Positions 1-64,000 of a DNA stretch of 64,000 bases are shown here, in pieces. Location: assembly GCA_965219955.1 (NCBI GenBank), contig OZ244799.1, positions 512,001-576,000 of the forward strand. Direction: 5' to 3'. Source of the stretch: a bacterium. Lineage in GTDB: Bacteria; UBA8248. Within the stretch, counting starts at the first letter, position 1; each line of letters begins with the position of its first letter. A model generated the notes under the pieces. It saw only the letters and a program-made list of their open reading frames with translations, had not been told where the DNA came from and ran no database searches. The translations under genes were made by a program, and so were the position numbers.

Positions 1-2594
1 GCCGTATACGTGAACTCGTATCGCCCCGCCGCCTGCGGCGTCCCCGAAAGCCGCCGCGTCGCCGGGTCGAAGACGAGCCCCGCCAGGCCCGCCGGCTCCG
101 AGGTCAGGCCGTAAGTCAGCGCGCCGTCGCCGCCCGCCGCCGCCGGCAGCGCCACCGGCTCCATCGCCGCGCCCCGCGCCAGCACCAGCGCCGCCACCGA
201 CGCGCCGCCGAAGCTGGGCGCCGCGTCGGGCGTTCCGCCGCCACCGCCGCCCCCGCCACCGGGGGGCGGCGTTCGCGTCGTCGGTGGCGGGCCATAAGGC
301 ACATCTATAGACTCGAGCAATCCCGCGCCGTTGCCCGCGTAGTCCTGAATCCGGTAATCGTCGTCGATATGATAGGTCACCCTCACCCTGTCGTCCTCGG
401 CCACCGCCTTTGCCAGCGTCAGGATGACCGCCCGGTCGCGTACCCTGACGCTGGTCACGCCGACTATCTCAACATCCAGTCTGACGGGGGTGTTGGCATA
501 GTTGGCGTCGTTGGGGTCTCTGGTGTCGAAGGTGCGTCGCACGCGGAAGGAGCCCGTGAGCGGTGCGACGCTCGGGTCCAGCTCCTCATCGTAGGTCAGC
601 GTCAGCGCCGCCCCTTCCACCGTCGCGGCCACAAGCATCGGGCGCCTGGTGTCCCCGGCCAGCCGCCGATTGCGGATCGGGCGCGCGAGGTTGCCCGCGT
701 AGTCCTGGATGCCGGCGTTTCCCGGGCCAGAACCCGCCGGGACCTCGTAGGTCAGCCGCACGGCCTGGCCTTCGGCCACCGCCGATGCCAGGGTCAGGAC
801 GACCGCGCCGCCGCGTATCTCGACGTCGGTGACGGTCCGGCGCTGTCCCGCCACCCTCACCGAGAAGCGCTCCGGCCCCGGCGTGCGGCCCGGGTTCAGG
901 GTCTCGCTGTAGGTCAGCACAAGCACCGACCCCTGCGCCGTCGCGCTCCACAGCGCCGGGGGCGTCGTGTCGGGCTCCGCCGGCGTGTCGTTGGCCGCCC
1001 CGAAGCCGGAGAAGTCCTCCGCGTCGTTGCCGGCCTTGTCCTGGAGCGGATTGGCGCCCGGCGCCGTGTAGCTCACCGTGACCGCCTCGCCGTGGGCGAC
1101 CGCCTGGCCCAGGGTCACCGTCGCGGTCATGCCGGAGACGGTGGCCGCGCCCGCCCCGGCGATGTTCCGGGGCGCGCCGTCCGGGGGCGTCGCGCTCACG
1201 CGGAACGCGCTCCCCGCCGGCCTCGAGCCGGCGTCCAGCGCTTCGTTGAAGGTCACGGTCAGCGTATTCTCGTACACCGTCGCGTCGGTGGCGGCGGGCA
1301 GCGCGGCGTCGGGCGTGTCGTTGTCCGCCGACTGGCTGGTGAAGCCGAACGCGTCGTTGCCGGCCGCGTCCTGGAGCGGACCGGTGCCCGGCGCCGTGTA
1401 TCTCACCGTGAGCGCCTCACCGTGGACGACCGCATCGCCCAGGGTCACCGTCGCGGTCTTGCCGGAGACGGTGGCCGTGCCCGTGCCATTGATGGTCCGG
1501 TCCGTGCCGCCCGGGCGCGTCGCGCTCACGCGGAACGCGCTCCCCGCCGGGCGCGAGCCGGTGTCCAGGGCCAGGTCGAAGGTCACCGTGAGCGTCGTTC
1601 CGTTCACCGACGCGCTGGAGAACATGGGCGCCGGCGTCTCGTTGTCCGCCTCCTTGCCGGAGAAGTCCGCCGTCTTGTTGCCGACCGCGTCCTTAAGCGG
1701 ATTGGTCGCCGGCTCCATGTATCTCACCCTGAGCCTCTCGCCGTGGACGACCCTGCCGTCCAGGGTCACCGTCGCGGTCTTGTCGGAGATGGAGACCGTG
1801 TCCTTGCCGTTGATGGTCCGGGGCGCGCTGCCCTGGCGACTCGCAATCACGCGGAACGCGCTCCCCGCCGGCCTCGATCCGGCGTCCAGGGGCTCGTCGA
1901 ACGTCACCTTCAGCGTCGTCGCGTTCACCGACGCGCTGGAGAACACGGGCCCCCACCTGTCCGGGTTCTTTCGTGCGTGGACGGCGATCTTCAGGGCATG
2001 GTCGGTGATGGACCCGACCCACGAACCGGTGCTTTGGTATCCCCGGAAGTGGACCAGGTCCGCAATACTCCAGTCTGGCTCCCCGGTCTCCGAATCCGAA
2101 GCCGTGAGCTGGACCTCGGCGTCACCCGGGCTGGAGACATTGAGCGCCACCCAGTATGTCGTATTGGGTCTCATGAAGACGCTACTGTTTTCGGAGAGCG
2201 TGAAACTGTTGACCCCCTGTACCAGCGACGCCGGGTTCTTCAGCGTGCTCGAGAGGGCGGAGGTGTACGGCGTGCCGTCGTTGTCCCGGTAGATGGTCAC
2301 TTTGTAGTCCGGCTGCGTTGTGATAGTAGAGAACTCGATGTCCACGCTGGTGAGCCAGTAGCCGTAGCGGTGGCTGTCCGTGGTGAACGCCTGGGCGAAA
2401 TCGTTGCCGAGGCTTGTGGAAACATCGGACGACTGCCCGGTGTTGTCCACCACTTTGATCGGAGTCTGCGTCGGGGTCTGCGCCCCGGCGGCGCCGGCGG
2501 CGAACAGCAGGGCGAGGGCGAGCAGGCAGGCCGCCGCGCGCCGCGCGCGGAAGCGGTTCGGTTCGATAGGATTCAGGCATTCTTTCGCTTTCAT
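1..2594 (-). CDS. Large secreted/surface repeat protein (signal peptide, N-terminal beta domain, five ~100-aa SwmB-like repeats, Pro/Gly linker, start of a putative Ig/He_PIG-like domain); 3' end lies outside the window
   Basis: Not in the ORF track because it has no stop in the window. My translation from ATG 2594 (GAGGGG RBS) gives MKAKECLNPIEPNRFRARRAAACLLALALLFAAGAAGAQ..., then repeated units like 'FSSASVNGTTLTVTFD..LD.GSRPAGSAFRV...TATVTL...V.HGE.LTVRYTAP...PLQDAAGN', ending '...GLVFDPATRRLSGTPQAAGRYEFTYT' at the edge. The frame stays open for 864 codons. Confidence 0.85.
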   Translation of the reverse strand, partial: MKAKECLNPIEPNRFRARRAAACLLALALLFAAGAAGAQTPTQTPIKVVDNTGQSSDVSTSLGNDFAQAFTTDSHRYGYWLTSVDIEFSTITTQPDYKVTIYRDNDGTPYTSALSSTLKNPASLVQGVNSFTLSENSSVFMRPNTTYWVALNVSSPGDAEVQLTASDSETGEPDWSIADLVHFRGYQSTGSWVGSITDHALKIAVHARKNPDRWGPVFSSASVNATTLKVTFDEPLDAGSRPAGSAFRVIASRQGSAPRTINGKDTVSISDKTATVTLDGRVVHGERLRVRYMEPATNPLKDAVGNKTADFSGKEADNETPAPMFSSASVNGTTLTVTFDLALDTGSRPAGSAFRVSATRPGGTDRTINGTGTATVSGKTATVTLGDAVVHGEALTVRYTAPGTGPLQDAAGNDAFGFTSQSADNDTPDAALPAATDATVYENTLTVTFNEALDAGSRPAGSAFRVSATPPDGAPRNIAGAGAATVSGMTATVTLGQAVAHGEAVTVSYTAPGANPLQDKAGNDAEDFSGFGAANDTPAEPDTTPPALWSATAQGSVLVLTYSETLNPGRTPGPERFSVRVAGQRRTVTDVEIRGGAVVLTLASAVAEGQAVRLTYEVPAGSGPGNAGIQDYAGNLARPIRNRRLAGDTRRPMLVAATVEGAALTLTYDEELDPSVAPLTGSFRVRRTFDTRDPNDANYANTPVRLDVEIVGVTSVRVRDRAVILTLAKAVAEDDRVRVTYHIDDDYRIQDYAGNGAGLLESIDVPYGPPPTTRTPPPGGGGGGGGGTPDAAPSFGGASVAALVLARGAAMEPVALPAAAGGDGALTYGLTSEPAGLAGLVFDPATRRLSGTPQAAGRYEFTYT

Positions 2595-3187
2595 GTCGTA
2601 CCCCTCCTCGCGCGAACCCCGCGCCGGCGCGGCCGGAACGCGGGGTTCGCGAAGCATGTATTGTGGGATGAATTATTGTGGGATGAATGGAAAAATTCGA
2701 GGCGAAACGGGGAGGAAACAGGCTCAGCCTTAGGGCGGGGACTCGGGATCGGGCGGGAGCGGCGCTCCCGGCGGCGGCCGGCGCGGTCCACGGCGTCAGC
2801 CGCGCGGACGCGGCGCCCGGTTCGAATCAGGTTCAGGCGTGCCCTTGCTTTCAAGTCGTACTTGCCCCCGTATGAAGAACTGCGCACCGGCGCCGTCGCC
2901 GGGCGGTGTTACGGGGTCATGGCCGGATGTATTGGAAGGCCGTATGTAGGATTACGCCTCGTGGGAAGTATATTCTCGCATTCAGGATATACTATGGGAG
3001 GAGTATGCCTCATTGATCCTGAAATGTATATACCCTGTCGGGGAGATTTTTGTTTTTGCGCGTTTTTTCGGCGCCGGGGCGTCCGGACCGGCCCAGGGGG
3101 GCGTATCGAGAGCTTGTCTTAAGCCTGTCGAAGGGGACGCGGGAAAACAGCTTTCCCGCCCCCGCCCGCAGTGAAACCTCCCTCCCC

Positions 3188-3792
3188 GGGGTTGTTGAAA
3201 AAGTCCTGACGAAAGAGAGGTTTGTTTCGTAATGGGCCGTTCTCGTGAACGGCCCACGTTCGCGAACGACCCTTGCCGGAGAAACGGGCGCTTTATGAAG
3301 CGCCCCTATGACACCCTTCCGGAGAGAGCGCAACTCCCGTCATTCCGGCGAAAGCCGGAATCCATTTTTACTTTTCACCGGGCAGGGCGGCCACGACCTT
3401 GTTGTCGGACGGCGTCCAGATGCGGAATTCAGAAAATTCGCCTTTCGTTTTTGTTGTGTTCGATTCCGATCCATCCCACCCGGGAGTAAAGACGGCCGAG
3501 CGAGGAGGCGAAAAGGCCAAGGCGAAAATGGATTCCGTCGAATCCTCCCGCCTTGGTCGGCTCCGACACCGGAATGACGAGCAAAACCGCATTCACCCGC
3601 AGTGACAACCCCCCCAAGGGGGCCTGTTGAAAAAGTCCCCCGCCGAGGGAAAATTTGTTTGTGTGTAGGGGTCGCATACATGCGACCCGGTCTTTTTGCC
3701 TTCCAACGACGGGCCGCATATATGCGGCCCCTACACTCCCTTTAGCAAGCCGGAATCTCGTTGCCGTCATTGCAGGGGTTTTTCAACAAGCC
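3188..3792. repeat. Intergenic TIR-bounded cassette with nested REP-like palindromes
   Basis: GGGGTTGTTGAAAAA at 3188, a second GGCCTGTTGAAAAA at ~3620, and TTTTTCAACAAGCC ending 3792. Inside are GTCATTCCGGCGAAAGCCGGAATCC (~3339) and a GTAGGGGTCGCATACATGCGACCC...GGGCCGCATATATGCGGCCCCTAC pair (3665-3734). Confidence 0.75.
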
Positions 3793-3839
3793 TCAAGGGA
3801 GGAGAAATGAAAAAGCAGGGGCGGCTTGCGTCTGCCCTG

Positions 3840-4730
3840 CTACCCCTCCCGCGCCTCGAACACCTTGTAGACCGCCGCGCTGTCGAGGGCGCCGAAGCCG
3901 AGTTCCTGTCCCTCGGTGTAAAAGGGCAGGCAGAGATCGCCGAGCGGCATGTTCGCGCTCACGCTTTCGCCCAGGGCGAGGCCGAGCTTGATGTCCTTGG
4001 TCAGCACGTCGAGCGTGCTCACGGGATTCGAAAAATCTCCGCTCACCATCCGGGGGCCCCGGTTTCTGAGCTGCCTGCTGTCGGCGGCGCTTCTCATGAA
4101 GGCGTCGAGCAGGAGTTCCCCTTTCACGCCCGCTCTCAGACCCATCCTGAGCGTCTCGGCGATGGCGCACCGCTGCAGACAGGTGAGGTAGTTGATGAGC
4201 ACCTTCATCGTCGCCCCGTCGCCCGCCGCACCGCAGTGAATCTGATCGGAGAGCAGGCGGCCTAACATGTCCTCCACGAGCGCGTGCGTCCGCTCCGCAC
4301 CGCCCACGAGGAAGAGGCCCACGCGGTTTTTCACGTTCTCGCTGTTGCCGCTCACGCACGCCTCCATGAAGTCGAAGCCCCGCTCCGCGCACAGGCGCGC
4401 CATCTCGCGCGTGTCGTCCGGGTCCGCGGTGGTGGTGTCGACCACGGCCTTCGGCTTCTTCTCCGGATCAACTGTGAGATAGCCGTCCTCGCCCCGGGCG
4501 CATTCGAGCGATATCCTGGAATTCGGCACCGAGATGAAGACGAAATCGGCCGCCTCGGCCACCTCCTTCGGCGAGGCGAGCACCTCCCCGCCGAGCGCCT
4601 TGAATTCCTCCTGCGCCGCCGGAACCGGGTCCGCTCCCACGAGGCGGTAGCCGTCCTCGATTAAATTCCTGGAAAACGCCCGGCCCATGAGGCCCAGGCC
4701 GATGAAGCCGATGGTTTCTTCTCTTTTCAT
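3840..4730 (-). CDS. NAD(P)-dependent oxidoreductase, 3-hydroxyisobutyrate/beta-hydroxyacid dehydrogenase family
   Basis: N-terminal IGFIGLGLMG Rossmann motif, EACVSG, G.GATMKVLIN, and C-terminal KDIKLGL. Confidence 0.88.
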   Translation of the reverse strand: MKREETIGFIGLGLMGRAFSRNLIEDGYRLVGADPVPAAQEEFKALGGEVLASPKEVAEAADFVFISVPNSRISLECARGEDGYLTVDPEKKPKAVVDTTTADPDDTREMARLCAERGFDFMEACVSGNSENVKNRVGLFLVGGAERTHALVEDMLGRLLSDQIHCGAAGDGATMKVLINYLTCLQRCAIAETLRMGLRAGVKGELLLDAFMRSAADSRQLRNRGPRMVSGDFSNPVSTLDVLTKDIKLGLALGESVSANMPLGDLCLPFYTEGQELGFGALDSAAVYKVFEAREG

Positions 4731-4812
4731 GTTCGCTTCTCTCTCCTGGCGTAGATGTCTTGTTTATCTTGGAAAAATGTGATTCGGATTCCGATCCTGG
4801 AGCGCCCGAGAC

Positions 4813-5859
4813 TCAGCCTTCTTTCGGGATGAGCACCACCTTGATGGCCCCGTCCTTTCGCTCGCGCATCATCTCGATGCCCCGGTGCACCATGGATAGG
4901 GGAATCCGGTGCGTGATCATGGGTTTCACGTTCAGCTCTCCCCGGGCGGCGAGGTCGATGCAGACCTCGAAGGTGTCGGGGTGCCCGCGCGAGCCGATGA
5001 TCTCTTTTTCGAGGTGCTGGAGGTGTTCGAGCGCGATGGGCGCATCCACCGAGAACGCGCCCACGACGACGATGCGCCCGCCCTTTCGCGCCATCTCGAA
5101 GGCCTGGGCCATCGTCTTGTTCTGCGCCCCGCCCACGACTTCGAGCACGGCGTCCGCCCCGTGCCCGCCGGTCAGGTCCTTTACGGCGGAAACCGAATCG
5201 TGCTCGCGTACGTCTATCGTCTCATCCGCTCCCATCTCCCGCGCGACTTCGAGCCTGTCCGCCACCGCGTCGATCGCGACCACGCGGCATCCCGCGTATT
5301 TCGCGCAAGCCAGCGCGCACAGCCCCACCGGCCCCATCCCGAGGATGGCGACGGTCTCGCCGGCTTCCATCCGCGCGCGGTTCATCACCACGTGATAGCC
5401 CGTGCCCAGCGTCTGCATGACCGAAGCGGTGGCGTCGTCCAGCGCGTCCGGCAGGGGCAGGACGGACTTCGCGGGCGCTACGACGTGCCGGCTGTAGCCG
5501 CCGTCTGCGTTCATGCCGATGGAGCGCGAGTCGTTGCACAGGTTCACCCGGCCCATCCGGCAGAAATAACACTCTCCGCAGTGCACGTGGTTCTCGATGC
5601 AGGCGCGCGCGCCGACTTCCACGCCTTCGGCGCCCGGGCCCAGCGCGCTCACCACGCCCATGAGTTCGTGGCCCGGCACGACGGGGTATTTCGCGCGCCG
5701 AACGTGGCCGTCTATCAGGTGGAAATCGCTGCCGCATATCGCGCAGGCGCCGACTTCGACGAGCACTTCGCCGGGGCCGGGTTCGGGCGCGGGCCGCTCC
5801 ACGAGTTCGAGTTTCCCCGGTTCATGCAAAAGAGCGGCGAGTGAATTTCGGTCGTTCAC
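4813..5859 (-). CDS. Zinc-dependent medium-chain alcohol/sugar dehydrogenase
   Basis: CGSD, GHE, structural Zn site CGECYFCRMGRVNLC, and NAD motif GMGPVG. Confidence 0.92.
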   Translation of the reverse strand: MNDRNSLAALLHEPGKLELVERPAPEPGPGEVLVEVGACAICGSDFHLIDGHVRRAKYPVVPGHELMGVVSALGPGAEGVEVGARACIENHVHCGECYFCRMGRVNLCNDSRSIGMNADGGYSRHVVAPAKSVLPLPDALDDATASVMQTLGTGYHVVMNRARMEAGETVAILGMGPVGLCALACAKYAGCRVVAIDAVADRLEVAREMGADETIDVREHDSVSAVKDLTGGHGADAVLEVVGGAQNKTMAQAFEMARKGGRIVVVGAFSVDAPIALEHLQHLEKEIIGSRGHPDTFEVCIDLAARGELNVKPMITHRIPLSMVHRGIEMMRERKDGAIKVVLIPKEG

Positions 5860-5956
5860 GAGAAATCCTCCGGTGGCATCAATGGGTTTTCGGCGATTCG
5901 GCGACGCACTATAAGGTTTTATCCCGCGCTTCGCCAGAGGAGGGGGTCTCCCGTAT

Positions 5957-6230
5957 GGGTTTGCTGAAAAAAGCCCCGGGAGAGAGGAATCACTCCCCCC
6001 TTGAGGGGGTCGGGCTTCCCGAGGGGAAAGCCCGACAGAAGCCGAGCGTTTTTTGCGAAGGCTGATGCGGTGGGGGGTAAAATGCGTTTTATCGCCATTC
6101 CGGATATACCCCCCACCGAATCGCTTTCGGGCTTACGCCCTCAGCTCTTCGACTCCCCCTCAAGGGGGGAGTGAACTTCAAAAGCGTGCGCTCAACCAAA
6201 ATCGCTCCGCTGGATTTTTTCAACAGCCCC
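5957..6230. repeat. TIR-bounded intergenic cassette with CACTCCCCCCTTGAGGGGG-type palindromes
   Basis: GGGTTTGCTGAAAAAA at the left end and TTTTTTCAACAGCCCC at the right end. Inside are TCACTCCCCCCTTGAGGGGG and CTCCCCCTCAAGGGGGGAGTGA. Confidence 0.72.
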
Positions 6231-6367
6231 GACAAGGGGGGAGTAATTTGTTCTCTTGCCGGTCTGCAAGACTAGCCTTTCGCCGGATTCACTCGGAGGA
6301 GCCCTGCGCGCCTTGCGGAGGGCGGGTCGGGATTGTAGGATTCGCGCGTCTTCAAGGAGAAAGCAAA

Positions 6368-7459
6368 ATGGTGATTCAAAAGAAAGAAGTCGGCGTCGGC
6401 CTGATCGGCGCGGGCAAGATCGGCTCGCTCCGCGCGCATCTGGCGGCCACCTCGCCGGTGGTGAACTTTTTCGCCATATCGGACATCGACCCCCAGCGCG
6501 CAGAGGCCGTGGCCCAGCAGAACGAGGCGGCCTTCCATACCTCCGATAACCGTGAGGTCATCGAACACCCCCAGGTGGATGCGCTCATCGTCTCGACGCC
6601 CGAGGGCGAGCACACAGAAGCCATCTGCATGGCGCTGGAGGCCGGAAAGCCCGTCCTGGTCGAAAAGCCCATCGCGCTCACGCTGCCGGACGCGGACAGG
6701 ATCATGGAGTCGAAGGACAAGGGGGGCGCGGAACTCTACATCGGCTACACGCAGCGGATCAGGCGGAAATTCCTGGCGATCAAGGAGCACATCGACGCCG
6801 GCCGCCTGGGCGAGGTGATGACCGCGCGCATGACGATCTACAACACGCGGCCCACGGCGCGGCAGGTCTACCTGCGCGCCCCGCACGCGAACCCCTTCAC
6901 GGACGAGATCACCTACATGGCGGACATGGCGCTCTGGTTCTTCCAGCCCAGAAAGCCGGTGCGCGTCTACGCGCAGGCGGGCAGTGAGGTGTTTCACGAT
7001 CATCCCGACGGGATGGGCGATTACGGCTGGGCGGTCGTCACTTTCGACGACGGGGCGGCGGCGTGCCTGGGCGGCAACTGGGCGCTGCCCGAGTACTGGC
7101 CCGCCACGGTGGCGACCATCAGCATGGACATCTTCGGGAGCGAGGGCGCCATCCGCATCGACGACGGCCACAAGGACGTGATGATGGTGGGCAACGAGCG
7201 CGTCCCCTCGCCCTATGCGCCCGATTCCTCGGTGGAGGTCGCCTTCCTGGGCTCCGCCATGCCCGGCGATTGGGCCGTGGGCGATTTCGTGGGGCCGATG
7301 CGAGACGAGACGAGGCTCTTCCTGGAGCGTGTCACCACCGGCAAGGAGGTGCCGCTTTGCGACGCGGAGACGGGCCGCGCCGTGCTCGAACTCACCCTCG
7401 CCATGGAAGAGAGCGCCCGCCGGGGCGGCGAGGTGATCGAACTGCCTTTTCAGGGATGA
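6368..7459 (+). CDS. Gfo/Idh/MocA family oxidoreductase (paralog 1)
   Basis: AAGGAG RBS then ATG 6368. Contains GLIGAGKIG and GKPVLVEKP. The ORF-track extension back to 6053 runs through repeat DNA. Confidence 0.9.
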   Translation: MVIQKKEVGVGLIGAGKIGSLRAHLAATSPVVNFFAISDIDPQRAEAVAQQNEAAFHTSDNREVIEHPQVDALIVSTPEGEHTEAICMALEAGKPVLVEKPIALTLPDADRIMESKDKGGAELYIGYTQRIRRKFLAIKEHIDAGRLGEVMTARMTIYNTRPTARQVYLRAPHANPFTDEITYMADMALWFFQPRKPVRVYAQAGSEVFHDHPDGMGDYGWAVVTFDDGAAACLGGNWALPEYWPATVATISMDIFGSEGAIRIDDGHKDVMMVGNERVPSPYAPDSSVEVAFLGSAMPGDWAVGDFVGPMRDETRLFLERVTTGKEVPLCDAETGRAVLELTLAMEESARRGGEVIELPFQG

Positions 7460-7568
7460 GAAACTGAAACGAACGTGGGACTGACCCACCGCTCGGGCGA
7501 TGCTGCGGCCGGGTGCGCGGCGATAATGTAACTATCTGTTTTTATTGGAATTTTCTGTTGTTTCCCGA

Positions 7569-8627
7569 TCACCCGGCGGCATCGCCCCTCTGATTCCAAT
7601 CCACACTGTCCGGATAGAATTGCTCGCAATAGCGCCGGAAGGTTCCAATCTCTCCGTCGGAGCCGCACAGGCGGGGGCGGGGGATATACTGTTTACGGTC
7701 CCATATGACGACGTCCGATAACACGTCGCGCTTCTGGGCCGCCATGATGATTTTGTTCATGAGCCGGGTGCGGAGACCTGACGGCAGGAAGCGCATGCCG
7801 ATGATCGCCCGCTTCGGCTCCCGCAACCGCTTCACCTGGCTGACCAGCACCATTTCGAGCAGGTCGCCGTCGACCGGCGTTGCGAGCACCCACAGGCGCG
7901 TTTCCATGCCGAGGCCGTGTTCTTCGACCTCGACGTAGGAATAGCCCAGCCCGTGCACGTGGGTGACGGCGGAAACGTCGTATGTGTAGACCTTTACGCC
8001 GGCTACTTTCTGGCTTCGCGTGAAGTCGAAGCAGCTCTTGAGGTAGGAGCCTTCCACCTCGATGGTGCCGACCCGGTTCACGCTGCCGAAGCCGTGCACG
8101 TAGCGCAGGTGTCCGTCGTCGACGGAGTTCTCGGTCGTCTCCTGGGGATGCCCCGTGAACCTGACGCTCCAGGTCTCCAGCTCGCTCCAGTCGTCCCCGG
8201 CAGGTTCTTCCGGGAGGCGCCATTGCGGCGGCCGTCCGCCGACCCCCCGCCAGGCGAAGACGAGACCCAGGATTTCGCGCGTCTCGAACACGTTCAGCCT
8301 GGCGGTTCTGGGCGCGGGCGCGTAGGGCGTCTTGACGCATTGCCCTGTGGCGTCGTACTCGAACCCGTGGAAGGGACAGACGAGGCAGCCGTCCCGCACT
8401 ACGCCGCCGACGTCGGGGCCGAGTTCCGAACCCAGATGCGGGCAGAGGTCCTCCGCCACGCAGATGCGCCCCGCATCGTCGCACCAGACGACGATTTGCT
8501 CGCCCATCCAGGTTTTCTGGATCAGTTTTTTCTTCTCTATCGTCTTTCGGGTGGCGATGAAGTACCAGCCTTCGGGGAATGGGTAAAGCGAGGCTGTTTC
8601 TTTGCGCTCGATTCGCTCGGCTTTCAT
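7569..8627 (-). CDS. Rieske [2Fe-2S] oxygenase/desaturase, Neverland/DAF-36 (cholesterol 7-desaturase) or KshA-like
   Basis: PFPEGWY; Rieske motifs CPHLG and CPFHG; mononuclear Fe motif HPQETTENSVDDGHLRYVH; C-terminal DVVIWDRK...DGEIGTFRRYCEQFY typical of the KshA/Neverland C-terminal domain. Confidence 0.85.
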   Translation of the reverse strand: MKAERIERKETASLYPFPEGWYFIATRKTIEKKKLIQKTWMGEQIVVWCDDAGRICVAEDLCPHLGSELGPDVGGVVRDGCLVCPFHGFEYDATGQCVKTPYAPAPRTARLNVFETREILGLVFAWRGVGGRPPQWRLPEEPAGDDWSELETWSVRFTGHPQETTENSVDDGHLRYVHGFGSVNRVGTIEVEGSYLKSCFDFTRSQKVAGVKVYTYDVSAVTHVHGLGYSYVEVEEHGLGMETRLWVLATPVDGDLLEMVLVSQVKRLREPKRAIIGMRFLPSGLRTRLMNKIIMAAQKRDVLSDVVIWDRKQYIPRPRLCGSDGEIGTFRRYCEQFYPDSVDWNQRGDAAG

Positions 8628-8712
8628 CGGTATCCGCCATCCCCTGGTTCAAAGGCCGCCGCTTCGCCCCCGTGCAGGGCGTCGCGCGAGGTCATCGGGT
8701 GAGACCTGACGC

Positions 8713-9645
8713 CTAGAATCGATAGCGTATCCCCAACTCGAAAAGATGAATCCGCAAATCTGTCGTCGCCCTGACCGACGCACTCCTGTCGGCACTCGTG
8801 GCGGTGAACTCGAACTCGCTGGTTTGCTGGTAGCGGTAGCCCAGCTGAAAAGTAATGGCGTCCGAATACTGGTAGCCTATTCCCATGCCGAACTGATAGA
8901 CCACCCCCGAGTCGGCGCCTCTGACGTCGGGTATGGACCCCGGCGGCACGGCGGCCTGGGCCCCCAGAATAGCCTGCTGCCGGGCTTGTTCTATGGCTTG
9001 TGGAGGCGTGCCCGGAGGCAGGTTTCCCAACACGGTCGCCACCGCCACCGCCTCGGCAATCGCCAGTGCGGGCCCCCGGGGGTCATACTCCAGGTCGCCC
9101 TGATCGACCCGAATGAAGCCGAGGCCGCCGCCGATATAGGGTTTCCAGCGGGAAGCGGTGCTGATGTCGTACCAGAGGTTCACCGTGGTGCCGAACTGGC
9201 TGGCCGGGCCGGAGACCGGGATGTCCCTCGGCGGAACATCGAGGCCTGGCAACAAGGGACTGGAGATTCCGGTGTACGTCAGTTTGTCGACCTCGGACTT
9301 TCCGTAGAACACCTCGCCCTCGACGCGCAGACCCGAGTCGAATCTCCGGCCCAGGGCGCCGCTGATCCGGAACCCCGTTGCGTACGAGTTGGTGGCCGTC
9401 GAAGTGTAGGGGACTGGTATTGGTGATGGCGCGATAGCGGCTTCGCCGGCGGAGACGCTCACCGAGTCGTCGATGAACATGACCGGCACGTTGAAGCTCA
9501 TGTACCATTTCGAACCCTGAGTTTCCGCGCCTGAATCCGCGGCGCGCGCATCGGGCGTGAACGCCGGGAGGAGGAACACGGCAAGAATTACCGCCGTAAA
9601 GATCATCCGGTTACGAGTGTTTTCCCGGTGTGAAATCAGTCTCAT
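8713..9645 (-). CDS. Small outer-membrane beta-barrel protein (Opa/Msp2/OmpA-TM-like) with long insert loops
   Basis: Signal peptide; GLRVEGE, NLWYDI, KPYIGGGLG, YQFGMGIGY; C-terminal ELGIRYRF beta-signal. Confidence 0.82.
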   Translation of the reverse strand: MRLISHRENTRNRMIFTAVILAVFLLPAFTPDARAADSGAETQGSKWYMSFNVPVMFIDDSVSVSAGEAAIAPSPIPVPYTSTATNSYATGFRISGALGRRFDSGLRVEGEVFYGKSEVDKLTYTGISSPLLPGLDVPPRDIPVSGPASQFGTTVNLWYDISTASRWKPYIGGGLGFIRVDQGDLEYDPRGPALAIAEAVAVATVLGNLPPGTPPQAIEQARQQAILGAQAAVPPGSIPDVRGADSGVVYQFGMGIGYQYSDAITFQLGYRYQQTSEFEFTATSADRSASVRATTDLRIHLFELGIRYRF

Positions 9646-9832
9646 GGCCTCTCCTCGTTTTCAGGTCGACTCGAACATATCTGCATAATCGCTCAACGGT
9701 CGATATCATCCGGTTTCTTCCCCAGAGCGGAACAAGAGCGATAAAGCCTTACGGAATCTGTATTATGGATATACTCAAAGACGCTCTCACCTTTGTCAAG
9801 TTTTTTCCAGGCGGTAAGGACGGCGGCAGGTC

Positions 9833-10056
9833 GGGTCTGTTGAAAAACTCCTATCCGACCTTCGAGATTGTTCGCCGTAGGGACAGGCCTCCGTGCGAGA
9901 TTGTTCGCCGTAGGGACAGGCCTCCGTGCCTGTCCTGCTCTTCGTGGTTGTCCTTCGTCAGGACAGGCACGGAGGCCTGTCCCTACAGAGCCATCGCGCC
10001 TGCGTCGCGTGAACCTACATGCCGCCGACCCCGAAACAGGCTTTTTCAACACCCCC
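9833..10056. mobile_element. MITE-like element (TIR plus inverted GTAG-REP pair) with an internal 33-nt tandem duplication
   Basis: Near-identical to the reverse complement of 61315-61505 and partly to 59418-59584. GAGATTGTTCGCCGTAGGGACAGGCCTCCGTGC occurs twice (9864-9896 and 9897-9929). Confidence 0.82.
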
Positions 10057-10100
10057 GGCTCCCGCGGGCCGCCCGGGGAACCCGGCGCGGGACAGAAAAC

Positions 10101-10129
10101 TTGAATCCATCGATCCGCTGGGCCATAAT
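10101..10129 (+). promoter_or_regulatory. Putative sigma70 promoter of the MMPL-SMT unit
   Basis: TTGAAT-17 nt-CATAAT. Confidence 0.55.
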
Positions 10130-10281
10130 GATCTCACTTTGGTTCACTGTTGCGACCGCCCGGGCGTCATGGACTTCCACCGCGCAAGCCGCGTTGCGAT
10201 GCTCGGGATTCGCAACCAGTTCACAACCGCCCCCGGAACCGGCGGGTACGCTGCGGCTATACGCCGCCGTATAGCGAGGCC

Positions 10282-12567
10282 ATGATGTCCGCACCTCTGA
10301 ACCGCTATATTGCGTTCATGTTGCGCCGCAGACGGCTGGTCCTCGCGGCGAGCGTAGCGGTCATGCTGATACTGGCGGTCGGCCTCCGCACCATCGTCAT
10401 CTCCAACGACTGGCGCGACATGCTGGACGAGGGCAATCCCCAACTCGTCGCGTTCGACGCCATGGAGGCCACCTATTCGGCGACCAATGCGGCGGTGATC
10501 GCAGTCGCGCCCAAGGGGGGGGCGGTGTTCACCCGCGAGGCGCTCGGCGCCGTCGAGGAGTTGACCGAAGCCGCCTGGCGCGTGCCCAGGGCCATACGGG
10601 TCGACTCCATTACGAACTATAACCACACGGAGGCGGAAGAGGACGACTTGATCGTGGAGCGCCTCGTGGACGACGCGGGATCACTCAGCGATGCGGATCT
10701 CAAGCGGATCGAGAAGATCGCGCTGAGCGAGAGCAGCATCGTGGGCCGTCTCGTCTCGGGAGACGGGCGCGTTGCCGGGCTGGTCATCAGTTTCGCCTTG
10801 CCCGAGCGTTCGGACGCCGCGGAGATCCGGATTTACAACCATATCCGCGGCCTCCTTGAAAAATCCCGGAAGGCCCACCCGGACATCGAATACCACGTGA
10901 CCGGCAACGTCTTCGTGAACCAGGTCCTGACGGAAGCGGCCCAGGACGATATGGGGATCCTCGCGCCCGCGGCGTTCTTCATCATCATAGCCGTCGCCGC
11001 CATTCTGCTGCGCTCCCTGTTCGGCACGCTGTCCCTCGTCGCCGTGGTCATCTTCACCGTCATCTCGACCATGGGCGTCATCGGCTGGATCGGCCTGGTG
11101 CTCAACGCGGCCAACTCCAGCGTTCCCCTCATCATCATGACGCTCGCCATCGCGCACTCGGTCCACGTCGTCGAGTCGATCATTTCAGGCATGAGGGGAG
11201 GGCTGGACAGGGACGCCGCGATCGCCGGGTCGATGCGCGACAATGCCTGGCCCGTGTTCCTGACGACGGCCACGACGATGATCGGGTTCTTCAGCATGAA
11301 CGCCTCGGACTCTCCGCCTTTCCGGATCCTCGGCAACCTGGTGGCGTTCGGCATGCTGTGCGCCTACGCCTATTCCATGACGCTTCTGCCGGCGCTGCTG
11401 TCGGTCCTGCCGTTGCGCGCGCGTCCGGCGGGCGCCGTGGGTTCGGGCCTCTTCGACCGGCTCGGCGCCTTCGTCGTCGCGCGCCGCGCGCTCCTGCTCT
11501 GGGCCCTGGCCGCCGTTGCGATCGCGCTCGTGGCGGGCGTGCCCCGCGTCGAACTGACGGACAACTGGACGCAGCATCTGGATAAGCGTTACGAGTTCCG
11601 GCGCGACACGGATTTCGTCATCGAGAACCTGACCGGCGTGGAAACCCTGGAGTACTCCCTGGACTCCGGGCGCGAAGGCGGCATTACCGATCCCGGGTAT
11701 CTTCGCAAGGTCGAAGCCTTCGCCGATTGGTACCGCGCCCAGCCGGAAGTGGCGCACGTCCAGGTGTTTACGAACATCATGAAGCGCCTCAACAAGAACA
11801 TGAACGGCGATAATCCCGCCTTCTACCGGCTGCCGGAAAACTCCCGGCTCGCCGCGCAGTATCTGCTGCTCTACGAGCTTTCGGTCCCCTTCGGCATGGA
11901 CCTCAACAACCGCATCAACATCGCCAAATCCGCGACGCGCATGACCGTCACGCTCAAGAGGCTCAAGTCCGAGGAGCTGCGCGCGCTGGAAGCGCGCGGG
12001 CAGAAATGGCTCAGCGCCAACGCGCCCGACCTCGCGAAAGAGGCGTCGGGTTACAGCCTCATCTTCGCCCATCTGGCCATTCAGAACACCTTGAGCATGT
12101 TGTGGGGCACGCTCACCGGCATGATCCTCATTTCGCTGATCCTGATCGGGATTTTCAAGAGCCTGCGCCTCGGCCTCATCAGCCTCGTGCCCAACCTCAT
12201 CCCCGCGGCCATGGCCTTCGGCGTCTGGGGTTATCTGTACAGCGAGGTGGGGCCCGCCGGCTCTCTCGTGACCGCCATCGCCTTCGGCATCGTCGTCGAC
12301 GACACGATTCACTTCATGAGCAAGTATCTGAAGTCGCGCCGGGATGGTCATTCGGCATCCGAGGCGGTGCGCGCCACCTTCCGTTCGGTAGGCTTTGCGC
12401 TGTTCTCTACGACCTCGATCCTGGTGCTGGGCTTCCTGGTATTCGCCACGTCGGGATTCGCGATCACCTGGATGCTCGGCCTCCTGGTGGCGCTCACGCT
12501 TAGCTTCGCGCTGATCCTGGATTTGCTGCTCCTCCCGCCCCTGCTGATAGCCCTCGACCGGAAGTAA
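10282..12567 (+). CDS. MMPL/RND-superfamily lipid transporter
   Basis: About 761 aa with two repeats of TM-periplasmic domain-5TM. Motifs LAIAHSVH and IAFGIVVDDTIHF; C-terminal LLLLPPLL. Confidence 0.9.
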   Translation: MMSAPLNRYIAFMLRRRRLVLAASVAVMLILAVGLRTIVISNDWRDMLDEGNPQLVAFDAMEATYSATNAAVIAVAPKGGAVFTREALGAVEELTEAAWRVPRAIRVDSITNYNHTEAEEDDLIVERLVDDAGSLSDADLKRIEKIALSESSIVGRLVSGDGRVAGLVISFALPERSDAAEIRIYNHIRGLLEKSRKAHPDIEYHVTGNVFVNQVLTEAAQDDMGILAPAAFFIIIAVAAILLRSLFGTLSLVAVVIFTVISTMGVIGWIGLVLNAANSSVPLIIMTLAIAHSVHVVESIISGMRGGLDRDAAIAGSMRDNAWPVFLTTATTMIGFFSMNASDSPPFRILGNLVAFGMLCAYAYSMTLLPALLSVLPLRARPAGAVGSGLFDRLGAFVVARRALLLWALAAVAIALVAGVPRVELTDNWTQHLDKRYEFRRDTDFVIENLTGVETLEYSLDSGREGGITDPGYLRKVEAFADWYRAQPEVAHVQVFTNIMKRLNKNMNGDNPAFYRLPENSRLAAQYLLLYELSVPFGMDLNNRINIAKSATRMTVTLKRLKSEELRALEARGQKWLSANAPDLAKEASGYSLIFAHLAIQNTLSMLWGTLTGMILISLILIGIFKSLRLGLISLVPNLIPAAMAFGVWGYLYSEVGPAGSLVTAIAFGIVVDDTIHFMSKYLKSRRDGHSASEAVRATFRSVGFALFSTTSILVLGFLVFATSGFAITWMLGLLVALTLSFALILDLLLLPPLLIALDRK

Positions 12568-12700
12568 TCATGCTCCGGGCTCCGTCTCTCCCGATTGGCG
12601 CAGAGGGTCTCCGCGCTGCGTGGGTGCGGCCTTCCGGCAACAGGTGCGCTGCGAAGCGCCGCACGCAATGCGCCCGAACACGCTCGACTGACGCATCGTC

Positions 12701-13732
12701 ATGACATCCAAACCCAGGCTCACCGACATCCTGAAAGACGCAAAAACCGGTGACCGCGTTGCCTCTGGCATCCAGGAATATGACCGGCGCTACGGCGGCG
12801 CGGAACGCGGCGGCCTGGACGAGCGCAAGACGGACTACCTGGACTTCGAGAGAAGCTATTACAATCTGGTCACCGATTTCTTCGAGTACGGCTGGGGCCG
12901 GTCCTTCCATTTCGCGCCGCGCGTCGAAGGGGAGAGCTTCGCCGCCTCGCTCGCGCGTCACGAGCACTACATGGCGCACAGGCTGAATCTCCGGCCCGGA
13001 ATGGTGGCGGTGGACCTGGGCTGCGGCGTCGGCGGCCCGTTGCGCGAGATCGCACGCTTCTCGGGCGCGAAAATCGTCGGCGTCAACATCAACGAATACC
13101 AGTTGAAGCGCGCCGCAGAGCTGACGGAAGCGGAGCATCTAAGCCACCTGGCCGAATACCTGAACTGCGATTTCATGCGCGTCGATGCACCGGATGCCAG
13201 CTTCGACGCCGCCTATTCCATCGAGGCGACCTGCTGCGCGCCGGACAAGGCCGGCGTCTATGCCGAGGCGTTCCGCCTGCTCAAGCCCGGGGCTCTTCTC
13301 GGGGTCTACGAATACTGTATGACCGACCTTTTCGACGCGCAGAATCCCGGGCACCTGAAGCTCAAGGCCGATATGGAGCATAGCGGCGCACTGCCCGATA
13401 TCGCCCGGCCGCAAGAAGTCGACGACGCGGTTCGACAGGCAGGTTTCGAACTGCTCGAAGCGTGCGACCTCGCCGCCGAGGCACCGCCGGGGGTTCCCTG
13501 GCACCAGCCGCTGGTCGGCTCCGGCCTGTCCCTGGCGAGTTTCCGCTCCTCGGCGCTCGGGCGCCGGCTGACGCACAGCACGCTCTGGCTGCTCGAGCGG
13601 CTGGGAATCGTGCCGCGCGGGACGACCAGGGTGTCGAGCCTGCTGAACTTCGCCGCCGTCACCTTCGCCGAAGCCGGCCGCCTCGGTATTTTCACCCCGA
13701 TGTATTTCATACTCGCCCGCAAGCCGGAGTAG
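12701..13732 (+). CDS. Sterol 24-C-methyltransferase (ERG6/SMT family)
   Basis: All four SMT signature regions are present: YYNLVTDFFEYGWGRSFHFAP, DLGCGVGGPLREIARFSG, YSIEATCCAP and EAFRLLKPG. The sterol-MT C-terminus GRLGIFTPMYFILARKP is also present. Confidence 0.92.
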   Translation: MTSKPRLTDILKDAKTGDRVASGIQEYDRRYGGAERGGLDERKTDYLDFERSYYNLVTDFFEYGWGRSFHFAPRVEGESFAASLARHEHYMAHRLNLRPGMVAVDLGCGVGGPLREIARFSGAKIVGVNINEYQLKRAAELTEAEHLSHLAEYLNCDFMRVDAPDASFDAAYSIEATCCAPDKAGVYAEAFRLLKPGALLGVYEYCMTDLFDAQNPGHLKLKADMEHSGALPDIARPQEVDDAVRQAGFELLEACDLAAEAPPGVPWHQPLVGSGLSLASFRSSALGRRLTHSTLWLLERLGIVPRGTTRVSSLLNFAAVTFAEAGRLGIFTPMYFILARKPE

Positions 13733-13890
13733 GGAGGGGGTGCTGGGGAAGTGTTGATTTCGTGATTCGGCGTATGGAGCCGACCGGGGAGGGGCGGCTT
13801 CTTTGCGAAGCGGACGCCTCTTGCGGTTTTCGTATAACGCCCTCCTGAACCGAAGCGGGTATGGATTTCGCAGTCCGCAGGAAGCGTGTC

Positions 13891-14631
13891 ATGAACAAGT
13901 TCATATTATTCACTTGCCTGACGATTGCGTGCGCGTTCGCGCCGGCGAGGAATGCCTGCGCGCAGTCGATAGAAGAAGCGCGCGCCGCGTATGCCGAGGG
14001 CCGCTTCGTGGAGGCGGCCGAGCTCGCCCGTGCGCTCGGCACTTCCGAAGGCTATACGCTGGCCGCCGATTCACTGGCGATTCATGGCTACTACATGGCG
14101 CCGGAGGGCGAAAAGGAGGGCTTGTTCAAGCGGGCGGAGGAGTCCGCGCGAAAGGCGATCCGGCTCGACGCGGCCAGCCCCGAGGCCCATCTCCAGTTGG
14201 CCCACGCCATGGGCCGCCAGGCGCAGGTGAGCGGTGCGCTCAAGGCGTTGAAAGAGGGCTATGCAACCAAGGTGCGCGATGCGATTGAAGAGGCGCTTCG
14301 GCTGGCCCCGGACTCGGCATCCGCCCACGTCAGCCTGGGCGCCTGGCATGCGGGCGCCGTCGGCGCAGGCGGATTCTTCGCCGGTCTGCTCTACGGGGCG
14401 AGCGCAGAGGACGCTCACGCCCATTTCGAGCGGGCGCTCGAATTGGCGCCTCGGGACAAGGTGGCGCTTTTCGAATACGCGCTTGGTTTGCTGAGCCTGG
14501 ATGCCGATGAGAACCGCGCGAAGGCGCGCGACCTGCTCGAGCGTGCGATAAAATTGCCGCCGAAAAACGCCTTTGAGCGGCTGATTCACCAAAAAGCGGT
14601 CGAGCGGCTCGCGGCTATAAGCGGTGGATAG
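13891..14631 (+). CDS. Secreted TPR-like helical repeat protein
   Basis: Signal peptide MNKFILFTCLTIACAFAPARNACAQ, followed by TPR-like repeats (ARKAIRLDAASPEAHLQLA, EEALRLAPDSASAHVSLG, FERALELAPRD). Confidence 0.8.
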   Translation: MNKFILFTCLTIACAFAPARNACAQSIEEARAAYAEGRFVEAAELARALGTSEGYTLAADSLAIHGYYMAPEGEKEGLFKRAEESARKAIRLDAASPEAHLQLAHAMGRQAQVSGALKALKEGYATKVRDAIEEALRLAPDSASAHVSLGAWHAGAVGAGGFFAGLLYGASAEDAHAHFERALELAPRDKVALFEYALGLLSLDADENRAKARDLLERAIKLPPKNAFERLIHQKAVERLAAISGG

Positions 14632-14922
14632 GGGGTTGTTGGAAAAATCCCCTTTTTCGGGGGCAGAGGGGACGCCCTGCTCGCCTGGAAAACCAACCCC
14701 CCCTACCCCCCCTTGACAGGGGGGTATAAAAAGGCGACGCCCGCCGCTGGTAGAGGGGCATTTGTTTTTTCTTGCCCCCCTGTCAAGGGGGGGTAGGGGG
14801 GGGTGCCTTTATCCTCTGACAAGAGGCCTTTTTCAACAGCCCCCTCAAGGGGGGAGTGGCTTGATGATGCGTATGTCGTTGAGAAATCTATTTCGGCTCG
14901 TTTGGGGACTGTTTCAACGACC
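14632..14922. repeat. TIR-bounded cassette directly after a TAG stop, with CCCCCTACCCCCCTTGACAGGGGGG palindromes
   Basis: GGGGTTGTTGGAAAAA at 14632, TTTTTCAACAGCCCC ending ~14843, and a second degenerate pair at 14876-14922. Confidence 0.72.
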
Positions 14923-14975
14923 TCACAGGCCCGGCTTCATGCGCTTGTCGGAGCGATAGATACTGAATAAAACAC

Positions 14976-15005
14976 TTGAAATCAATCGTTTTACTGGCCC
15001 ATAAT
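14976..15005 (+). promoter_or_regulatory. Putative sigma70 promoter of the P450 gene
   Basis: TTGAAA-18 nt-CATAAT; the sequence resembles the promoter at 10101. Confidence 0.5.
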
Positions 15006-15112
15006 GCGCTTGGTCGGCTTTCTGCCGCGGCGGCCTGAGCGACACAGTCCCGCCTATTGGAAGCTTCCTGGAGCCATATACTCCTACACCCTGGCTTGGG
15101 GTGCGTTGTTCG

Positions 15113-17170
15113 ATGAGACTGATCGAAGAAATCATACTCCTGCTGCTGAACGAGGAGAGCGGCTATCTCGAACAGGTGGCAGGCTGGAATCTCTCGTGCG
15201 TTCTCGCCGGCGCCGTACTGGCGGACCTCGACCTCGAATCCCGCATCGACACCGCGCACGAGACACTCAAGCTGGACGATTCGACACCTGTGGGAGACGA
15301 CCTCCTCGACCCCGTACTGGCGACCATCGTCCGCGATCCCGAACCACGCAGCGTAAGCTACTGGGTCGAGAAAATCGCCGTCACGTCGGACGAGATACTG
15401 GATCAGGCTCTCGAACGGCTGGTGGAAAACGGGATTCTGGACCATTCGATCGGCGGCTTCTGGTCTCTCTCGCGAAACGCCGCGAATGCCGCCTACAGCA
15501 TGTCCAGCGGCGAGTCCCGGGCGAAAATCCGCCGGCGAATCGTCGATACGATACTCGAGGACGACATCCCCGACCCCCGTGACGCCATTATCATCGGCCT
15601 CGCCAATTCCTGCGACGCGTTCAGGTTTCTCCTGCAGCCGGAAGACTACGAGGCTTCACGCGAACGTATCGAGCTGTTCAGCATGCTGGACCGCATCAGC
15701 CGATCCGTCGCCACCGCCGTCGCGGCGACATCGGTCCGCCGCACCATCAAGACGGCGACGAAGCCCATTCCCGACATCAGCTTATGGAAACTGCTCCGCA
15801 AGGATTCGTTCTGGCAGGGAAATATGTCCAGGATAACGGCCGACCTCTACCGCGACTACGGCCCTGTATTCGCGATCAAGGCTCCCTTCTCCCAAAAGAG
15901 AATCTTCGTCATCGCCGGGAACAAGGCCAACATCTGGGTCAACCGGCGCGGACGGATGTACCTGCGGTCGAAGGATTACATTTCGGGTCTGGAGGAAGCG
16001 CTCGGCGTATCCAGAAGCCTGCCGGGCATGGACGGGGCCGAACACTACCGCATGCGCAAGGCGCAGTACACGGCCTTCACCAAGGGCCGCCTGAACGAAC
16101 GTCTCGACGAACTGCTGCATGAGGTTCGTGTGGGCCTGGATTCGTGGAAAGAGGGCGACGTGCTCATCGCCCGTGACGCGATCCGCAGGCTGATGGCCCG
16201 GCAGGTCACCCAGCTCTCGGTCAGCCTGGACCTTTCGGAATACATGGACGACATCCTCAGCTACAAGAACCGCATGTTGATCACCCACGTGCAAAAGGCC
16301 TTGCCGAAGTTTTTTCTGAAAACACCGAAAATGGCCGCCAAGGGACGGCGCATCGACCAGGTCTACGCCATGATCCGGAACACGCACACGCCGGGGCAGC
16401 GGGAGAACAAGCCGCGCGACCTGATCGACGACCTGCTCAGCCTGCACGCCAGCGACCCGCAGTATTTTCCGGAGGCCGATCACAAGTTTCCGATGATCAT
16501 GGCGTTCGTCGCGTCCATGTACATGGGCACCGCCCTCGCGTTCGCGGTCTTTGAAATGTATTCCAACCCGGACCTCCTTCAGCGCGTCCGCGAGGAAGCC
16601 GAGGCGCTGTTCGCGAACGGAGAACCGGGACCCGAGGACTTCACCGACGAGGCCATGGACACCACCCACAGGCTGGTCCTCGAGGCGCTTCGGGTCTATC
16701 CCAGCGTACCCGTGCAGATGAGAAACGTCATGAACCCCTGCGTCGTGGAGGGTTATGAAATTCCCCTCGGCTCACGCATCATCATGGCGATGACGGCCGT
16801 TCATTACCTGGAGGAGAACTATCCGGATCCGCTTAAGTTCGACATCGACCGGCATCTTCCCGGACGCGAGGAGACCAGGAAACACGGCGCATTCGGGACA
16901 TACGGTTTGGGGACGCACACCTGCCTCGGCGCAAGGGTGGTGGAATATCAGATGACTATCAACCTGATGATGATCGCCTACCACTTCGACCTCGAAGTGA
17001 TGCCCTCGAGCTACCCGATCAAAATCAATCCGTTCCCGACCTGCACCCCTCGCAAGAGCCTCAAGCTGCTGGTCAAGTCGAAGCGGCCGGTCACCCCGAG
17101 CGGCCAGGCGGACGCCTCGGGCGACCAGGCGGGCGCCGCGAGCGAGCGTAAGGTCGCCCTGCATTCCTGA
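15113..17170 (+). CDS. Cytochrome P450 with an N-terminal GPP34 (GOLPH3/Vps74-like) domain
   Basis: The first ~210 aa (MRLIEEIILLLLNEESG...LAGAVLADLDLESRID...GDDLLDPVL...LERLVENGIL...DPRDAIIIGL) match the bacterial GPP34 pattern. The C-terminal part has ExxR (EALR), meander PDPLKFDIDR and heme motif YGLGTHTCLG. Confidence 0.85.
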   Translation: MRLIEEIILLLLNEESGYLEQVAGWNLSCVLAGAVLADLDLESRIDTAHETLKLDDSTPVGDDLLDPVLATIVRDPEPRSVSYWVEKIAVTSDEILDQALERLVENGILDHSIGGFWSLSRNAANAAYSMSSGESRAKIRRRIVDTILEDDIPDPRDAIIIGLANSCDAFRFLLQPEDYEASRERIELFSMLDRISRSVATAVAATSVRRTIKTATKPIPDISLWKLLRKDSFWQGNMSRITADLYRDYGPVFAIKAPFSQKRIFVIAGNKANIWVNRRGRMYLRSKDYISGLEEALGVSRSLPGMDGAEHYRMRKAQYTAFTKGRLNERLDELLHEVRVGLDSWKEGDVLIARDAIRRLMARQVTQLSVSLDLSEYMDDILSYKNRMLITHVQKALPKFFLKTPKMAAKGRRIDQVYAMIRNTHTPGQRENKPRDLIDDLLSLHASDPQYFPEADHKFPMIMAFVASMYMGTALAFAVFEMYSNPDLLQRVREEAEALFANGEPGPEDFTDEAMDTTHRLVLEALRVYPSVPVQMRNVMNPCVVEGYEIPLGSRIIMAMTAVHYLEENYPDPLKFDIDRHLPGREETRKHGAFGTYGLGTHTCLGARVVEYQMTINLMMIAYHFDLEVMPSSYPIKINPFPTCTPRKSLKLLVKSKRPVTPSGQADASGDQAGAASERKVALHS

Positions 17171-17177
17171 CCGGCGA

Positions 17178-17289
17178 AGGGACAGGCCTCCGTGCCTGTC
17201 CTGATGGCAACCATCCTGCAAAGGACAACCACGGAGGGTTGTCCCTACAACCGCCATTCCTCATTCATCGAGGCTTCTTCAACGGCCCC
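17178..17289. repeat. Partial GTAG-REP/TIR element between convergent genes
   Basis: AGGGACAGGCCTCCGTGCCTGTCC...GTCCCTAC followed by TTCTTCAACGGCCCC. Confidence 0.65.
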
Positions 17290-17324
17290 GACTCTATCGG
17301 GTGCGCAGACGAAAAGAATTTGAT

Positions 17325-18581
17325 CTAGAAATTGTACGTCACGTTCAGGGCCACGAAGCTGTCCCGCCTCGTGTCGTAGATGATGTCCTCCTCGCCCACG
17401 TCCATGAAAACAATCGATTCCAGCTTCATCGACCACTGGTCCGAGAGGCGCCGTCTCAGTTCGAAGCTCATGGTGCGCGTGGAATGGTCCGCGTCCGCGA
17501 GAACCCCGGCGATGATCTCCGTGCTCTGGGCGTCGTTGAGCCCGAGTCGAACGGCGAAGAAGAGGTCGTTCTGGAACTCGGAGTTCGAACGCTCGCGGCG
17601 CTCGTCGTAATTCCATTCGGCGAGCAGGCCGAGGTCGGCGGCCGAGCCGAAAACGGCGTTGAAGGTGTACTCCCCCCCGATGACGAAAGCGGCGAAATCC
17701 TCTTCCATTCCCAGGAGGTTCCGCGCGCCTTCGCGGTGAATGGCTTCGAGCTTGAGCAGCCAGGCCTCCAGTGTGAGCTGGGCGTCCACGCTGACCTGAA
17801 AGATTGGTTCGTAGCGCTGGCGCAGGCTCAGCGCGCCGCGCTCGTCGAAGTGCGGTGTGACGAACGGCTCCCGGCTGGTGCCGTCGAATACGCTGAGCCC
17901 TAAGTCGAAAGGCCCGAAGCTGTGGCTGTAGCGGGCGGCGAGGTCCACGCGCCACTCCCCGGCTGCGCTTTCGTAGGAGACGTGCTCGTCGTCTATGACG
18001 ATCGCGGAGCGCAGGCGGCCGTGAAGGCCCGGGTAGGTGCGCGCGCGGTGATAAGTGAGGGCGAAGAACTCCAGGATGCCCCACTCCGCCGACCAGGTGA
18101 GGTGGGCCATGGGCTGGCCCAGCTTGCTTTCCTTGTTGGGATGCTCGACGAGGTCGGTCTGATTGATGATGTCGACCAGGTGCTGCGATTCGGTGACGCC
18201 CCAGAACACGCGGTCCACGCCCAGGCGCAGCTCCCATTCCCCGTCGCCGGCCTCACCGAACATGAGAAGATAGGCTTCGCGCAAATCGGCGCGGGTGCGG
18301 CGCGAGTCCGCGCCGTCGTAGCGGAAAAACGGCGCGACCGTGAAACTCCAGTTCCCCCCGCTTTCGAGATGGAGTTTCGGCTCAACGGCCAAACCGCTCA
18401 CGTGCGCGCGCTGGTCGGGATGGGCGTTAAGCTGGGGATACCACCGGCCGTCGACGTCCAGGCTGCCGGAAAACTCGTGCTCGATGCTTTCGGCCCCGTG
18501 GCTGGCACCTGCGATAAGGAAAACGGTCAGGATGGCGACGGCGGCCAGCACCGCGCGGTGAAAAGCGGCGCGCATCGGCAT
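17325..18581 (-). CDS. Putative outer-membrane beta-barrel protein (partner of the LolA-like protein)
   Basis: Signal peptide; DLREAY, LRLGVDRVFWGVTES motifs; alternating beta-strand pattern; C-terminal VTYNF. Translationally coupled to the upstream gene. Confidence 0.8.
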   Translation of the reverse strand: MPMRAAFHRAVLAAVAILTVFLIAGASHGAESIEHEFSGSLDVDGRWYPQLNAHPDQRAHVSGLAVEPKLHLESGGNWSFTVAPFFRYDGADSRRTRADLREAYLLMFGEAGDGEWELRLGVDRVFWGVTESQHLVDIINQTDLVEHPNKESKLGQPMAHLTWSAEWGILEFFALTYHRARTYPGLHGRLRSAIVIDDEHVSYESAAGEWRVDLAARYSHSFGPFDLGLSVFDGTSREPFVTPHFDERGALSLRQRYEPIFQVSVDAQLTLEAWLLKLEAIHREGARNLLGMEEDFAAFVIGGEYTFNAVFGSAADLGLLAEWNYDERRERSNSEFQNDLFFAVRLGLNDAQSTEIIAGVLADADHSTRTMSFELRRRLSDQWSMKLESIVFMDVGEEDIIYDTRRDSFVALNVTYNF

Positions 18582-19399
18582 CAGCGCACCCGTTTCAGCC
18601 CGGTCCGGGTGAATTCGCTGGCTTTGAGCTTGATGCGGAACTTGTAGTTGTTCCAGCGCAGCACGGTGCTCTTGCCCGTGAGGTGGTTCACCATGTTCAT
18701 CTCTTGCGACTGCCAGTACTTGCCCAGATACTTCTTGTAATTCCCTAAAGTGAGCGTCTTCAGGTGCGAGTTCTTCCGGTCGTAGTACTGCACCTTCCAG
18801 GCGCGGAGCTCGCTCTTGTCCTGCCAGATGATCTGGCGCCTGTAGCCCGAGCGCTTGTTCGTCGGGAAGCGCTCGACGACCGTGCAGGTCAGCTTGCCGC
18901 AGGGCTCGTCGCGCAGGTAGCGGTAGGTGAACTTCTCCACCTCCTGGGTGCCCATGTCCTCATAGGCGAACTCGCTGCCCATGAAGGAGCCGGATTGGTT
19001 CGAGGAGCTGATGCGCTTGACCCGCTTGAGAGCGGGCAGGTAGAGCCACTGGTCGTCGTTTTTCTTCTTGTGGGTGTGGACGAGCAGGGCGGTTCCTCTC
19101 ACGTCGCGCGGACGGTCGAAGACGAACAGGCTCTTGTTGCCGCCTCCGTCCGTCTCGAGCACCTTCACGCGCAGCTGGCGCTTGCTCTCCTGGCCGTGCT
19201 TGTTGCGCAGCACCATGGACTGCTCGGCCGTGAAGTTTCCGAAACCCTTGGCTTTCTCGCGGGTATCGCGCGCGATCTGGAGGCCTTTCTCCTCGGGCGT
19301 CGCGCCCTCTGCGTGAGGCGGCGCAAGCGGATGAACCAGAACGCAGGCGCAGATCGCGAGAAGCGGGAGAGTCGTTCGGACGAGATGAGCGTGCATCAT
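18581..19399 (-). CDS. Outer-membrane lipoprotein-sorting (LolA-like) periplasmic protein
   Basis: PRDVRGTALL, DDQWLYLPALKRVKRISS and SFMGSEFAYEDM are hallmark motifs of this family. Confidence 0.9.
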   Translation of the reverse strand: MMHAHLVRTTLPLLAICACVLVHPLAPPHAEGATPEEKGLQIARDTREKAKGFGNFTAEQSMVLRNKHGQESKRQLRVKVLETDGGGNKSLFVFDRPRDVRGTALLVHTHKKKNDDQWLYLPALKRVKRISSSNQSGSFMGSEFAYEDMGTQEVEKFTYRYLRDEPCGKLTCTVVERFPTNKRSGYRRQIIWQDKSELRAWKVQYYDRKNSHLKTLTLGNYKKYLGKYWQSQEMNMVNHLTGKSTVLRWNNYKFRIKLKASEFTRTGLKRVR

Positions 19400-19640
19400 T
19401 TTTTCCTCCGGTCGATGGCCATCAGCAGAGTCGGCGGAAGCAGAAAATCAGCCATGAGCGTGATAACAAGTTATCCCGAGCAGGAGACCGAGCGCCCTGT
19501 GATTCGCCGATCCCGACGCGGCGAAAGCCAAGAGACCCGGGGCGAAGACGGTGGTTGTCGCACATAACGCATGACCTATGGTGCGAAAAAAGCAGCGAAC
19601 GGCCTCGGGCGGCGAAAGCGCTTCTTTCCGGGCGTCCTTC
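19396..19640 (-). pseudogene. 3' relic of a second MMPL/RND transporter gene (frameshifted)
   Basis: The minus strand reads ARKEALSPPEAVRCFFRTIGHALCATTTVFAPGLLAFAASGSANHRALGLLLGIT / (frameshift) LVITLMADFLLPPTLLMAIDRRKK*. This aligns with the C-terminus of 10282..12567. Its TGA overlaps the LolA-like ATG (ATGA). Confidence 0.8.
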
Positions 19641-19696
19641 GCGATGGCCGGATCGCGTCATTGCAGGAACTTATATGACTGCTCCCGTGAAAATAA

Positions 19697-19725
19697 AGTG
19701 TATCTGTGTAGAATTGGCCGGTCAA
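19697..19725 (-). promoter_or_regulatory. Putative sigma70 promoter for the LolA-like/barrel operon
   Basis: Minus strand TTGACC-17 nt-TACACT. Confidence 0.5.
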
Positions 19726-19837
19726 CATAAAAGCCCCGACGACCTCGCCTCCCTGTTTCCCGGTCCGGCCGCGCGGATTCGCCGGCGCACCGCACAGGCC
19801 CGTGCAAATCGTCCGCCATCACATATTTGCGGCCCTT

Positions 19838-19960
19838 GTCGATATCACCATCGAAGCGTGCTTGACGCCTTCGGGCGCCGGACCTTAGGGTGGTTCATGG
19901 CTCCTTCTTCGGGCTGGACTGACGCCCGGAGCGCTGAACATGGCGTCGGGACGGCGCCGC
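19838..19960 (+). pseudogene. IS3-family transposase (rve core) relic
   Basis: Fragments in shifting frames (VDIT, VLDAFGRRTLGWFMA, ALNMASGRRR) resemble IS3 'DIT...VLDxFSRRIVGWxM...ALxMA'. Confidence 0.55.
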
Positions 19961-20019
19961 ATGTTAGAAGGTTTTCATAGTCGGTGAAAATGGTTTGATG
20001 TATCGGAAAGGATAAGAAT

Positions 20020-21108
20020 GTGAAACAGATCGGATTGGGAATCGTGGGTTCGGGACGCATGGGGAGGCTGCGCGCGCACCTGGCGTCCGGCTCGCCTGAG
20101 GTGAAATTTCTGGCGCTCTCGGACAGGGACCCGGAGCGGGCGAAACTCATCGCGGAGGAGACGCAGGCCGATTTCCACACGGGCGATAACGAAGAAGTGC
20201 TCGCGCATCCCGACGTGGACGCGGTGATCGTCTCCACGCCCGAGTTCGATCACGCAGACGCCGTCTGCCGGGCGCTGGAACTCGGAAAGCCCGTGCTGTG
20301 CGAGAAGCCGATCTCCCTCTCTCTGGACGATGCGGACAGGATTCTTGCGGCGTATGAGAAATCGAACACCGAGCTCTTCATCGGCTACACGCAGCGGCAG
20401 AGGCGACGTTTCCTGAACGCCAAGGAGCAGATTCAGCGGGGACGGCTCGGGCACCTGCAGACCGCGCGCGCCACGCTCTATAACGTCACCACCAACGGGG
20501 CGGAGATCTACAAGCGCGCCGCCCATGCCGGCCCCGTCACCGACACGCTCACCTACATGGTGGACATCTGCCTGTGGTATTTCGAGGGCAGAAAGCCCAA
20601 GCGCGTCTACGCCCAGGGGGGCAGCAAGGTGTTCCCGCATCACCCGATGGGCTGCGGGGACTGGGCGTGGGCGATCCTCACCTTCGAGGACGGCGGCACC
20701 GTGAACTTCGGCTGCTCGTGGATACTGCCCGACAACTGGCCGGCGAACATCACCTCCATCGACCTCGAAGTCATGGGCACCGAGGGGGCCATCGCGATAG
20801 ACGATTCGCACAAGAACGCCGTCATGGCGACGAACAAGGGCGTGCCCTCGCCCTACGTGGACGGCATGTCGTCGGACGTCGTGTTCCTCGAATCCATGAT
20901 GGCGGGCGACTGGCTGGTGGGCGATTTCTGGGGGCCGATGCGCGATGAGACGAGGCTTTTTCTCGAAAGAGTGACGATGGGCCGGAGCGTCTCGCTGGCG
21001 CTTCCCCATCACGCGCGCACCGTGCTCGAGGTGACGCTCGCGATCGAGCACAGCGCGAAGGAAAACCGGCCCATCGACTTTCCGCTCACGAACGCCTATT
21101 CCCATTAA
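20020..21108 (+). CDS. Gfo/Idh/MocA family oxidoreductase (paralog 2)
   Basis: GIVGSGRMG and GKPVLCEKP. Colinear similarity to 6368..7459 (e.g. GDW.VGDF.GPMRDETRLFLERVT). Confidence 0.9.
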   Translation: MKQIGLGIVGSGRMGRLRAHLASGSPEVKFLALSDRDPERAKLIAEETQADFHTGDNEEVLAHPDVDAVIVSTPEFDHADAVCRALELGKPVLCEKPISLSLDDADRILAAYEKSNTELFIGYTQRQRRRFLNAKEQIQRGRLGHLQTARATLYNVTTNGAEIYKRAAHAGPVTDTLTYMVDICLWYFEGRKPKRVYAQGGSKVFPHHPMGCGDWAWAILTFEDGGTVNFGCSWILPDNWPANITSIDLEVMGTEGAIAIDDSHKNAVMATNKGVPSPYVDGMSSDVVFLESMMAGDWLVGDFWGPMRDETRLFLERVTMGRSVSLALPHHARTVLEVTLAIEHSAKENRPIDFPLTNAYSH

Positions 21109-21120
21109 GCCCCATTCGCG

Positions 21121-21492
21121 GTGAATTCCGGGCAGAGCGTTCTGCTTTCGCATCCCCAGTATGAACTCGGGAAATCCGCCTCGGGCGATTGTTTTATCCT
21201 CGCAGGCGATCTCGATGCCGAAGGAGCCGCCCGCGTCCTGGAGACGATGGAAGGCGAGAGCTTGTGCGCAGACCTCACGAGCCTCGATCTGGAAGAGCTT
21301 GAGCTTGTCGACGGCGCCGCCGTCGCAAGGATGGTGGACCTCATCCGTCATCTTCTGAGCGCTTCCAGCCGGGTCGAAGTATCAAAGTCTCCGCAGTCTC
21401 TGGCGCACACGCTCTACCGGGTGGGGATGCTGGAGGGCGATTCGCGGCTGGAACTCATCGACCCCCGTGAGGAAGAGGGTACGACCAATTGA
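21121..21492 (+). CDS. Small STAS-like domain protein
   Basis: LAGDLD...LDLEELELVDGAAVARMVDL...SPQSL pattern resembles STAS/MlaB-like folds. Confidence 0.5.
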   Translation: MNSGQSVLLSHPQYELGKSASGDCFILAGDLDAEGAARVLETMEGESLCADLTSLDLEELELVDGAAVARMVDLIRHLLSASSRVEVSKSPQSLAHTLYRVGMLEGDSRLELIDPREEEGTTN

Positions 21493-21504
21493 GGCGAGGC
21501 CGAT

Positions 21505-21778
21505 GGGGTTGTTGAAAAATCCCGATGAAGGAGGAATCGTTAAGACCGGGGAGGGAGTGATTTCTCGGTTTGGATTTTGCTCGTCATTCCGGCGAAAGCC
21601 GGAATCCATTTGCGGATGCGAGTGAATACGCGGCGGCGTTTCATTTCCCCGCCGATGCGCGGGAACCCGGGCGAAAGGCAAAAGGCGAAAAAATGGATTC
21701 CGGCTTTCGCCGGAATGACGGTGAACGCTCTCGATTACGGGGCAACAATCCCTTGGAGAGAGCTTTTCAACGGGCCCC
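21505..21778. repeat. TIR-bounded cassette with an inverted GTCATTCCGGCGAAAGCCGGAATCCA pair
   Basis: GGGGTTGTTGAAAAA...CTTTTCAACGGGCCCC; palindromes at ~21582-21608 and ~21694-21720. Confidence 0.75.
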
Positions 21779-21822
21779 GATGCGCGCCCTTAAACCATGA
21801 TTCTTGATTTCTGGAGCCATCC

Positions 21823-22707
21823 ATGAGTCCCGTATCCCCCGATGATCCTTATGAGAGAAAGCGCGTCCGCGTCTTGGGAGCCGAGATGGCGTATGTCGAG
21901 GCAGGCGAAGGCGCGCCCATCGTGCTCCTGCACGGCAACCCGGCCACCTCATATCTCTGGCGGAACGTGATCCCCCATCTCGAAGGCCTGGGGCGGTGTC
22001 TCGCGCCCGACCTCATGAACAGCGGGGCGTCGGAGGACATTCCCGGCGGCGGCTTGCGCTTTCAGGATCACATCCCCTACATGGACGCCTGGTTCGAGGC
22101 AGTCGGAGCGACCAAAGATGCGTTTTTCGTGCTCCACGACTGGGGGGCCGCGCTGGGCTTCAACCGCGTCTCCCGATATCCCGAGCAGGTGGTCGGTCTC
22201 GCCTATATGGAGTCCATGGTGCGCCCGCGCCTCTGGACGGACATGCCCGAGGACAGGGTCGCGCAGTTCCAGACGCTGCGCGGCGAGGCGGGTCTCGCGA
22301 TGGTGATGGAGGATAATTTCTTCGTCGAGACCATGCTGTTCGAGCGGGGAATCGTGCGCGATTTGAGCGAGACGGAAAAGGAGGCCTACCGCGCACCCAC
22401 CCGGGAAACGCAGAAAAGAAGGCAGACCCACCAGTGGGCGTGCGAGATTCCCTTCGAGGGCGAGCCTGCTGACAACTACGAGATCGTGAAGCGCTACAGC
22501 GAATTTCTGCGCACGAGCGGGGATCTTCCCAAACTCTTCATCAACTGCGAGTACGGCCACGCCCTGGCGGGGGCCGCGCGGGCGTTCTGCCGCGAGTGGC
22601 CGAACCAGGAGGAGATCACCATCCCGACGCGCCACTACGGCCAGGAGGACTGTCCCGATGAGATAGGCCGGGCCGTGGCGCGATTCATCCGCAAGTTGCG
22701 AGATTGA
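21823..22707 (+). CDS. Haloalkane dehalogenase (DhaA/LinB-like)
   Basis: LHGNPATSYLWRN, nucleophile motif HDWG, acid in AYMES, and catalytic His in HYGQED. Confidence 0.88.
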   Translation: MSPVSPDDPYERKRVRVLGAEMAYVEAGEGAPIVLLHGNPATSYLWRNVIPHLEGLGRCLAPDLMNSGASEDIPGGGLRFQDHIPYMDAWFEAVGATKDAFFVLHDWGAALGFNRVSRYPEQVVGLAYMESMVRPRLWTDMPEDRVAQFQTLRGEAGLAMVMEDNFFVETMLFERGIVRDLSETEKEAYRAPTRETQKRRQTHQWACEIPFEGEPADNYEIVKRYSEFLRTSGDLPKLFINCEYGHALAGAARAFCREWPNQEEITIPTRHYGQEDCPDEIGRAVARFIRKLRD

Positions 22708-22744
22708 GGCGGGGGTATAGCGGCGAGAAAGGAGAATCCGGGCG

Positions 22745-23038
22745 ATGTCCAAGAACACCAAGATTACGGATGCCAAGATCATGTATGCCGTGCTCGTCAT
22801 GCTCAAGAGCAGAGGCCCTCTCAGCGGGAATGAAATAAAAGAGCGCGTGTTGGAGGCGCTTATCACACGCACTGATTATAAAAACGCAGGATATTTGAGG
22901 AGTCGAAAAAAAGAAGGATCGCAAGAACATATATGGGAAATTACCGATAAAGGGATCGAAGCACTTAAAATGGACGATGTCGATTTGTATAAAAAAGCGC
23001 GCATGGAGAGTAAGGCGCAATATGATGCCAAGGAGTGA
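22745..23038 (+). CDS. Low-GC small winged-helix protein, Mrr N-terminal-like
   Basis: AT-rich ORF; 'AGYL...IWEITDKG' resembles the Mrr_N/wHTH C-terminal wing. Confidence 0.45.
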   Translation: MSKNTKITDAKIMYAVLVMLKSRGPLSGNEIKERVLEALITRTDYKNAGYLRSRKKEGSQEHIWEITDKGIEALKMDDVDLYKKARMESKAQYDAKE

Positions 23039-23041
23039 AAT

Positions 23042-23422
23042 ATGCCTATCTACAGATTCGAAGACCTGAAAGACGTGCGGCAGAACCCGGGCCTCTCCTC
23101 GGGCCACGGGGAGAGCATCAAGGGGGAGCGGATGTATTTCTGCCACCGCATCTGGGAGGCGGGCACGGAGGCGAAGCCGCACTACCACGCCTGCGAGCAG
23201 TTCATCTACATCATGCGCGGGCGCCAGAAGTTCACGATGGGCGGCGAGGAGTACGAACTGGGGCCCGGCGACGTCATCCACATACCGGCGAACGAGGTCC
23301 ACGCCGCGGAGATGATCGAGGAAGTCGAGGCCATCTATGTCAAGGACACCACCTGGAGTCTGAAAGGCGTTGCCGCCGGCGAGGCCGCGCCCGACGCGCC
23401 GCCGCCCGATGATCCGTTTTAG
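23042..23422 (+). CDS. Cupin domain protein
   Basis: PHYHACEQFIYI...GDVIHIPANEVH. Confidence 0.88.
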   Translation: MPIYRFEDLKDVRQNPGLSSGHGESIKGERMYFCHRIWEAGTEAKPHYHACEQFIYIMRGRQKFTMGGEEYELGPGDVIHIPANEVHAAEMIEEVEAIYVKDTTWSLKGVAAGEAAPDAPPPDDPF

Positions 23423-23449
23423 GGTGAGGGGATAAGAGGCAAGAAGGTG

Positions 23450-23734
23450 TCAGGCATCTTGCGCCAGGAACTTCGCTCCCGGAATGACTTCCTCGATGGA
23501 TTTGCCGGTGAGTTCCAGGTAGAGGGCGTCCGCGCAAAGCTCAGCATCCTCATCCCAGGCGATGGCCCTGTGGGGAGCAATGCTGACTTTCTCGAAACAG
23601 CCCGGTTTGCTCCAGGCTTTGAATGCGCCGCGTCCGACGAGACCGGAGAGGTCGATCTCGCCTTCCAGGCCATCGGAATACCGAATCCATATCCGGTTTC
23701 CGGGACGTGGTTCCACGCAAACAGGTTGAATCAT
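23450..23734 (-). CDS. DUF2442-like protein (putative toxin-antitoxin module component)
   Basis: IWIRYSDGLEGEIDL...F..V.I...AIAW...ELCADALY pattern. Confidence 0.7.
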   Translation of the reverse strand: MIQPVCVEPRPGNRIWIRYSDGLEGEIDLSGLVGRGAFKAWSKPGCFEKVSIAPHRAIAWDEDAELCADALYLELTGKSIEEVIPGAKFLAQDA

Positions 23735-23974
23735 CGCTGCTCCTCCATGTTTTCTCCATGGAACACGCGCTGCAGAATCAGGACCTGCGTTTCCTTATTC
23801 GATATCGTATTCGAGAAGAAGGCCGTCCACAAGTTCGTTGAACGCCGTATCGAGTCTGTGAAGCCGGCAAATTGTGTGAATATTTGGCGCCCGACGCGTC
23901 GCCTGCTTGATACAAGGTAGATATTTATCGTAGGGACAGGTCGCGACCTGTCCCTACAGGTGATCCCCTCTATA

Positions 23975-24391
23975 TTACACCTTCCCGGAAAGCTCCTCCG
24001 CCTTGGCGTCGAGGTGCGCGATGATGTCCTGAAGATCGTCCGGATAGTGGTGGTCGGCGCCCAGGTCGGGGTCTTCGGCGGGTGATTTCGCCACGAACAT
24101 CACCGCTTTTTCCGTCAGCGTCCTGCCGCCGTGGAGCGTTCCCCGGGGGATGTGGACGATGTCGCCGGGGCCGATGATGCGCTCCTCATCGCCCAGGCGC
24201 ATGTAGCGCTTTCCCTCGATGATATAGATGTATTGCTCCTCGCCCTCGTGCCAGTGGGGTTTGGAACCCGTGCCCCTGCGGTAGGTGACCACGCCCGCCT
24301 TCATGAATTCCCCGGCCAGGGGCTTGTACTCGCCCGGGTTGCCCGTGCGGAGTTGTACGTTCTCGATGGTCTCGGTGCTGTAAAAAGGCAT
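23975..24391 (-). CDS. Cupin domain protein
   Basis: AGGAG RBS then ATG 24391; PHWHEGEEQYIYI...GDIVHIPRGTLH. Confidence 0.87.
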   Translation of the reverse strand: MPFYSTETIENVQLRTGNPGEYKPLAGEFMKAGVVTYRRGTGSKPHWHEGEEQYIYIIEGKRYMRLGDEERIIGPGDIVHIPRGTLHGGRTLTEKAVMFVAKSPAEDPDLGADHHYPDDLQDIIAHLDAKAEELSGKV

Positions 24392-24613
24392 GTATGGCTC
24401 TCCTGCAGTGATGAATGGTTGACGTGTGTCGTTCGCTTCATCCGTGGCGAAATGAAAACAGCGCTCTATGAAACTCCCTGAGCGTGATGCGCTGAACGGA
24501 CAATCTCTGAAAAGAACCTGCGAATCATAACCCGATTCCAAGATGGGGATCATCTCGCGTATACTTGCGCCGTCTTCAATCAGAGCGGTTCCACATATCG
24601 ACACTGAAGGAGA

Positions 24614-25798
24614 GTGCGCATGGTCGTCAACGCGGTACGCAATATCCCGTGGTTCACCTATTTCCCCGATAACTATCGCTGGTCGTTCATCACCTCCATG
24701 GGCCTGATGCGCGTGGCGGGCGGCGGGGCCGACCCGGCGGAGATTTTCGAGGTTTGCAGGAATCTCGATAAAGACGTCGGCAACGACGAACTCTGGTTCG
24801 ATGAGTGGAAGCGCATGGGCGACCGCATACGCGCGATGGGCGTGGCGGCGCAGCGGCGCGGCAAGAACCTGACGGCGGCGGGCCATTTCTGCCGCTCCGC
24901 CACCTATCACCAGATGGCCGATCGCTTCCGCTTTCCCAAGGACAGGGAATCCCAGGGCGTCTACCGCAAATCCATCGACAGCTTCAAGCGCTACGTCAGC
25001 CTGAACGACAGTCCCAGGGCGGAGCTCGTCGAGATTCCCTACGAGGGGGGCAAGTCGCTGCCCGGCTATTTCGTCCACGCGGAGAACACGCGCAAATCGA
25101 GACCCCCCGTGGTCGTGCTCTATTCGGGTTTCGACGGCACGAAAGAATCGCCCATGATCATCTCGGCTGGCGAACTCGCCCGGCGCGGCATGAGCGTGGT
25201 GGTGGTCGACAGCCCCGGCGTGGGCGAGGCCATCCGCTTCCGCAAGATATATCTCAGGCACGACTACGAGGTGGCGGGCTCGGCGGTTCTCGACTGGCTG
25301 GAGAAGCGAAAAGACGTGAACGCGAAGCGCGCCGGCATCATGGCGTCGAGCCTGGGGGGATACTACGCGCCCAGAACCGCGAGCATGGAGCGCCGCTTCA
25401 AGGCCTGTCTCGCCCACGGCGCGATCTGGGACTACCACGCGATATGGAAAAAGCGCATCGAGGCCGCGTTCAGGATTCAGCTCCCCTCGCCGGGGAACCA
25501 CCTGGCGTGGAGCTTCAACGTCAAGACGGCGGAAGAGGGCCTGCAAAAGCTCGAAGGCTTCCGCTTGGACGGCGTGGTGCAGAAGATGAGGTGCCCCTTC
25601 CTGCTGGTGCACGGGGAAGACGATCAGCAAATACCGCTCGCGGACGCGAAATCGCTCTACAAGGCGGCGGGCTCGAAGGACAAGACCATGCGGGTCTACA
25701 AGGGAACCGACGGCGGCTCCCAGCATTGCCACATGGACTACATCGCGCCCGTCGTGGGCTACATGGCGGACTGGATGGCCGAAAAGCTGGGCGCATAG
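24614..25798 (+). CDS. Alpha/beta hydrolase, FrsA / 2,6-dihydroxy-pseudooxynicotine hydrolase-like
   Basis: GFDGTKE, DSPGVGE, nucleophile ASSLGGYYAPR, VHGEDD, and QHC. Confidence 0.82.
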   Translation: MRMVVNAVRNIPWFTYFPDNYRWSFITSMGLMRVAGGGADPAEIFEVCRNLDKDVGNDELWFDEWKRMGDRIRAMGVAAQRRGKNLTAAGHFCRSATYHQMADRFRFPKDRESQGVYRKSIDSFKRYVSLNDSPRAELVEIPYEGGKSLPGYFVHAENTRKSRPPVVVLYSGFDGTKESPMIISAGELARRGMSVVVVDSPGVGEAIRFRKIYLRHDYEVAGSAVLDWLEKRKDVNAKRAGIMASSLGGYYAPRTASMERRFKACLAHGAIWDYHAIWKKRIEAAFRIQLPSPGNHLAWSFNVKTAEEGLQKLEGFRLDGVVQKMRCPFLLVHGEDDQQIPLADAKSLYKAAGSKDKTMRVYKGTDGGSQHCHMDYIAPVVGYMADWMAEKLGA

Positions 25799-25892
25799 GG
25801 CCAGACAGGAGTTTCATTTGGCGCGACAAAGCCGACCATCCGTGCATATCCGCACGAGTGCAGGCGTTTGACGCGCGCTTGAGGAGTTTCAG

Positions 25893-26717
25893 TTGGCGAC
25901 GCTGGAAGTCGAGAGCCGGGGAAAGCTCGAAGTCTATTACGAGGAAGAGGGCGCGGGCGAACCCCTGGTGATGGTGGGCGGCCTCACAGCCACGGTGGAG
26001 GTCTGGGGGAAGCTGAGGGGTCACCTCGCGGCGCATCACCGCCTCATCATGCCGGATAACCGGGGGACGGGCAGGACGAAGGCCTATCAGGATGACGGCG
26101 ACCGTTCCCCCGCGCGCATGGCGGAAGACCTGCTGGGGCTGGTCGACGGGCTGGGTCTCGATTCGTTTCACCTCATGGGCGGTTCCTACGGCGGGACGAT
26201 AGCGCTCTCGTTTGCCGTCGCACACCCCGCAAGGCTCAAGAGCTTGGTCGTCGCGTGCTCTCATTTCGGAGGAGCCGACAAGGTCGCGTCCGCGCCGGGC
26301 GTACGGGAGACGCGCGCGCGGGGCGGCGCGCCCGACGCCACGGAAGCTGAGCGCCGGGCGGCTTTGGAGACCCTCTTTCATCCCGAGACGATAGACGAAC
26401 GCCCAGAGGTGGTCGCTTTCTATGACGGCTTCAAGCGCCGCTTTCCCATCAGCAAAGAAGAAATCGAGCGGCGCAACGAGGGAATGGCGGAATTCGACGT
26501 ATCAGAAGATGTCAGGACTTTGAGCGTCCCCACGCTCGTCATCTCGGGCGAGGCGGACGTTCTCGTGCCGACGGAGAATTCGAGACTCATGGCCGGGCGG
26601 ATTCCGGGGGCCGAGCTCGTGATCGTCGAGAACACGGGCCATCACTTCTATTCCGAACGCCCCGAAGCCTCGGCCGAGGCGATCCTGGCGTTTTTGAAGA
26701 GGCGCAGGTCCCCATGA
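25893..26717 (+). CDS. Alpha/beta fold hydrolase
   Basis: DNRGTG, GGSYGG, GEAD and GH catalytic motifs. Confidence 0.85.
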   Translation: MATLEVESRGKLEVYYEEEGAGEPLVMVGGLTATVEVWGKLRGHLAAHHRLIMPDNRGTGRTKAYQDDGDRSPARMAEDLLGLVDGLGLDSFHLMGGSYGGTIALSFAVAHPARLKSLVVACSHFGGADKVASAPGVRETRARGGAPDATEAERRAALETLFHPETIDERPEVVAFYDGFKRRFPISKEEIERRNEGMAEFDVSEDVRTLSVPTLVISGEADVLVPTENSRLMAGRIPGAELVIVENTGHHFYSERPEASAEAILAFLKRRRSP

Positions 26718-27541
26718 ACATACCCGCTTTCGAGACGCTCCTGTTCGAGGTGCGCGGCCGCGTCGCGGTCGTGAGCCTGAACCGCCCCGAGCGGCTGAAC
26801 GCCATGAACCGCGTCATGCTCCGCGAGTTGAACGAGGCGTGTGATTTCATCGAGGCCGAAGACTCCATATTCGTCGCCGTTCTCACCGGAGAGGGCAAGT
26901 CTTTTTCCTCTGGTTTCGATCTCAAGGAACAGGCGGAGAACACGCCGGTCGGCTACGCCGAGTGGCGGCGCGCGCTCCGGCAGGATTTCGACGCCGTCAT
27001 GCGTTTCTGGAATCTCTCGAAACCCACGGTCGCCGCCGTTCGCGGACACGCCCTGGCCGGAGGATGCGAGCTTGCGCTGGCTTGCGACATCACCGTGGCG
27101 GCGGAAGACGCCGTGTTCGGCGAGCCGGAGCTCAAGTTCGGCGCGGGGATCGTCGTCATGCTCCTGCCCTGGCTCACGAACCCCAAGCTGGCCAAGGAGA
27201 TCATCCTGACAGGTGATGATGGGGTGTCGGCCCAGGACGCCCACCGCATGGGTCTCGTGAACCGTGTGGTTCCCGAAGCCCAAGTGCTCGATACCGCCAT
27301 GTCCATAGCGGAGAAAATGACGCCGATGGACCAGAGCCTCCTGCGCGCCACCAAGCTGGTGCTCAACCGCGCGTATGAGATCATGGGAATGGGCCGCGCG
27401 CTCGAAGATGCGCTCGACCTGGACCTCATGATCGAGGGCAGGGGAACGGAAGACAAGGCCCGCTTTCTGGAGATTGCGCGAACCGAGGGCCTTCGCGCCG
27501 CCGTCGCCTGGCGCGACGCGAGATTCGAGGATTCGGAATAG
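26714..27541 (+). CDS. Enoyl-CoA hydratase/isomerase family protein
   Basis: LNRPERLNA, FSSGFDL, GGCELALACD, FGEPE. Confidence 0.92.
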   Translation: MNIPAFETLLFEVRGRVAVVSLNRPERLNAMNRVMLRELNEACDFIEAEDSIFVAVLTGEGKSFSSGFDLKEQAENTPVGYAEWRRALRQDFDAVMRFWNLSKPTVAAVRGHALAGGCELALACDITVAAEDAVFGEPELKFGAGIVVMLLPWLTNPKLAKEIILTGDDGVSAQDAHRMGLVNRVVPEAQVLDTAMSIAEKMTPMDQSLLRATKLVLNRAYEIMGMGRALEDALDLDLMIEGRGTEDKARFLEIARTEGLRAAVAWRDARFEDSE

Positions 27542-27542
27542 T

Positions 27543-27740
27543 GGCTGTTGAAAAAACGAGTTTCGGGAGCGGGCGCGTTCCCCTCGTCCTGCTTGGCCGC
27601 TGTTTCGAGCTCACCCTGAGTAGCTGCCGAAGGCGGCGTATCGAAGGGCGCTCCCCCTTCGACATGTTCGGGATGGGCTCTTGATGTGCTCGGGCTTTCC
27701 CTCGATACGGCGCGCAAGCGCGTCTACTCGGGATGAGGGA
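27543..27740. repeat. TIR-initiated REP-like cassette (CCCTGAGTAG...GTATCGAAGGG family)
   Basis: GGCTGTTGAAAAAA just after the stop codon; motifs shared with 57236-57395 and 60418-60610. Confidence 0.68.
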
Positions 27741-28010
27741 GAGACGCCGCCGTGCGCTCCCAGACAGGGGAACCACCGCAGGCATAAAAAAGCCACCAAG
27801 GTCCGCGTCATCAATAAACGTCACTGAGAGAGGCGTGGTGGCTATGTTGGCTTCAATATACTCTTCGAGTCGTAGTGATATCAAGCATAATCAGATCGAG
27901 GCTTGCGCTATTTTTAGATGAGATTCACAGAGTAGTTGTCTGCATATCGTGTTCGTTATAAATAGCTACTTCGTTTCGTCTTTTTTATTTCCCAAGGAGG
28001 AAGTTCACAG

Positions 28011-28565
28011 ATGCACCCACTCATCAAGAACCGAAGAAGCCTGCGCGCCTTCAACGGCGTGCCGCCAGAGGCCGAGAAGCTCGAAGCCATGCTCGAGGCG
28101 TTTCGCTGGGCGCCGTCCTCGAACAACCGCCAGCCCTGGCGCGTCATCGTGGTGGAATCAGAAGAGGCGCAGGCGAAGTTCGACGAATGCCTGAACGAGG
28201 GGAACCGCCAGTGGGCGGCCGCCGCGCCGCTCAAGATGATCATCCTCGGAAACCCGGAAGAACAGCCGGAGCGTTTCGGGCAGCAGCGCTACCTGATCGA
28301 CGTCGGCATGGCGCTCGAGAATCTCCTGCTCCAGGGCAGTGACTTCGGGCTGACCGTTCACGCCATGGCGGGCTGGGACGAGCAGAAGGTGCTGGAGGGT
28401 TTCGGCATCCCCGAGCCGTTCCGCGTCGCGGCGCTCTTCGCCGTGGGCTATCCGGGCAAGACCGAAGAGCTGCACCCCGACGTGCAGGCGAAAGACAACA
28501 AGCCGCCCGCGCGCAAGGACCCCGCCGAAATCTTTTTCTTGGATTCGTTCGGCCAGGCGAGATAG
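28011..28565 (+). CDS. Nitroreductase family protein
   Basis: RRSLRAF, WAPSSNNRQPW, DVGMALENLLL. Confidence 0.92.
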   Translation: MHPLIKNRRSLRAFNGVPPEAEKLEAMLEAFRWAPSSNNRQPWRVIVVESEEAQAKFDECLNEGNRQWAAAAPLKMIILGNPEEQPERFGQQRYLIDVGMALENLLLQGSDFGLTVHAMAGWDEQKVLEGFGIPEPFRVAALFAVGYPGKTEELHPDVQAKDNKPPARKDPAEIFFLDSFGQAR

Positions 28566-28753
28566 CCGCGAGGCGTGCGTTTCACGGCGCGTTTCGCGTT
28601 TGACCCTCTTGTCCTAAGCCCCTAGAATCCGGCGGGTTTGCGGGTGAAACTTCCGCCGCCGGGAATTTCCGGGTTCTTCGCCCGGCCCGGCGGATTGCAG
28701 CGGTTCGCGCCGCCCGTTCATCGTCGGCTCTCTCGTCGCGGTAAGGGACTGTC

Positions 28754-29425
28754 TTGTTCTCATCCGATTTCATTCAGCAGCTGCTGATCGCGATACCGGC
28801 CATTCTGCTGGCGCTCACCTTCCACGAGGTGGCGCACGCCTGGGTGGCCGAGAAGCTGGGCGACAACACCGCGCGAATGCTGGGGCGCATCAATCTGAAT
28901 CCCATCGTCCATCTCGACTTGATGGGGACGCTCGCCTTCGTCATCTCCATGGTGGGGGGCGTGGGCTTCGGCTGGGCGAAGCCGGTGCCGGTGGATCCGC
29001 GCAATTTCCGTCATCCCAGGCGTGGGATGATGTGGGTGGCCCTCGCCGGGCCGGCGACGAACTTCATCCTGGCGATCATCAGCGGTTTTTTGTTTTCTCT
29101 GCTGCGCGGCTCGGGCCTGGGCTTCACCTTCGTGGGCGAGCCGCTCATGCTGATGCTGCGGGCGAGCTTCACCATCAACACCGCGCTCGCGGCGTTCAAC
29201 CTGATTCCCATCCTCCCCTTCGACGGGGGGAGGGTCGTCATGGGGCTTTTGCCGAGAAGACTGGCGTGGACTTACTCGCGCAGCGAGCCGTTCGGGTTCT
29301 TCATCGTGCTGGGCCTGTTGCTGCTGGGCGCGCTGCACACGATCATGATGCCGATTTTCGTCGCCCTGGCTACGGCCGAGCAGGTTTTTGTGCTAAATCT
29401 TCTCAGAATCTTCGGTTTGGCGTAG
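28754..29425 (+). CDS. Site-2 protease (M50) family membrane metalloprotease
   Basis: HEVAH, GWAKPVP, ALAGP, FNLIPILPFDG. Confidence 0.92.
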   Translation: MFSSDFIQQLLIAIPAILLALTFHEVAHAWVAEKLGDNTARMLGRINLNPIVHLDLMGTLAFVISMVGGVGFGWAKPVPVDPRNFRHPRRGMMWVALAGPATNFILAIISGFLFSLLRGSGLGFTFVGEPLMLMLRASFTINTALAAFNLIPILPFDGGRVVMGLLPRRLAWTYSRSEPFGFFIVLGLLLLGALHTIMMPIFVALATAEQVFVLNLLRIFGLA

Positions 29426-29462
29426 CGGGTTTCTCGCAGGCGCGCGTATAGAGGACACACCG

Positions 29463-30485
29463 ATGACGGACAGCCAAAACGAGAAGAACCGGCCGACGCG
29501 GTTTCTCTCCGGCGTGCAGCCCTCGGGAAAACTGCACCTGGGCAATTATTTCGGCGCGCTCAAACAGCACATCGCGCTCCAGGACGAGGCTGAGGCCTTC
29601 TATTTTATTGCGAACTACCACGCCATGACGACGGTGCAGGACAGGGACTTGCTTTCGGAGCAGACGCTTGCCGTGGCGATGGACTACCTCGCCTTGGGCC
29701 TGGACCCCGAAAAGGCGGTTTTCTTCCGCCAGTCCGACGTGCCCGAGGTGAACGAACTCGCCTGGATGCTCTCCGCCGTCACGGGCAAGGGGCTTCTCGA
29801 TCGCGCCACGTCGTTCAAGGACAAGGTGGCGCGGGGCATCACGCCCTCGATGGGGCTTTACTATTACCCCATGCTCATGGCTGCCGACATCCTCATCTAT
29901 CGCTCCACGGTCGTGCCTGTGGGGGAAGATCAGGTGCAGCACCTCGAGATGACGCGGGACATGGCGCTCGCTTTCAACAAGGCGTATGGGGAAATCTTCC
30001 CCCTGCCCACCGTCAGACTCGACGCGGGCGCGAAGGTGCCGGGCCTGGACGGCCAGAAGATGAGCAAGAGCTACGACAACACGATAGAGATTTTCGAAGA
30101 GGGGAAACGCCTGAGAAAGCGGGTGATGTCGATAGTCACCGACTCCACCCCGCTCGAAGAACCCAAAGACCCCGGCGCCTGCAACGTGTTCGCCCTGTAT
30201 CAACTCTTCTCCGATGAGGCGGAACAGGGGGAGCTCAGGGAGAAATACCGGACGCCCGGGTTCGGCTACGGCAACGCGAAACAGGTTCTCTTCGAGAAGC
30301 TGGATGCGTATTTCGCGCCTTACCGGGAGGAGCGGAAACGCCTGGAAGGGGATATCGGCTATGTGGAAGGCGTTCTGGCCGAAGGGGGCGCCAGGGCCAG
30401 GGCGGAGGCGCAAAAGACGATGCGCCTCGTGAGGGAGGCGGCGGGAATCCCCGGGATGCCCGTATCGGCTGTCGAAACGACATAA
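29463..30485 (+). CDS. trpS: Tryptophan--tRNA ligase
   Basis: [36 protein letters not shown]. Confidence 0.97.
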
Positions 30486-30501
30486 AGGACTGGATGGGAG
30501 A

Positions 30502-33357
30502 ATGACGACGAACTACAAGGAACTGCTGAACCTGCCCAAAACCTCGTTTCCCATGAAGGGGAACCTGCCCAGGCGCGAGCCGCAGATGCTCGAGTCCTGG
30601 GAGGAGCAGGATATTTACGAAAAAATCAGGGACGCATCGCAGGGCTGCAAGAAATACATCCTGCACGACGGCCCCCCCTACGCGAACGGGCACATCCACC
30701 TGGGCACGGTGCTGAACAAGATATTGAAGGACGTCGTGGTGAAATCGAAGCAGATGGCCGGCTTCGACGCCGTCTACGTGCCGGGGTGGGACTGCCACGG
30801 CCTGCCCATCGAGCACCAGGTGGACAAGGAACTCGGCCGCAAGCGCTTCGAGATCGACGAGGTCCAAAAGCGCAGGATGTGCCGCGAATACGCCGAGAAA
30901 TACATCGACATCCAGCGGGACGAGTTCAAGCGCCTGGGCGTATTCGGGGACTGGGAGCGGCCCTACCTCACCATGAGCTACGACTACGAAGCGGCCACCG
31001 TGCGCGAACTGGCGCGCTTCATCGAGCGAGGCGGCGTGTATCTGGGCCTGAAACCCGTGCACTGGGCGCCGGGCCTGAGAACCGCTTTGGCCGAGGCCGA
31101 AGTGGAGTACGAGGAGGTCACTACGCCGAGCATCTATGTGAAATTCCCCGTCTCGGACGAGCAGTTGCCGGGCTGGGCGGAGAAGATCGAAGGTCTGGGC
31201 GAGGCCGCCCGGGGAACGCCGGTGAGCGTTCTCATCTGGACGACGACGCCCTGGACGCTGCCCGCCAATCTCGCGCTGGCGTTCAGTGAGACTCTCGAAT
31301 ACGGCGTGTTCCGCCACGGGGAGGAGTTGCTGATATTCCACGAGCATTTCCTTCCCCGGTTGAAAGAGCTGGCCGAACAAGAGGGGATGAGCGTCGCCTT
31401 CGAGAAAGTGGCGGGTTTTCAGGGTGGCGCAATCGAGGGCCTGCACGCGCGGCATCCCTGGATAGAGCGCGACTCGCTCGTCGTGAAGGCCGATTACGTC
31501 ACACTCGATCAGGGCACGGGTGTCGTGCACACCGCTCCCGGCCACGGGCGCGAGGACTACGAGACCGGCCTCAAATACGGCCTCGAAGTCTACAGCCCCA
31601 TAGCGGACGACGGGAAATTCACCGACGACGTGGCGCATTTCGCAGGCCAGTTCGTCTTCGATGCCGACCCGAACATCATCACGCATCTTCGCGAATCGGG
31701 CCGCCTGTTCGCGGTGGAGGATTACACCCACCCCTATCCGCACGACTGGCGCAGCCACAGGCCGACCATCTTCCGCGCGACGCCGCAGTGGTTCATCTCG
31801 ATGGAGCACGCCGATCTGAGAAAGCGCTCGCTGGCGGAGATACGAAAAGTCGCCTGGGTGCCGCCCTGGGGCGAGGAGCGCATCTACGGCATGATCGAGA
31901 ACAGGCCGGATTGGTGCATCTCGCGCCAGCGATCCTGGGGGGTGCCCATCGTCGCCTTCCATTGCGAAGATTGCGGGCACGTAGTCGTGGACGCCGAGGT
32001 GGCGCACCGCGTGGCCGATCTGATGGAAGAAGGCGGCGCGGACGTATGGTTCGAGAGACCGGCCGCGGAACTTCTGCCGCCGGGTTTCACCTGCCCCGAA
32101 TGCGGCGGCGCGTCTTTCAGGAAAGAGACCGACATTCTCGACGTCTGGTTCGACTCGGGCGTGAGCCAGGCGGCCGTCCTGGAGAAGAGAGAGGAGTTGA
32201 CGTGGCCTTCGGACATGTATCTGGAAGGCAGCGATCAGCACCGGGGCTGGTTCCACAGCTCCCTGCTCGCCGCCGTGGGCGTCAGGGACGCGGCACCCTA
32301 CCGTGAGGTGCTCACCCACGGCTACGTGGTGGACGGCAAGGGCAAGAAGATGAGCAAATCGCTCGGCAACACGATTGCGCCCGAAGAAATCATCAAGAAA
32401 TACGGCGCGGAGATATTGAGGCTCTGGGTCGCCGGGGAGAACTACAGGGAGGATATCCGCATCTCCCCGCAGATTCTGGACCGCATGGCCGAGGCCTACC
32501 GCCGGATGAGAAACACCTGCCGCTTCCTGCTGGGCAACCTGAGGGACTATGAGAGCTTCGACCCCGTGCAGGACGCCGTTCCCCTGCCCGAGCGCATGGA
32601 GATCGACAGGCTCATCATCAGCCGCCTGGATAAGCTCGTCGAGCGCGTGCGGCAGGCCTACGCCGATTATGAGTTTCACGCCGTCTACCATGCGCTCAAC
32701 AACTTCTGCGCGGTCGATTTGTCCTCGTTCTATCTCGACGTCCTGAAGGACAGGCTCTATATCTCGCTGCCCGACGACGTCGACAGGATATCGGGCGTCA
32801 GCACCATGCACGAAATCCTGGATGCGCTGCTCCGGATGATGGCGCCGATCCTGCCCTTCACGGCGGAAGAAGCCTATCAACTGACGCCGAAACTACACGG
32901 CGAGAGCATCCACCTGGCGTCCCTACCCGAGGCCGACGCCGAGCGGCGCGACGAGGCGCTGGAGGAGAAATGGGAGCCGCTCATGCGCGCGCGGGCCGAG
33001 GTGTTGAAGGCGCTCGAACTCGTCCGCCAGAATCAGGAAAAGGGCAAGGGCAGTTCGCTCAATTTCAGCGTGAAGCTGTTCACCGAGGAGAGTATGCGCG
33101 AGAAGCTGGCGGTCCTGGAACCCGAGATGGAAGACGTGTTCATCGTCTCGGGCGCCGCGCTCGCCGGCGCTGGCGATGCGCCCTCGGGCGATGTCTACCG
33201 CAGCGAGGAGGTGGAGGGTCTGGCCGTCGAGGTGAGCGAGGCGCGGGGGGCGAAGTGCGCCATGTCCTGGAAAATCTCGGAAGACGTTGGTTCGGACCCC
33301 CGCTTCCCCGACCTCTCGGCGCGCTGCGCCCGCATCGCCGCGAAGGTGCTTTCGTGA
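30502..33357 (+). CDS. ileS: Isoleucine--tRNA ligase (type 1)
   Basis: [45 protein letters not shown]. Confidence 0.98.
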
Positions 33358-33863
33358 GCCGAAGGCCGGGGCTCAAACCGTTTTTCCTCATTGCCGCACT
33401 CTTCGCCCTGGCCGATCAGGTCCTCAAGCAGATTGTCGACAAGACTTTCGCCCTGGGCGACTCGGTAATGGTGATTCCGGGGTTTTTCAATCTCGTGTAT
33501 TTAAGAAATTCAGGCGGAGCGTTCAGCATCCTGGACGGCCTGCCTCCCCTGTGGGGGCGTCTTTTCTTTACCTGCGCCACCCTGGCGGCGCTGGCGTTCG
33601 TCCTTTATCTGTACCGCACCCACTCGCCGGGGAATCTCTGGGGAAGAGCGGGCATGATTCTCGTCTTCGGCGGCGGCCTGGGGAATCTGGTCGACAGGGT
33701 CGCCTACGGCGAGGTGATCGATTATCTCCTGTTCTATTATGGACAATACCATTGGCCCGCCTTCAACCTGGCGGATTCAGGCATCACGGTCGGGGTCGGG
33801 CTGATGATAGTCGACTTGCTTCGGAGTCCGCCCGAAACCGCATCGAAGGGGAAAGGCGGGTAG
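33354..33863 (+). CDS. lspA: Lipoprotein signal peptidase II
   Basis: GTG overlaps the ileS stop; DQVLK, NSGGAFS, GNLVDR, VIDY, FNLAD. Confidence 0.95.
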
Positions 33864-33920
33864 AGCGATTCGCCCGGGCAGCAGCCGGTTTTCACGAGAA
33901 GTGAGTTTCTTTCCGGAGGG

Positions 33921-34469
33921 ATGGAGATGCTGGGTCCTTTCCCGTTCTCGGGGACGCATGCGAGCCGGAACAATCCCTCCATAGGCTCGGCGACAAGGGC
34001 GCGCGGCTACGCGCGCCATTATCTGTGGAACACGTCCATTTTCTGGGGTTTGGTTTCCCTGGCGTGCATTTCGGGCCTGGGATTTTTGATAGCGCAGCGT
34101 CCCCTCGAAGAAGAGACGCTCTTCTACGCCGCCGCATCCGTTCTGGGCGTTTTTCTCGCCTATTCGTTCTGGAGAACATCGCGCTCGCTCACGGACCTGA
34201 TGAGCGAGCCCGTGAGTTTCGAGGGCCGGGTGGCGTCCAAATCTTCCTATATCTTCTGGAACAAGCTCGCATTTCTGGAGGAGAAGTATCATCTGCAAAT
34301 CGTTCGCGGCGTGGGCATGCGACCGCTGACGCTGGGGAGCGGAAAAAGCGTCAAGGAAGGCTGGTTCCTGGCCGCACAGGGCTATCACGACCTCCTGGCT
34401 CCGGGTGATAATGTCCGGGGTACGCTCTATCCCAGATCGCGCGTCATCGGCGCCCTCGTCAAGGTATGA
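33921..34469 (+). CDS. Hypothetical membrane protein (2 TM)
   Basis: GGAGG RBS, two hydrophobic segments, and a stop that overlaps the next start (ATGA). Confidence 0.6.
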   Translation: MEMLGPFPFSGTHASRNNPSIGSATRARGYARHYLWNTSIFWGLVSLACISGLGFLIAQRPLEEETLFYAAASVLGVFLAYSFWRTSRSLTDLMSEPVSFEGRVASKSSYIFWNKLAFLEEKYHLQIVRGVGMRPLTLGSGKSVKEGWFLAAQGYHDLLAPGDNVRGTLYPRSRVIGALVKV

Positions 34470-35443
34470 GTGTGGCGGAGAAGGGCGGGAGAACCTTTTC
34501 GCTGGTCTGCCGTGAAGGCGCCAGGCGCGTCGATTCGTTTCTGGCCCGGAACCTGACGGAACTCTCCCGCTCGCGCGTGCAGGCGCTCATCCGGGACGGC
34601 ATGGTCTGCGTCGATGGAAGAATCGAGACGAAAACGGCGCACGCCCTCCCAAACGGCGCGCGCGTCGTGGTGACGCTGCCGCCTCCCGTGCCCTCCCACA
34701 TCGAGGCCGAAGATATCGCGCTCGACGTTCGCTACGAGGACGCGCACCTTCTTGTGATCAACAAGCCGCCCGGCATGGTGGTCCACCCCGGCGCGGGCCG
34801 GCGCAAGGGAACCCTGGCCGGCGCTCTTTTGCATCACTGCCGGGGTCAGCTTTCGGGCATCGGCGGGGTGGAGAGGCCCGGCATCGTTCACCGGCTCGAC
34901 AAGGACACGTCCGGCCTGCTGATAGCGGCGAAAACGGATGCGGCGCACGGAAGACTCTCCGCCGATCTCAAGGCGCGCCGGATTCATCGGCACTATCTGG
35001 CCATCGTCCAGGGCATCCCCGCCCAGGGGGGGGGGACGGTAGACGCTCCCATCGGACGCCATCCCGCACACAGGACGGCCATGGCGGTCGTCGGGAGCGG
35101 CCGCCGCGCGGTGACCCACTACGCGGTCCGGGAGGTGCTGGGAGACGCATCGCTTTTGGGCATCAGGCTGGAAACGGGAAGGACGCATCAGATCAGGGTG
35201 CACATGAGCCACATCGGGCATCCCGTCCTGGGCGATCCGGTCTACGGCTTCGGGAGGTTGCCGAGGGGTCCGCGCAAGAAGACCAAATCGCAACAAAAGA
35301 GCCTCATCGGGAGACAGGCCCTCCATGCGCACAGGCTGGTTTTCCGCCACCCCATCGAAGGGGACGAGCGGGAGTTGGTGGCCGAGCCTCCGGCGGATTT
35401 CCTGAAACTGCTGGAAGACTTACGGGAACCGCTCTCTCGCTGA
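34466..35443 (+). CDS. rluD: RluA-family 23S rRNA pseudouridine synthase (RluD-like, with S4 domain)
   Basis: S4-like N-terminus, NKPPGMVVHP, VHRLDKDTSG, TGRTHQIRVH, QALHA. Confidence 0.88.
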   Translation: MSVAEKGGRTFSLVCREGARRVDSFLARNLTELSRSRVQALIRDGMVCVDGRIETKTAHALPNGARVVVTLPPPVPSHIEAEDIALDVRYEDAHLLVINKPPGMVVHPGAGRRKGTLAGALLHHCRGQLSGIGGVERPGIVHRLDKDTSGLLIAAKTDAAHGRLSADLKARRIHRHYLAIVQGIPAQGGGTVDAPIGRHPAHRTAMAVVGSGRRAVTHYAVREVLGDASLLGIRLETGRTHQIRVHMSHIGHPVLGDPVYGFGRLPRGPRKKTKSQQKSLIGRQALHAHRLVFRHPIEGDERELVAEPPADFLKLLEDLREPLSR

Positions 35444-35623
35444 GTGCGTTTCACGCCTGAGCCGACCGGGGCGTCCCAAGGTTTCGTCTCATTCCTTGCC
35501 TACCGTGTTCGAGGTATGCCATAAGAACCCCTGACATATGGAGATACCGTTTCAGGCATTTGAGTTCTCTGCTCCGGTATTCTGGAGGAGAGGCATCAAT
35601 CTATTTGTTCATTGAGGGCTTAT

Positions 35624-36808
35624 ATGAAAGACGTCGTCATTCTCAGTAGTGTTCGCTCGCCGGGCGGGGCCTTCGGCGGCGCGCTCAAAGGCATGACCGC
35701 ACCGGAGTTGGGCGTTCACATCGCCCGCGAGGCGGTTCAGAGATCGGGCGTGGAGCCCGAACATTTCGACGAGACCATCATCGGCCACGGATGGCAGGCG
35801 GGGGTGGGGCCCAATTCCGCGCGGCTCGTCTCGGTGGGCGCGGGCCTTCCCAATGAGACGCCGGCCTACACGATCAACAAGCGCTGCGGCTCGAGCATTA
35901 AGGCCGCAGCCCTCGCCGCGCAGGCGATTCGCGCGGGCGATGCGGAGGTCGTGCTCGCCGGCGGCGTGGAGAGCACGTCCAACGTGCCCTTCGTGAACCC
36001 GGGCGCGCGGTGGGGGAACCGCTTCGGGCACGCGCAGTTTCTGGACCTGATCTACAAGGACGGCTATGAGGATCCCCTCTCGGGGCAGCTTATGGGCGTG
36101 ACGGCGGAGAATCTGGTCGAGAAATACAACCTGAGCCGTGAGGAGCAGGACGAGTACGCGCTCGAAAGCCAGGAGAAGGCCGTGGCGGCCGTCGAAGGCG
36201 GAAAGTTCGCCGATGAGATCGCGCCAATCGAGTTGAAAGGCCGAAAGGGCGAGGTTACGGTTTTCGATAGGGACGAGACGCCGCGCAGCGGCATGTCCAT
36301 GGAAAAACTGGGCCGCCTCAGGCCCGTTTTCGACAAGAACGGCTCCGTCACCCCCGGGAATTCATGCTGTCAGGCGGATGCGGCCTCCGCCCTCGTCCTG
36401 GCGTCGAGGGAGAAGGCGGACGCGTTGGGCGCAAAGCCCGTCGCCGTCCTGCGCGGCTACGCCTCGACGGGCGTGGAGCCCCGCTACATGGGGCTGGGGC
36501 CCGTTACTGCTATCCCTAAAGCGCTCGATCGCGCGGGACTTTCGCTTTCGGACATGGATTTGATCGAGGTGAACGAGGCGTTCGCCGCCCAGGTCATCGC
36601 CTGTGAGAGAGAACTCGAGTGGGACAGGAAGAAGCTGAACGTGCACGGCGGCGCCATCGCCCTCGGCCATCCGGTGGGTGCTACGGGCGGGAAAATCATT
36701 GCCACCTGTCTGAGCGCGCTCGAGCAAAGGGGCGGGCAGTTCGGCGTGGTGAGCGCCTGCATCGGCGGGGGCCAGGGGGTGGCCGTCGTCCTGGAGCGCG
36801 TCGCTTAG
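35624..36808 (+). CDS. Acetyl-CoA C-acyltransferase (thiolase)
   Basis: NKRCGSS, NEAFA, GGAIALGHPVGATG, CIGGGQG. Confidence 0.95.
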   Translation: MKDVVILSSVRSPGGAFGGALKGMTAPELGVHIAREAVQRSGVEPEHFDETIIGHGWQAGVGPNSARLVSVGAGLPNETPAYTINKRCGSSIKAAALAAQAIRAGDAEVVLAGGVESTSNVPFVNPGARWGNRFGHAQFLDLIYKDGYEDPLSGQLMGVTAENLVEKYNLSREEQDEYALESQEKAVAAVEGGKFADEIAPIELKGRKGEVTVFDRDETPRSGMSMEKLGRLRPVFDKNGSVTPGNSCCQADAASALVLASREKADALGAKPVAVLRGYASTGVEPRYMGLGPVTAIPKALDRAGLSLSDMDLIEVNEAFAAQVIACERELEWDRKKLNVHGGAIALGHPVGATGGKIIATCLSALEQRGGQFGVVSACIGGGQGVAVVLERVA

Positions 36809-36846
36809 GCGCATGATTTTATAGTTCAGTAAAACCAGAGGATGAG

Positions 36847-37701
36847 ATGGGAATAGATAAGGCAATGGTGGTGGGCGCGGGTACGATGGGCGCAGGAATC
36901 GCCCAGCTTTTCGCGCAAAACGAGATTCCGGTGGTCCTGACGGATCTGAGCGAAGAGATGGTTGCGAAAGCGATTTCGGGGCTTGAAACGCGAGTCGCCA
37001 GGCGCGTCGAGCAGGGCAAGATGTCTGCTGAGGCGAAAGACGCCGTTTTCTCGCGCATCACGCCTGCGACGGGCTATGCGAAGGCGGCGGATGCGGACAT
37101 TGTCGTCGAGGCCGTTTTCGAGGACATGGATATCAAGAAAGAGGTGCTGGGCGCGCTGGATGAGGCGGCGCCGGAACGCGCGATTTTCGCGTCGAACACG
37201 ACCTCGCTCTCCATCACCGAGATGGCGGCGGCCACATCGAGGCCCGAGAAGGTGGTGGGCGTGCATTTCTTCAACCCGGCGCTGGTGATGAAGCTCGTGG
37301 AGATCATGCCGGGCCTCGGCACTTCGAAAGAGACGGTCGAAGCCGCCCGCGCCCTCGCCGAGCGGCTCGGCAAGACGCCCGTGATGGCGAATTTCGACAG
37401 CCCGGCGGGCATCGGCAGCCGCGTGCTGGCGGGGATGCTGAACGAGGCGGTGGAGGTCTATGCGGGGGGGCTGGCCTCCGCCGAGGACATCGACAAGGCG
37501 ATGAAGATGGGCGCAGGGCTGCCCATGGGGCCGCTCGAACTCATCGACCTGATCGGCGTGGACATCCATCTCGCCAAGACGGAGACGCTCTACCGCGAAC
37601 TGGGCGACACGCGCTATAGGCCGAACTTCCTGCTCCGCAAGATGGTCAAGGCGGGCCACCTGGGCCGCAAGTCCGGCCGCGGCTTCTTCACCTACGAATA
37701 A
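36847..37701 (+). CDS. 3-hydroxyacyl/3-hydroxybutyryl-CoA dehydrogenase
   Basis: GAGTMG, EAVFE, SNTTS, HFFNP, PMGP. Confidence 0.94.
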   Translation: MGIDKAMVVGAGTMGAGIAQLFAQNEIPVVLTDLSEEMVAKAISGLETRVARRVEQGKMSAEAKDAVFSRITPATGYAKAADADIVVEAVFEDMDIKKEVLGALDEAAPERAIFASNTTSLSITEMAAATSRPEKVVGVHFFNPALVMKLVEIMPGLGTSKETVEAARALAERLGKTPVMANFDSPAGIGSRVLAGMLNEAVEVYAGGLASAEDIDKAMKMGAGLPMGPLELIDLIGVDIHLAKTETLYRELGDTRYRPNFLLRKMVKAGHLGRKSGRGFFTYE

Positions 37702-37722
37702 GACTCCCATCCTGAGACGACC

Positions 37723-38874
37723 GTGGATTTTGAACTCAACGACACACAGCGGCTGATCAAGGAGACGGCGGCGGAGTTCGCCCAGAGGCGAATCGTCCCC
37801 GTGGCGCGGGAGAACGACGAGAAAGAACGTTACCCGGCGGACATCGTCGCCGAGATGGGCGCGTTGGGCATGTTCGGCGGACCGATCCCCGAGGAATACG
37901 GCGGTGCCGGCCTCGACTACATCTCCTACGCCATCATGAACGAGGAGATCAGCAAGGCGTGCAGTTCGGTGCGCACCGTCCTGTCGGTGCAGATCTCTCT
38001 CGTCGCCACCACGATCCTGAAGTGGGGGAGCGAGGCGCAGAAGAAGAAATATCTCCCGAAACTCTGCACGGCGGAGTGGATCGGGTGCTTCGGCCTCACG
38101 GAGCCGGACGTGGGCTCGGACGCCCAGCACTTGAAGACCTTTGCGCAGAAGACGCCTAGCGGCTGGAAGCTGAACGGCCAGAAGATATGGATCAGCAACG
38201 GAGGGGTCGCGCAACTAGCGCTGGTGATCGCGCAGACCGACCGCGAGAACCCCCGCAGGATGGCGGCGTTTCTGGTGGAAACCGACCGGCCCGGTTTCGA
38301 GGCCAGGACGATGCACGGGAAGCTGGGGCTCAGGAGTTCGAACACCGCCGAGCTTTTCCTGGCGAACGTGGAAGTGCCCGATGACGCCTTGATGGGGGAG
38401 GTGGGCGACGGCTTCAAGGTCGCGATGAGCGCGCTCGACAACGGGCGCTATTCGGTGGGCGCGGGCTGCCTGGGAATCGCGCAGGGCTCGCTCGAGGCGT
38501 CGGTCGCCTACGCGAAGGAGCGCCGCACGTTCGGCAAGCCCATCGCCGCGCACCAGCTCGTACAGGACATGATCGCCCGCATGGTGGTCGACATCGACGC
38601 GAGCAGGCTCCTGCTCTACCGGGCGGGCGAACTCAAGAACGCAGGCAAGCCGAACACGCGCGAGACCTCCATCGCCAAATACTATTGCACCGAGGCGGCC
38701 CTTCGCTGCGCGAACGACGCCATCCAGATTCACGGCGGCATGGGCTACAGCAACGAGTATCCCGTGGAGCGCTACATGCGAGACGCGCGCGTGGCGACCA
38801 TTTACGAGGGAACCAGCCAGATCCAGAAGCTCATCATCGCAGGCTTTGAAACCGGAATCCGCGCGTTCGCATGA
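37723..38874 (+). CDS. Acyl-CoA dehydrogenase
   Basis: FGLTEPDVGSD, LNGQKIWISNG, QIHGGMGY, IYEGTSQIQ. Confidence 0.95.
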   Translation: MDFELNDTQRLIKETAAEFAQRRIVPVARENDEKERYPADIVAEMGALGMFGGPIPEEYGGAGLDYISYAIMNEEISKACSSVRTVLSVQISLVATTILKWGSEAQKKKYLPKLCTAEWIGCFGLTEPDVGSDAQHLKTFAQKTPSGWKLNGQKIWISNGGVAQLALVIAQTDRENPRRMAAFLVETDRPGFEARTMHGKLGLRSSNTAELFLANVEVPDDALMGEVGDGFKVAMSALDNGRYSVGAGCLGIAQGSLEASVAYAKERRTFGKPIAAHQLVQDMIARMVVDIDASRLLLYRAGELKNAGKPNTRETSIAKYYCTEAALRCANDAIQIHGGMGYSNEYPVERYMRDARVATIYEGTSQIQKLIIAGFETGIRAFA

Positions 38875-39038
38875 GCGAAAAACTGCCTAAGACTTTGAAA
38901 TTCAATCTCTTGAAGCCCATTTCGCCTCACGCGCCATATTTTTCCCAAAATGAACATATATAAAACCTCTTGAAATTCGTTTCGATACGCGGTAAGGCTC
39001 ATGGAGGGCGATAATTTCAGCCGCTAAGCGAGGTTGCC

Positions 39039-40157
39039 ATGACGAATTCCGACCAGGAACTGCGCAGAACCTCCCTGTATGAAACCCACAAGGCCGCGGG
39101 TGCCAAGATGGTGCCCTTCGCCGGCTATGAGATGCCCGTCCAGTACACGGGCGTGATCGAAGAGCACCATGCGGTGCGAGAAGCCGCCGGCCTGTTCGAC
39201 GTGAGCCACATGGGCGAGTTCGAGGCGCGCGGAAAAGAGGCGGGCGCCTTCATCCACAAGATGGTGACGAACAACGTCAAGCGGCTCGAGGTGGGCGGCG
39301 TCCTGTATGCAGCCATGTGCAGAGCGGAAGGCGGGATCGTGGACGACCTCACGGTCTACCGGCTCGAAGAGGAGCGCTACATGGCCGTCGTGAACGCGGC
39401 GAACATCGAAAAGGACTGGGAGTGGATGGCTTCCCACCACGCCGAGGACTGCGCGTTCAAAAACGTGAGCGAGCAAACGGGCCTCCTCGCCCTGCAAGGC
39501 CCCAAGGCCGAGTCTATTTTAGCGAAACTGATTCCGGGCGGAGGGGACCTCGCGGCCATCCCCTATTACGGGGCGCGTTACGAGGACTTGGCGGGGCGTG
39601 AGGTGCTGGTCTCCCGCACGGGCTATACGGGAGAGGACGGCTTCGAGCTCTATTGCGAATCGGCCGATGCGCCCGCGGTCTGGAATGCCCTGATGAGCGA
39701 GGGCGGGGGCGATGGCCTCAAACCCTGCGGCCTCGGCGCGCGGGATACCCTGCGCACCGAGATGAAATTCGCCCTGTACGGAAACGACATCGACGAGTCC
39801 ACCCACCCGCTCGAAGCGGGCCTCGGCTGGGTGGTGAGGTACAAGGCGGGGGACTTCATCGGACGCGAGAAATTGCTGGCCTTAAAGGCCGAAGGCGTAA
39901 AGAGGAAACTGGTTGGATTCGAGATGGTGGATCGTGGTATTCCTCGACATGGAGCGCCCATCCTGATCGACGGCGAAGTGGCCGGCGAGGTGACGAGCGG
40001 GACGATGAGCCCCTCTCTTGGCAAAGCCATCGGGATAGGCTACGTTCCGGCGTCGAACGCGGACGAGGGCGCTGCTCTCGAAATCGATATACGCGGCAAG
40101 GCCAGACGGGCGCAGATAGTGAAGACGCCTTTTTACAAAAAGCCTGAAACGGAGTGA
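39039..40157 (+). CDS. gcvT: Glycine cleavage system aminomethyltransferase T
   Basis: [32 protein letters not shown]. Confidence 0.97.
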
Positions 40158-40221
40158 ATTTCGTTTCCTCGTAACAAATCAAAAGAATCTGCCGTCATCT
40201 AAAAGGGAGGCATTCAGGAGC

Positions 40222-40611
40222 ATGGAACTACCGAGCGGCCTCAAATATTCCAGAGAGCACGAGTGGGTGAGAGTAGAGGGAAACATCGCGGTGATTGGGA
40301 TTACGGACTTCGCCCAATCGGAATTGGGAGACGTCGTGTACGTCGAACTGCCCGAAGCCGGCACGGAAGTAGAGGCGAACAACACTTTCGGCGTTGTGGA
40401 GAGCGTCAAGGCGGTATCGGACCTCTTCGCGCCGGTCACCGGCGTCGTCGTCGAGGCGAACACCACGCTTGAGGATCAACCCGAACTCGTGAATTCGGAG
40501 CCGTATGAAGACGGCTGGATGATTCGGGTGGAGATGAAAGACGAGTCGGAGTTGAATGATCTCCTGGAAGCCGATTCTTACCGGGCGTACACCGAGGAGG
40601 AAGGCGGTTAG
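40222..40611 (+). CDS. gcvH: Glycine cleavage system H protein
   Basis: HEW, GITDFAQ, lipoyl-Lys motif VESVKA. Confidence 0.97.
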
Positions 40612-40718
40612 TCCGAACCGGCTTCCTCCTTCGCTCTGCGAGGGGTTAACCGTTTCCCTTGAACCTGAGCGGTAATGAAGTGTCCGCCTGAATCCCCATG
40701 ACCTGAAGGGGCGCATTC

Positions 40719-43607
40719 ATGCCGGAAACTCGCTTGTCTCTTGAGAATCTCGAAAATCGGGGAGAATTCATCCATCGCCACATCGCGCCGGGCGATGAAG
40801 CCATTGCGTCGATGCTGGGCGAAGTCGGCCTGGACTCCCTGGACGACCTGGTCGAAAAAGCCATCCCTGAATCCATCATTTCCCGGACTGAGCTGAATCT
40901 CGCCGCGCCCAGAACAGAACAGCAGGCTCTCGCGGATTTGGGTTCTTTCGCGGCCCGGAACCAGGTGTTCAGGTCCATGCTCGGCATGGGGTATTCGGAT
41001 TGCCACACCCCGACGGTGGTTCTCCGGAACATCCTGGAGAATCCGGGCTGGTACACGGCGTACACCCCCTATCAGCCGGAAATCTCGCAGGGGCGCATGG
41101 AAGCGCTGCTCAATTTCCAGACCATGATCATGGACCTCACCGGCATGGAGATCGCCAACGCCTCGTTGCTCGATGAGGGCACAGCAGCGGCAGAGGCGAT
41201 GACCATGGTGATGAACGCGAGCAGGAACAAGGGGCGCAAGTTCTTCATCTCGCAAGACTGTCACCCCCAGACCATAGAAGTGGTGCGCACGAGGGCGGAG
41301 CCTCAGGACATCGAGGTCGTGGTTGGTGATCACCGCGGCGGCGCGCCGGACGAGGATGTCTTCGGCGTCTTGCTTCAGTATCCCGCAACGGGCGGGGAGA
41401 TATTCGACTACGCCGGTTTTGCGGCCAGGGCGCACGAGAAAGATGCTTTGGTCGTCGTCGCCGCGGACATTCTCGCCCTGGCGCTCTTGAAACCCCCCGG
41501 TGAGTTCGGGGCGGACGTCGTCGTGGGCAACTCGCAGCGCTTCGGCGTACCCCTCGGCTTCGGCGGGCCGCACGCGGCTTATCTGGCGACCAGGGAGCAG
41601 TACAAGCGCGCCATGCCGGGCCGGATCGTCGGCGTATCCATCGACGCGGATGAAAAGCCCGCCCTGCGGCTGTCCTTACAGACGAGAGAGCAGCACATAC
41701 GCCGCGAGCGCGCCACGAGCAACATATGCACGGCCCAGGTGCTTCTGGCCGTCATCGCGAGCATGTACGGGGTGTACCACGGCCCGGACGGTGTCGGGAG
41801 GATCGCGCGGAGAACGCACCGTCTCGCAGGCGTGCTGGCCGATGGCCTGGAGCGCATGGGCTACGCTCTGGCGGCGGATTCTTTCTTCGACACCGTGGCG
41901 GTGCGCGTCGGCGCGGGAGGCGCTTCTCGCATTGTCGAAAAAGCGGCGGAGCGCCGCATGAACCTGAGAGCGCTCGATGAGGATACCGTCGGCGTCGCTT
42001 TTGATGAGACCACCGGGAGAGAGGACGTCGAGGCGCTCTGGGAGGTTTTTGCACCAGACGGCTCAGCCGGAATATCGTTCGATGACGTCGAGGCGAACGC
42101 GGCGGAGAGGATTCCGGAGTCCTTGCGAAGAACCTCGCCCTACATGACGCACCCGGTTTTCAATTCCTATCACGCGGAACATGAAATGCTGCGCTACATC
42201 TACCGACTTCAGGAAAAAGACATCGCCCTTACGCGCTCGATGATCCCTCTGGGTTCGTGCACCATGAAGCTGAACGCCACCACCGAGATGATTCCCGTGA
42301 CGTGGGAGGAATTCGGCGGCGTTCACCCCTTCGCGCCGGAGGAACAGGTGCGCGGGTACCGGGATTTCATCGCCGATCTGGAACACATGCTGGCCGAGTG
42401 CACGGGGTTCGATTCCATTTCCATGCAGCCCAACTCGGGTGCGCAGGGCGAATACGCCGGTTTGCTGGTCATCCGCAAATACCTTGAGAGCAAGAACGAG
42501 GGCTACCGGAACATCTGCCTGATCCCCAGTTCGGCCCACGGAACGAATCCCGCAAGCGCCGTCATGGCCGGTTTCGAGGTCGTGGTCGTCGATTGCGATT
42601 CGAACGGGAACGTGGACATCGCGGATCTCAGGGAGAAGGCGGAGAAATTTTCAGAAAAACTCGCCGCCCTGATGATCACCTATCCTTCGACGCACGGCGT
42701 TTTCGAGGAAGGCGTGGTGGAGATTTGCGAGGTCATCCACCGAAACGGCGGGCAGGTGTACATGGACGGCGCGAACCTGAACGCCCTGGTCGGCATCTGC
42801 AAGCCCGGTGAATTCGGTCCCGACGTCTCCCACATGAACCTCCACAAGACGTTCTGCATCCCCCACGGCGGCGGCGGGCCGGGCATGGGCCCCATCGGCG
42901 TCGTGAAGCATCTGTCTCCTTACCTGCCGAAACATTCGGTGGTTTCGGGCGTCGGGCCGGAGACGGGCGTGGATGCGATTTCCGCGGCGCCCTGGGGAAG
43001 CGCGGGGATTCTGCCCATCTCCTGGATGTATATCGCCATGATGGGCGGCGAGGGCCTCGTCAAGGCGACGCAGGTGGCCATTCTGAACGCGAATTACGTG
43101 GCCCGGAGGCTCGAACCCCACTATGAGGTTCTCTACAAGGGGGCGAACGGCATGGTGGCGCATGAGTGCATCATCGACATCAGGCCCCTGCAGGAAGTTT
43201 CCGGCGTGACGAACGAGGACATCGCGAAGCGCCTGATGGACTACGGCTTCCACGCGCCCACGATGTCCTTCCCGGTGGCGGGAACCTTGATGATCGAGCC
43301 GACGGAGAGCGAATCGCGAGAAGAACTGGATCGTTTCTGCGACGCGATGATCGACATCAGGCGCGATATCCAGGAGATCGCGGACGGGCTGATGAGCGCG
43401 GAGGACAACGCGCTCAAGAACGCGCCCCACACGGCGTCGGACATCGCAGCCGATGAATGGACTCACCCCTATTCGCGCGAGAAGGCCGTTTTCCCGCTTC
43501 CCTGGGTGCGCGCGGCGAAGTACTGGCCTCCCGTCAAGCGGGTGAACAATCCCTATGGAGACAGGAACCTGGTCTGCTCTTGCCTGCCGGTCGAAAACTA
43601 CGCCTGA
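40719..43607 (+). CDS. gcvP: Glycine dehydrogenase (decarboxylating), single-chain P protein
   Basis: [32 protein letters not shown]. Confidence 0.98.
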
Positions 43608-43609
43608 GA

Positions 43610-44458
43610 ATGGAACCCGCAAACCCTGAACTCGGGGAAATCCCCCATGCGCGTTTCTTGAACACGGGCGAGTCCACCGCCGCCTGGAACATGGCGGTGG
43701 ATGAGTTGTTGTTCGAGGGTTGCCGGGCTCATTTGAGAGAAGGCCGTCCTCCCGAGGAGGCGCCTCTCACATTTCGCGTCTACGCCTGGTCGCCCCCGGC
43801 CATCTCCCTGGGACGCGGCCAGGCCGCCGGGCGCGATATTTTCCTGGAACGGCTCGCGGATGAGGGAATCGACATCTGCCGGAGGCTCACCGGCGGGCGC
43901 GCGGTGCTCCACGATTGTGAGCTGACGTATTCCGTCACGGGTTCGCAGGCTCTTCTGGGTGACGCGATTGAAGAGACCTATCACAGGATCAGCCTAGGGC
44001 TGGCCGAAGGGCTGGCGGCCCTGGGCGCGCAGGTCGAGTTGGCGCCCCCGAGCGGGAGCGCGTACGCCTCCCAGGGTTCCTGTTTCGCCACGGCGTCGGT
44101 GTGGGAGCTTTCTATCGGCGGGAAAAAGATGGTGGGCAGCGCGCAATGCCGCGAGGGCGGCGCGGTGTTGCAGCACGGCAGCGTCCTGCTCCGTTCTTCG
44201 GAGGAGCGGCTGGCGAGTCTCCTCAAACCGAGGGGGGGCGAGCGCCTGCTCACCCGAAACGCCCACGCGGTCGGTCTCCGGGAGGTCCTGGGGGAGGAAA
44301 TCTCGTTTCGTGAGGTGGCCGAGGCCTTGAAGGCGGGTTTGGAGAAGGTGCTTGGTTTTCGCTTTCTCCCGGCTGCGCTGACGAGTGCCGAGAATGCGAG
44401 GGCGCTGGAAATATCCCGGTCCCGATATGAAAATCGGGAGTGGACGCTGGCAAGGTAA
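43610..44458 (+). CDS. Lipoate-protein ligase / octanoyltransferase (LplA/LipM family)
   Basis: NMAVDE, RRLTGGRAVLH, KMVGSAQ, LQHGS; lies directly after gcvP. Confidence 0.9.
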   Translation: MEPANPELGEIPHARFLNTGESTAAWNMAVDELLFEGCRAHLREGRPPEEAPLTFRVYAWSPPAISLGRGQAAGRDIFLERLADEGIDICRRLTGGRAVLHDCELTYSVTGSQALLGDAIEETYHRISLGLAEGLAALGAQVELAPPSGSAYASQGSCFATASVWELSIGGKKMVGSAQCREGGAVLQHGSVLLRSSEERLASLLKPRGGERLLTRNAHAVGLREVLGEEISFREVAEALKAGLEKVLGFRFLPAALTSAENARALEISRSRYENREWTLAR

Positions 44459-44835
44459 CGAGGCGTTCACCGCTTGGTCGTGTCTCAGTTTGAAAAACCA
44501 GCTTGAACCACACCATATTTTTTGTGACGAACAAATGGGATCGACATTCAATGTCGGTCTTTTTTTGACCAAAGAGAGCGTCTGACATGCCGTGCATTCA
44601 TGTGCATAAAACTGCATACGGGTGCAATTTAGAGCAACATAAAAACCACAGGGGAGAAAGGAGACGACAATGAAGATGAAATGAATACGTTGTGAGGTGG
44701 ATTTCGATGTATTCAATGATGCTGCTATGAAAATAGGGCAAAGAGACGATTATTGAACAAATGTTCAAAAATAGCCTTGACGCGATATGGCGCGATTTGA
44801 CACAATGGAACGCCCAATAGATAGAGGACTGTTTG

Positions 44836-45294
44836 ATGAACATTGAGGAAGAAATCAGAAGGCTCGTCCCCCTCGTAAAAGAAACGAATCAACGCTTGGA
44901 GAAGCTTGGGAATGAGGTCGCGGGGCGCTTCGAGAAAATGGATCAGCGCTTCGAGAAAGTGGAGCAGCGCTTCGGGAAACTCGAGGAAGGAGTGGAGGAG
45001 GGTTTCGAGGAAGTGGATCAGCGCTTCGGGAAACTCGAGGAGGAAGTGGCGGAGGGTTTCGAGAAAGTGAATCAGCGCTTTGAGAAATTCGAGGAGGAAG
45101 TGGCGGAGGGTTTCGGGAAAGTGAATCAGCGTTTCGAGAAATTCGAGGAGGAAGTGGCGGAGGGTTTCGGGAAAGTGGATCAACGCTTCAATGGTATTGA
45201 AGAGTATCTCGAGCTGGTTGACGGGAAGCTCGAAGGCATTTCGGTGAAGGTGGAATTTCTGGATGAATTTCGTGAGAAAGTGGAAGGGCGATAA
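44836..45294 (+). CDS. Coiled-coil repeat protein (QRF repeats)
   Basis: GAGGA RBS; repeats of (V)DQRFGKLEEEVAEGFEK. Confidence 0.75.
   Translation: MNIEEEIRRLVPLVKETNQRLEKLGNEVAGRFEKMDQRFEKVEQRFGKLEEGVEEGFEEVDQRFGKLEEEVAEGFEKVNQRFEKFEEEVAEGFGKVNQRFEKFEEEVAEGFGKVDQRFNGIEEYLELVDGKLEGISVKVEFLDEFREKVEGR
44965..45180 (+). repeat. Four tandem 54-nt coding repeats
   Basis: Units start at 44965, 45019, 45073 and 45127, each with CAGCG(C/T)TT...; they are preceded by 21-nt partial units. Confidence 0.9.
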
Positions 45295-45309
45295 TATCTA
45301 CAGGCCCTG

Positions 45310-45485
45310 ATGGACAAAAAACCAGGCGACGCGGTGGGTTGCGCCGTCAAGGTCGTGAAGATCGCCACAGGTGAAATAAAATCCCAGCACAGGTAATCGC
45401 CCGGAAGGGCGGTCAGGCGCGTTCCGACAAACTCTCACCCGAACGGCGAAAAGAGATCGCCAAGAACGCGCGGCGGCGCGTTGGG
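45310..45485 (+). pseudogene. Frameshifted small 'IATGE...KGG.AR..KL...R.EIA' protein of a family often found next to IS elements
   Basis: MDKKPGDAVGCAVKVVKIATGEIK, then in other frames KGGQARSDKLSPERRKEIAKNA / AAARW. Confidence 0.6.
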
Positions 45486-45884
45486 AGATTCCCGCAAACT
45501 AAGAATGGATATGTTCTGCCAGGAATAAATAATGGCCACAAGAAAAGAGTATCAGGAAGAAATATTTGCTTGTAGGAAAAGTCCGTGCGCCATTGCCGGC
45601 TGATACCTCAACCAATCCCAGATAGAGTCTCTTTGTTATGTTTTGAGAAGCTCCGATCCACCAGAATATGTTTCGAATGCTTTTGAGCATCATGCTGGGA
45701 ATCTATTGCAATACATAGGGCTTACAGATCCGAAAGCAAAAGAGTTTTTTCATCGGTTGTTGGAGAACCTTGAGGACAGAGGCGATCTGACATTTTCAAA
45801 CTGAGACACTACTCACCGATTGCATTATTTTACCTCCCATTTCCTTGACACTGTCGGCGGCATGGCCCTATCGTTCGTATGTAG

Positions 45885-45959
<75 letters not shown>

Positions 45960-46014
45960 TTCATCGAGTCGGGCCACGGCCCGGCGTTTCACTCGCATCC
46001 GGGAATTTGTGTCC

Positions 46015-46890
46015 ATGCCGCATGACTTTCACTTCAATGGCGTCTCCCTGGATGAAAAGGTCGTGGAGTTTCACACCCATTCGAACATGTCCGATGGTTT
46101 GTATTCTCCCGAAAAGCTCATCCAACGGGCGAAGCGCGCCGGGGTTCACGTCATATCACTTACGGATCACGACACGGTCGCAGGTTTGCCGCGCGCAGGC
46201 GCGGAGGCGAAAAAGTTGGGAATGGAATTCATTCCGGGCATCGAATTCTCCTGCGTTCATCATGAGCGGAGCGTGCACGTTCTCGGCCATTTCATACGGC
46301 AGGGCGCGCCTCGTCTCGCGGAGCAGATAGAGACGCGCGGCTCCAGCAGGGTGGAGAGGATGGGAGAGATGATCGATCGGCTGGGCCGCTGCGGCCTGCG
46401 TTTGGACAAGGAGGATTTTTTCGCCGTCTATGCGGACAGCCCGAGCATCACCCGGGGCCAGTTGGGGGCGTATATGCTCGGGAAAGGGCTCGCCAAATCG
46501 CGCGAGGAGGTCTTTGAGAAATACATCGGTGAAAGCGCGCCTTGCTACGTGGAGCTGAATATCCTTACTCCTTTTGACGCGCTCGAACTCATTCATGACG
46601 CCGGCGGGGTCGCCACCCTCGCGCATCCGATGTTGAGCGAGTGTGATGAAATCATTCCGCAACTGGCCGAAGCGGGACTCGCAGGCATCGAGGTGGAACA
46701 TCCCTCCCAGGACGCGGATGCGCAGCGCCATTACCGGAAAATGGCGGAAGAACACGGGCTTTTGTGTCTGGGAGGCTCCGATTGCCACGGCGTCCCCCAC
46801 GGGCGTGACAGGTTGGGGAGATTCTCACAGCCCTTGCGTTTGTTTCTTGAATTGTCGGAACGGGCGAAAACTCGAAGGACGACAACATAA
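46015..46890 (+). CDS. PHP domain phosphoesterase (TrpH/YciV-like)
   Basis: HTHSNMSDG, LTDHDT, GIEFS, HVLG, AHP, GGSDCHG. Confidence 0.9.
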   Translation: MPHDFHFNGVSLDEKVVEFHTHSNMSDGLYSPEKLIQRAKRAGVHVISLTDHDTVAGLPRAGAEAKKLGMEFIPGIEFSCVHHERSVHVLGHFIRQGAPRLAEQIETRGSSRVERMGEMIDRLGRCGLRLDKEDFFAVYADSPSITRGQLGAYMLGKGLAKSREEVFEKYIGESAPCYVELNILTPFDALELIHDAGGVATLAHPMLSECDEIIPQLAEAGLAGIEVEHPSQDADAQRHYRKMAEEHGLLCLGGSDCHGVPHGRDRLGRFSQPLRLFLELSERAKTRRTTT

Positions 46891-46900
46891 GGAACGCCAT

Positions 46901-47968
46901 ATGGCGCTTCAGGATCAATTCATACGCCGCTGGCGGCTTCTCAGGGCTCTGGAGAGCGGAGAGAGCTGGTCTTATGAAGAACTCCTTGCGCTTTTGAGCG
47001 AGGAGTCGGCCGAGGGCGACGGCCAGGCGTGGAGTTTGAGAACGCTTCAGCGGGATATTTCGCATTTGATGAAGGCGGGATTCCCGCTGGAGAGGGTTCG
47101 CGCAGGCCGGAAGATAAGGTATCGTTTATTGGGAGAGTTTGTGAATTCGGTGCCTGAGCCGTTTTTGCCTTCCCAGTGGGCGTCATTGTATTACGCCCTG
47201 TGCATGTTGCGGGATTTGCCGAGCAGCCCGTTGAAGGAGGAATCGTTTAACGAAAGCATCTCCGGTGTCTTGAGCCGGCTGCGGAGTTACATTCCTGCGG
47301 CTTTGCGCGCCTATGCGGAGGGCGTGGAGCCGCGCTACGCCGGGGTCGTGGGAGCGCTCAGGGAGCATGGACGGCAGCGCAGGGTGGGCTCCGCTTTGCT
47401 CGAGGCGATAGCAAAGGGAAAACCCGCGCGAATCCTGGCGGCCCGCGCAGGCGAGATTCGAAAGCGCTGGTGGAAGATAGACCCTTACCTCCTGCATTTT
47501 GAAGGCGGGAATTATCATCTGCTGGCGCGGGAATCGGAAAAAAACGCCCTGGGCGTCTGGCATCTGGAGGGCATAGAAAGCGTTCGAATCACAGCCGGGG
47601 CTTTCCAGATGCCGCTGGGGCTGGATTTGAAGGCTTTGCTGGCCGAGTGCTTGCGCGAAGCGATGAATAATGGTTTGAATGTGAGGGTCCGATTCGGGAG
47701 GGATGTGGCGCTTCATGCGGTTGTCGCCTTCATGAAAGAAGCATTCGGCGAAGCAGAGCATTTGAAAAAATCGAGCAGATCGAGTCGGGACATTACGGTT
47801 CGGGTAAGTGATATATGGGGTTTCAGACGATGGCTGATGTCTTTCGGCCAGGAAGCGGAGTTGATGGCTCCGGCCGAATTGCGCGATGCGGTCGCTCAGG
47901 ATCTGGAAGCCGCCTTGAAGAAGTACCGCAAGGGCCGTCGCGGAAGAAAAGCAGCCAATCCGGCCTGA
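46901..47968 (+). CDS. HTH-WYL-WCX transcriptional regulator (PafB/YafY-like)
   Basis: HTH 'SLRTLQRDISHLMKAGFPL', WYL-like 'IDPYLL...YHLLA...WHLEGIESV', and WCX 'WLMSFGQEAELMAPAELR'. Confidence 0.8.
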   Translation: MALQDQFIRRWRLLRALESGESWSYEELLALLSEESAEGDGQAWSLRTLQRDISHLMKAGFPLERVRAGRKIRYRLLGEFVNSVPEPFLPSQWASLYYALCMLRDLPSSPLKEESFNESISGVLSRLRSYIPAALRAYAEGVEPRYAGVVGALREHGRQRRVGSALLEAIAKGKPARILAARAGEIRKRWWKIDPYLLHFEGGNYHLLARESEKNALGVWHLEGIESVRITAGAFQMPLGLDLKALLAECLREAMNNGLNVRVRFGRDVALHAVVAFMKEAFGEAEHLKKSSRSSRDITVRVSDIWGFRRWLMSFGQEAELMAPAELRDAVAQDLEAALKKYRKGRRGRKAANPA

Positions 47969-47991
47969 TAAATTGTTGAGGAGGGCCTGAT

Positions 47992-48273
47992 ATGAGATTG
48001 AGAAAAGAGATGATTGAGCGAATCGCCAACAAGATTGTCGAGAGGCTGAACCGCCGTGAACTGATATCCGAGGATTCGAATCAGGAAGTGCTCAGGACGC
48101 GGATTGCGCACGTCATCGAGGCGGACTTGCTGGTCGAGGATCGCTTGAACGACGAGGTCAAGGAAATCCTGCGGGATTTCGAAGATGAAATGGACAGGGG
48201 CAATGTGGACTACAGCCGGATGTTTACGATGGTGAAAACAAAGCTGGCGCGCGAGCGGAATCTCGTGCTTTAG
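47992..48273 (+). CDS. DUF507 family protein
   Basis: MRL...EDRLNDEVKEIL...MF..VK.KLARER pattern. Confidence 0.78.
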   Translation: MRLRKEMIERIANKIVERLNRRELISEDSNQEVLRTRIAHVIEADLLVEDRLNDEVKEILRDFEDEMDRGNVDYSRMFTMVKTKLARERNLVL

Positions 48274-48323
48274 CGGCATGAAGAAGTTTTTTGGATCATT
48301 TCATATACAAGGAGAGCGCGGTC

Positions 48324-48599
48324 ATGAAACTCAGCCGCGAGAAGATCAATCATCTGACGAATCTGGTCGTCAAGGATATGGAAGAGTGCGAGGACGTGGA
48401 TTTTCTGGTCGAGCCCCAGGAATTGCGCATGAATGTTCTGCGCGCCATAAGCAACGAGTTGATCATTGATGACGAGATAGAAGAAGAGGTGCGAAGAATT
48501 TTGAGCACGTATTCCAGCAGGCTGGTGGAGGGAAGTCGTGACTGGGAGATACTCTTCAACAAGCATTATGATCAAGAGGCCAAACGGCGGGGAATTTGA
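48324..48599 (+). CDS. DUF507 family protein (second, tandem)
   Basis: MKLSREKINHL...EGSRDWEILFNKHY pattern; AGGAG RBS. Confidence 0.75.
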   Translation: MKLSREKINHLTNLVVKDMEECEDVDFLVEPQELRMNVLRAISNELIIDDEIEEEVRRILSTYSSRLVEGSRDWEILFNKHYDQEAKRRGI

Positions 48600-48611
48600 T
48601 CTTCTGGACTG

Positions 48612-49253
48612 ATGTCTTCATATGATGCTTCCCGAAAAATGGAAAGCGGTGACGTGCGCAAGGTTGGCCTGACCGGGGGAATCGCCAGCGGAAAATCCAC
48701 GGTAAGCGGGATGTTCCGGGATCTGGGCGTTCCGGTAATCGACGCGGACGTCATCGCGCGCGAGGTGGTTGCTCCCGGCTCTCGCGCTCTCGGGGCGATT
48801 GTCGATGCTTTTGGTGAAGAAGTCCTCACCGATGAAAAGAGCCTGAACCGGGCCCGGCTCGGGGAGATCGTTTTTTCCGATCCGGCGAAAAAGAAAGTTC
48901 TGGAGCGTATTCTGCACCCCGAAATCATAGCGGAGCAGGACAGGCGGCTGAGAGGCCTCGAGCGGGAGGGGCGGACGCCCCTCGCGATTGTGGACGCCGC
49001 CGTCATGATCGAGTCCGGGAGCTGGAAGCGGTTCGACTCGATAGTGGTTGTCGATTGTGATGAATCTCAGCAGATTAGCCGGTTGCGTCACCGGAACGCG
49101 ATGAGTGAAGAGCAAGCCGTCAGGCGCGTCAATGCGCAGATGCCTCTTTCGGAAAAAGTAAAATATGCGAACCACGTGATTGACAATCGCGGCTCGATCG
49201 ATGATACCCGAAAGCAGGTAGAGGAGTTGAAGAAAGTACTTTCGAGGAAATGA
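48612..49253 (+). CDS. coaE: Dephospho-CoA kinase
   Basis: VGLTGGIASGKST, IDAD, ILHP, Q.PL.EK; start could be ATG ~48639. Confidence 0.95.
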   Translation: MSSYDASRKMESGDVRKVGLTGGIASGKSTVSGMFRDLGVPVIDADVIAREVVAPGSRALGAIVDAFGEEVLTDEKSLNRARLGEIVFSDPAKKKVLERILHPEIIAEQDRRLRGLEREGRTPLAIVDAAVMIESGSWKRFDSIVVVDCDESQQISRLRHRNAMSEEQAVRRVNAQMPLSEKVKYANHVIDNRGSIDDTRKQVEELKKVLSRK

Positions 49254-49264
49254 AATTAAAAGTG

Positions 49265-49293
49265 TTGACAAATTTGCCTGAACTGATTATTTT
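49265..49293 (+). promoter_or_regulatory. Putative sigma70 promoter upstream of rho
   Basis: TTGACA-17 nt-TATTTT preceded by an AT-rich UP-like tract. Confidence 0.6.
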
Positions 49294-49704
49294 TTTGAAA
49301 CACTTGTGAATTCTATTCCTGATAAGTTTTCGTCGCCCTGAATTTCAAACACCATCTGATGCGCAATGTTTTGGAACTTTAGATTAAAAGAGAACTTGTC
49401 TTGTGAGAAATATAAGGATTCTCAGTCATATTTCTGTCCTCGGATGAATACATTTCCAAATATGGGTTTATGCGCGCGCCCATGATTGGCTCTGAAAAAC
49501 ACCAGATGCGCGATTCGCATCGCACCCGGCGATGAGAACCTGCTTTTGAATCAGACGTGAAGGAATTTCATTTCATCGACTTTACCGCTTGAGGCTAGGA
49601 GGAAAAGTCTCCCCGCGCAGAATGTGGCGATTGGTGCGACCAGAAAGCATCATCTCACGTTCCAGGCGGTAAAAGGTTCCCACCTAACCAAGGAGAAGGG
49701 AGTT

Positions 49705-50997
49705 ATGGCAACAACTGAAACAAAATCTCGCAGCTTGAACCTGGCGGAACTGAAGAAAAAGACCATTGGAGAGCTTAACCAGATTCTGAAGGAGTTTAGC
49801 ACCGAAAGCGCCAGCGGGCTCAGAAAACAGGATCTGATTTACAAGATACTCGAGGCGCAGTCCGACAAGGATCGCAACGGCGGCGGTGGAACCATCACCG
49901 GAGAGGGCGTGCTCGAAATCTTGCCGGACGGGTTCGGGTTCTTGCGCTCGCCCGCATACAATTATCTGCCCGGCCCTGACGATATTTACGTTTCCCCCAG
50001 TCAAATCCGCCGCTTCGATCTTCGCACCGGCGATACGGTGAGCGGTGAAATCCGCCAGCCCAAAGAGGGGGAGCGGTATTTCGCACTCCTGAAGGTCGAG
50101 AAGATCAATTTCGAACCACCCGAGGCGAGCAAGGACAAGGTTCTGTTCGACAACCTCACCCCCTTGTATCCGGACCGCAGGATACAGCTCGAAACTTCCG
50201 GCGAGGAGGTCAGTTCGCGTGTGCTTGACCTCATGACGCCGATCGGCTTCGGGCAGCGCGGCCTCATCGTCGCCGCGCCGCGGACCGGCAAGACGATGAT
50301 GCTTCAGTCCATTGCGAAGAGCATCGCGACGAACCACCCGGAAGTTCACCTGATCGTTCTGCTCATCGACGAACGCCCCGAAGAGGTCACGGACATGGAG
50401 CGCTCCGTGCGCGGGGAAGTGATTAGCTCGACCTTCGACGAGCCGGCGTCTCGCCACGTCCAGGTGGCGGACATGGTGATCGAAAAGGCGAAGAGGCTCA
50501 CCGAGCACAAACAGGACGTCGTCATCCTGCTCGATTCCATCACGCGGTTGGCGCGCGCGCACAACACCATCATCTCTCCGAGCGGCAAGGTCCTCTCCGG
50601 CGGCGTGGACTCGAACGCGCTGCAGCGGCCCAAGCGTTTCTTCGGCGCGGCGCGAAACCTGGAAGAAGGCGGCAGCCTGACCATTCTCGCCACGGCGCTG
50701 GTGGAGACGGGCAGCCGGATGGACGACGTGATTTTCGAGGAGTTCAAGGGCACGGGCAACATGGAAGTTCACCTCGACAGGAAACTCTCCGACAAGCGCG
50801 TTTTCCCCTCGGTCGACATCAACAAGTCCGGCACGAGGAAAGAGGAATTGCTGCTCAGCCCGCAGGAACTCAACCGCGTCTGGGTGTTGCGCAAGGTCTT
50901 GCAGCCGCTGGGCGTGGTGGATTCGATGGAGCTCCTGCTCGAGAAAATCCAGGAGACGAAGACCAACGAGGATTTCCTCGCCTCGATGAACAACTGA
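49705..50997 (+). CDS. rho: Transcription termination factor Rho
   Basis: [43 protein letters not shown]. Confidence 0.98.
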
Positions 50998-51037
50998 CGC
51001 GTTTCCCCAACTTCTTGTTTTCACCTGATTTTCGGGG

Positions 51038-51066
51038 TAGACAAGGCGCTGGAGTTTCGATATAAA
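51038..51066 (+). promoter_or_regulatory. Putative sigma70 promoter upstream of rpmE
   Basis: TAGACA-17 nt-TATAAA. Confidence 0.5.
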
Positions 51067-51191
51067 GCGCTCTCCTCGTAGGGGGGAGGGGCTGGTTTTT
51101 TATCGAAAAACCACCTCTATTTAGCGCTTTTTATCGAATTTTACGGAATTGTTTCAGACGTTTGAACCTTAAGATTTTGGAGCGTCCGGTT

Positions 51192-51827
51192 ATGAAGGCC
51201 GAGATTCATCCCGAGTTGTTCGAGTGCAAGGTCTCCTGCAGTGGTTGCGGCACCGAATTCACGACGTTCTCCACGCGCGAGCAGATACGCGTGGAGGTCT
51301 GCTCGCAGTGCCACCCGTTCTTCACGGGAAAACAGGCGCGCATCGTCGATACGGAGGGCCGCGTAGAGAAGTTCGTCAAGAAGTTCGAGGGCAAGGAGAC
51401 GCGGGTCTCCAAGCGCAAGAGAAAGCAAGCCGCCGCCGAGGAGGAGCGTGCGGCCAGGCTGGAGCGCGAGGCGAAGCTGGCCGCCGAGAAGGAGGCGGAA
51501 GAGAAGGCGCGCAGGGAAGAAGCCAGGAAGAAGCGGGCCGAGGAGCGAGCCGCCAGGCAGGCCGCCCAGGCGGCAAAAGAGCAATCCGCCGAGGCGGAAG
51601 CTCCCGCCGCCGAGGATGCTCCGCCCGCACCCGAACCGGCGGAAGCGTCCCCTGTGGCTGAAGATGCTTCACCCGGCGATGCCGGGGTGTCCGCCGCCTC
51701 CGGGGATGCCGCGCCCGAGCCTGAAACGAATGGTGCCGAGGCTGTCGCCGCTGTGGACGACGCTTCACCCGACGCATCGCCTGCGCCTGAACCTTCCGGA
51801 GAAGCCGAAAAGCCCGAGGATTCATAA
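51192..51827 (+). CDS. rpmE: 50S ribosomal protein L31 (Zn-binding type) with a long C-terminal extension
   Basis: MKAEIHP...CSGCG...[24 protein letters not shown], followed by ~140 aa of low-complexity sequence. Confidence 0.92.
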
Positions 51828-51947
51828 GCACGGAGCCTTCCGTGTTTGCCTGGGGGCCGCCCCGGGCGGTGGTTCCTCGGCAAACGCGAATTCGTGGACC
51901 GGGGAGGATTCCGGACCACTCCATTCGCTGCCCGTCGGTTGATCCCC

Positions 51948-53039
51948 ATGTTCGAAAAAATCGAGCAAATCATCGAAAAACACCAGACGCTGGAGATGCG
52001 CCTGTCGGATCCGGCCCTGCTCAAGGATCGCAAGAAATTCGAGCAGACCGCGCGCGAGCACAAGGAACTCACCCGGGTCGTCCAGACCTATGAGGAATGG
52101 CGCGGATACGAAAGCGCCATCGAGGAGGCGAAGGTGCTTCTCGAGGACGGGGACCCGGAGATGAGCGAACTCGCCCAGGCGGAACTCGAAGACGCGGGCG
52201 CGAAGATAGAAGAAGTGGAGGAGAGGCTCCGCCGGCTCCTGCTGCCCAGGGACCCGAACGATGAGAAAAACGTCATCCTCGAAGTCCGCGCGGGCACGGG
52301 CGGGCAGGAGGCCGCGCTCTTCGCGGCCGATTTGTACCGCATGTACGTGCGCTACGCCGAACTCCAGGGCTGGAAGGCGGAGGAGTTGAGCAAGAGCGAG
52401 AGCGACCTGGGCGGCTTGAAGGAAGTATCGGCGCTCATCAGGGGGGCGGGCGCCTACAGCCGCCTGCGCTATGAGAGCGGAACGCATCGCGTCCAGCGGG
52501 TGCCCGTCACCGAGACGCAGGGCAGAATCCACACCTCCGCCGCCACGGTGGCCGTGCTGCCCGAAGCGGACGAGATTGCGCTCGACATCGGCGAGAAGGA
52601 CTTGCGGATCGACGTCTACCGCTCCTCGGGCCCGGGGGGCCAGAGCGTGAACACGACCGATTCCGCCGTCCGCATCACCCATGTGCCCACCGGCCTCGTC
52701 GTCACCTGCCAGGACGAGAAGAGCCAGCACAAAAACCGCGCCAAGGCCATGAAGATCCTCTCGGCCCATCTGCTGGACATGGAAATCCAGAAGCAGATGT
52801 CCGAGCGTTCCGCGCAACGCAAAAGCCTCGTGGGCAGCGGGGACAGGAGCGAGCGGATCAGGACTTACAACTTCCCCCAGGACAGGATTACCGATCACCG
52901 CATCGGCCTCACCCTCCACGGTCTTCCCGGCTTCATGGAAGGCGGCATCGACGAGATGGTCAAGCGGGTGATAGAGAGCCGCGAGGCGGAGCGTCTGGCC
53001 GAACTGGAAGAAAGCACGGAAGCCCATCCCGCGGAATGA
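51948..53039 (+). CDS. prfA: Peptide chain release factor 1
   Basis: PVT specificity loop (QRVPVTE), GGQ, and [12 protein letters not shown]. Confidence 0.97.
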
Positions 53040-53932
53040 CGACTTCTCCTCCTGCGGCGCAAAGCGAAACCGAAACCGGAACAAAAGTGTGCGCTCTGCT
53101 CTCCCGTCTGGAGAAGCGGTTCGCCGGGGCGGGCGTGGATTCGCCGGGGCTGGATGCGCGGCTCATCCTGGCTATGGTATTAGGCTGCGACAGGGCGCAT
53201 CTCCACGCGCATCCCGAAAAAATGGTTGTCCCGGAGGAACTCGCGCGGGTCGAGTCCCTGGCGCAAAGGAGAATGGCCCGCGAACCGATGGCCTACATCA
53301 TGGGCGAGCGGGAGTTCTGGTCCATGTCTCTTCTCGTCTCGCCCGGCGTGCTGATCCCAAGGCCCGAAACCGAGTTGCTCGTCGAGCGCGCCGTGGCGCT
53401 TTCGGGAAAGAAAGGACAAAGCAGGATATTGGACTTGTGCGCGGGTAGCGGCGCGGTGGGGCTGGCGGTCGCGAGTGAATTGACTGAGGCGCAAGTCACT
53501 CTGCTCGACCTCTGCCCGAAGGCGCTTGGGGTGGCGAGGCGAAACGCGGAGAGGCTCGGGTTTGGAAGTCGAACGGGTTTGCTGGTCTCGGATTTGTTTG
53601 GTGCGCTTGCAAAAGGAGACGAGTTCGACCTGATCGTCTCGAACCCGCCCTACGTGGCCACGGGCGAACTGGACGGCTTGATGCCCGAAGTTTCATCGTT
53701 CGAGCCCAGGCTCGCGCTGGACGGCGGCGCGGACGGGATGGACCTCATCCGGCGCATCATCGAGGAGGCGCCCGCATATCTGGCGCGCGGGGGTTTCCTG
53801 CTGATCGAGATGGACCCGCGCCAGATGGCCGTGGCGGAGGCTTTTTCGGAAGAACAGGGGAGTTACCGCTCTGCGAGACGCCATAATGATCTCGCGGGGC
53901 GCGAGAGGGTTTTGGAACTCAAGAGGGCTTAG
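53036..53932 (+). CDS. prmC: Release factor glutamine methyltransferase
   Basis: [19 protein letters not shown]. Confidence 0.96.
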
Positions 53933-53935
53933 GTT

Positions 53936-55195
53936 GTGGAGCGATTCCGTATCCGTGGAGGCAGGCCGCTGCGCGGCGAGACCGGGGCGTCGGGCTCCAA
54001 GAACGCCTCTTTGCCGATCCTGGCCGCCGCCATCCTGGCCGATGGCGTAAGCCGTGCGCGGCGAGTGCCTGACTTGCGCGACACGAACACGATTCTGGGG
54101 CTTCTGGGCGAGTTCGGCGTAAAGACGCGCCAGGAATCGCCCGGGCGCATCTCCCTGGACGCCACGAACATCACCGGCGGCGTCGCGCCCTATGAACTGG
54201 TGCAGGCGATGCGGGCCTCCATCCTGGTGCTGGGGCCACTGCTCGCGCGCTTCGGCTCGGCCCGCGTCTCCCTGCCGGGCGGCTGCGCCATCGGGGCGAG
54301 GCCCATCGATCAGCACCTGAAGGGCCTGAGCGCGATGGGGGCGGAGATCGAGATAGAACAGGGCTACATCGAGGCCAGGGCCCGGAAACTCACCGGAGCG
54401 CGCATCTCGTTCGACTTGACGACGGTGACGGGGACGAAGAACCTGATGATGGCGGCCTGCCTGGCGAAAGGCGTCACCGTTCTCGAGAATGCCGCTCTGG
54501 AGCCCGAGGTGGTCGCGCTCGCGGATTTGTTGAACCGGATGGGCGCCAGGGTGAGCGGCGCGGGCACGCCTGTTATCGAGATCGAGGGGGTGGATTCCCT
54601 GGCGGGCTACGACGTGGCCGTTCCCGCGGACCGCATCGAGGTGGGAACCCTCATGATAGCGGCGGCCATCACGGGTGGGGATTTGAGGATAACGAATTGT
54701 GAGCCGGAGCAGGTGCATGCGCTGGCGCTCAAGCTGAGCGAGGCCGGTCTGGAAGTGTCGGAAGGCGCGGACTGGATTCGCGTGCGGAGCGACGGCTCCG
54801 TGCGGCCCGTGAACGTGAAGACGGCGCCCTATCCGGGGTTCCCCACGGATCTGCAGGCGCAGTTCATGGCGCTCATGACGCTGGCCGGCGGGACCTGCGT
54901 GCTGACGGAGACCATCTTTGAGAATCGCTTCATGCACGCCGCCGAACTCGCCAGAATGAACGCGCGGATTCATATCGACGGCCGGACGGCGCACATCGAG
55001 GGCGTGGCGCATCTCGCCGGCGCCTCGGTGACGGCGACCGACCTGAGGGCGAGCGCATCGCTCGTTCTGGCGGGTCTGGCGGCGGATGGAGAAACCGTCG
55101 TTCGCAACGTATATCATATCGACAGGGGGTATCAGCGGCTCGAGGAGAGGCTGAGGGAACTCGGCGCGGATATCCGGCGCGAAGTGGAGTCGTGA
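53936..55195 (+). CDS. murA: UDP-N-acetylglucosamine 1-carboxyvinyltransferase
   Basis: [38 protein letters not shown]. Confidence 0.97.
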
Positions 55196-55902
55196 TGAAA
55201 GAGAACCGGGAAAAAGAATTGATCATCGCCCTGCCCAAGGGCAGAATTTTCTCTGAAGCCACCGAATGTCTGGTGAAGGCGGGAGTTTTGTCCAAACCGA
55301 TATCGGACAAGTCCCGAAAGCTCATCCTTTGGGATCCCAAAACGGGGATCCGCGTCCTGATCCTCAGGAACCACGACGTGCCCATCTACGTGGAGCGCGG
55401 GGCCGCCGATTTGGGCGTCATCGGGCGCGACGTGCTGCTCGAACAGGGGCGCGACGTATACGAACCCCTGGATTTGAACATGGCCCCGTGCCGCCTCATG
55501 GTGGCGGCGCCCGAGGGAATGACCTGGGCGGACCTGAGCGGGCGGATATCGCTTCGCGTGGCGACGAAGTTTCCCGCCATTACCACCCGGTTTTTCGAGC
55601 GGATGGGGGTTCAGGCCAAGATCATCCGGCTCTACGGAAACGTGGAGATCGCCCCCGCCACGGGCGTGGCGGACCTGGTTGTGGATCTGGTGGACACCGG
55701 CGGGACGCTTCGGGCCAACGGGCTGGCGCCGATTCGTGAGATATTCAGCGCGACCGCCAGGCTCATCGCCAACCGTGCGAGCCTGAAGACGAACTACAAG
55801 AAGGTGAGCGCGATCATCGAACAGCTGAAAGGGGTGATACCCCCCGCCGTGAACGGCATGGGCAACGGCGCGAAGGGGCCGTCCCGAAAGGAGAAGGCGT
55901 GA
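55195..55902 (+). CDS. hisG: ATP phosphoribosyltransferase, short form
   Basis: IALPKGR, VATKF, GNVEIAP, DLVDTGGTLRANGL; no C-terminal regulatory domain. Confidence 0.95.
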   Translation: MKENREKELIIALPKGRIFSEATECLVKAGVLSKPISDKSRKLILWDPKTGIRVLILRNHDVPIYVERGAADLGVIGRDVLLEQGRDVYEPLDLNMAPCRLMVAAPEGMTWADLSGRISLRVATKFPAITTRFFERMGVQAKIIRLYGNVEIAPATGVADLVVDLVDTGGTLRANGLAPIREIFSATARLIANRASLKTNYKKVSAIIEQLKGVIPPAVNGMGNGAKGPSRKEKA

Positions 55903-57194
55903 GGCGCTTCGGCTACGGGGCGGAGAATTTCGCCGCGGAGGTCGAGCGCCTCTCCCTGGGCGGGGAGGATGCGTTTTCCCGCGTCGAGGGGGACGTGCGC
56001 GCGATTATCGAGCGCGTCCGCGCGGAGGGCGATGACGCGCTTATCGCACTGACACAGGCGTTCGACGGCGTTTCCCTGGACGCCGGGAGCCTCGTCGTCG
56101 GTCAGGAAGAGATGGCGCGCGCACTCGATGCGCTGCCGTCCGAGACGCTGGACGCCCTGAAGCTCGCCGAGGAGCGGATCCGCGCGTTTCACGAGGCGCA
56201 GGTTCCTCAGGCGATCACGACCGGGCAAACACCCGGCGAGCGGCTCTCGCTCGAACCCACACCGCTCGCAAGCGTGGGTCTCTATGCGCCCGGCGGCACG
56301 GCGGCCTATCCCTCCACCGTGCTCATGAACGCGACTCCCGCGCGCGCCGCGGGCGTGGACGAGTTGGTTCTGTGTACGCCGCCGGGCCCGGACGGCGAGG
56401 TGCCCGCCGCCGTGCTGGCGGCGGCTTCCCTGGCGGGTCTCGAACGCGTCGTGCGCGTGGGCGGCGCGCAGGCGGTCGCCGCGATGGCCTACGGCACGCA
56501 GAGCGTCCCCCGCGTGGACAAGATAGTGGGGCCGGGCAACGTCTACGTCGCCGCCGCCAAGCGCATCGTGCGAGGGCGCGTGGAAATCGATAAAGAGGCC
56601 GGCCCGAGCGAGGTGGTCGTGCTCATCGACGATGCGGCCCTGGCCGCGTGGGCGGCGGCGGACCTGCTCGCCCAGGCCGAGCACGACTCACAAGCCATGG
56701 CGGTGGGCGTCTGCGTGGGCGCGCAGGTGGCCGACGCCCTGGAGGGGGAAGTGGAAAGCCAGTTGCGCTCAGCCGCAAGGAGCGGGGAGATTGCGCAGGC
56801 TCTGGAGAATCGCGGCGCCGTCATCGAGGTGGCATCGCGCGGAGAGGCGCTTGCGGTGGCGGAGATGCTCGCGCCCGAGCACCTGGAGATATTGATGGAG
56901 AGCGCGGAGGAGGCGGCGAAAGGCATTCGCAATGCCGGCGCGGTGTTCTGCGGGCCGTGGAGCCCGGTTGCCCTGGGCGATTACGTCGCAGGCCCCAACC
57001 ACGTGCTTCCCACGGGCGGCGCGGCGCGCTACGCCTCGCCGCTCGGCGTGTATGACTTCATCAAGTGGACGAGCAAGGTGTGTTTCGATGCGGAGGCCGC
57101 GGCGCGGCTGGCCGAACCCGCGGCGCGGCTCGCCGATCTCGAAGGCCTGCCCGCCCACGCGCGGGCCCTGCGCCTGAGGCGCGGCGCATCCTGA
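55899..57194 (+). CDS. hisD: Histidinol dehydrogenase
   Basis: GLYAPGG, GGAQA, GPGN, AGPSE, QAEHD, APEHL, GDY.AGPNHVLPT. Confidence 0.97.
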   Translation: MRRFGYGAENFAAEVERLSLGGEDAFSRVEGDVRAIIERVRAEGDDALIALTQAFDGVSLDAGSLVVGQEEMARALDALPSETLDALKLAEERIRAFHEAQVPQAITTGQTPGERLSLEPTPLASVGLYAPGGTAAYPSTVLMNATPARAAGVDELVLCTPPGPDGEVPAAVLAAASLAGLERVVRVGGAQAVAAMAYGTQSVPRVDKIVGPGNVYVAAAKRIVRGRVEIDKEAGPSEVVVLIDDAALAAWAAADLLAQAEHDSQAMAVGVCVGAQVADALEGEVESQLRSAARSGEIAQALENRGAVIEVASRGEALAVAEMLAPEHLEILMESAEEAAKGIRNAGAVFCGPWSPVALGDYVAGPNHVLPTGGAARYASPLGVYDFIKWTSKVCFDAEAAARLAEPAARLADLEGLPAHARALRLRRGAS

Positions 57195-57478
57195 GGGGTT
57201 GTTGAAAAGCATCCTCGATCGGAATTCACCCTTCCTTCATCCCGAGTAGGCGCGCTTTTGCGCGCCGTATCGAGGGTTTGACCCGACCGAGGAGGTAGGG
57301 TCAAACCTTCGATACGCGGCTTCGCCGCTACTCAGGGTGAGGCGATCAAAAAACACCCTCATCCCGAGTAGGCCCGTAAGGGCCGTATCGAGGGACGCAG
57401 GAAACAGCTTTCCTGTCCCCTGCGCCGTGAACCCCCCAACCCTCCTCGGTCGGCATTGATTGCCGGAATGACGACTAA
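57195..57478. repeat. REP-like repeat cluster downstream of hisD
   Basis: GGGGTTGTTGAAAAG directly after the stop; CATCCCGAGTAGG...GTATCGAGGG units; ends in CCGGAATGACG. Confidence 0.72.
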
Positions 57479-59213
57479 CCCGGATATTTCACCGACAAAT
57501 GGCATGGGGCCTCTGAATGTCGGATAATGTGAGTTGTCTCAATAACTTACACCCGTCCGACAGAGAGGCCCCATGGATACGCATTGTACACCGGAACAAC
57601 TTCACTTTCACCCCCACGGAAGACGCGAGGTCATCGCCCGATTCGACGGCGGACGGATCACGTCGGACGCCGGCGGGGTGCTGCTTCGCGAGACGGATCT
57701 CCGCCTGGGTCTGATGGCTCGTCTGGCGCGGTGTTTTCGTGATTGCCGCAAGCCCGGCAGCGTGGAGCACCCGGTGCGCTCGCTGGCGGCGCAGCGGGTG
57801 TACGCGCTGGCGCTGGGCTACGAGGACCTGAACGACCACGAGGATTTGCGCCGCGACAGGTTGCTGGCGCTGCTGGTGGGCAAGCGGGACCTGACGGGAG
57901 CCGGGCGGGTTCGCCTTCGGGACCGCGGCTCTCCGCTGGCCGCATCGAGTACGCTGAACCGCCTGGAGTTGGGCGGCGCCGAGGCGGCGACGGATCGCTA
58001 CAAGCGCATCGCTGCGGACTTCGAGGCGATGGACCGCCTGCTGGTGGACGTGTTCATGGAGTCTTACGCCGAACCGCCCGAAGAGATATGGCTGGACCTC
58101 GACGCCACGGACGACCCCCTGCACGGTCGCCAGGAGGGGCGCTTCTTCCACGGCTATTACGGCCGCTACTGTTATCTGCCGCTCTACGTCTTCTGCGGCG
58201 CGCATCTGCTGTGCGCGCGGCTGCGCCGCTCGAACGTCGACGCCTCGGCCGGCAGCGAGGAGGAGTTGGCGCGGATCGTGGCGCAGGTCCGCAGGCGCTG
58301 GCCGCGTACGCGGGTCGTGGTTCGCGGCGACTCGGGTTTTTGCCGCGAGCCGTTGATGCGCTGGTGCGAGGAGAACGGCGTCGGCTACGTGTTCGGCATG
58401 GCGCGCAACGCGCGGCTGGTGCGGGCGATTGGCCGGGACCTCTACCGGGCCGAGGTCGTCTGTCGCCGCACGGGTGAGCCGGCGCGCCGGTATCGCGACT
58501 TCCGCTATCGAACGCGCAAGAGCTGGTCCAGAACCCGCCGGGTGGTGGGCAAGGCGCAATACCTGCCCAGGGGGGCGAACCCGCGGTTCGTGGTCACCAA
58601 TCTCCGCCCCCGGCGGGCCGGCGCCAGACGCCTCTACGAAGAACTCTACTGCGCCCGGGGAGAGATGGAGAACCGCATCAAGGAACAGCAACTCGGCCTG
58701 TTCGCCGACCGCACCAGCAGCGCCACCATGAGGGCCAATCAGTTGCGGCTCTACTTCGCCTCCTTCGCCTACGTCCTGATGCACGGACTCCGGCGCCTGG
58801 GGCTGGCGGGCACGACATGCGCCAGGGCCCAGTGCGCAACGATCCGGCTGAAACTGCTCAAGATCGGCGCCCGCGTGAGGGTCAGCGTGCGCAAGGTCCG
58901 GCTGTCTATCTCCGAGGCCTGGCCCCATGCGGCGCTCTTCGAAAAGGTAGTGAACAACCTGCGTACGCACCCGCCCTGGCCGACGGCGGGGGAGAGTGAC
59001 TGAGCGTAGAATCGGAGCGACATAGGTTGCCGCAGCGGGAAACCTGCGCCTGCGCGTCGGCCGGCACTCCCCGAAAGCCTTCGAAATCGACGAAAAAGCG
59101 CCGCTCGGGCGCCGTGCGTCATCGTATCGCGCCGACGAAGAAGGCCGCCTCCCGAATCAAGCCGTCCACGACTTCAAATCAGGCCGTTCCAAAGCCTCGG
59201 TGAAATATCCGGG
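57479..59213 (+). mobile_element. Complete IS1380-family insertion sequence (1735 bp)
   Basis: Perfect 17-bp terminal inverted repeats CCCGGATATTTCACCGA (57479-57495) / TCGGTGAAATATCCGGG (59197-59213). A 4-bp target duplication CTAA lies on both sides. Confidence 0.93.
57573..59003 (+). CDS. IS1380-family DDE transposase
   Basis: FDGGRITSDAG, GYEDLNDH, LDLDATDD, RGDSGF, RGEMENRIKE. Confidence 0.95.
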   Translation: MDTHCTPEQLHFHPHGRREVIARFDGGRITSDAGGVLLRETDLRLGLMARLARCFRDCRKPGSVEHPVRSLAAQRVYALALGYEDLNDHEDLRRDRLLALLVGKRDLTGAGRVRLRDRGSPLAASSTLNRLELGGAEAATDRYKRIAADFEAMDRLLVDVFMESYAEPPEEIWLDLDATDDPLHGRQEGRFFHGYYGRYCYLPLYVFCGAHLLCARLRRSNVDASAGSEEELARIVAQVRRRWPRTRVVVRGDSGFCREPLMRWCEENGVGYVFGMARNARLVRAIGRDLYRAEVVCRRTGEPARRYRDFRYRTRKSWSRTRRVVGKAQYLPRGANPRFVVTNLRPRRAGARRLYEELYCARGEMENRIKEQQLGLFADRTSSATMRANQLRLYFASFAYVLMHGLRRLGLAGTTCARAQCATIRLKLLKIGARVRVSVRKVRLSISEAWPHAALFEKVVNNLRTHPPWPTAGESD

Positions 59214-59260
59214 CTAAAACCCGAAACCGGTTGGAGGCGCAGGCTCTAGCCTTGAAAAGC

Positions 59261-59584
59261 AACCCCCCTACCCCCCTTAACAAGGGGGTAAAAGCGATGC
59301 CCCTCGACGAGAGGGTGGAAGAAAAGCCCCCCTGCAAGGGGTTGTTGCAAAAGCTCCGTGGAGCGATTTTGGGGATTCAGGCAACTGACGAGAGAGAAGA
59401 AATCACTCCCCCCTTCAGGGGGTTGTTGAAAAAGCCCCAAACGGTGAGGGGACGATGTTTTTGTAGGGACAGGCCTCCGTGCCTGTCCAGACGAAGGACA
59501 ACCACGAAGAGCAGGACAGGCACGGAGGCCTGTCCCTACGGCGAACGATCTTGAGGGTCGGACAGGACTTTTTCAACAGTTCCC
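59261..59584. repeat. Stacked REP-like palindromes plus a MITE-like copy (59418-59584)
   Basis: AACCCCCCTACCCCCCTTAACAAGGGGG; two GGGGTTGTTG(C/A)AAAA starts; GTAG-REP pair; TTTTTCAACAGTTCCC. Confidence 0.78.
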
Positions 59585-59681
59585 TGAGGGGGCGCTGGCG
59601 GGGCGGGCGCGGATCAAGCATAATCGCACTGCCGAAAGGCGGCGTTTTCACAGGAATTTTCCATCCGCCGGGAGAGAGAAG

Positions 59682-60284
59682 GTGGCCTCGAAAGCCGGAG
59701 AGAGAAAAGCGCGCGTGAGCAGAAAGACGAAGGAGACCGACTTCACCGTCGCCGTCAACCTCGACGGCGCGGGAGAGGCCGAAATCAATACGGGCCTCGG
59801 TTTCTTCGATCACATGCTCGCCCAGATCGCCCGCCACGGGCTGGTGGATTTGACCGTCCGCGGCAAGGGAGACCTCGACGTCGACGGCCACCACACGGTG
59901 GAGGACGTGGGCATCATCCTGGGGCGGACGCTGGCGAAGGCGCTCGGAGACCGGGCGGGCATCACCCGCTACGCCGACGTGCGCCTGCCCATGATGGACG
60001 CGCTCGTTCACGTGGCGGCGGATTTCGGCGGCAGGGGAAACCTCGTCTTCCGCGCCGCGTTCCCCGAAGCCCGGATTGGCGAGTTCGACACCGCGCTCGT
60101 GCGCGAGTTCTTCTGGTCGGTGGCCACCCACGCGGGCGTCGACCTCCACGTCGAGGTCTGCTACGGGGACAACAGCCACCACATGGTCGAAGCCGTGTTC
60201 AAGGGCTTCGCGCGGGCGCTGCGAGCGGGCGTCGCGCTCGACCCGAGGGATGAGAGCGTGCCCAGCACCAAGGGCGTTTTATGA
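59682..60284 (+). CDS. hisB: Imidazoleglycerol-phosphate dehydratase
   Basis: [31 protein letters not shown]. Confidence 0.97.
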
Positions 60285-60311
60285 CGAGGCCTTTTGAGGT
60301 TCCGTCATCAT

Positions 60312-60636
60312 GGGGTTGTTGAGAAACCCGCATGAATCGGGTTTGATTTGTAGGGGACGCATACGGACCTGTTGAAAAAGTCACGTCTCTATCTCTACCG
60401 CGCAGGTGGCCATAAAACCTCATCCTGAGTAGGCGCGAAAGCGCCGTATCGAAGGATGGGAAGCGTCTCCCAGCGTGCGAGAGGGCGTCCTTCGATACGC
60501 CGCCTTCGGCGGCTACTCAGGATGAGGAAGGTGTGGGCAGAGCTTGTCCCGAGCGAAGTCGAGGGAGCCTGTACTGAGCCTGTCGAAGGGCCGCTACTCA
60601 GGATGAGGGAGATGCGAGGGCTTTTTCAACAGCCCC
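60312..60636. repeat. TIR-bounded REP cassette between hisB and hisH
   Basis: GGGGTTGTTGAGAAA...TTTTTCAACAGCCCC; internal CCTCATCCTGAGTAG...CTACTCAGGATGAGG. Confidence 0.78.
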
Positions 60637-60651
60637 GGTAGGAGGAGCAGA

Positions 60652-61314
60652 ATGACTGGCGATATCGTCGTGGTCGACTACGGCATGGGAAACATCCTGA
60701 GCGTGAGGAACGCTCTGGCCAAAATCGGCGCTGAGGCGGTGCTGAGCGATGATCCGGAAATCCTGGAGGCGGCGGGGGGCGTCATCCTGCCCGGCATAGG
60801 CGGTTTTCCGGATTGCATGCGGGCCCTGGAGGAAGCCGGCCTCACCGGGCCGTTGCGCCACGTCATCGAGCGGGGCGTCCCCTACCTCGGGATATGCCTC
60901 GGCCTACAGATTCTTTTCGAGGAAAGCGAGGAGTTCGGCGCCACGCCGGGCTTGGGAATCCTGCCCGGTCGCGTGCGGCGCTTCCCCGAGGGGATGACCG
61001 AAAACGGCGGCGCGCTGCCTCTCAAGGTTCCGCACATGGGCTGGAACCAGCCTGAGTTTCAGAACCACTCCCCGATTCTTGAAGGCGTGCCGAGCGGGGC
61101 GCATTTCTATTTCGTCCACTCCTACTATGCGGAGCCCTCGGAAGCGGCGCGGCCCTGGATTGCGGCGACGTGCGATTTCGGCGTGCCCTTCATCGCCAGC
61201 GTTCATCGGGAAAACCTCTTCGCCACCCAGTTCCACCCCGAAAAAAGCGGCGCGCTCGGTTTGGGGATTTTAAGGAAATTCGTCGAAATCTGCCGCGAGC
61301 GCGAAGCCTCGTAG
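60652..61314 (+). CDS. hisH: Imidazole glycerol phosphate synthase, glutaminase subunit
   Basis: DYGMGN, GICLG, VPHMGWN, YFVHSY, QFHPEKS. Confidence 0.97.
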   Translation: MTGDIVVVDYGMGNILSVRNALAKIGAEAVLSDDPEILEAAGGVILPGIGGFPDCMRALEEAGLTGPLRHVIERGVPYLGICLGLQILFEESEEFGATPGLGILPGRVRRFPEGMTENGGALPLKVPHMGWNQPEFQNHSPILEGVPSGAHFYFVHSYYAEPSEAARPWIAATCDFGVPFIASVHRENLFATQFHPEKSGALGLGILRKFVEICREREAS

Positions 61315-61505
61315 GGGGTTGTTGGTAAGCCCTGTTTCGGGATCGGCGGCAAGGAGGTTCACGCGACGCAGACGTGATGGTTTTGTAGGGACAGGCCTCC
61401 GTGCCTGTCCTGACGAAGGACAACCACGAAGAGTAGGACAGGCACGGAGGCCTGTCCCTACGGCGAACAATCTCGAAGGTCGGACAGGATTTTTCAACAA
61501 CCCCC
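61315..61505. mobile_element. MITE-like element, inverted copy of 9833-10056
   Basis: Its reverse complement matches 9833-10056 almost base for base, without the 33-nt duplication. It starts directly after the hisH TAG. Confidence 0.82.
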
Positions 61506-61649
61506 TGGGGGCGGCCTCTCTTGCGGGCCGTTACGGGCGCGCCTTCGCCCCTTTTCCGCGATAATTTCCCGTAAGCGTTTGCAATAAAACCCGTTTGGGT
61601 TTAATGAGAGGCGCAAGAGAAACGGAAGCTTCATCTCGGGGGTGGCGTT

Positions 61650-62375
61650 TTGCTTCTCATTCCGGCGGTCGATCTCAAGGGCGGCAAATGCGTGCGGCTC
61701 ATCCAGGGCCAGAAAGGGCGCGAGATCGTCTACGGCGACGACCCGGTGGCGTGGGCGCTTCGCTGGGTGGAGCAGGGCGCGCAGCGGCTGCACCTCATCG
61801 ATCTCGACGGCGCCTTTGACGGCGCGCCCGCCCACATCGACGTTCTGGAGCAGGTGGCGGAGGCCGTGGACGTCCCCGTGGAATTCGGCGGCGGCGTGCG
61901 CTCTGAAGATTCTCTCGCGGCCGTCCTGGAGGCGGGGGCGAGCTTCGTCATCCTCGGCACGAGCGCGCTCAGGAACCCGGAGTTCCTCGAGTCCGCCGCC
62001 CGCAAAAATCCCGGCAAAATTCTTTTGGGCATCGACGCCAAAGACGGGGAAGTCAGAATCTCGGGCTGGGAGGAGGGCGATTCGGTGGCGCCCGAATCGC
62101 TCGCGAACCGCTTCGCCCATCTGCCCCTGGCGGGAATCATCTTCACCGACATCAGGCGCGACGGGACGCTTGAGGGCTTCGACCCCGCACCCACCGCCGC
62201 GCTTGCGGAGGCCTGCGGTCTGCCCGTCATCGCCGCGGGCGGCGTGAGCAGGCTCGAGGACGTGGAAAAACTCATTCCCCTGGAAGATGTGGGCGTCATC
62301 GGCGCCGTCGTGGGGCGCGCCCTCTATGAGGGGACCATGGATTTTCCAAAAGCGATGGAGATGCTCTCTTGCTAG
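61650..62375 (+). CDS. hisA: ProFAR isomerase
   Basis: [34 protein letters not shown]. Confidence 0.96.
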
Positions 62376-63139
62376 CCAAGCGAATCATTCCCTGCCTCGA
62401 CGTGAAGGAAGGCCGCGTGGTGAAGGGCGTGAATTTCGAGGGCCTGCGCGACGCGGGCGACCCCGTGGAGTGCGCCGCGCATTATGACGACATGGGAGCG
62501 GATGAAATCTGTTTTCTGGACATCACGGCTTCGAAGGAGAAGCGCGGCACCCTGCTCGACATGGTGCGGCGCACGGCGGAGCGCGTGTTCGTTCCGCTCA
62601 CCGTCGGCGGCGGCGTGCGCGAGGAGAAAGACGTGCGCGATCTGCTGAGGGCGGGCGCGGACAAGGTGAGCATCAACAGCGCGGCGCTCAGGGACCCGGG
62701 CGTCCTCAAGCGCTCGGCGGAGCGCTACGGAAGCTCCACCATCGTGTGCGCCATCGACGCCAAGCGCGTCGCGGGCGATGCGGATGCGCCCCGGTGGGAG
62801 GCGTTCACGCACGGGGGCTCGCGTCCCACCGGCCAGGACGCCGTGGCCTGGGCGGAGGAGGCGTGTGAACTGGGCGCCGGCGAGATTCTCCTCACCAGCA
62901 TGGACAGGGACGGAACCAAGGACGGGTACGATCTGGCCCTCACGCGCACGATTGCCGAGCGGGTGGGCGTGCCCGTCATCGCCTCGGGCGGCGTGGGGAA
63001 CCTCGAGCATCTCTACGAGGGGCTGGAAGAAGGCTTCGCCGACGCCGTTCTGGCCGCCTCGATATTCCACTTTGGCGATTATTCGGTCGAGGAGGTGAAA
63101 GTCTATCTGCGCGAGCGCGGCGTGGAGGTGAGGCTGTGA
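62369..63139 (+). CDS. hisF: Imidazole glycerol phosphate synthase, cyclase subunit
   Basis: [30 protein letters not shown]. Confidence 0.97.
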
Positions 63140-63810
63140 ACGAAATGGAAATCCCCGAGGTCAAGTGGAACGATCAGGGTCTGGCCCCCGCCATCTGCCA
63201 GGATGCGGGAACGGGGCAGGTCCTGACGCTCGCATGGGTGAACGAGGAATCGCTGCGCCTCACGCTCGAGAAGGGGACCGTCCACTTCTGGTCGCGCTCC
63301 CGGGGGGAGCTCTGGCACAAGGGCGAGACGTCGGGTAATTATCTGCGCCTGGTATCGGCGAGGCTCGATTGCGACGCCGATGCGCTGGTGTTCATCGTGA
63401 GGCCCGACGGGCCTGCCTGCCACACGAACCGGATGTCGTGTTTTTTTCATGAAATCCCCGTGCCCGAGCGGGATGGGGGCGGGGAACCGCTCGAATTCGA
63501 TCAGAACCTGCTCGAATCGGTGTACCGCCTGATTCTCACGAGGAAAGAGGCGGGCGATACGGATTCGAGCTACGTGGCGCGCCTGTTCGCGAAGGGCGAG
63601 GAGCGGGTGCTGGAGAAGATAGACGAAGAGGCCGCCGAGGTCGTCATGGCGATGAAGGAAGACGACGCGGTCGCCATCACGAACGAGGTGGCCGACTTGT
63701 GGTTCCACACCCTGGTGGGGATGGCCGCGCGCGGCGTGCCGCCGGGGCGCGTTTTCGCGGAACTCGCCCGCCGGTTCGGGCGCGGCGGGAGGCCCGAGTC
63801 CGAGAGATAG
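63136..63810 (+). CDS. hisIE: Bifunctional phosphoribosyl-AMP cyclohydrolase / phosphoribosyl-ATP pyrophosphatase
   Basis: [23 protein letters not shown]...SCF, then SSY...KIDEE...EVADLWFH. Confidence 0.96.
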
Positions 63811-63875
63811 GGCGTATTCCGCCAAGTCCGGGGCTCTGACATTTATGGCGGCAAGTTTCATTATTTTCATTTTAA

Positions 63876-63904
63876 TTGACAGATCCGTCCCCGGCTCCTA
63901 TATT
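63876..63904 (+). promoter_or_regulatory. Putative sigma70 promoter for a gene beyond the window
   Basis: AT-rich tract then TTGACA-17 nt-TATATT. Confidence 0.55.
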
Positions 63905-64000
63905 GATTCTTAATAATGGGATTATTGCGCAATCCGTGCTTTCGAAGTTTGTAAGCTGTTGAATTTTAAAAAGATGCGGGATGACGAGGGTCGTCCCCCT

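Follow-up and report, generated by a model that had tools for sequence, protein, structure and literature searches.

A predicted bacterial sterol methyltransferase with clade-typical residues at Erg6 positions 81 and 199, in a genome with neither squalene epoxidase nor cyclase detected

Steranes with alkylated side chains, 24-isopropylcholestane in particular, serve as evidence for early animals, and which bacteria make the precursors of these steranes bears on that reading. Enzymes assayed so far include sterol methyltransferases (SMTs) from sponge metagenomes. Brown et al. 2023 (PMC10070321) report activity on desmosterol for 20 out of 24 bacterial SMTs from metagenomes, three of which, all from symbionts, make 24-isopropyl sterols. 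Ten further SMTs were tested by Brown & Welander 2025 (bioRxiv 10.64898/2025.12.19.695621), nine with Gly at position 249 of the yeast Erg6 numbering and one with a gap there, and only four were active. According to the same preprint, G249 is required, though not enough by itself, for propylation (that is, for 24-isopropyl products). When Y81 of a bacterial propylating SMT was exchanged for F, the C30 share of the sterols formed from desmosterol rose from 27% to 73%; F83Y lowers the C30 output of a bacterial SMT, and E243A in the SMT of a member of the Chlamydiae reduced C30 from 27% to 2%. Among the tested enzymes that combine F81/83 with G249, four are reported to be propylators, another three transfer one or two carbons and the remaining one showed no activity; one assayed F81 enzyme gave 24-methyl sterols only.

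Three other described systems are relevant here. One, "Chlamydiae sp., drinking water MAG", is a bacterium that has an SMT but none of the other genes for de novo sterol synthesis, and the authors propose that the enzyme modifies sterols acquired from a host (PMC10070321). In Methylococcus capsulatus, the sdmAB-bstABC sterol operon (Zhai et al. 2024, PMC10942540) encodes, next to sterol-modifying enzymes, a transporter of the MMPL/RND type and a TPR-like protein. Finally, the GPP34_L proteins found in sponge symbionts (Microbiome 2025, PMC11706023) combine a GPP34 and a P450 domain, an architecture reported to be exclusive to sponge symbionts, for which a role in evading phagocytosis was proposed; the words sterol, steroid and methyltransferase do not occur in the searched text of that paper.

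Here we describe a gene, SMT_A, that has features in common with each of these systems. It lies in a 64,000-nucleotide stretch of bacterial DNA (the window) and encodes a protein of 343 amino acids. The product matches the Pfam families Sterol_MT_C (PF08498, residues 280-343, E 1.3e-22) and Methyltransf_11 (PF08241, E 1.3e-17), both above the curated cut-offs, while all NCBIfam models stay below their own cut-offs. The closest cluster representative is 93% identical to SMT_A, and diverse representatives, taken from a set clustered at 50% identity, are about 35-48% identical. Among the PDB sequence matches there is no solved SMT structure; the best are unrelated small-molecule methyltransferases (E ~1e-19). 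The coordinates of the gene, of three of its codons and of its neighbours are collected in Table 1.

Table 1. Features of the SMT_A locus, in window coordinates.
Feature	Position	Strand	Evidence
Rieske oxygenase, KshA-like, 351 aa	7569..8627	-	Pfam Rieske and KshA_C; PDB KshA E 1.5e-23
Outer-membrane beta-barrel protein (OMP)	8713..9645	-	Pfam OMP_b-brl 8.3e-10; congeners 48-51%
RND/MMPL (HAE3-type) transporter with sterol-sensing match	10150..12567	+	Pfam MMPL 3.8e-31, Sterol-sensing 3.2e-07
SMT_A, homologue of sterol C-24 methyltransferases, 343 aa	12701..13732	+	ORF, ATG start, Pfam
Codon TTC, F61 = Erg6 position 81 (Region I)	12881..12883	+	ORF translation
Codon TGC, C179 = Erg6 position 199 (Region III)	13235..13237	+	ORF translation
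Codon GGC, G229 = Erg6 position 249	13385..13387	+	ORF translation, motif offset
TPR protein, 256 aa, hydrophobic N-terminus	13861..14631	+	Pfam TPR families
GPP34 (residues 7-209) fused to P450 (229-655), 689 aa	15101..17170	+	Pfam GPP34 1.5e-30, p450 4.7e-38
Conserved 417-aa protein	17325..18581	-	Congener clusters 86-91% identical
LolA-like periplasmic lipid/lipoprotein carrier	18581..19399	-	Pfam LolA_like 4.5e-60

A sequence-only reading of the window had singled out two residues of SMT_A, and both motifs and codons are exactly where it placed them: Region I reads DFFEYGWG from residue 59 and Region III reads IEATCCAP from residue 174 (YSIEATCCAP in context), so the canonical Tyr81 and His199 are absent. 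To number the residues we used a constant offset of 20 from the motifs 84GWGxxFHF91, 125DxGxGxxGP133, E195 and G217, which Brown & Welander 2025 (bioRxiv 10.64898/2025.12.19.695621) give with yeast residue numbers; the numbering is thus based on motifs and not on the Erg6 sequence itself. The same preprint lists 25 residues that are conserved in functional SMTs. Mapped by this offset, all 25 are present in SMT_A, and since neither position 81 nor H199 is on the list, F61 and C179 do not exclude membership in the SMT family. Compared with Erg6 and the plant SMT1 and SMT2, SMT_A keeps Regions I-IV and the equivalents of H90, D125, G129, P133 and E195, whereas Y81 is replaced by F, H199 by C and D/N249 by G. 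With the assayed sponge-metagenome SMTs (PMC10070321; bioRxiv 10.64898/2025.12.19.695621), such as "Aplysina aerophoba meta JGIcombinedJ30088_10000835" or "Sarcotragus foetidus meta LXNI01016685", it shares the Pfam architecture, G249, Phe at 81 and/or 83, and the sponge or marine source. From its sequence, SMT_A is an intact bacterial sterol side-chain methyltransferase and a member of a known clade from which enzymes have already been assayed.

We asked how common the residues of SMT_A are among its relatives. Among representatives clustered at 50% identity (n = 150), Y stands at position 81 in 106 and F in 11 cases, position 199 is H in 119, Y in 10 and C in 8, and the column of G229 contains 68 N, 30 D and 11 G. 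The predominance of N and D in this column fits the description, in the preprint, of the G249D change as one "to the yeast residue". A different picture is seen close to SMT_A: in the 120 closest clusters at 90% identity together with SMT_A itself (n = 121), there are 67 F and 51 Y at position 81, 100 C and 19 H at position 199, and G249 is found in 112. Likewise, we compared the combinations of residues at positions 81, 199 and 249 in loci from species-representative genomes and JGI metagenomes, from which 10 of 160 were dropped as truncated or stop-containing matches. The 85 loci with at least 56% identity have mainly the combinations (Y,C,G), (F,C,G) and (Y,H,G), with 33, 24 and 16 loci, respectively, while 61 of the 65 more distant loci are (Y,H,N/D).

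A phylogenetic tree of 380 rows was calculated with FastTree, leaving out the three trait columns. SMT_A falls within a well-supported clade (209 rows; SH-like support 96), in which G249 occurs in 193, C199 in 164 and F81 in 93 rows. At least 36 changes between Y and F at position 81, 16 between H and C at position 199 and five between G and N/D at position 249 are required on the whole tree, counts that are approximate because it is a FastTree tree with many long branches outside the clade. A coupling of F81 with C199 is not supported by independent pairs of sequences: in about 21 of the 24 pairs that differ at position 81, position 199 is the same. Judged from the alignments and the tree, F81 and C199 are ordinary states of the clade that were interchanged repeatedly, and not private substitutions of SMT_A. 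The hallmark of the clade is the Gly at position 249, and its members come chiefly from sponge and marine metagenomes. The two residues are unusual across the whole family but not within the clade of SMT_A, where both are usual. The Gly at position 249 was overlooked in the sequence-only reading.

Could the two residues nevertheless change the function of SMT_A? The explanation put forward at first was that F61 and C179 are function-changing substitutions and make the enzyme an iterative alkylator with C29/C30 products (24-ethyl and 24-isopropyl sterols). The effect of Tyr81-to-Phe in Erg6 on which this explanation draws is correct: the mutant gains a second methyl transfer, as stated in the introduction of bioRxiv 10.64898/2025.12.19.695621 with reference to Nes et al. 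1999. Together with the higher C30 share of the bacterial Y81F enzyme, with the presence of G249 and all 25 conserved residues in SMT_A, and with the four propylating enzymes among the seven active ones that have F81/83 and G249, this argues for the explanation. The figure of four in seven is biased, however, because these few enzymes are also the ones that supplied the predictive residues. For His199 we found no such support: we searched open-access papers and bioRxiv for H199 together with sterol methyltransferase or Erg6 and found no paper and no known role of the residue, which lies outside the 25 conserved positions and is Cys in most of the clade. We found no evidence for a functional effect of H199C. 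Since both states are, in addition, typical of the clade and labile, do not change together, and are accompanied by Ala at position 243, we regard this explanation as unlikely. Iterative alkylation as such is a fair hypothesis, but it is not new and it does not follow from these two residues.

What SMT_A has in common with propylating SMTs can be stated residue by residue. It has their Gly249 (G229) and, pairing F61 with Y63, a Phe at the first of positions 81 and 83. The Glu at position 243, on the other hand, is replaced by Ala (A223), as in 94 of the 121 closest sequences. Of nine mappable "propylator-enriched" residues SMT_A carries three (G249, E350 and F362), and E350 and F362 are invariant among its close relatives. 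T219L and G218L are among the mutations of Erg6 reported to give a second methylation (bioRxiv 10.64898/2025.12.19.695621), and SMT_A has L at 219 and A at 218. The only assayed relative that we recovered by name in the metagenome scan is LXNI01016685 (locus L095), which is 60% identical to SMT_A and belongs to the same G249 clade with F81, H199 (Cys in SMT_A) and G249; it was reported inactive in vitro (bioRxiv 10.64898/2025.12.19.695621). By the published criteria SMT_A is a fair candidate for C29/C30 products, or, in the words used there, a "good candidate that warrants testing", while its product cannot be called from the sequence. Judging from the small published counts, we lean slightly towards SMT_A adding two or more carbons, and detectable amounts of C30 sterols seem rather doubtful. 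No new principle comes from SMT_A in this respect, as SMTs of sponge symbionts with natural F81 and G249 variants were assayed and mutated before.

The codons themselves are real. We compared the gene with Logan contigs of four sequencing runs (X1, X5, X6 and X20). X5, a marine metagenome, and X6, a sponge metagenome, come from two other studies and each contain one contig that spans the whole gene, with 17 differences each. In these two contigs, none of the listed differences falls into one of the three codons of Table 1. Translating 16 of the listed differences per contig gave six and four amino-acid changes, respectively, none of them at residues 61, 179 or 229; such a prevalence of synonymous differences fits purifying selection. 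A fully syntenic MAG locus (L026), 96% identical, has the same DFFEYGWG and IEATCCAP motifs, with a match that breaks at residue 226. An assembly error as the source of the two codons is ruled out by X5, X6 and L026. The contigs of X1, which is possibly the source run, are identical to the gene. The RNA library X20, from a sponge, contains three short contigs that are 92-97% identical over parts of the gene, with the C179 codon unchanged; they are not evidence of transcription, because they may stem from a relative or from carried-over DNA.

Next, we wanted to know where a substrate for SMT_A could come from. The genome is a single contig of 4.28 Mb without terminal overlap of its ends and is estimated to be 94% complete. 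Three Sterol_MT_C matches were found in it: SMT_A, SMT_B, which is canonical (Y81, H199, N249), and SMT_C, which has lost G84 and E195. SMT_B and SMT_C are 5.5 kb apart, and no sterol genes were seen beside them among the ten neighbouring ORFs scanned. There was no match to PF13243, PF13249 or PF08491, that is, to squalene epoxidase or cyclase, in the 4.28 Mb. A tblastn search of the genome with four epoxidase-cyclase fusion proteins of congeners gave no hit at E <= 1e-5, and one with the ERG2 and the 3-beta-HSD-like gene of a congener gave no hit either. Since the estimated completeness is 94% and the contig ends do not overlap, the lack of a cyclase is strongly supported but falls short of proof. 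An ERG4/ERG24 homologue is encoded, as is a fusion of NUDIX and two SQS_PSY domains followed by an amine oxidoreductase, which resembles the HpnCDE squalene route. Among 18 other species of the genus, nine have an SMT and four a cyclase; a fused epoxidase-cyclase is likewise found in four of the 18. For example, congener G011 has a 1189-aa epoxidase-cyclase fusion with ERG2, ERG4/24, a Rieske protein, a 3-beta-HSD-like gene, two SMTs and a GPP34-P450 gene.

SMT-like triterpene methyltransferases are known from Botryococcus. By analogy, SMT_A could methylate a non-sterol isoprenoid made by the cell itself, such as squalene, which is consistent with the HpnCDE-like route in a genome where no cyclase or epoxidase was found. 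Yet the bacterial SMTs tested so far, including those from sponge metagenomes, are reported to accept desmosterol, and the sterol-binding residues of Region I are all kept in SMT_A. Its neighbours, moreover, are a transporter with a sterol-sensing domain, a KshA-like oxygenase and a P450 that is also found in the de novo sterol cluster of a congener. We consider methylation of squalene or a similar compound very unlikely.

The same genome comparison suggests another possibility, namely that SMT_A is a relic of a sterol pathway that was lost, and that its physiological substrate is gone. That a fused epoxidase-cyclase occurs in four of 18 congeners and was not found here, and that the paralogue SMT_C has no E195 and G84, would agree with such a loss. 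But the ORF of SMT_A is intact and none of the 25 key residues is missing, the differences in the X5 and X6 contigs are mostly synonymous, and a weak hint of the same kind comes from a sponge RNA library, in which a near relative is represented by contigs. Furthermore, the cluster of eight genes around SMT_A (Rieske, OMP, RND, SMT, TPR, GPP34-P450, the 417-aa protein and LolA) is found together in the congeners G003, G013 and G016 and is kept in congeners with and without a cyclase at 71-97% protein identity, except for the OMP (48-51%) and one P450 (44%). A relic is, in our view, highly improbable.

The explanation that we prefer, and think probable, is that SMT_A is an intact SAM-dependent sterol C-24/C-28 methyltransferase with the residues typical of its clade and that its substrate is most likely an imported sterol. 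By homology, SAM would be bound through the DxGxGxxGP loop, the methyl group would be transferred by attack on the double bond in the side chain of a delta-24 sterol, and a 24-methyl(ene) product would be released. With F81 and G249 the pocket may be roomier and could possibly accept the 24-methyl(ene) product again, in which case a second round would lead to 24-ethyl and possibly 24-isopropyl sterols. The sterol would come from a host or the community rather than from de novo synthesis; such an uptake is most likely because no epoxidase or cyclase was found and because the gene is located among transporter and oxygenase genes. The eight-gene cluster alone does not imply import, since two congeners hold both this type of cluster and a cyclase. 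The situation resembles the Chlamydiae MAG in that an SMT is present without a de novo pathway. The two SMTs differ in their residues (Y81/F83 and E243 in the Chlamydiae enzyme, F81/Y83 and A243 in SMT_A) and in phylum, and we found no transporter/oxygenase cluster described for the Chlamydiae SMT in PMC10070321, whereas SMT_A has one.

This cluster suggests a tailoring of imported sterols. Its genes were also looked for in the best 80 of at least 536 relatives. The RND transporter adjoins the SMT in nine of the 80 loci and is about 90% identical in congeners. It matches the NCBIfam HAE3 model (2.2e-43) and reaches just 60 bits with HpnN, against a cut-off of 752; the first TTG probably lies upstream of its true start. 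The TPR protein, which from its N-terminus is probably exported, is present in six loci (congeners 80-89%) and the LolA-like gene in seven (congeners 87-89%). A Rieske gene occurs in 14 loci and a P450 near the SMT in 13, and in 12 loci a contiguous GPP34-P450 fusion gene lies no more than 10 kb away from the SMT. For the 417-aa protein there was no Pfam or NCBIfam match. In summary, parts of the cluster recur beside SMTs across phyla.

Some more specific assignments were rejected or gained no support. The Rieske protein is not an SdmA orthologue (NF052579 gives 39.6 bits against a cut-off of 600, in the Rieske domain only), the TPR protein has no sequence match to a BstC entry in the PDB and is not called BstC-like, and the P450, whose best PDB matches include CYP51, matches it only distantly (E ~1e-18), which does not make it a CYP51.

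With the sdmAB-bstABC genes of M. capsulatus the SMT_A cluster shares the MMPL/RND transporter and a TPR protein beside sterol-modifying enzymes. However, its Rieske protein is KshA-like and not SdmA, a LolA-like protein and an OMP are seen instead of a BstB-type PBP, and no cyclase was detected in the genome that carries SMT_A. As far as sequence comparison goes, the two arrangements are alike in kind and not in orthology. The GPP34-P450 protein, on the other hand, has exactly the two-domain architecture of the GPP34_L proteins of sponge symbionts, but its gene lies in sterol gene clusters, in contrast to the phagocytosis setting of PMC11706023.

Combining these observations, one can imagine an uncultured sponge-associated bacterium without a cyclase that imports sterols of its host or community with the help of the RND, LolA-like, OMP and TPR proteins and remodels them with a KshA-like oxygenase, the GPP34-P450 protein and a G249/F81 SMT that adds two or three carbons. 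We would give this full scenario rather little credence. If import and remodelling do take place, bacteria could make the 24-ethyl and 24-isopropyl sterols of sponges from host sterols without a de novo pathway, and the GPP34-P450 proteins regarded as exclusive to sponge symbionts would be sterol enzymes and not factors for the evasion of phagocytosis. What is new here is that three SMT paralogues are seen without an apparent de novo pathway, and that the GPP34-P450 fusion, which had been discussed as a symbiosis factor only, is linked to sterol gene clusters. A nearly complete genome on one contig, in which three SMTs and a conserved transporter/oxygenase cluster but no cyclase were found, offers a well-defined test case for the alkylation of host sterols by symbionts.

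Relatives of SMT_A are widespread. At least 536 of 598 pattern matches in species-representative genomes are relatives, and the MAG labels of the best 80 include Alphaproteobacteria, Binatia, Nitrospirales, Chloroflexota/Dehalococcoidia, Gemmatimonadetes, Acidimicrobiia, Acidobacteria and others. Among the named cluster members there are MAGs of Nitrospinota, Rhodospirillales, Gemmatimonadota and Dadabacteria. The sequencing runs that contain at least half of the sampled words of the gene are labelled as marine or sponge metagenomes, except for X1-X4, which have a coded organism label and may be the source runs. As for the window itself, its isoleucyl-tRNA synthetase is closest, among the named hits, to MAGs of Nitrospinota (76-78%) and Tectomicrobia (73-75%).

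Apart from the sterol methyltransferase (SMT) gene itself, SMT_A, the window holds a GPP34-P450 fusion whose role we considered in the light of its neighbourhoods. Among the best 80 of more than 500 SMT relatives in species-representative genomes (L009-L088), an SMT gene lies less than 10 kb from a GPP34-P450 fusion in 12 loci. Furthermore, such a fusion is included in the de novo sterol cluster of a congener, G011 (locus L170). Taken together, this proximity and this place in a sterol cluster suggest that the GPP34-P450 fusion has a role in the sterol pathway. The searched text of PMC11706023 describes the 'GPP34_L' architecture as exclusive to sponge symbionts and reads it as phagocytosis evasion; the words sterol, steroid and methyltransferase have no match in that text.

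In the same G011 locus, squalene epoxidase and oxidosqualene cyclase are fused in one protein, adjoined by ERG2, ERG4/24, Rieske/VanA_C, 3-beta-HSD-like and SMT genes. Three further congeners (G005, G013 and G016) also have this fusion, and a cyclase is present in only 4 of the 18 congeners. Brown et al. 2023 (PMC10070321) already refer to SMO/OSC fusion proteins in their Methods.

We were not able to find a cyclase in the window's own genome (G000, single contig C1), which appears to encode an HpnC/HpnD/HpnE-like squalene route: two consecutive genes of locus L176 look like a fused HpnC/HpnD followed by HpnE. At another locus, L177, an ERG4/ERG24 homologue and a methyltransferase form a divergent pair. 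This genome also has two further SMT paralogues. SMT_B is canonical (Y81/H199/N249, Erg6 numbering), and SMT_C is degenerate, with G84 replaced by A, E195 by G and both phenylalanines of the FHF motif by H and M. No sterol genes were seen near either paralogue among the ten adjoining ORFs scanned.

Two neighbouring congener ORFs, one of 124 aa and the other of 317 aa with a YAcAr/SLOG domain, have at least three matches each in G000 (87-95% identity), and near 2.787 Mb one match to each stands side by side. This pattern looks like a multi-copy element, possibly a mobile one.

Features of the window, its genome and congener G011
Feature	Location	Strand	Remarks
GPP34-P450 fusion	window 15101-17170	+	'GPP34_L' architecture
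Surface-repeat protein, large	window 3-2657	-	open-ended ORF, at least 885 aa; five SWM_repeat units, Big_5 domain
GPP34-P450 fusion, G011	L170:15431-17518		
Squalene epoxidase-oxidosqualene cyclase fusion, G011	L170:6036-9602	-	1189 aa
SMT_B	G000:C1:2282049-2283143	-	
SMT_C	G000:C1:2276433-2277590	-	
NUDIX + two SQS_PSY domains	L176:8549-10705 (G000:C1, ~2.055-2.059 Mb)	-	719 aa
Flavin amine oxidoreductase	L176:7193-8545 (G000:C1)	-	next after NUDIX/SQS_PSY gene
ERG4/ERG24-family reductase homologue	L177:8433-9566	+	E 3.7e-33
Class I methyltransferase	L177:7428-8459	-	344 aa
Matches to congener ORF pair	G000:C1 near 1867362, 2602478, 2776042, 2787378, 3702106		

In sequencing runs X1 (possibly the source) and X5 (a marine metagenome), the target organism's own contig has a word depth of 7-10, and other contigs, at a depth of 100-367, match only the conserved motifs of SMT_A (window 12878-12922 and 13222-13250). 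Both samples thus also contain other, more abundant SMT-bearing organisms. In a public MAG, the one-frame alignment of a 96%-identical SMT_A orthologue (L026:10001-10678) stops at residue 226, perhaps because the MAG record contains a frameshift or an assembly indel.
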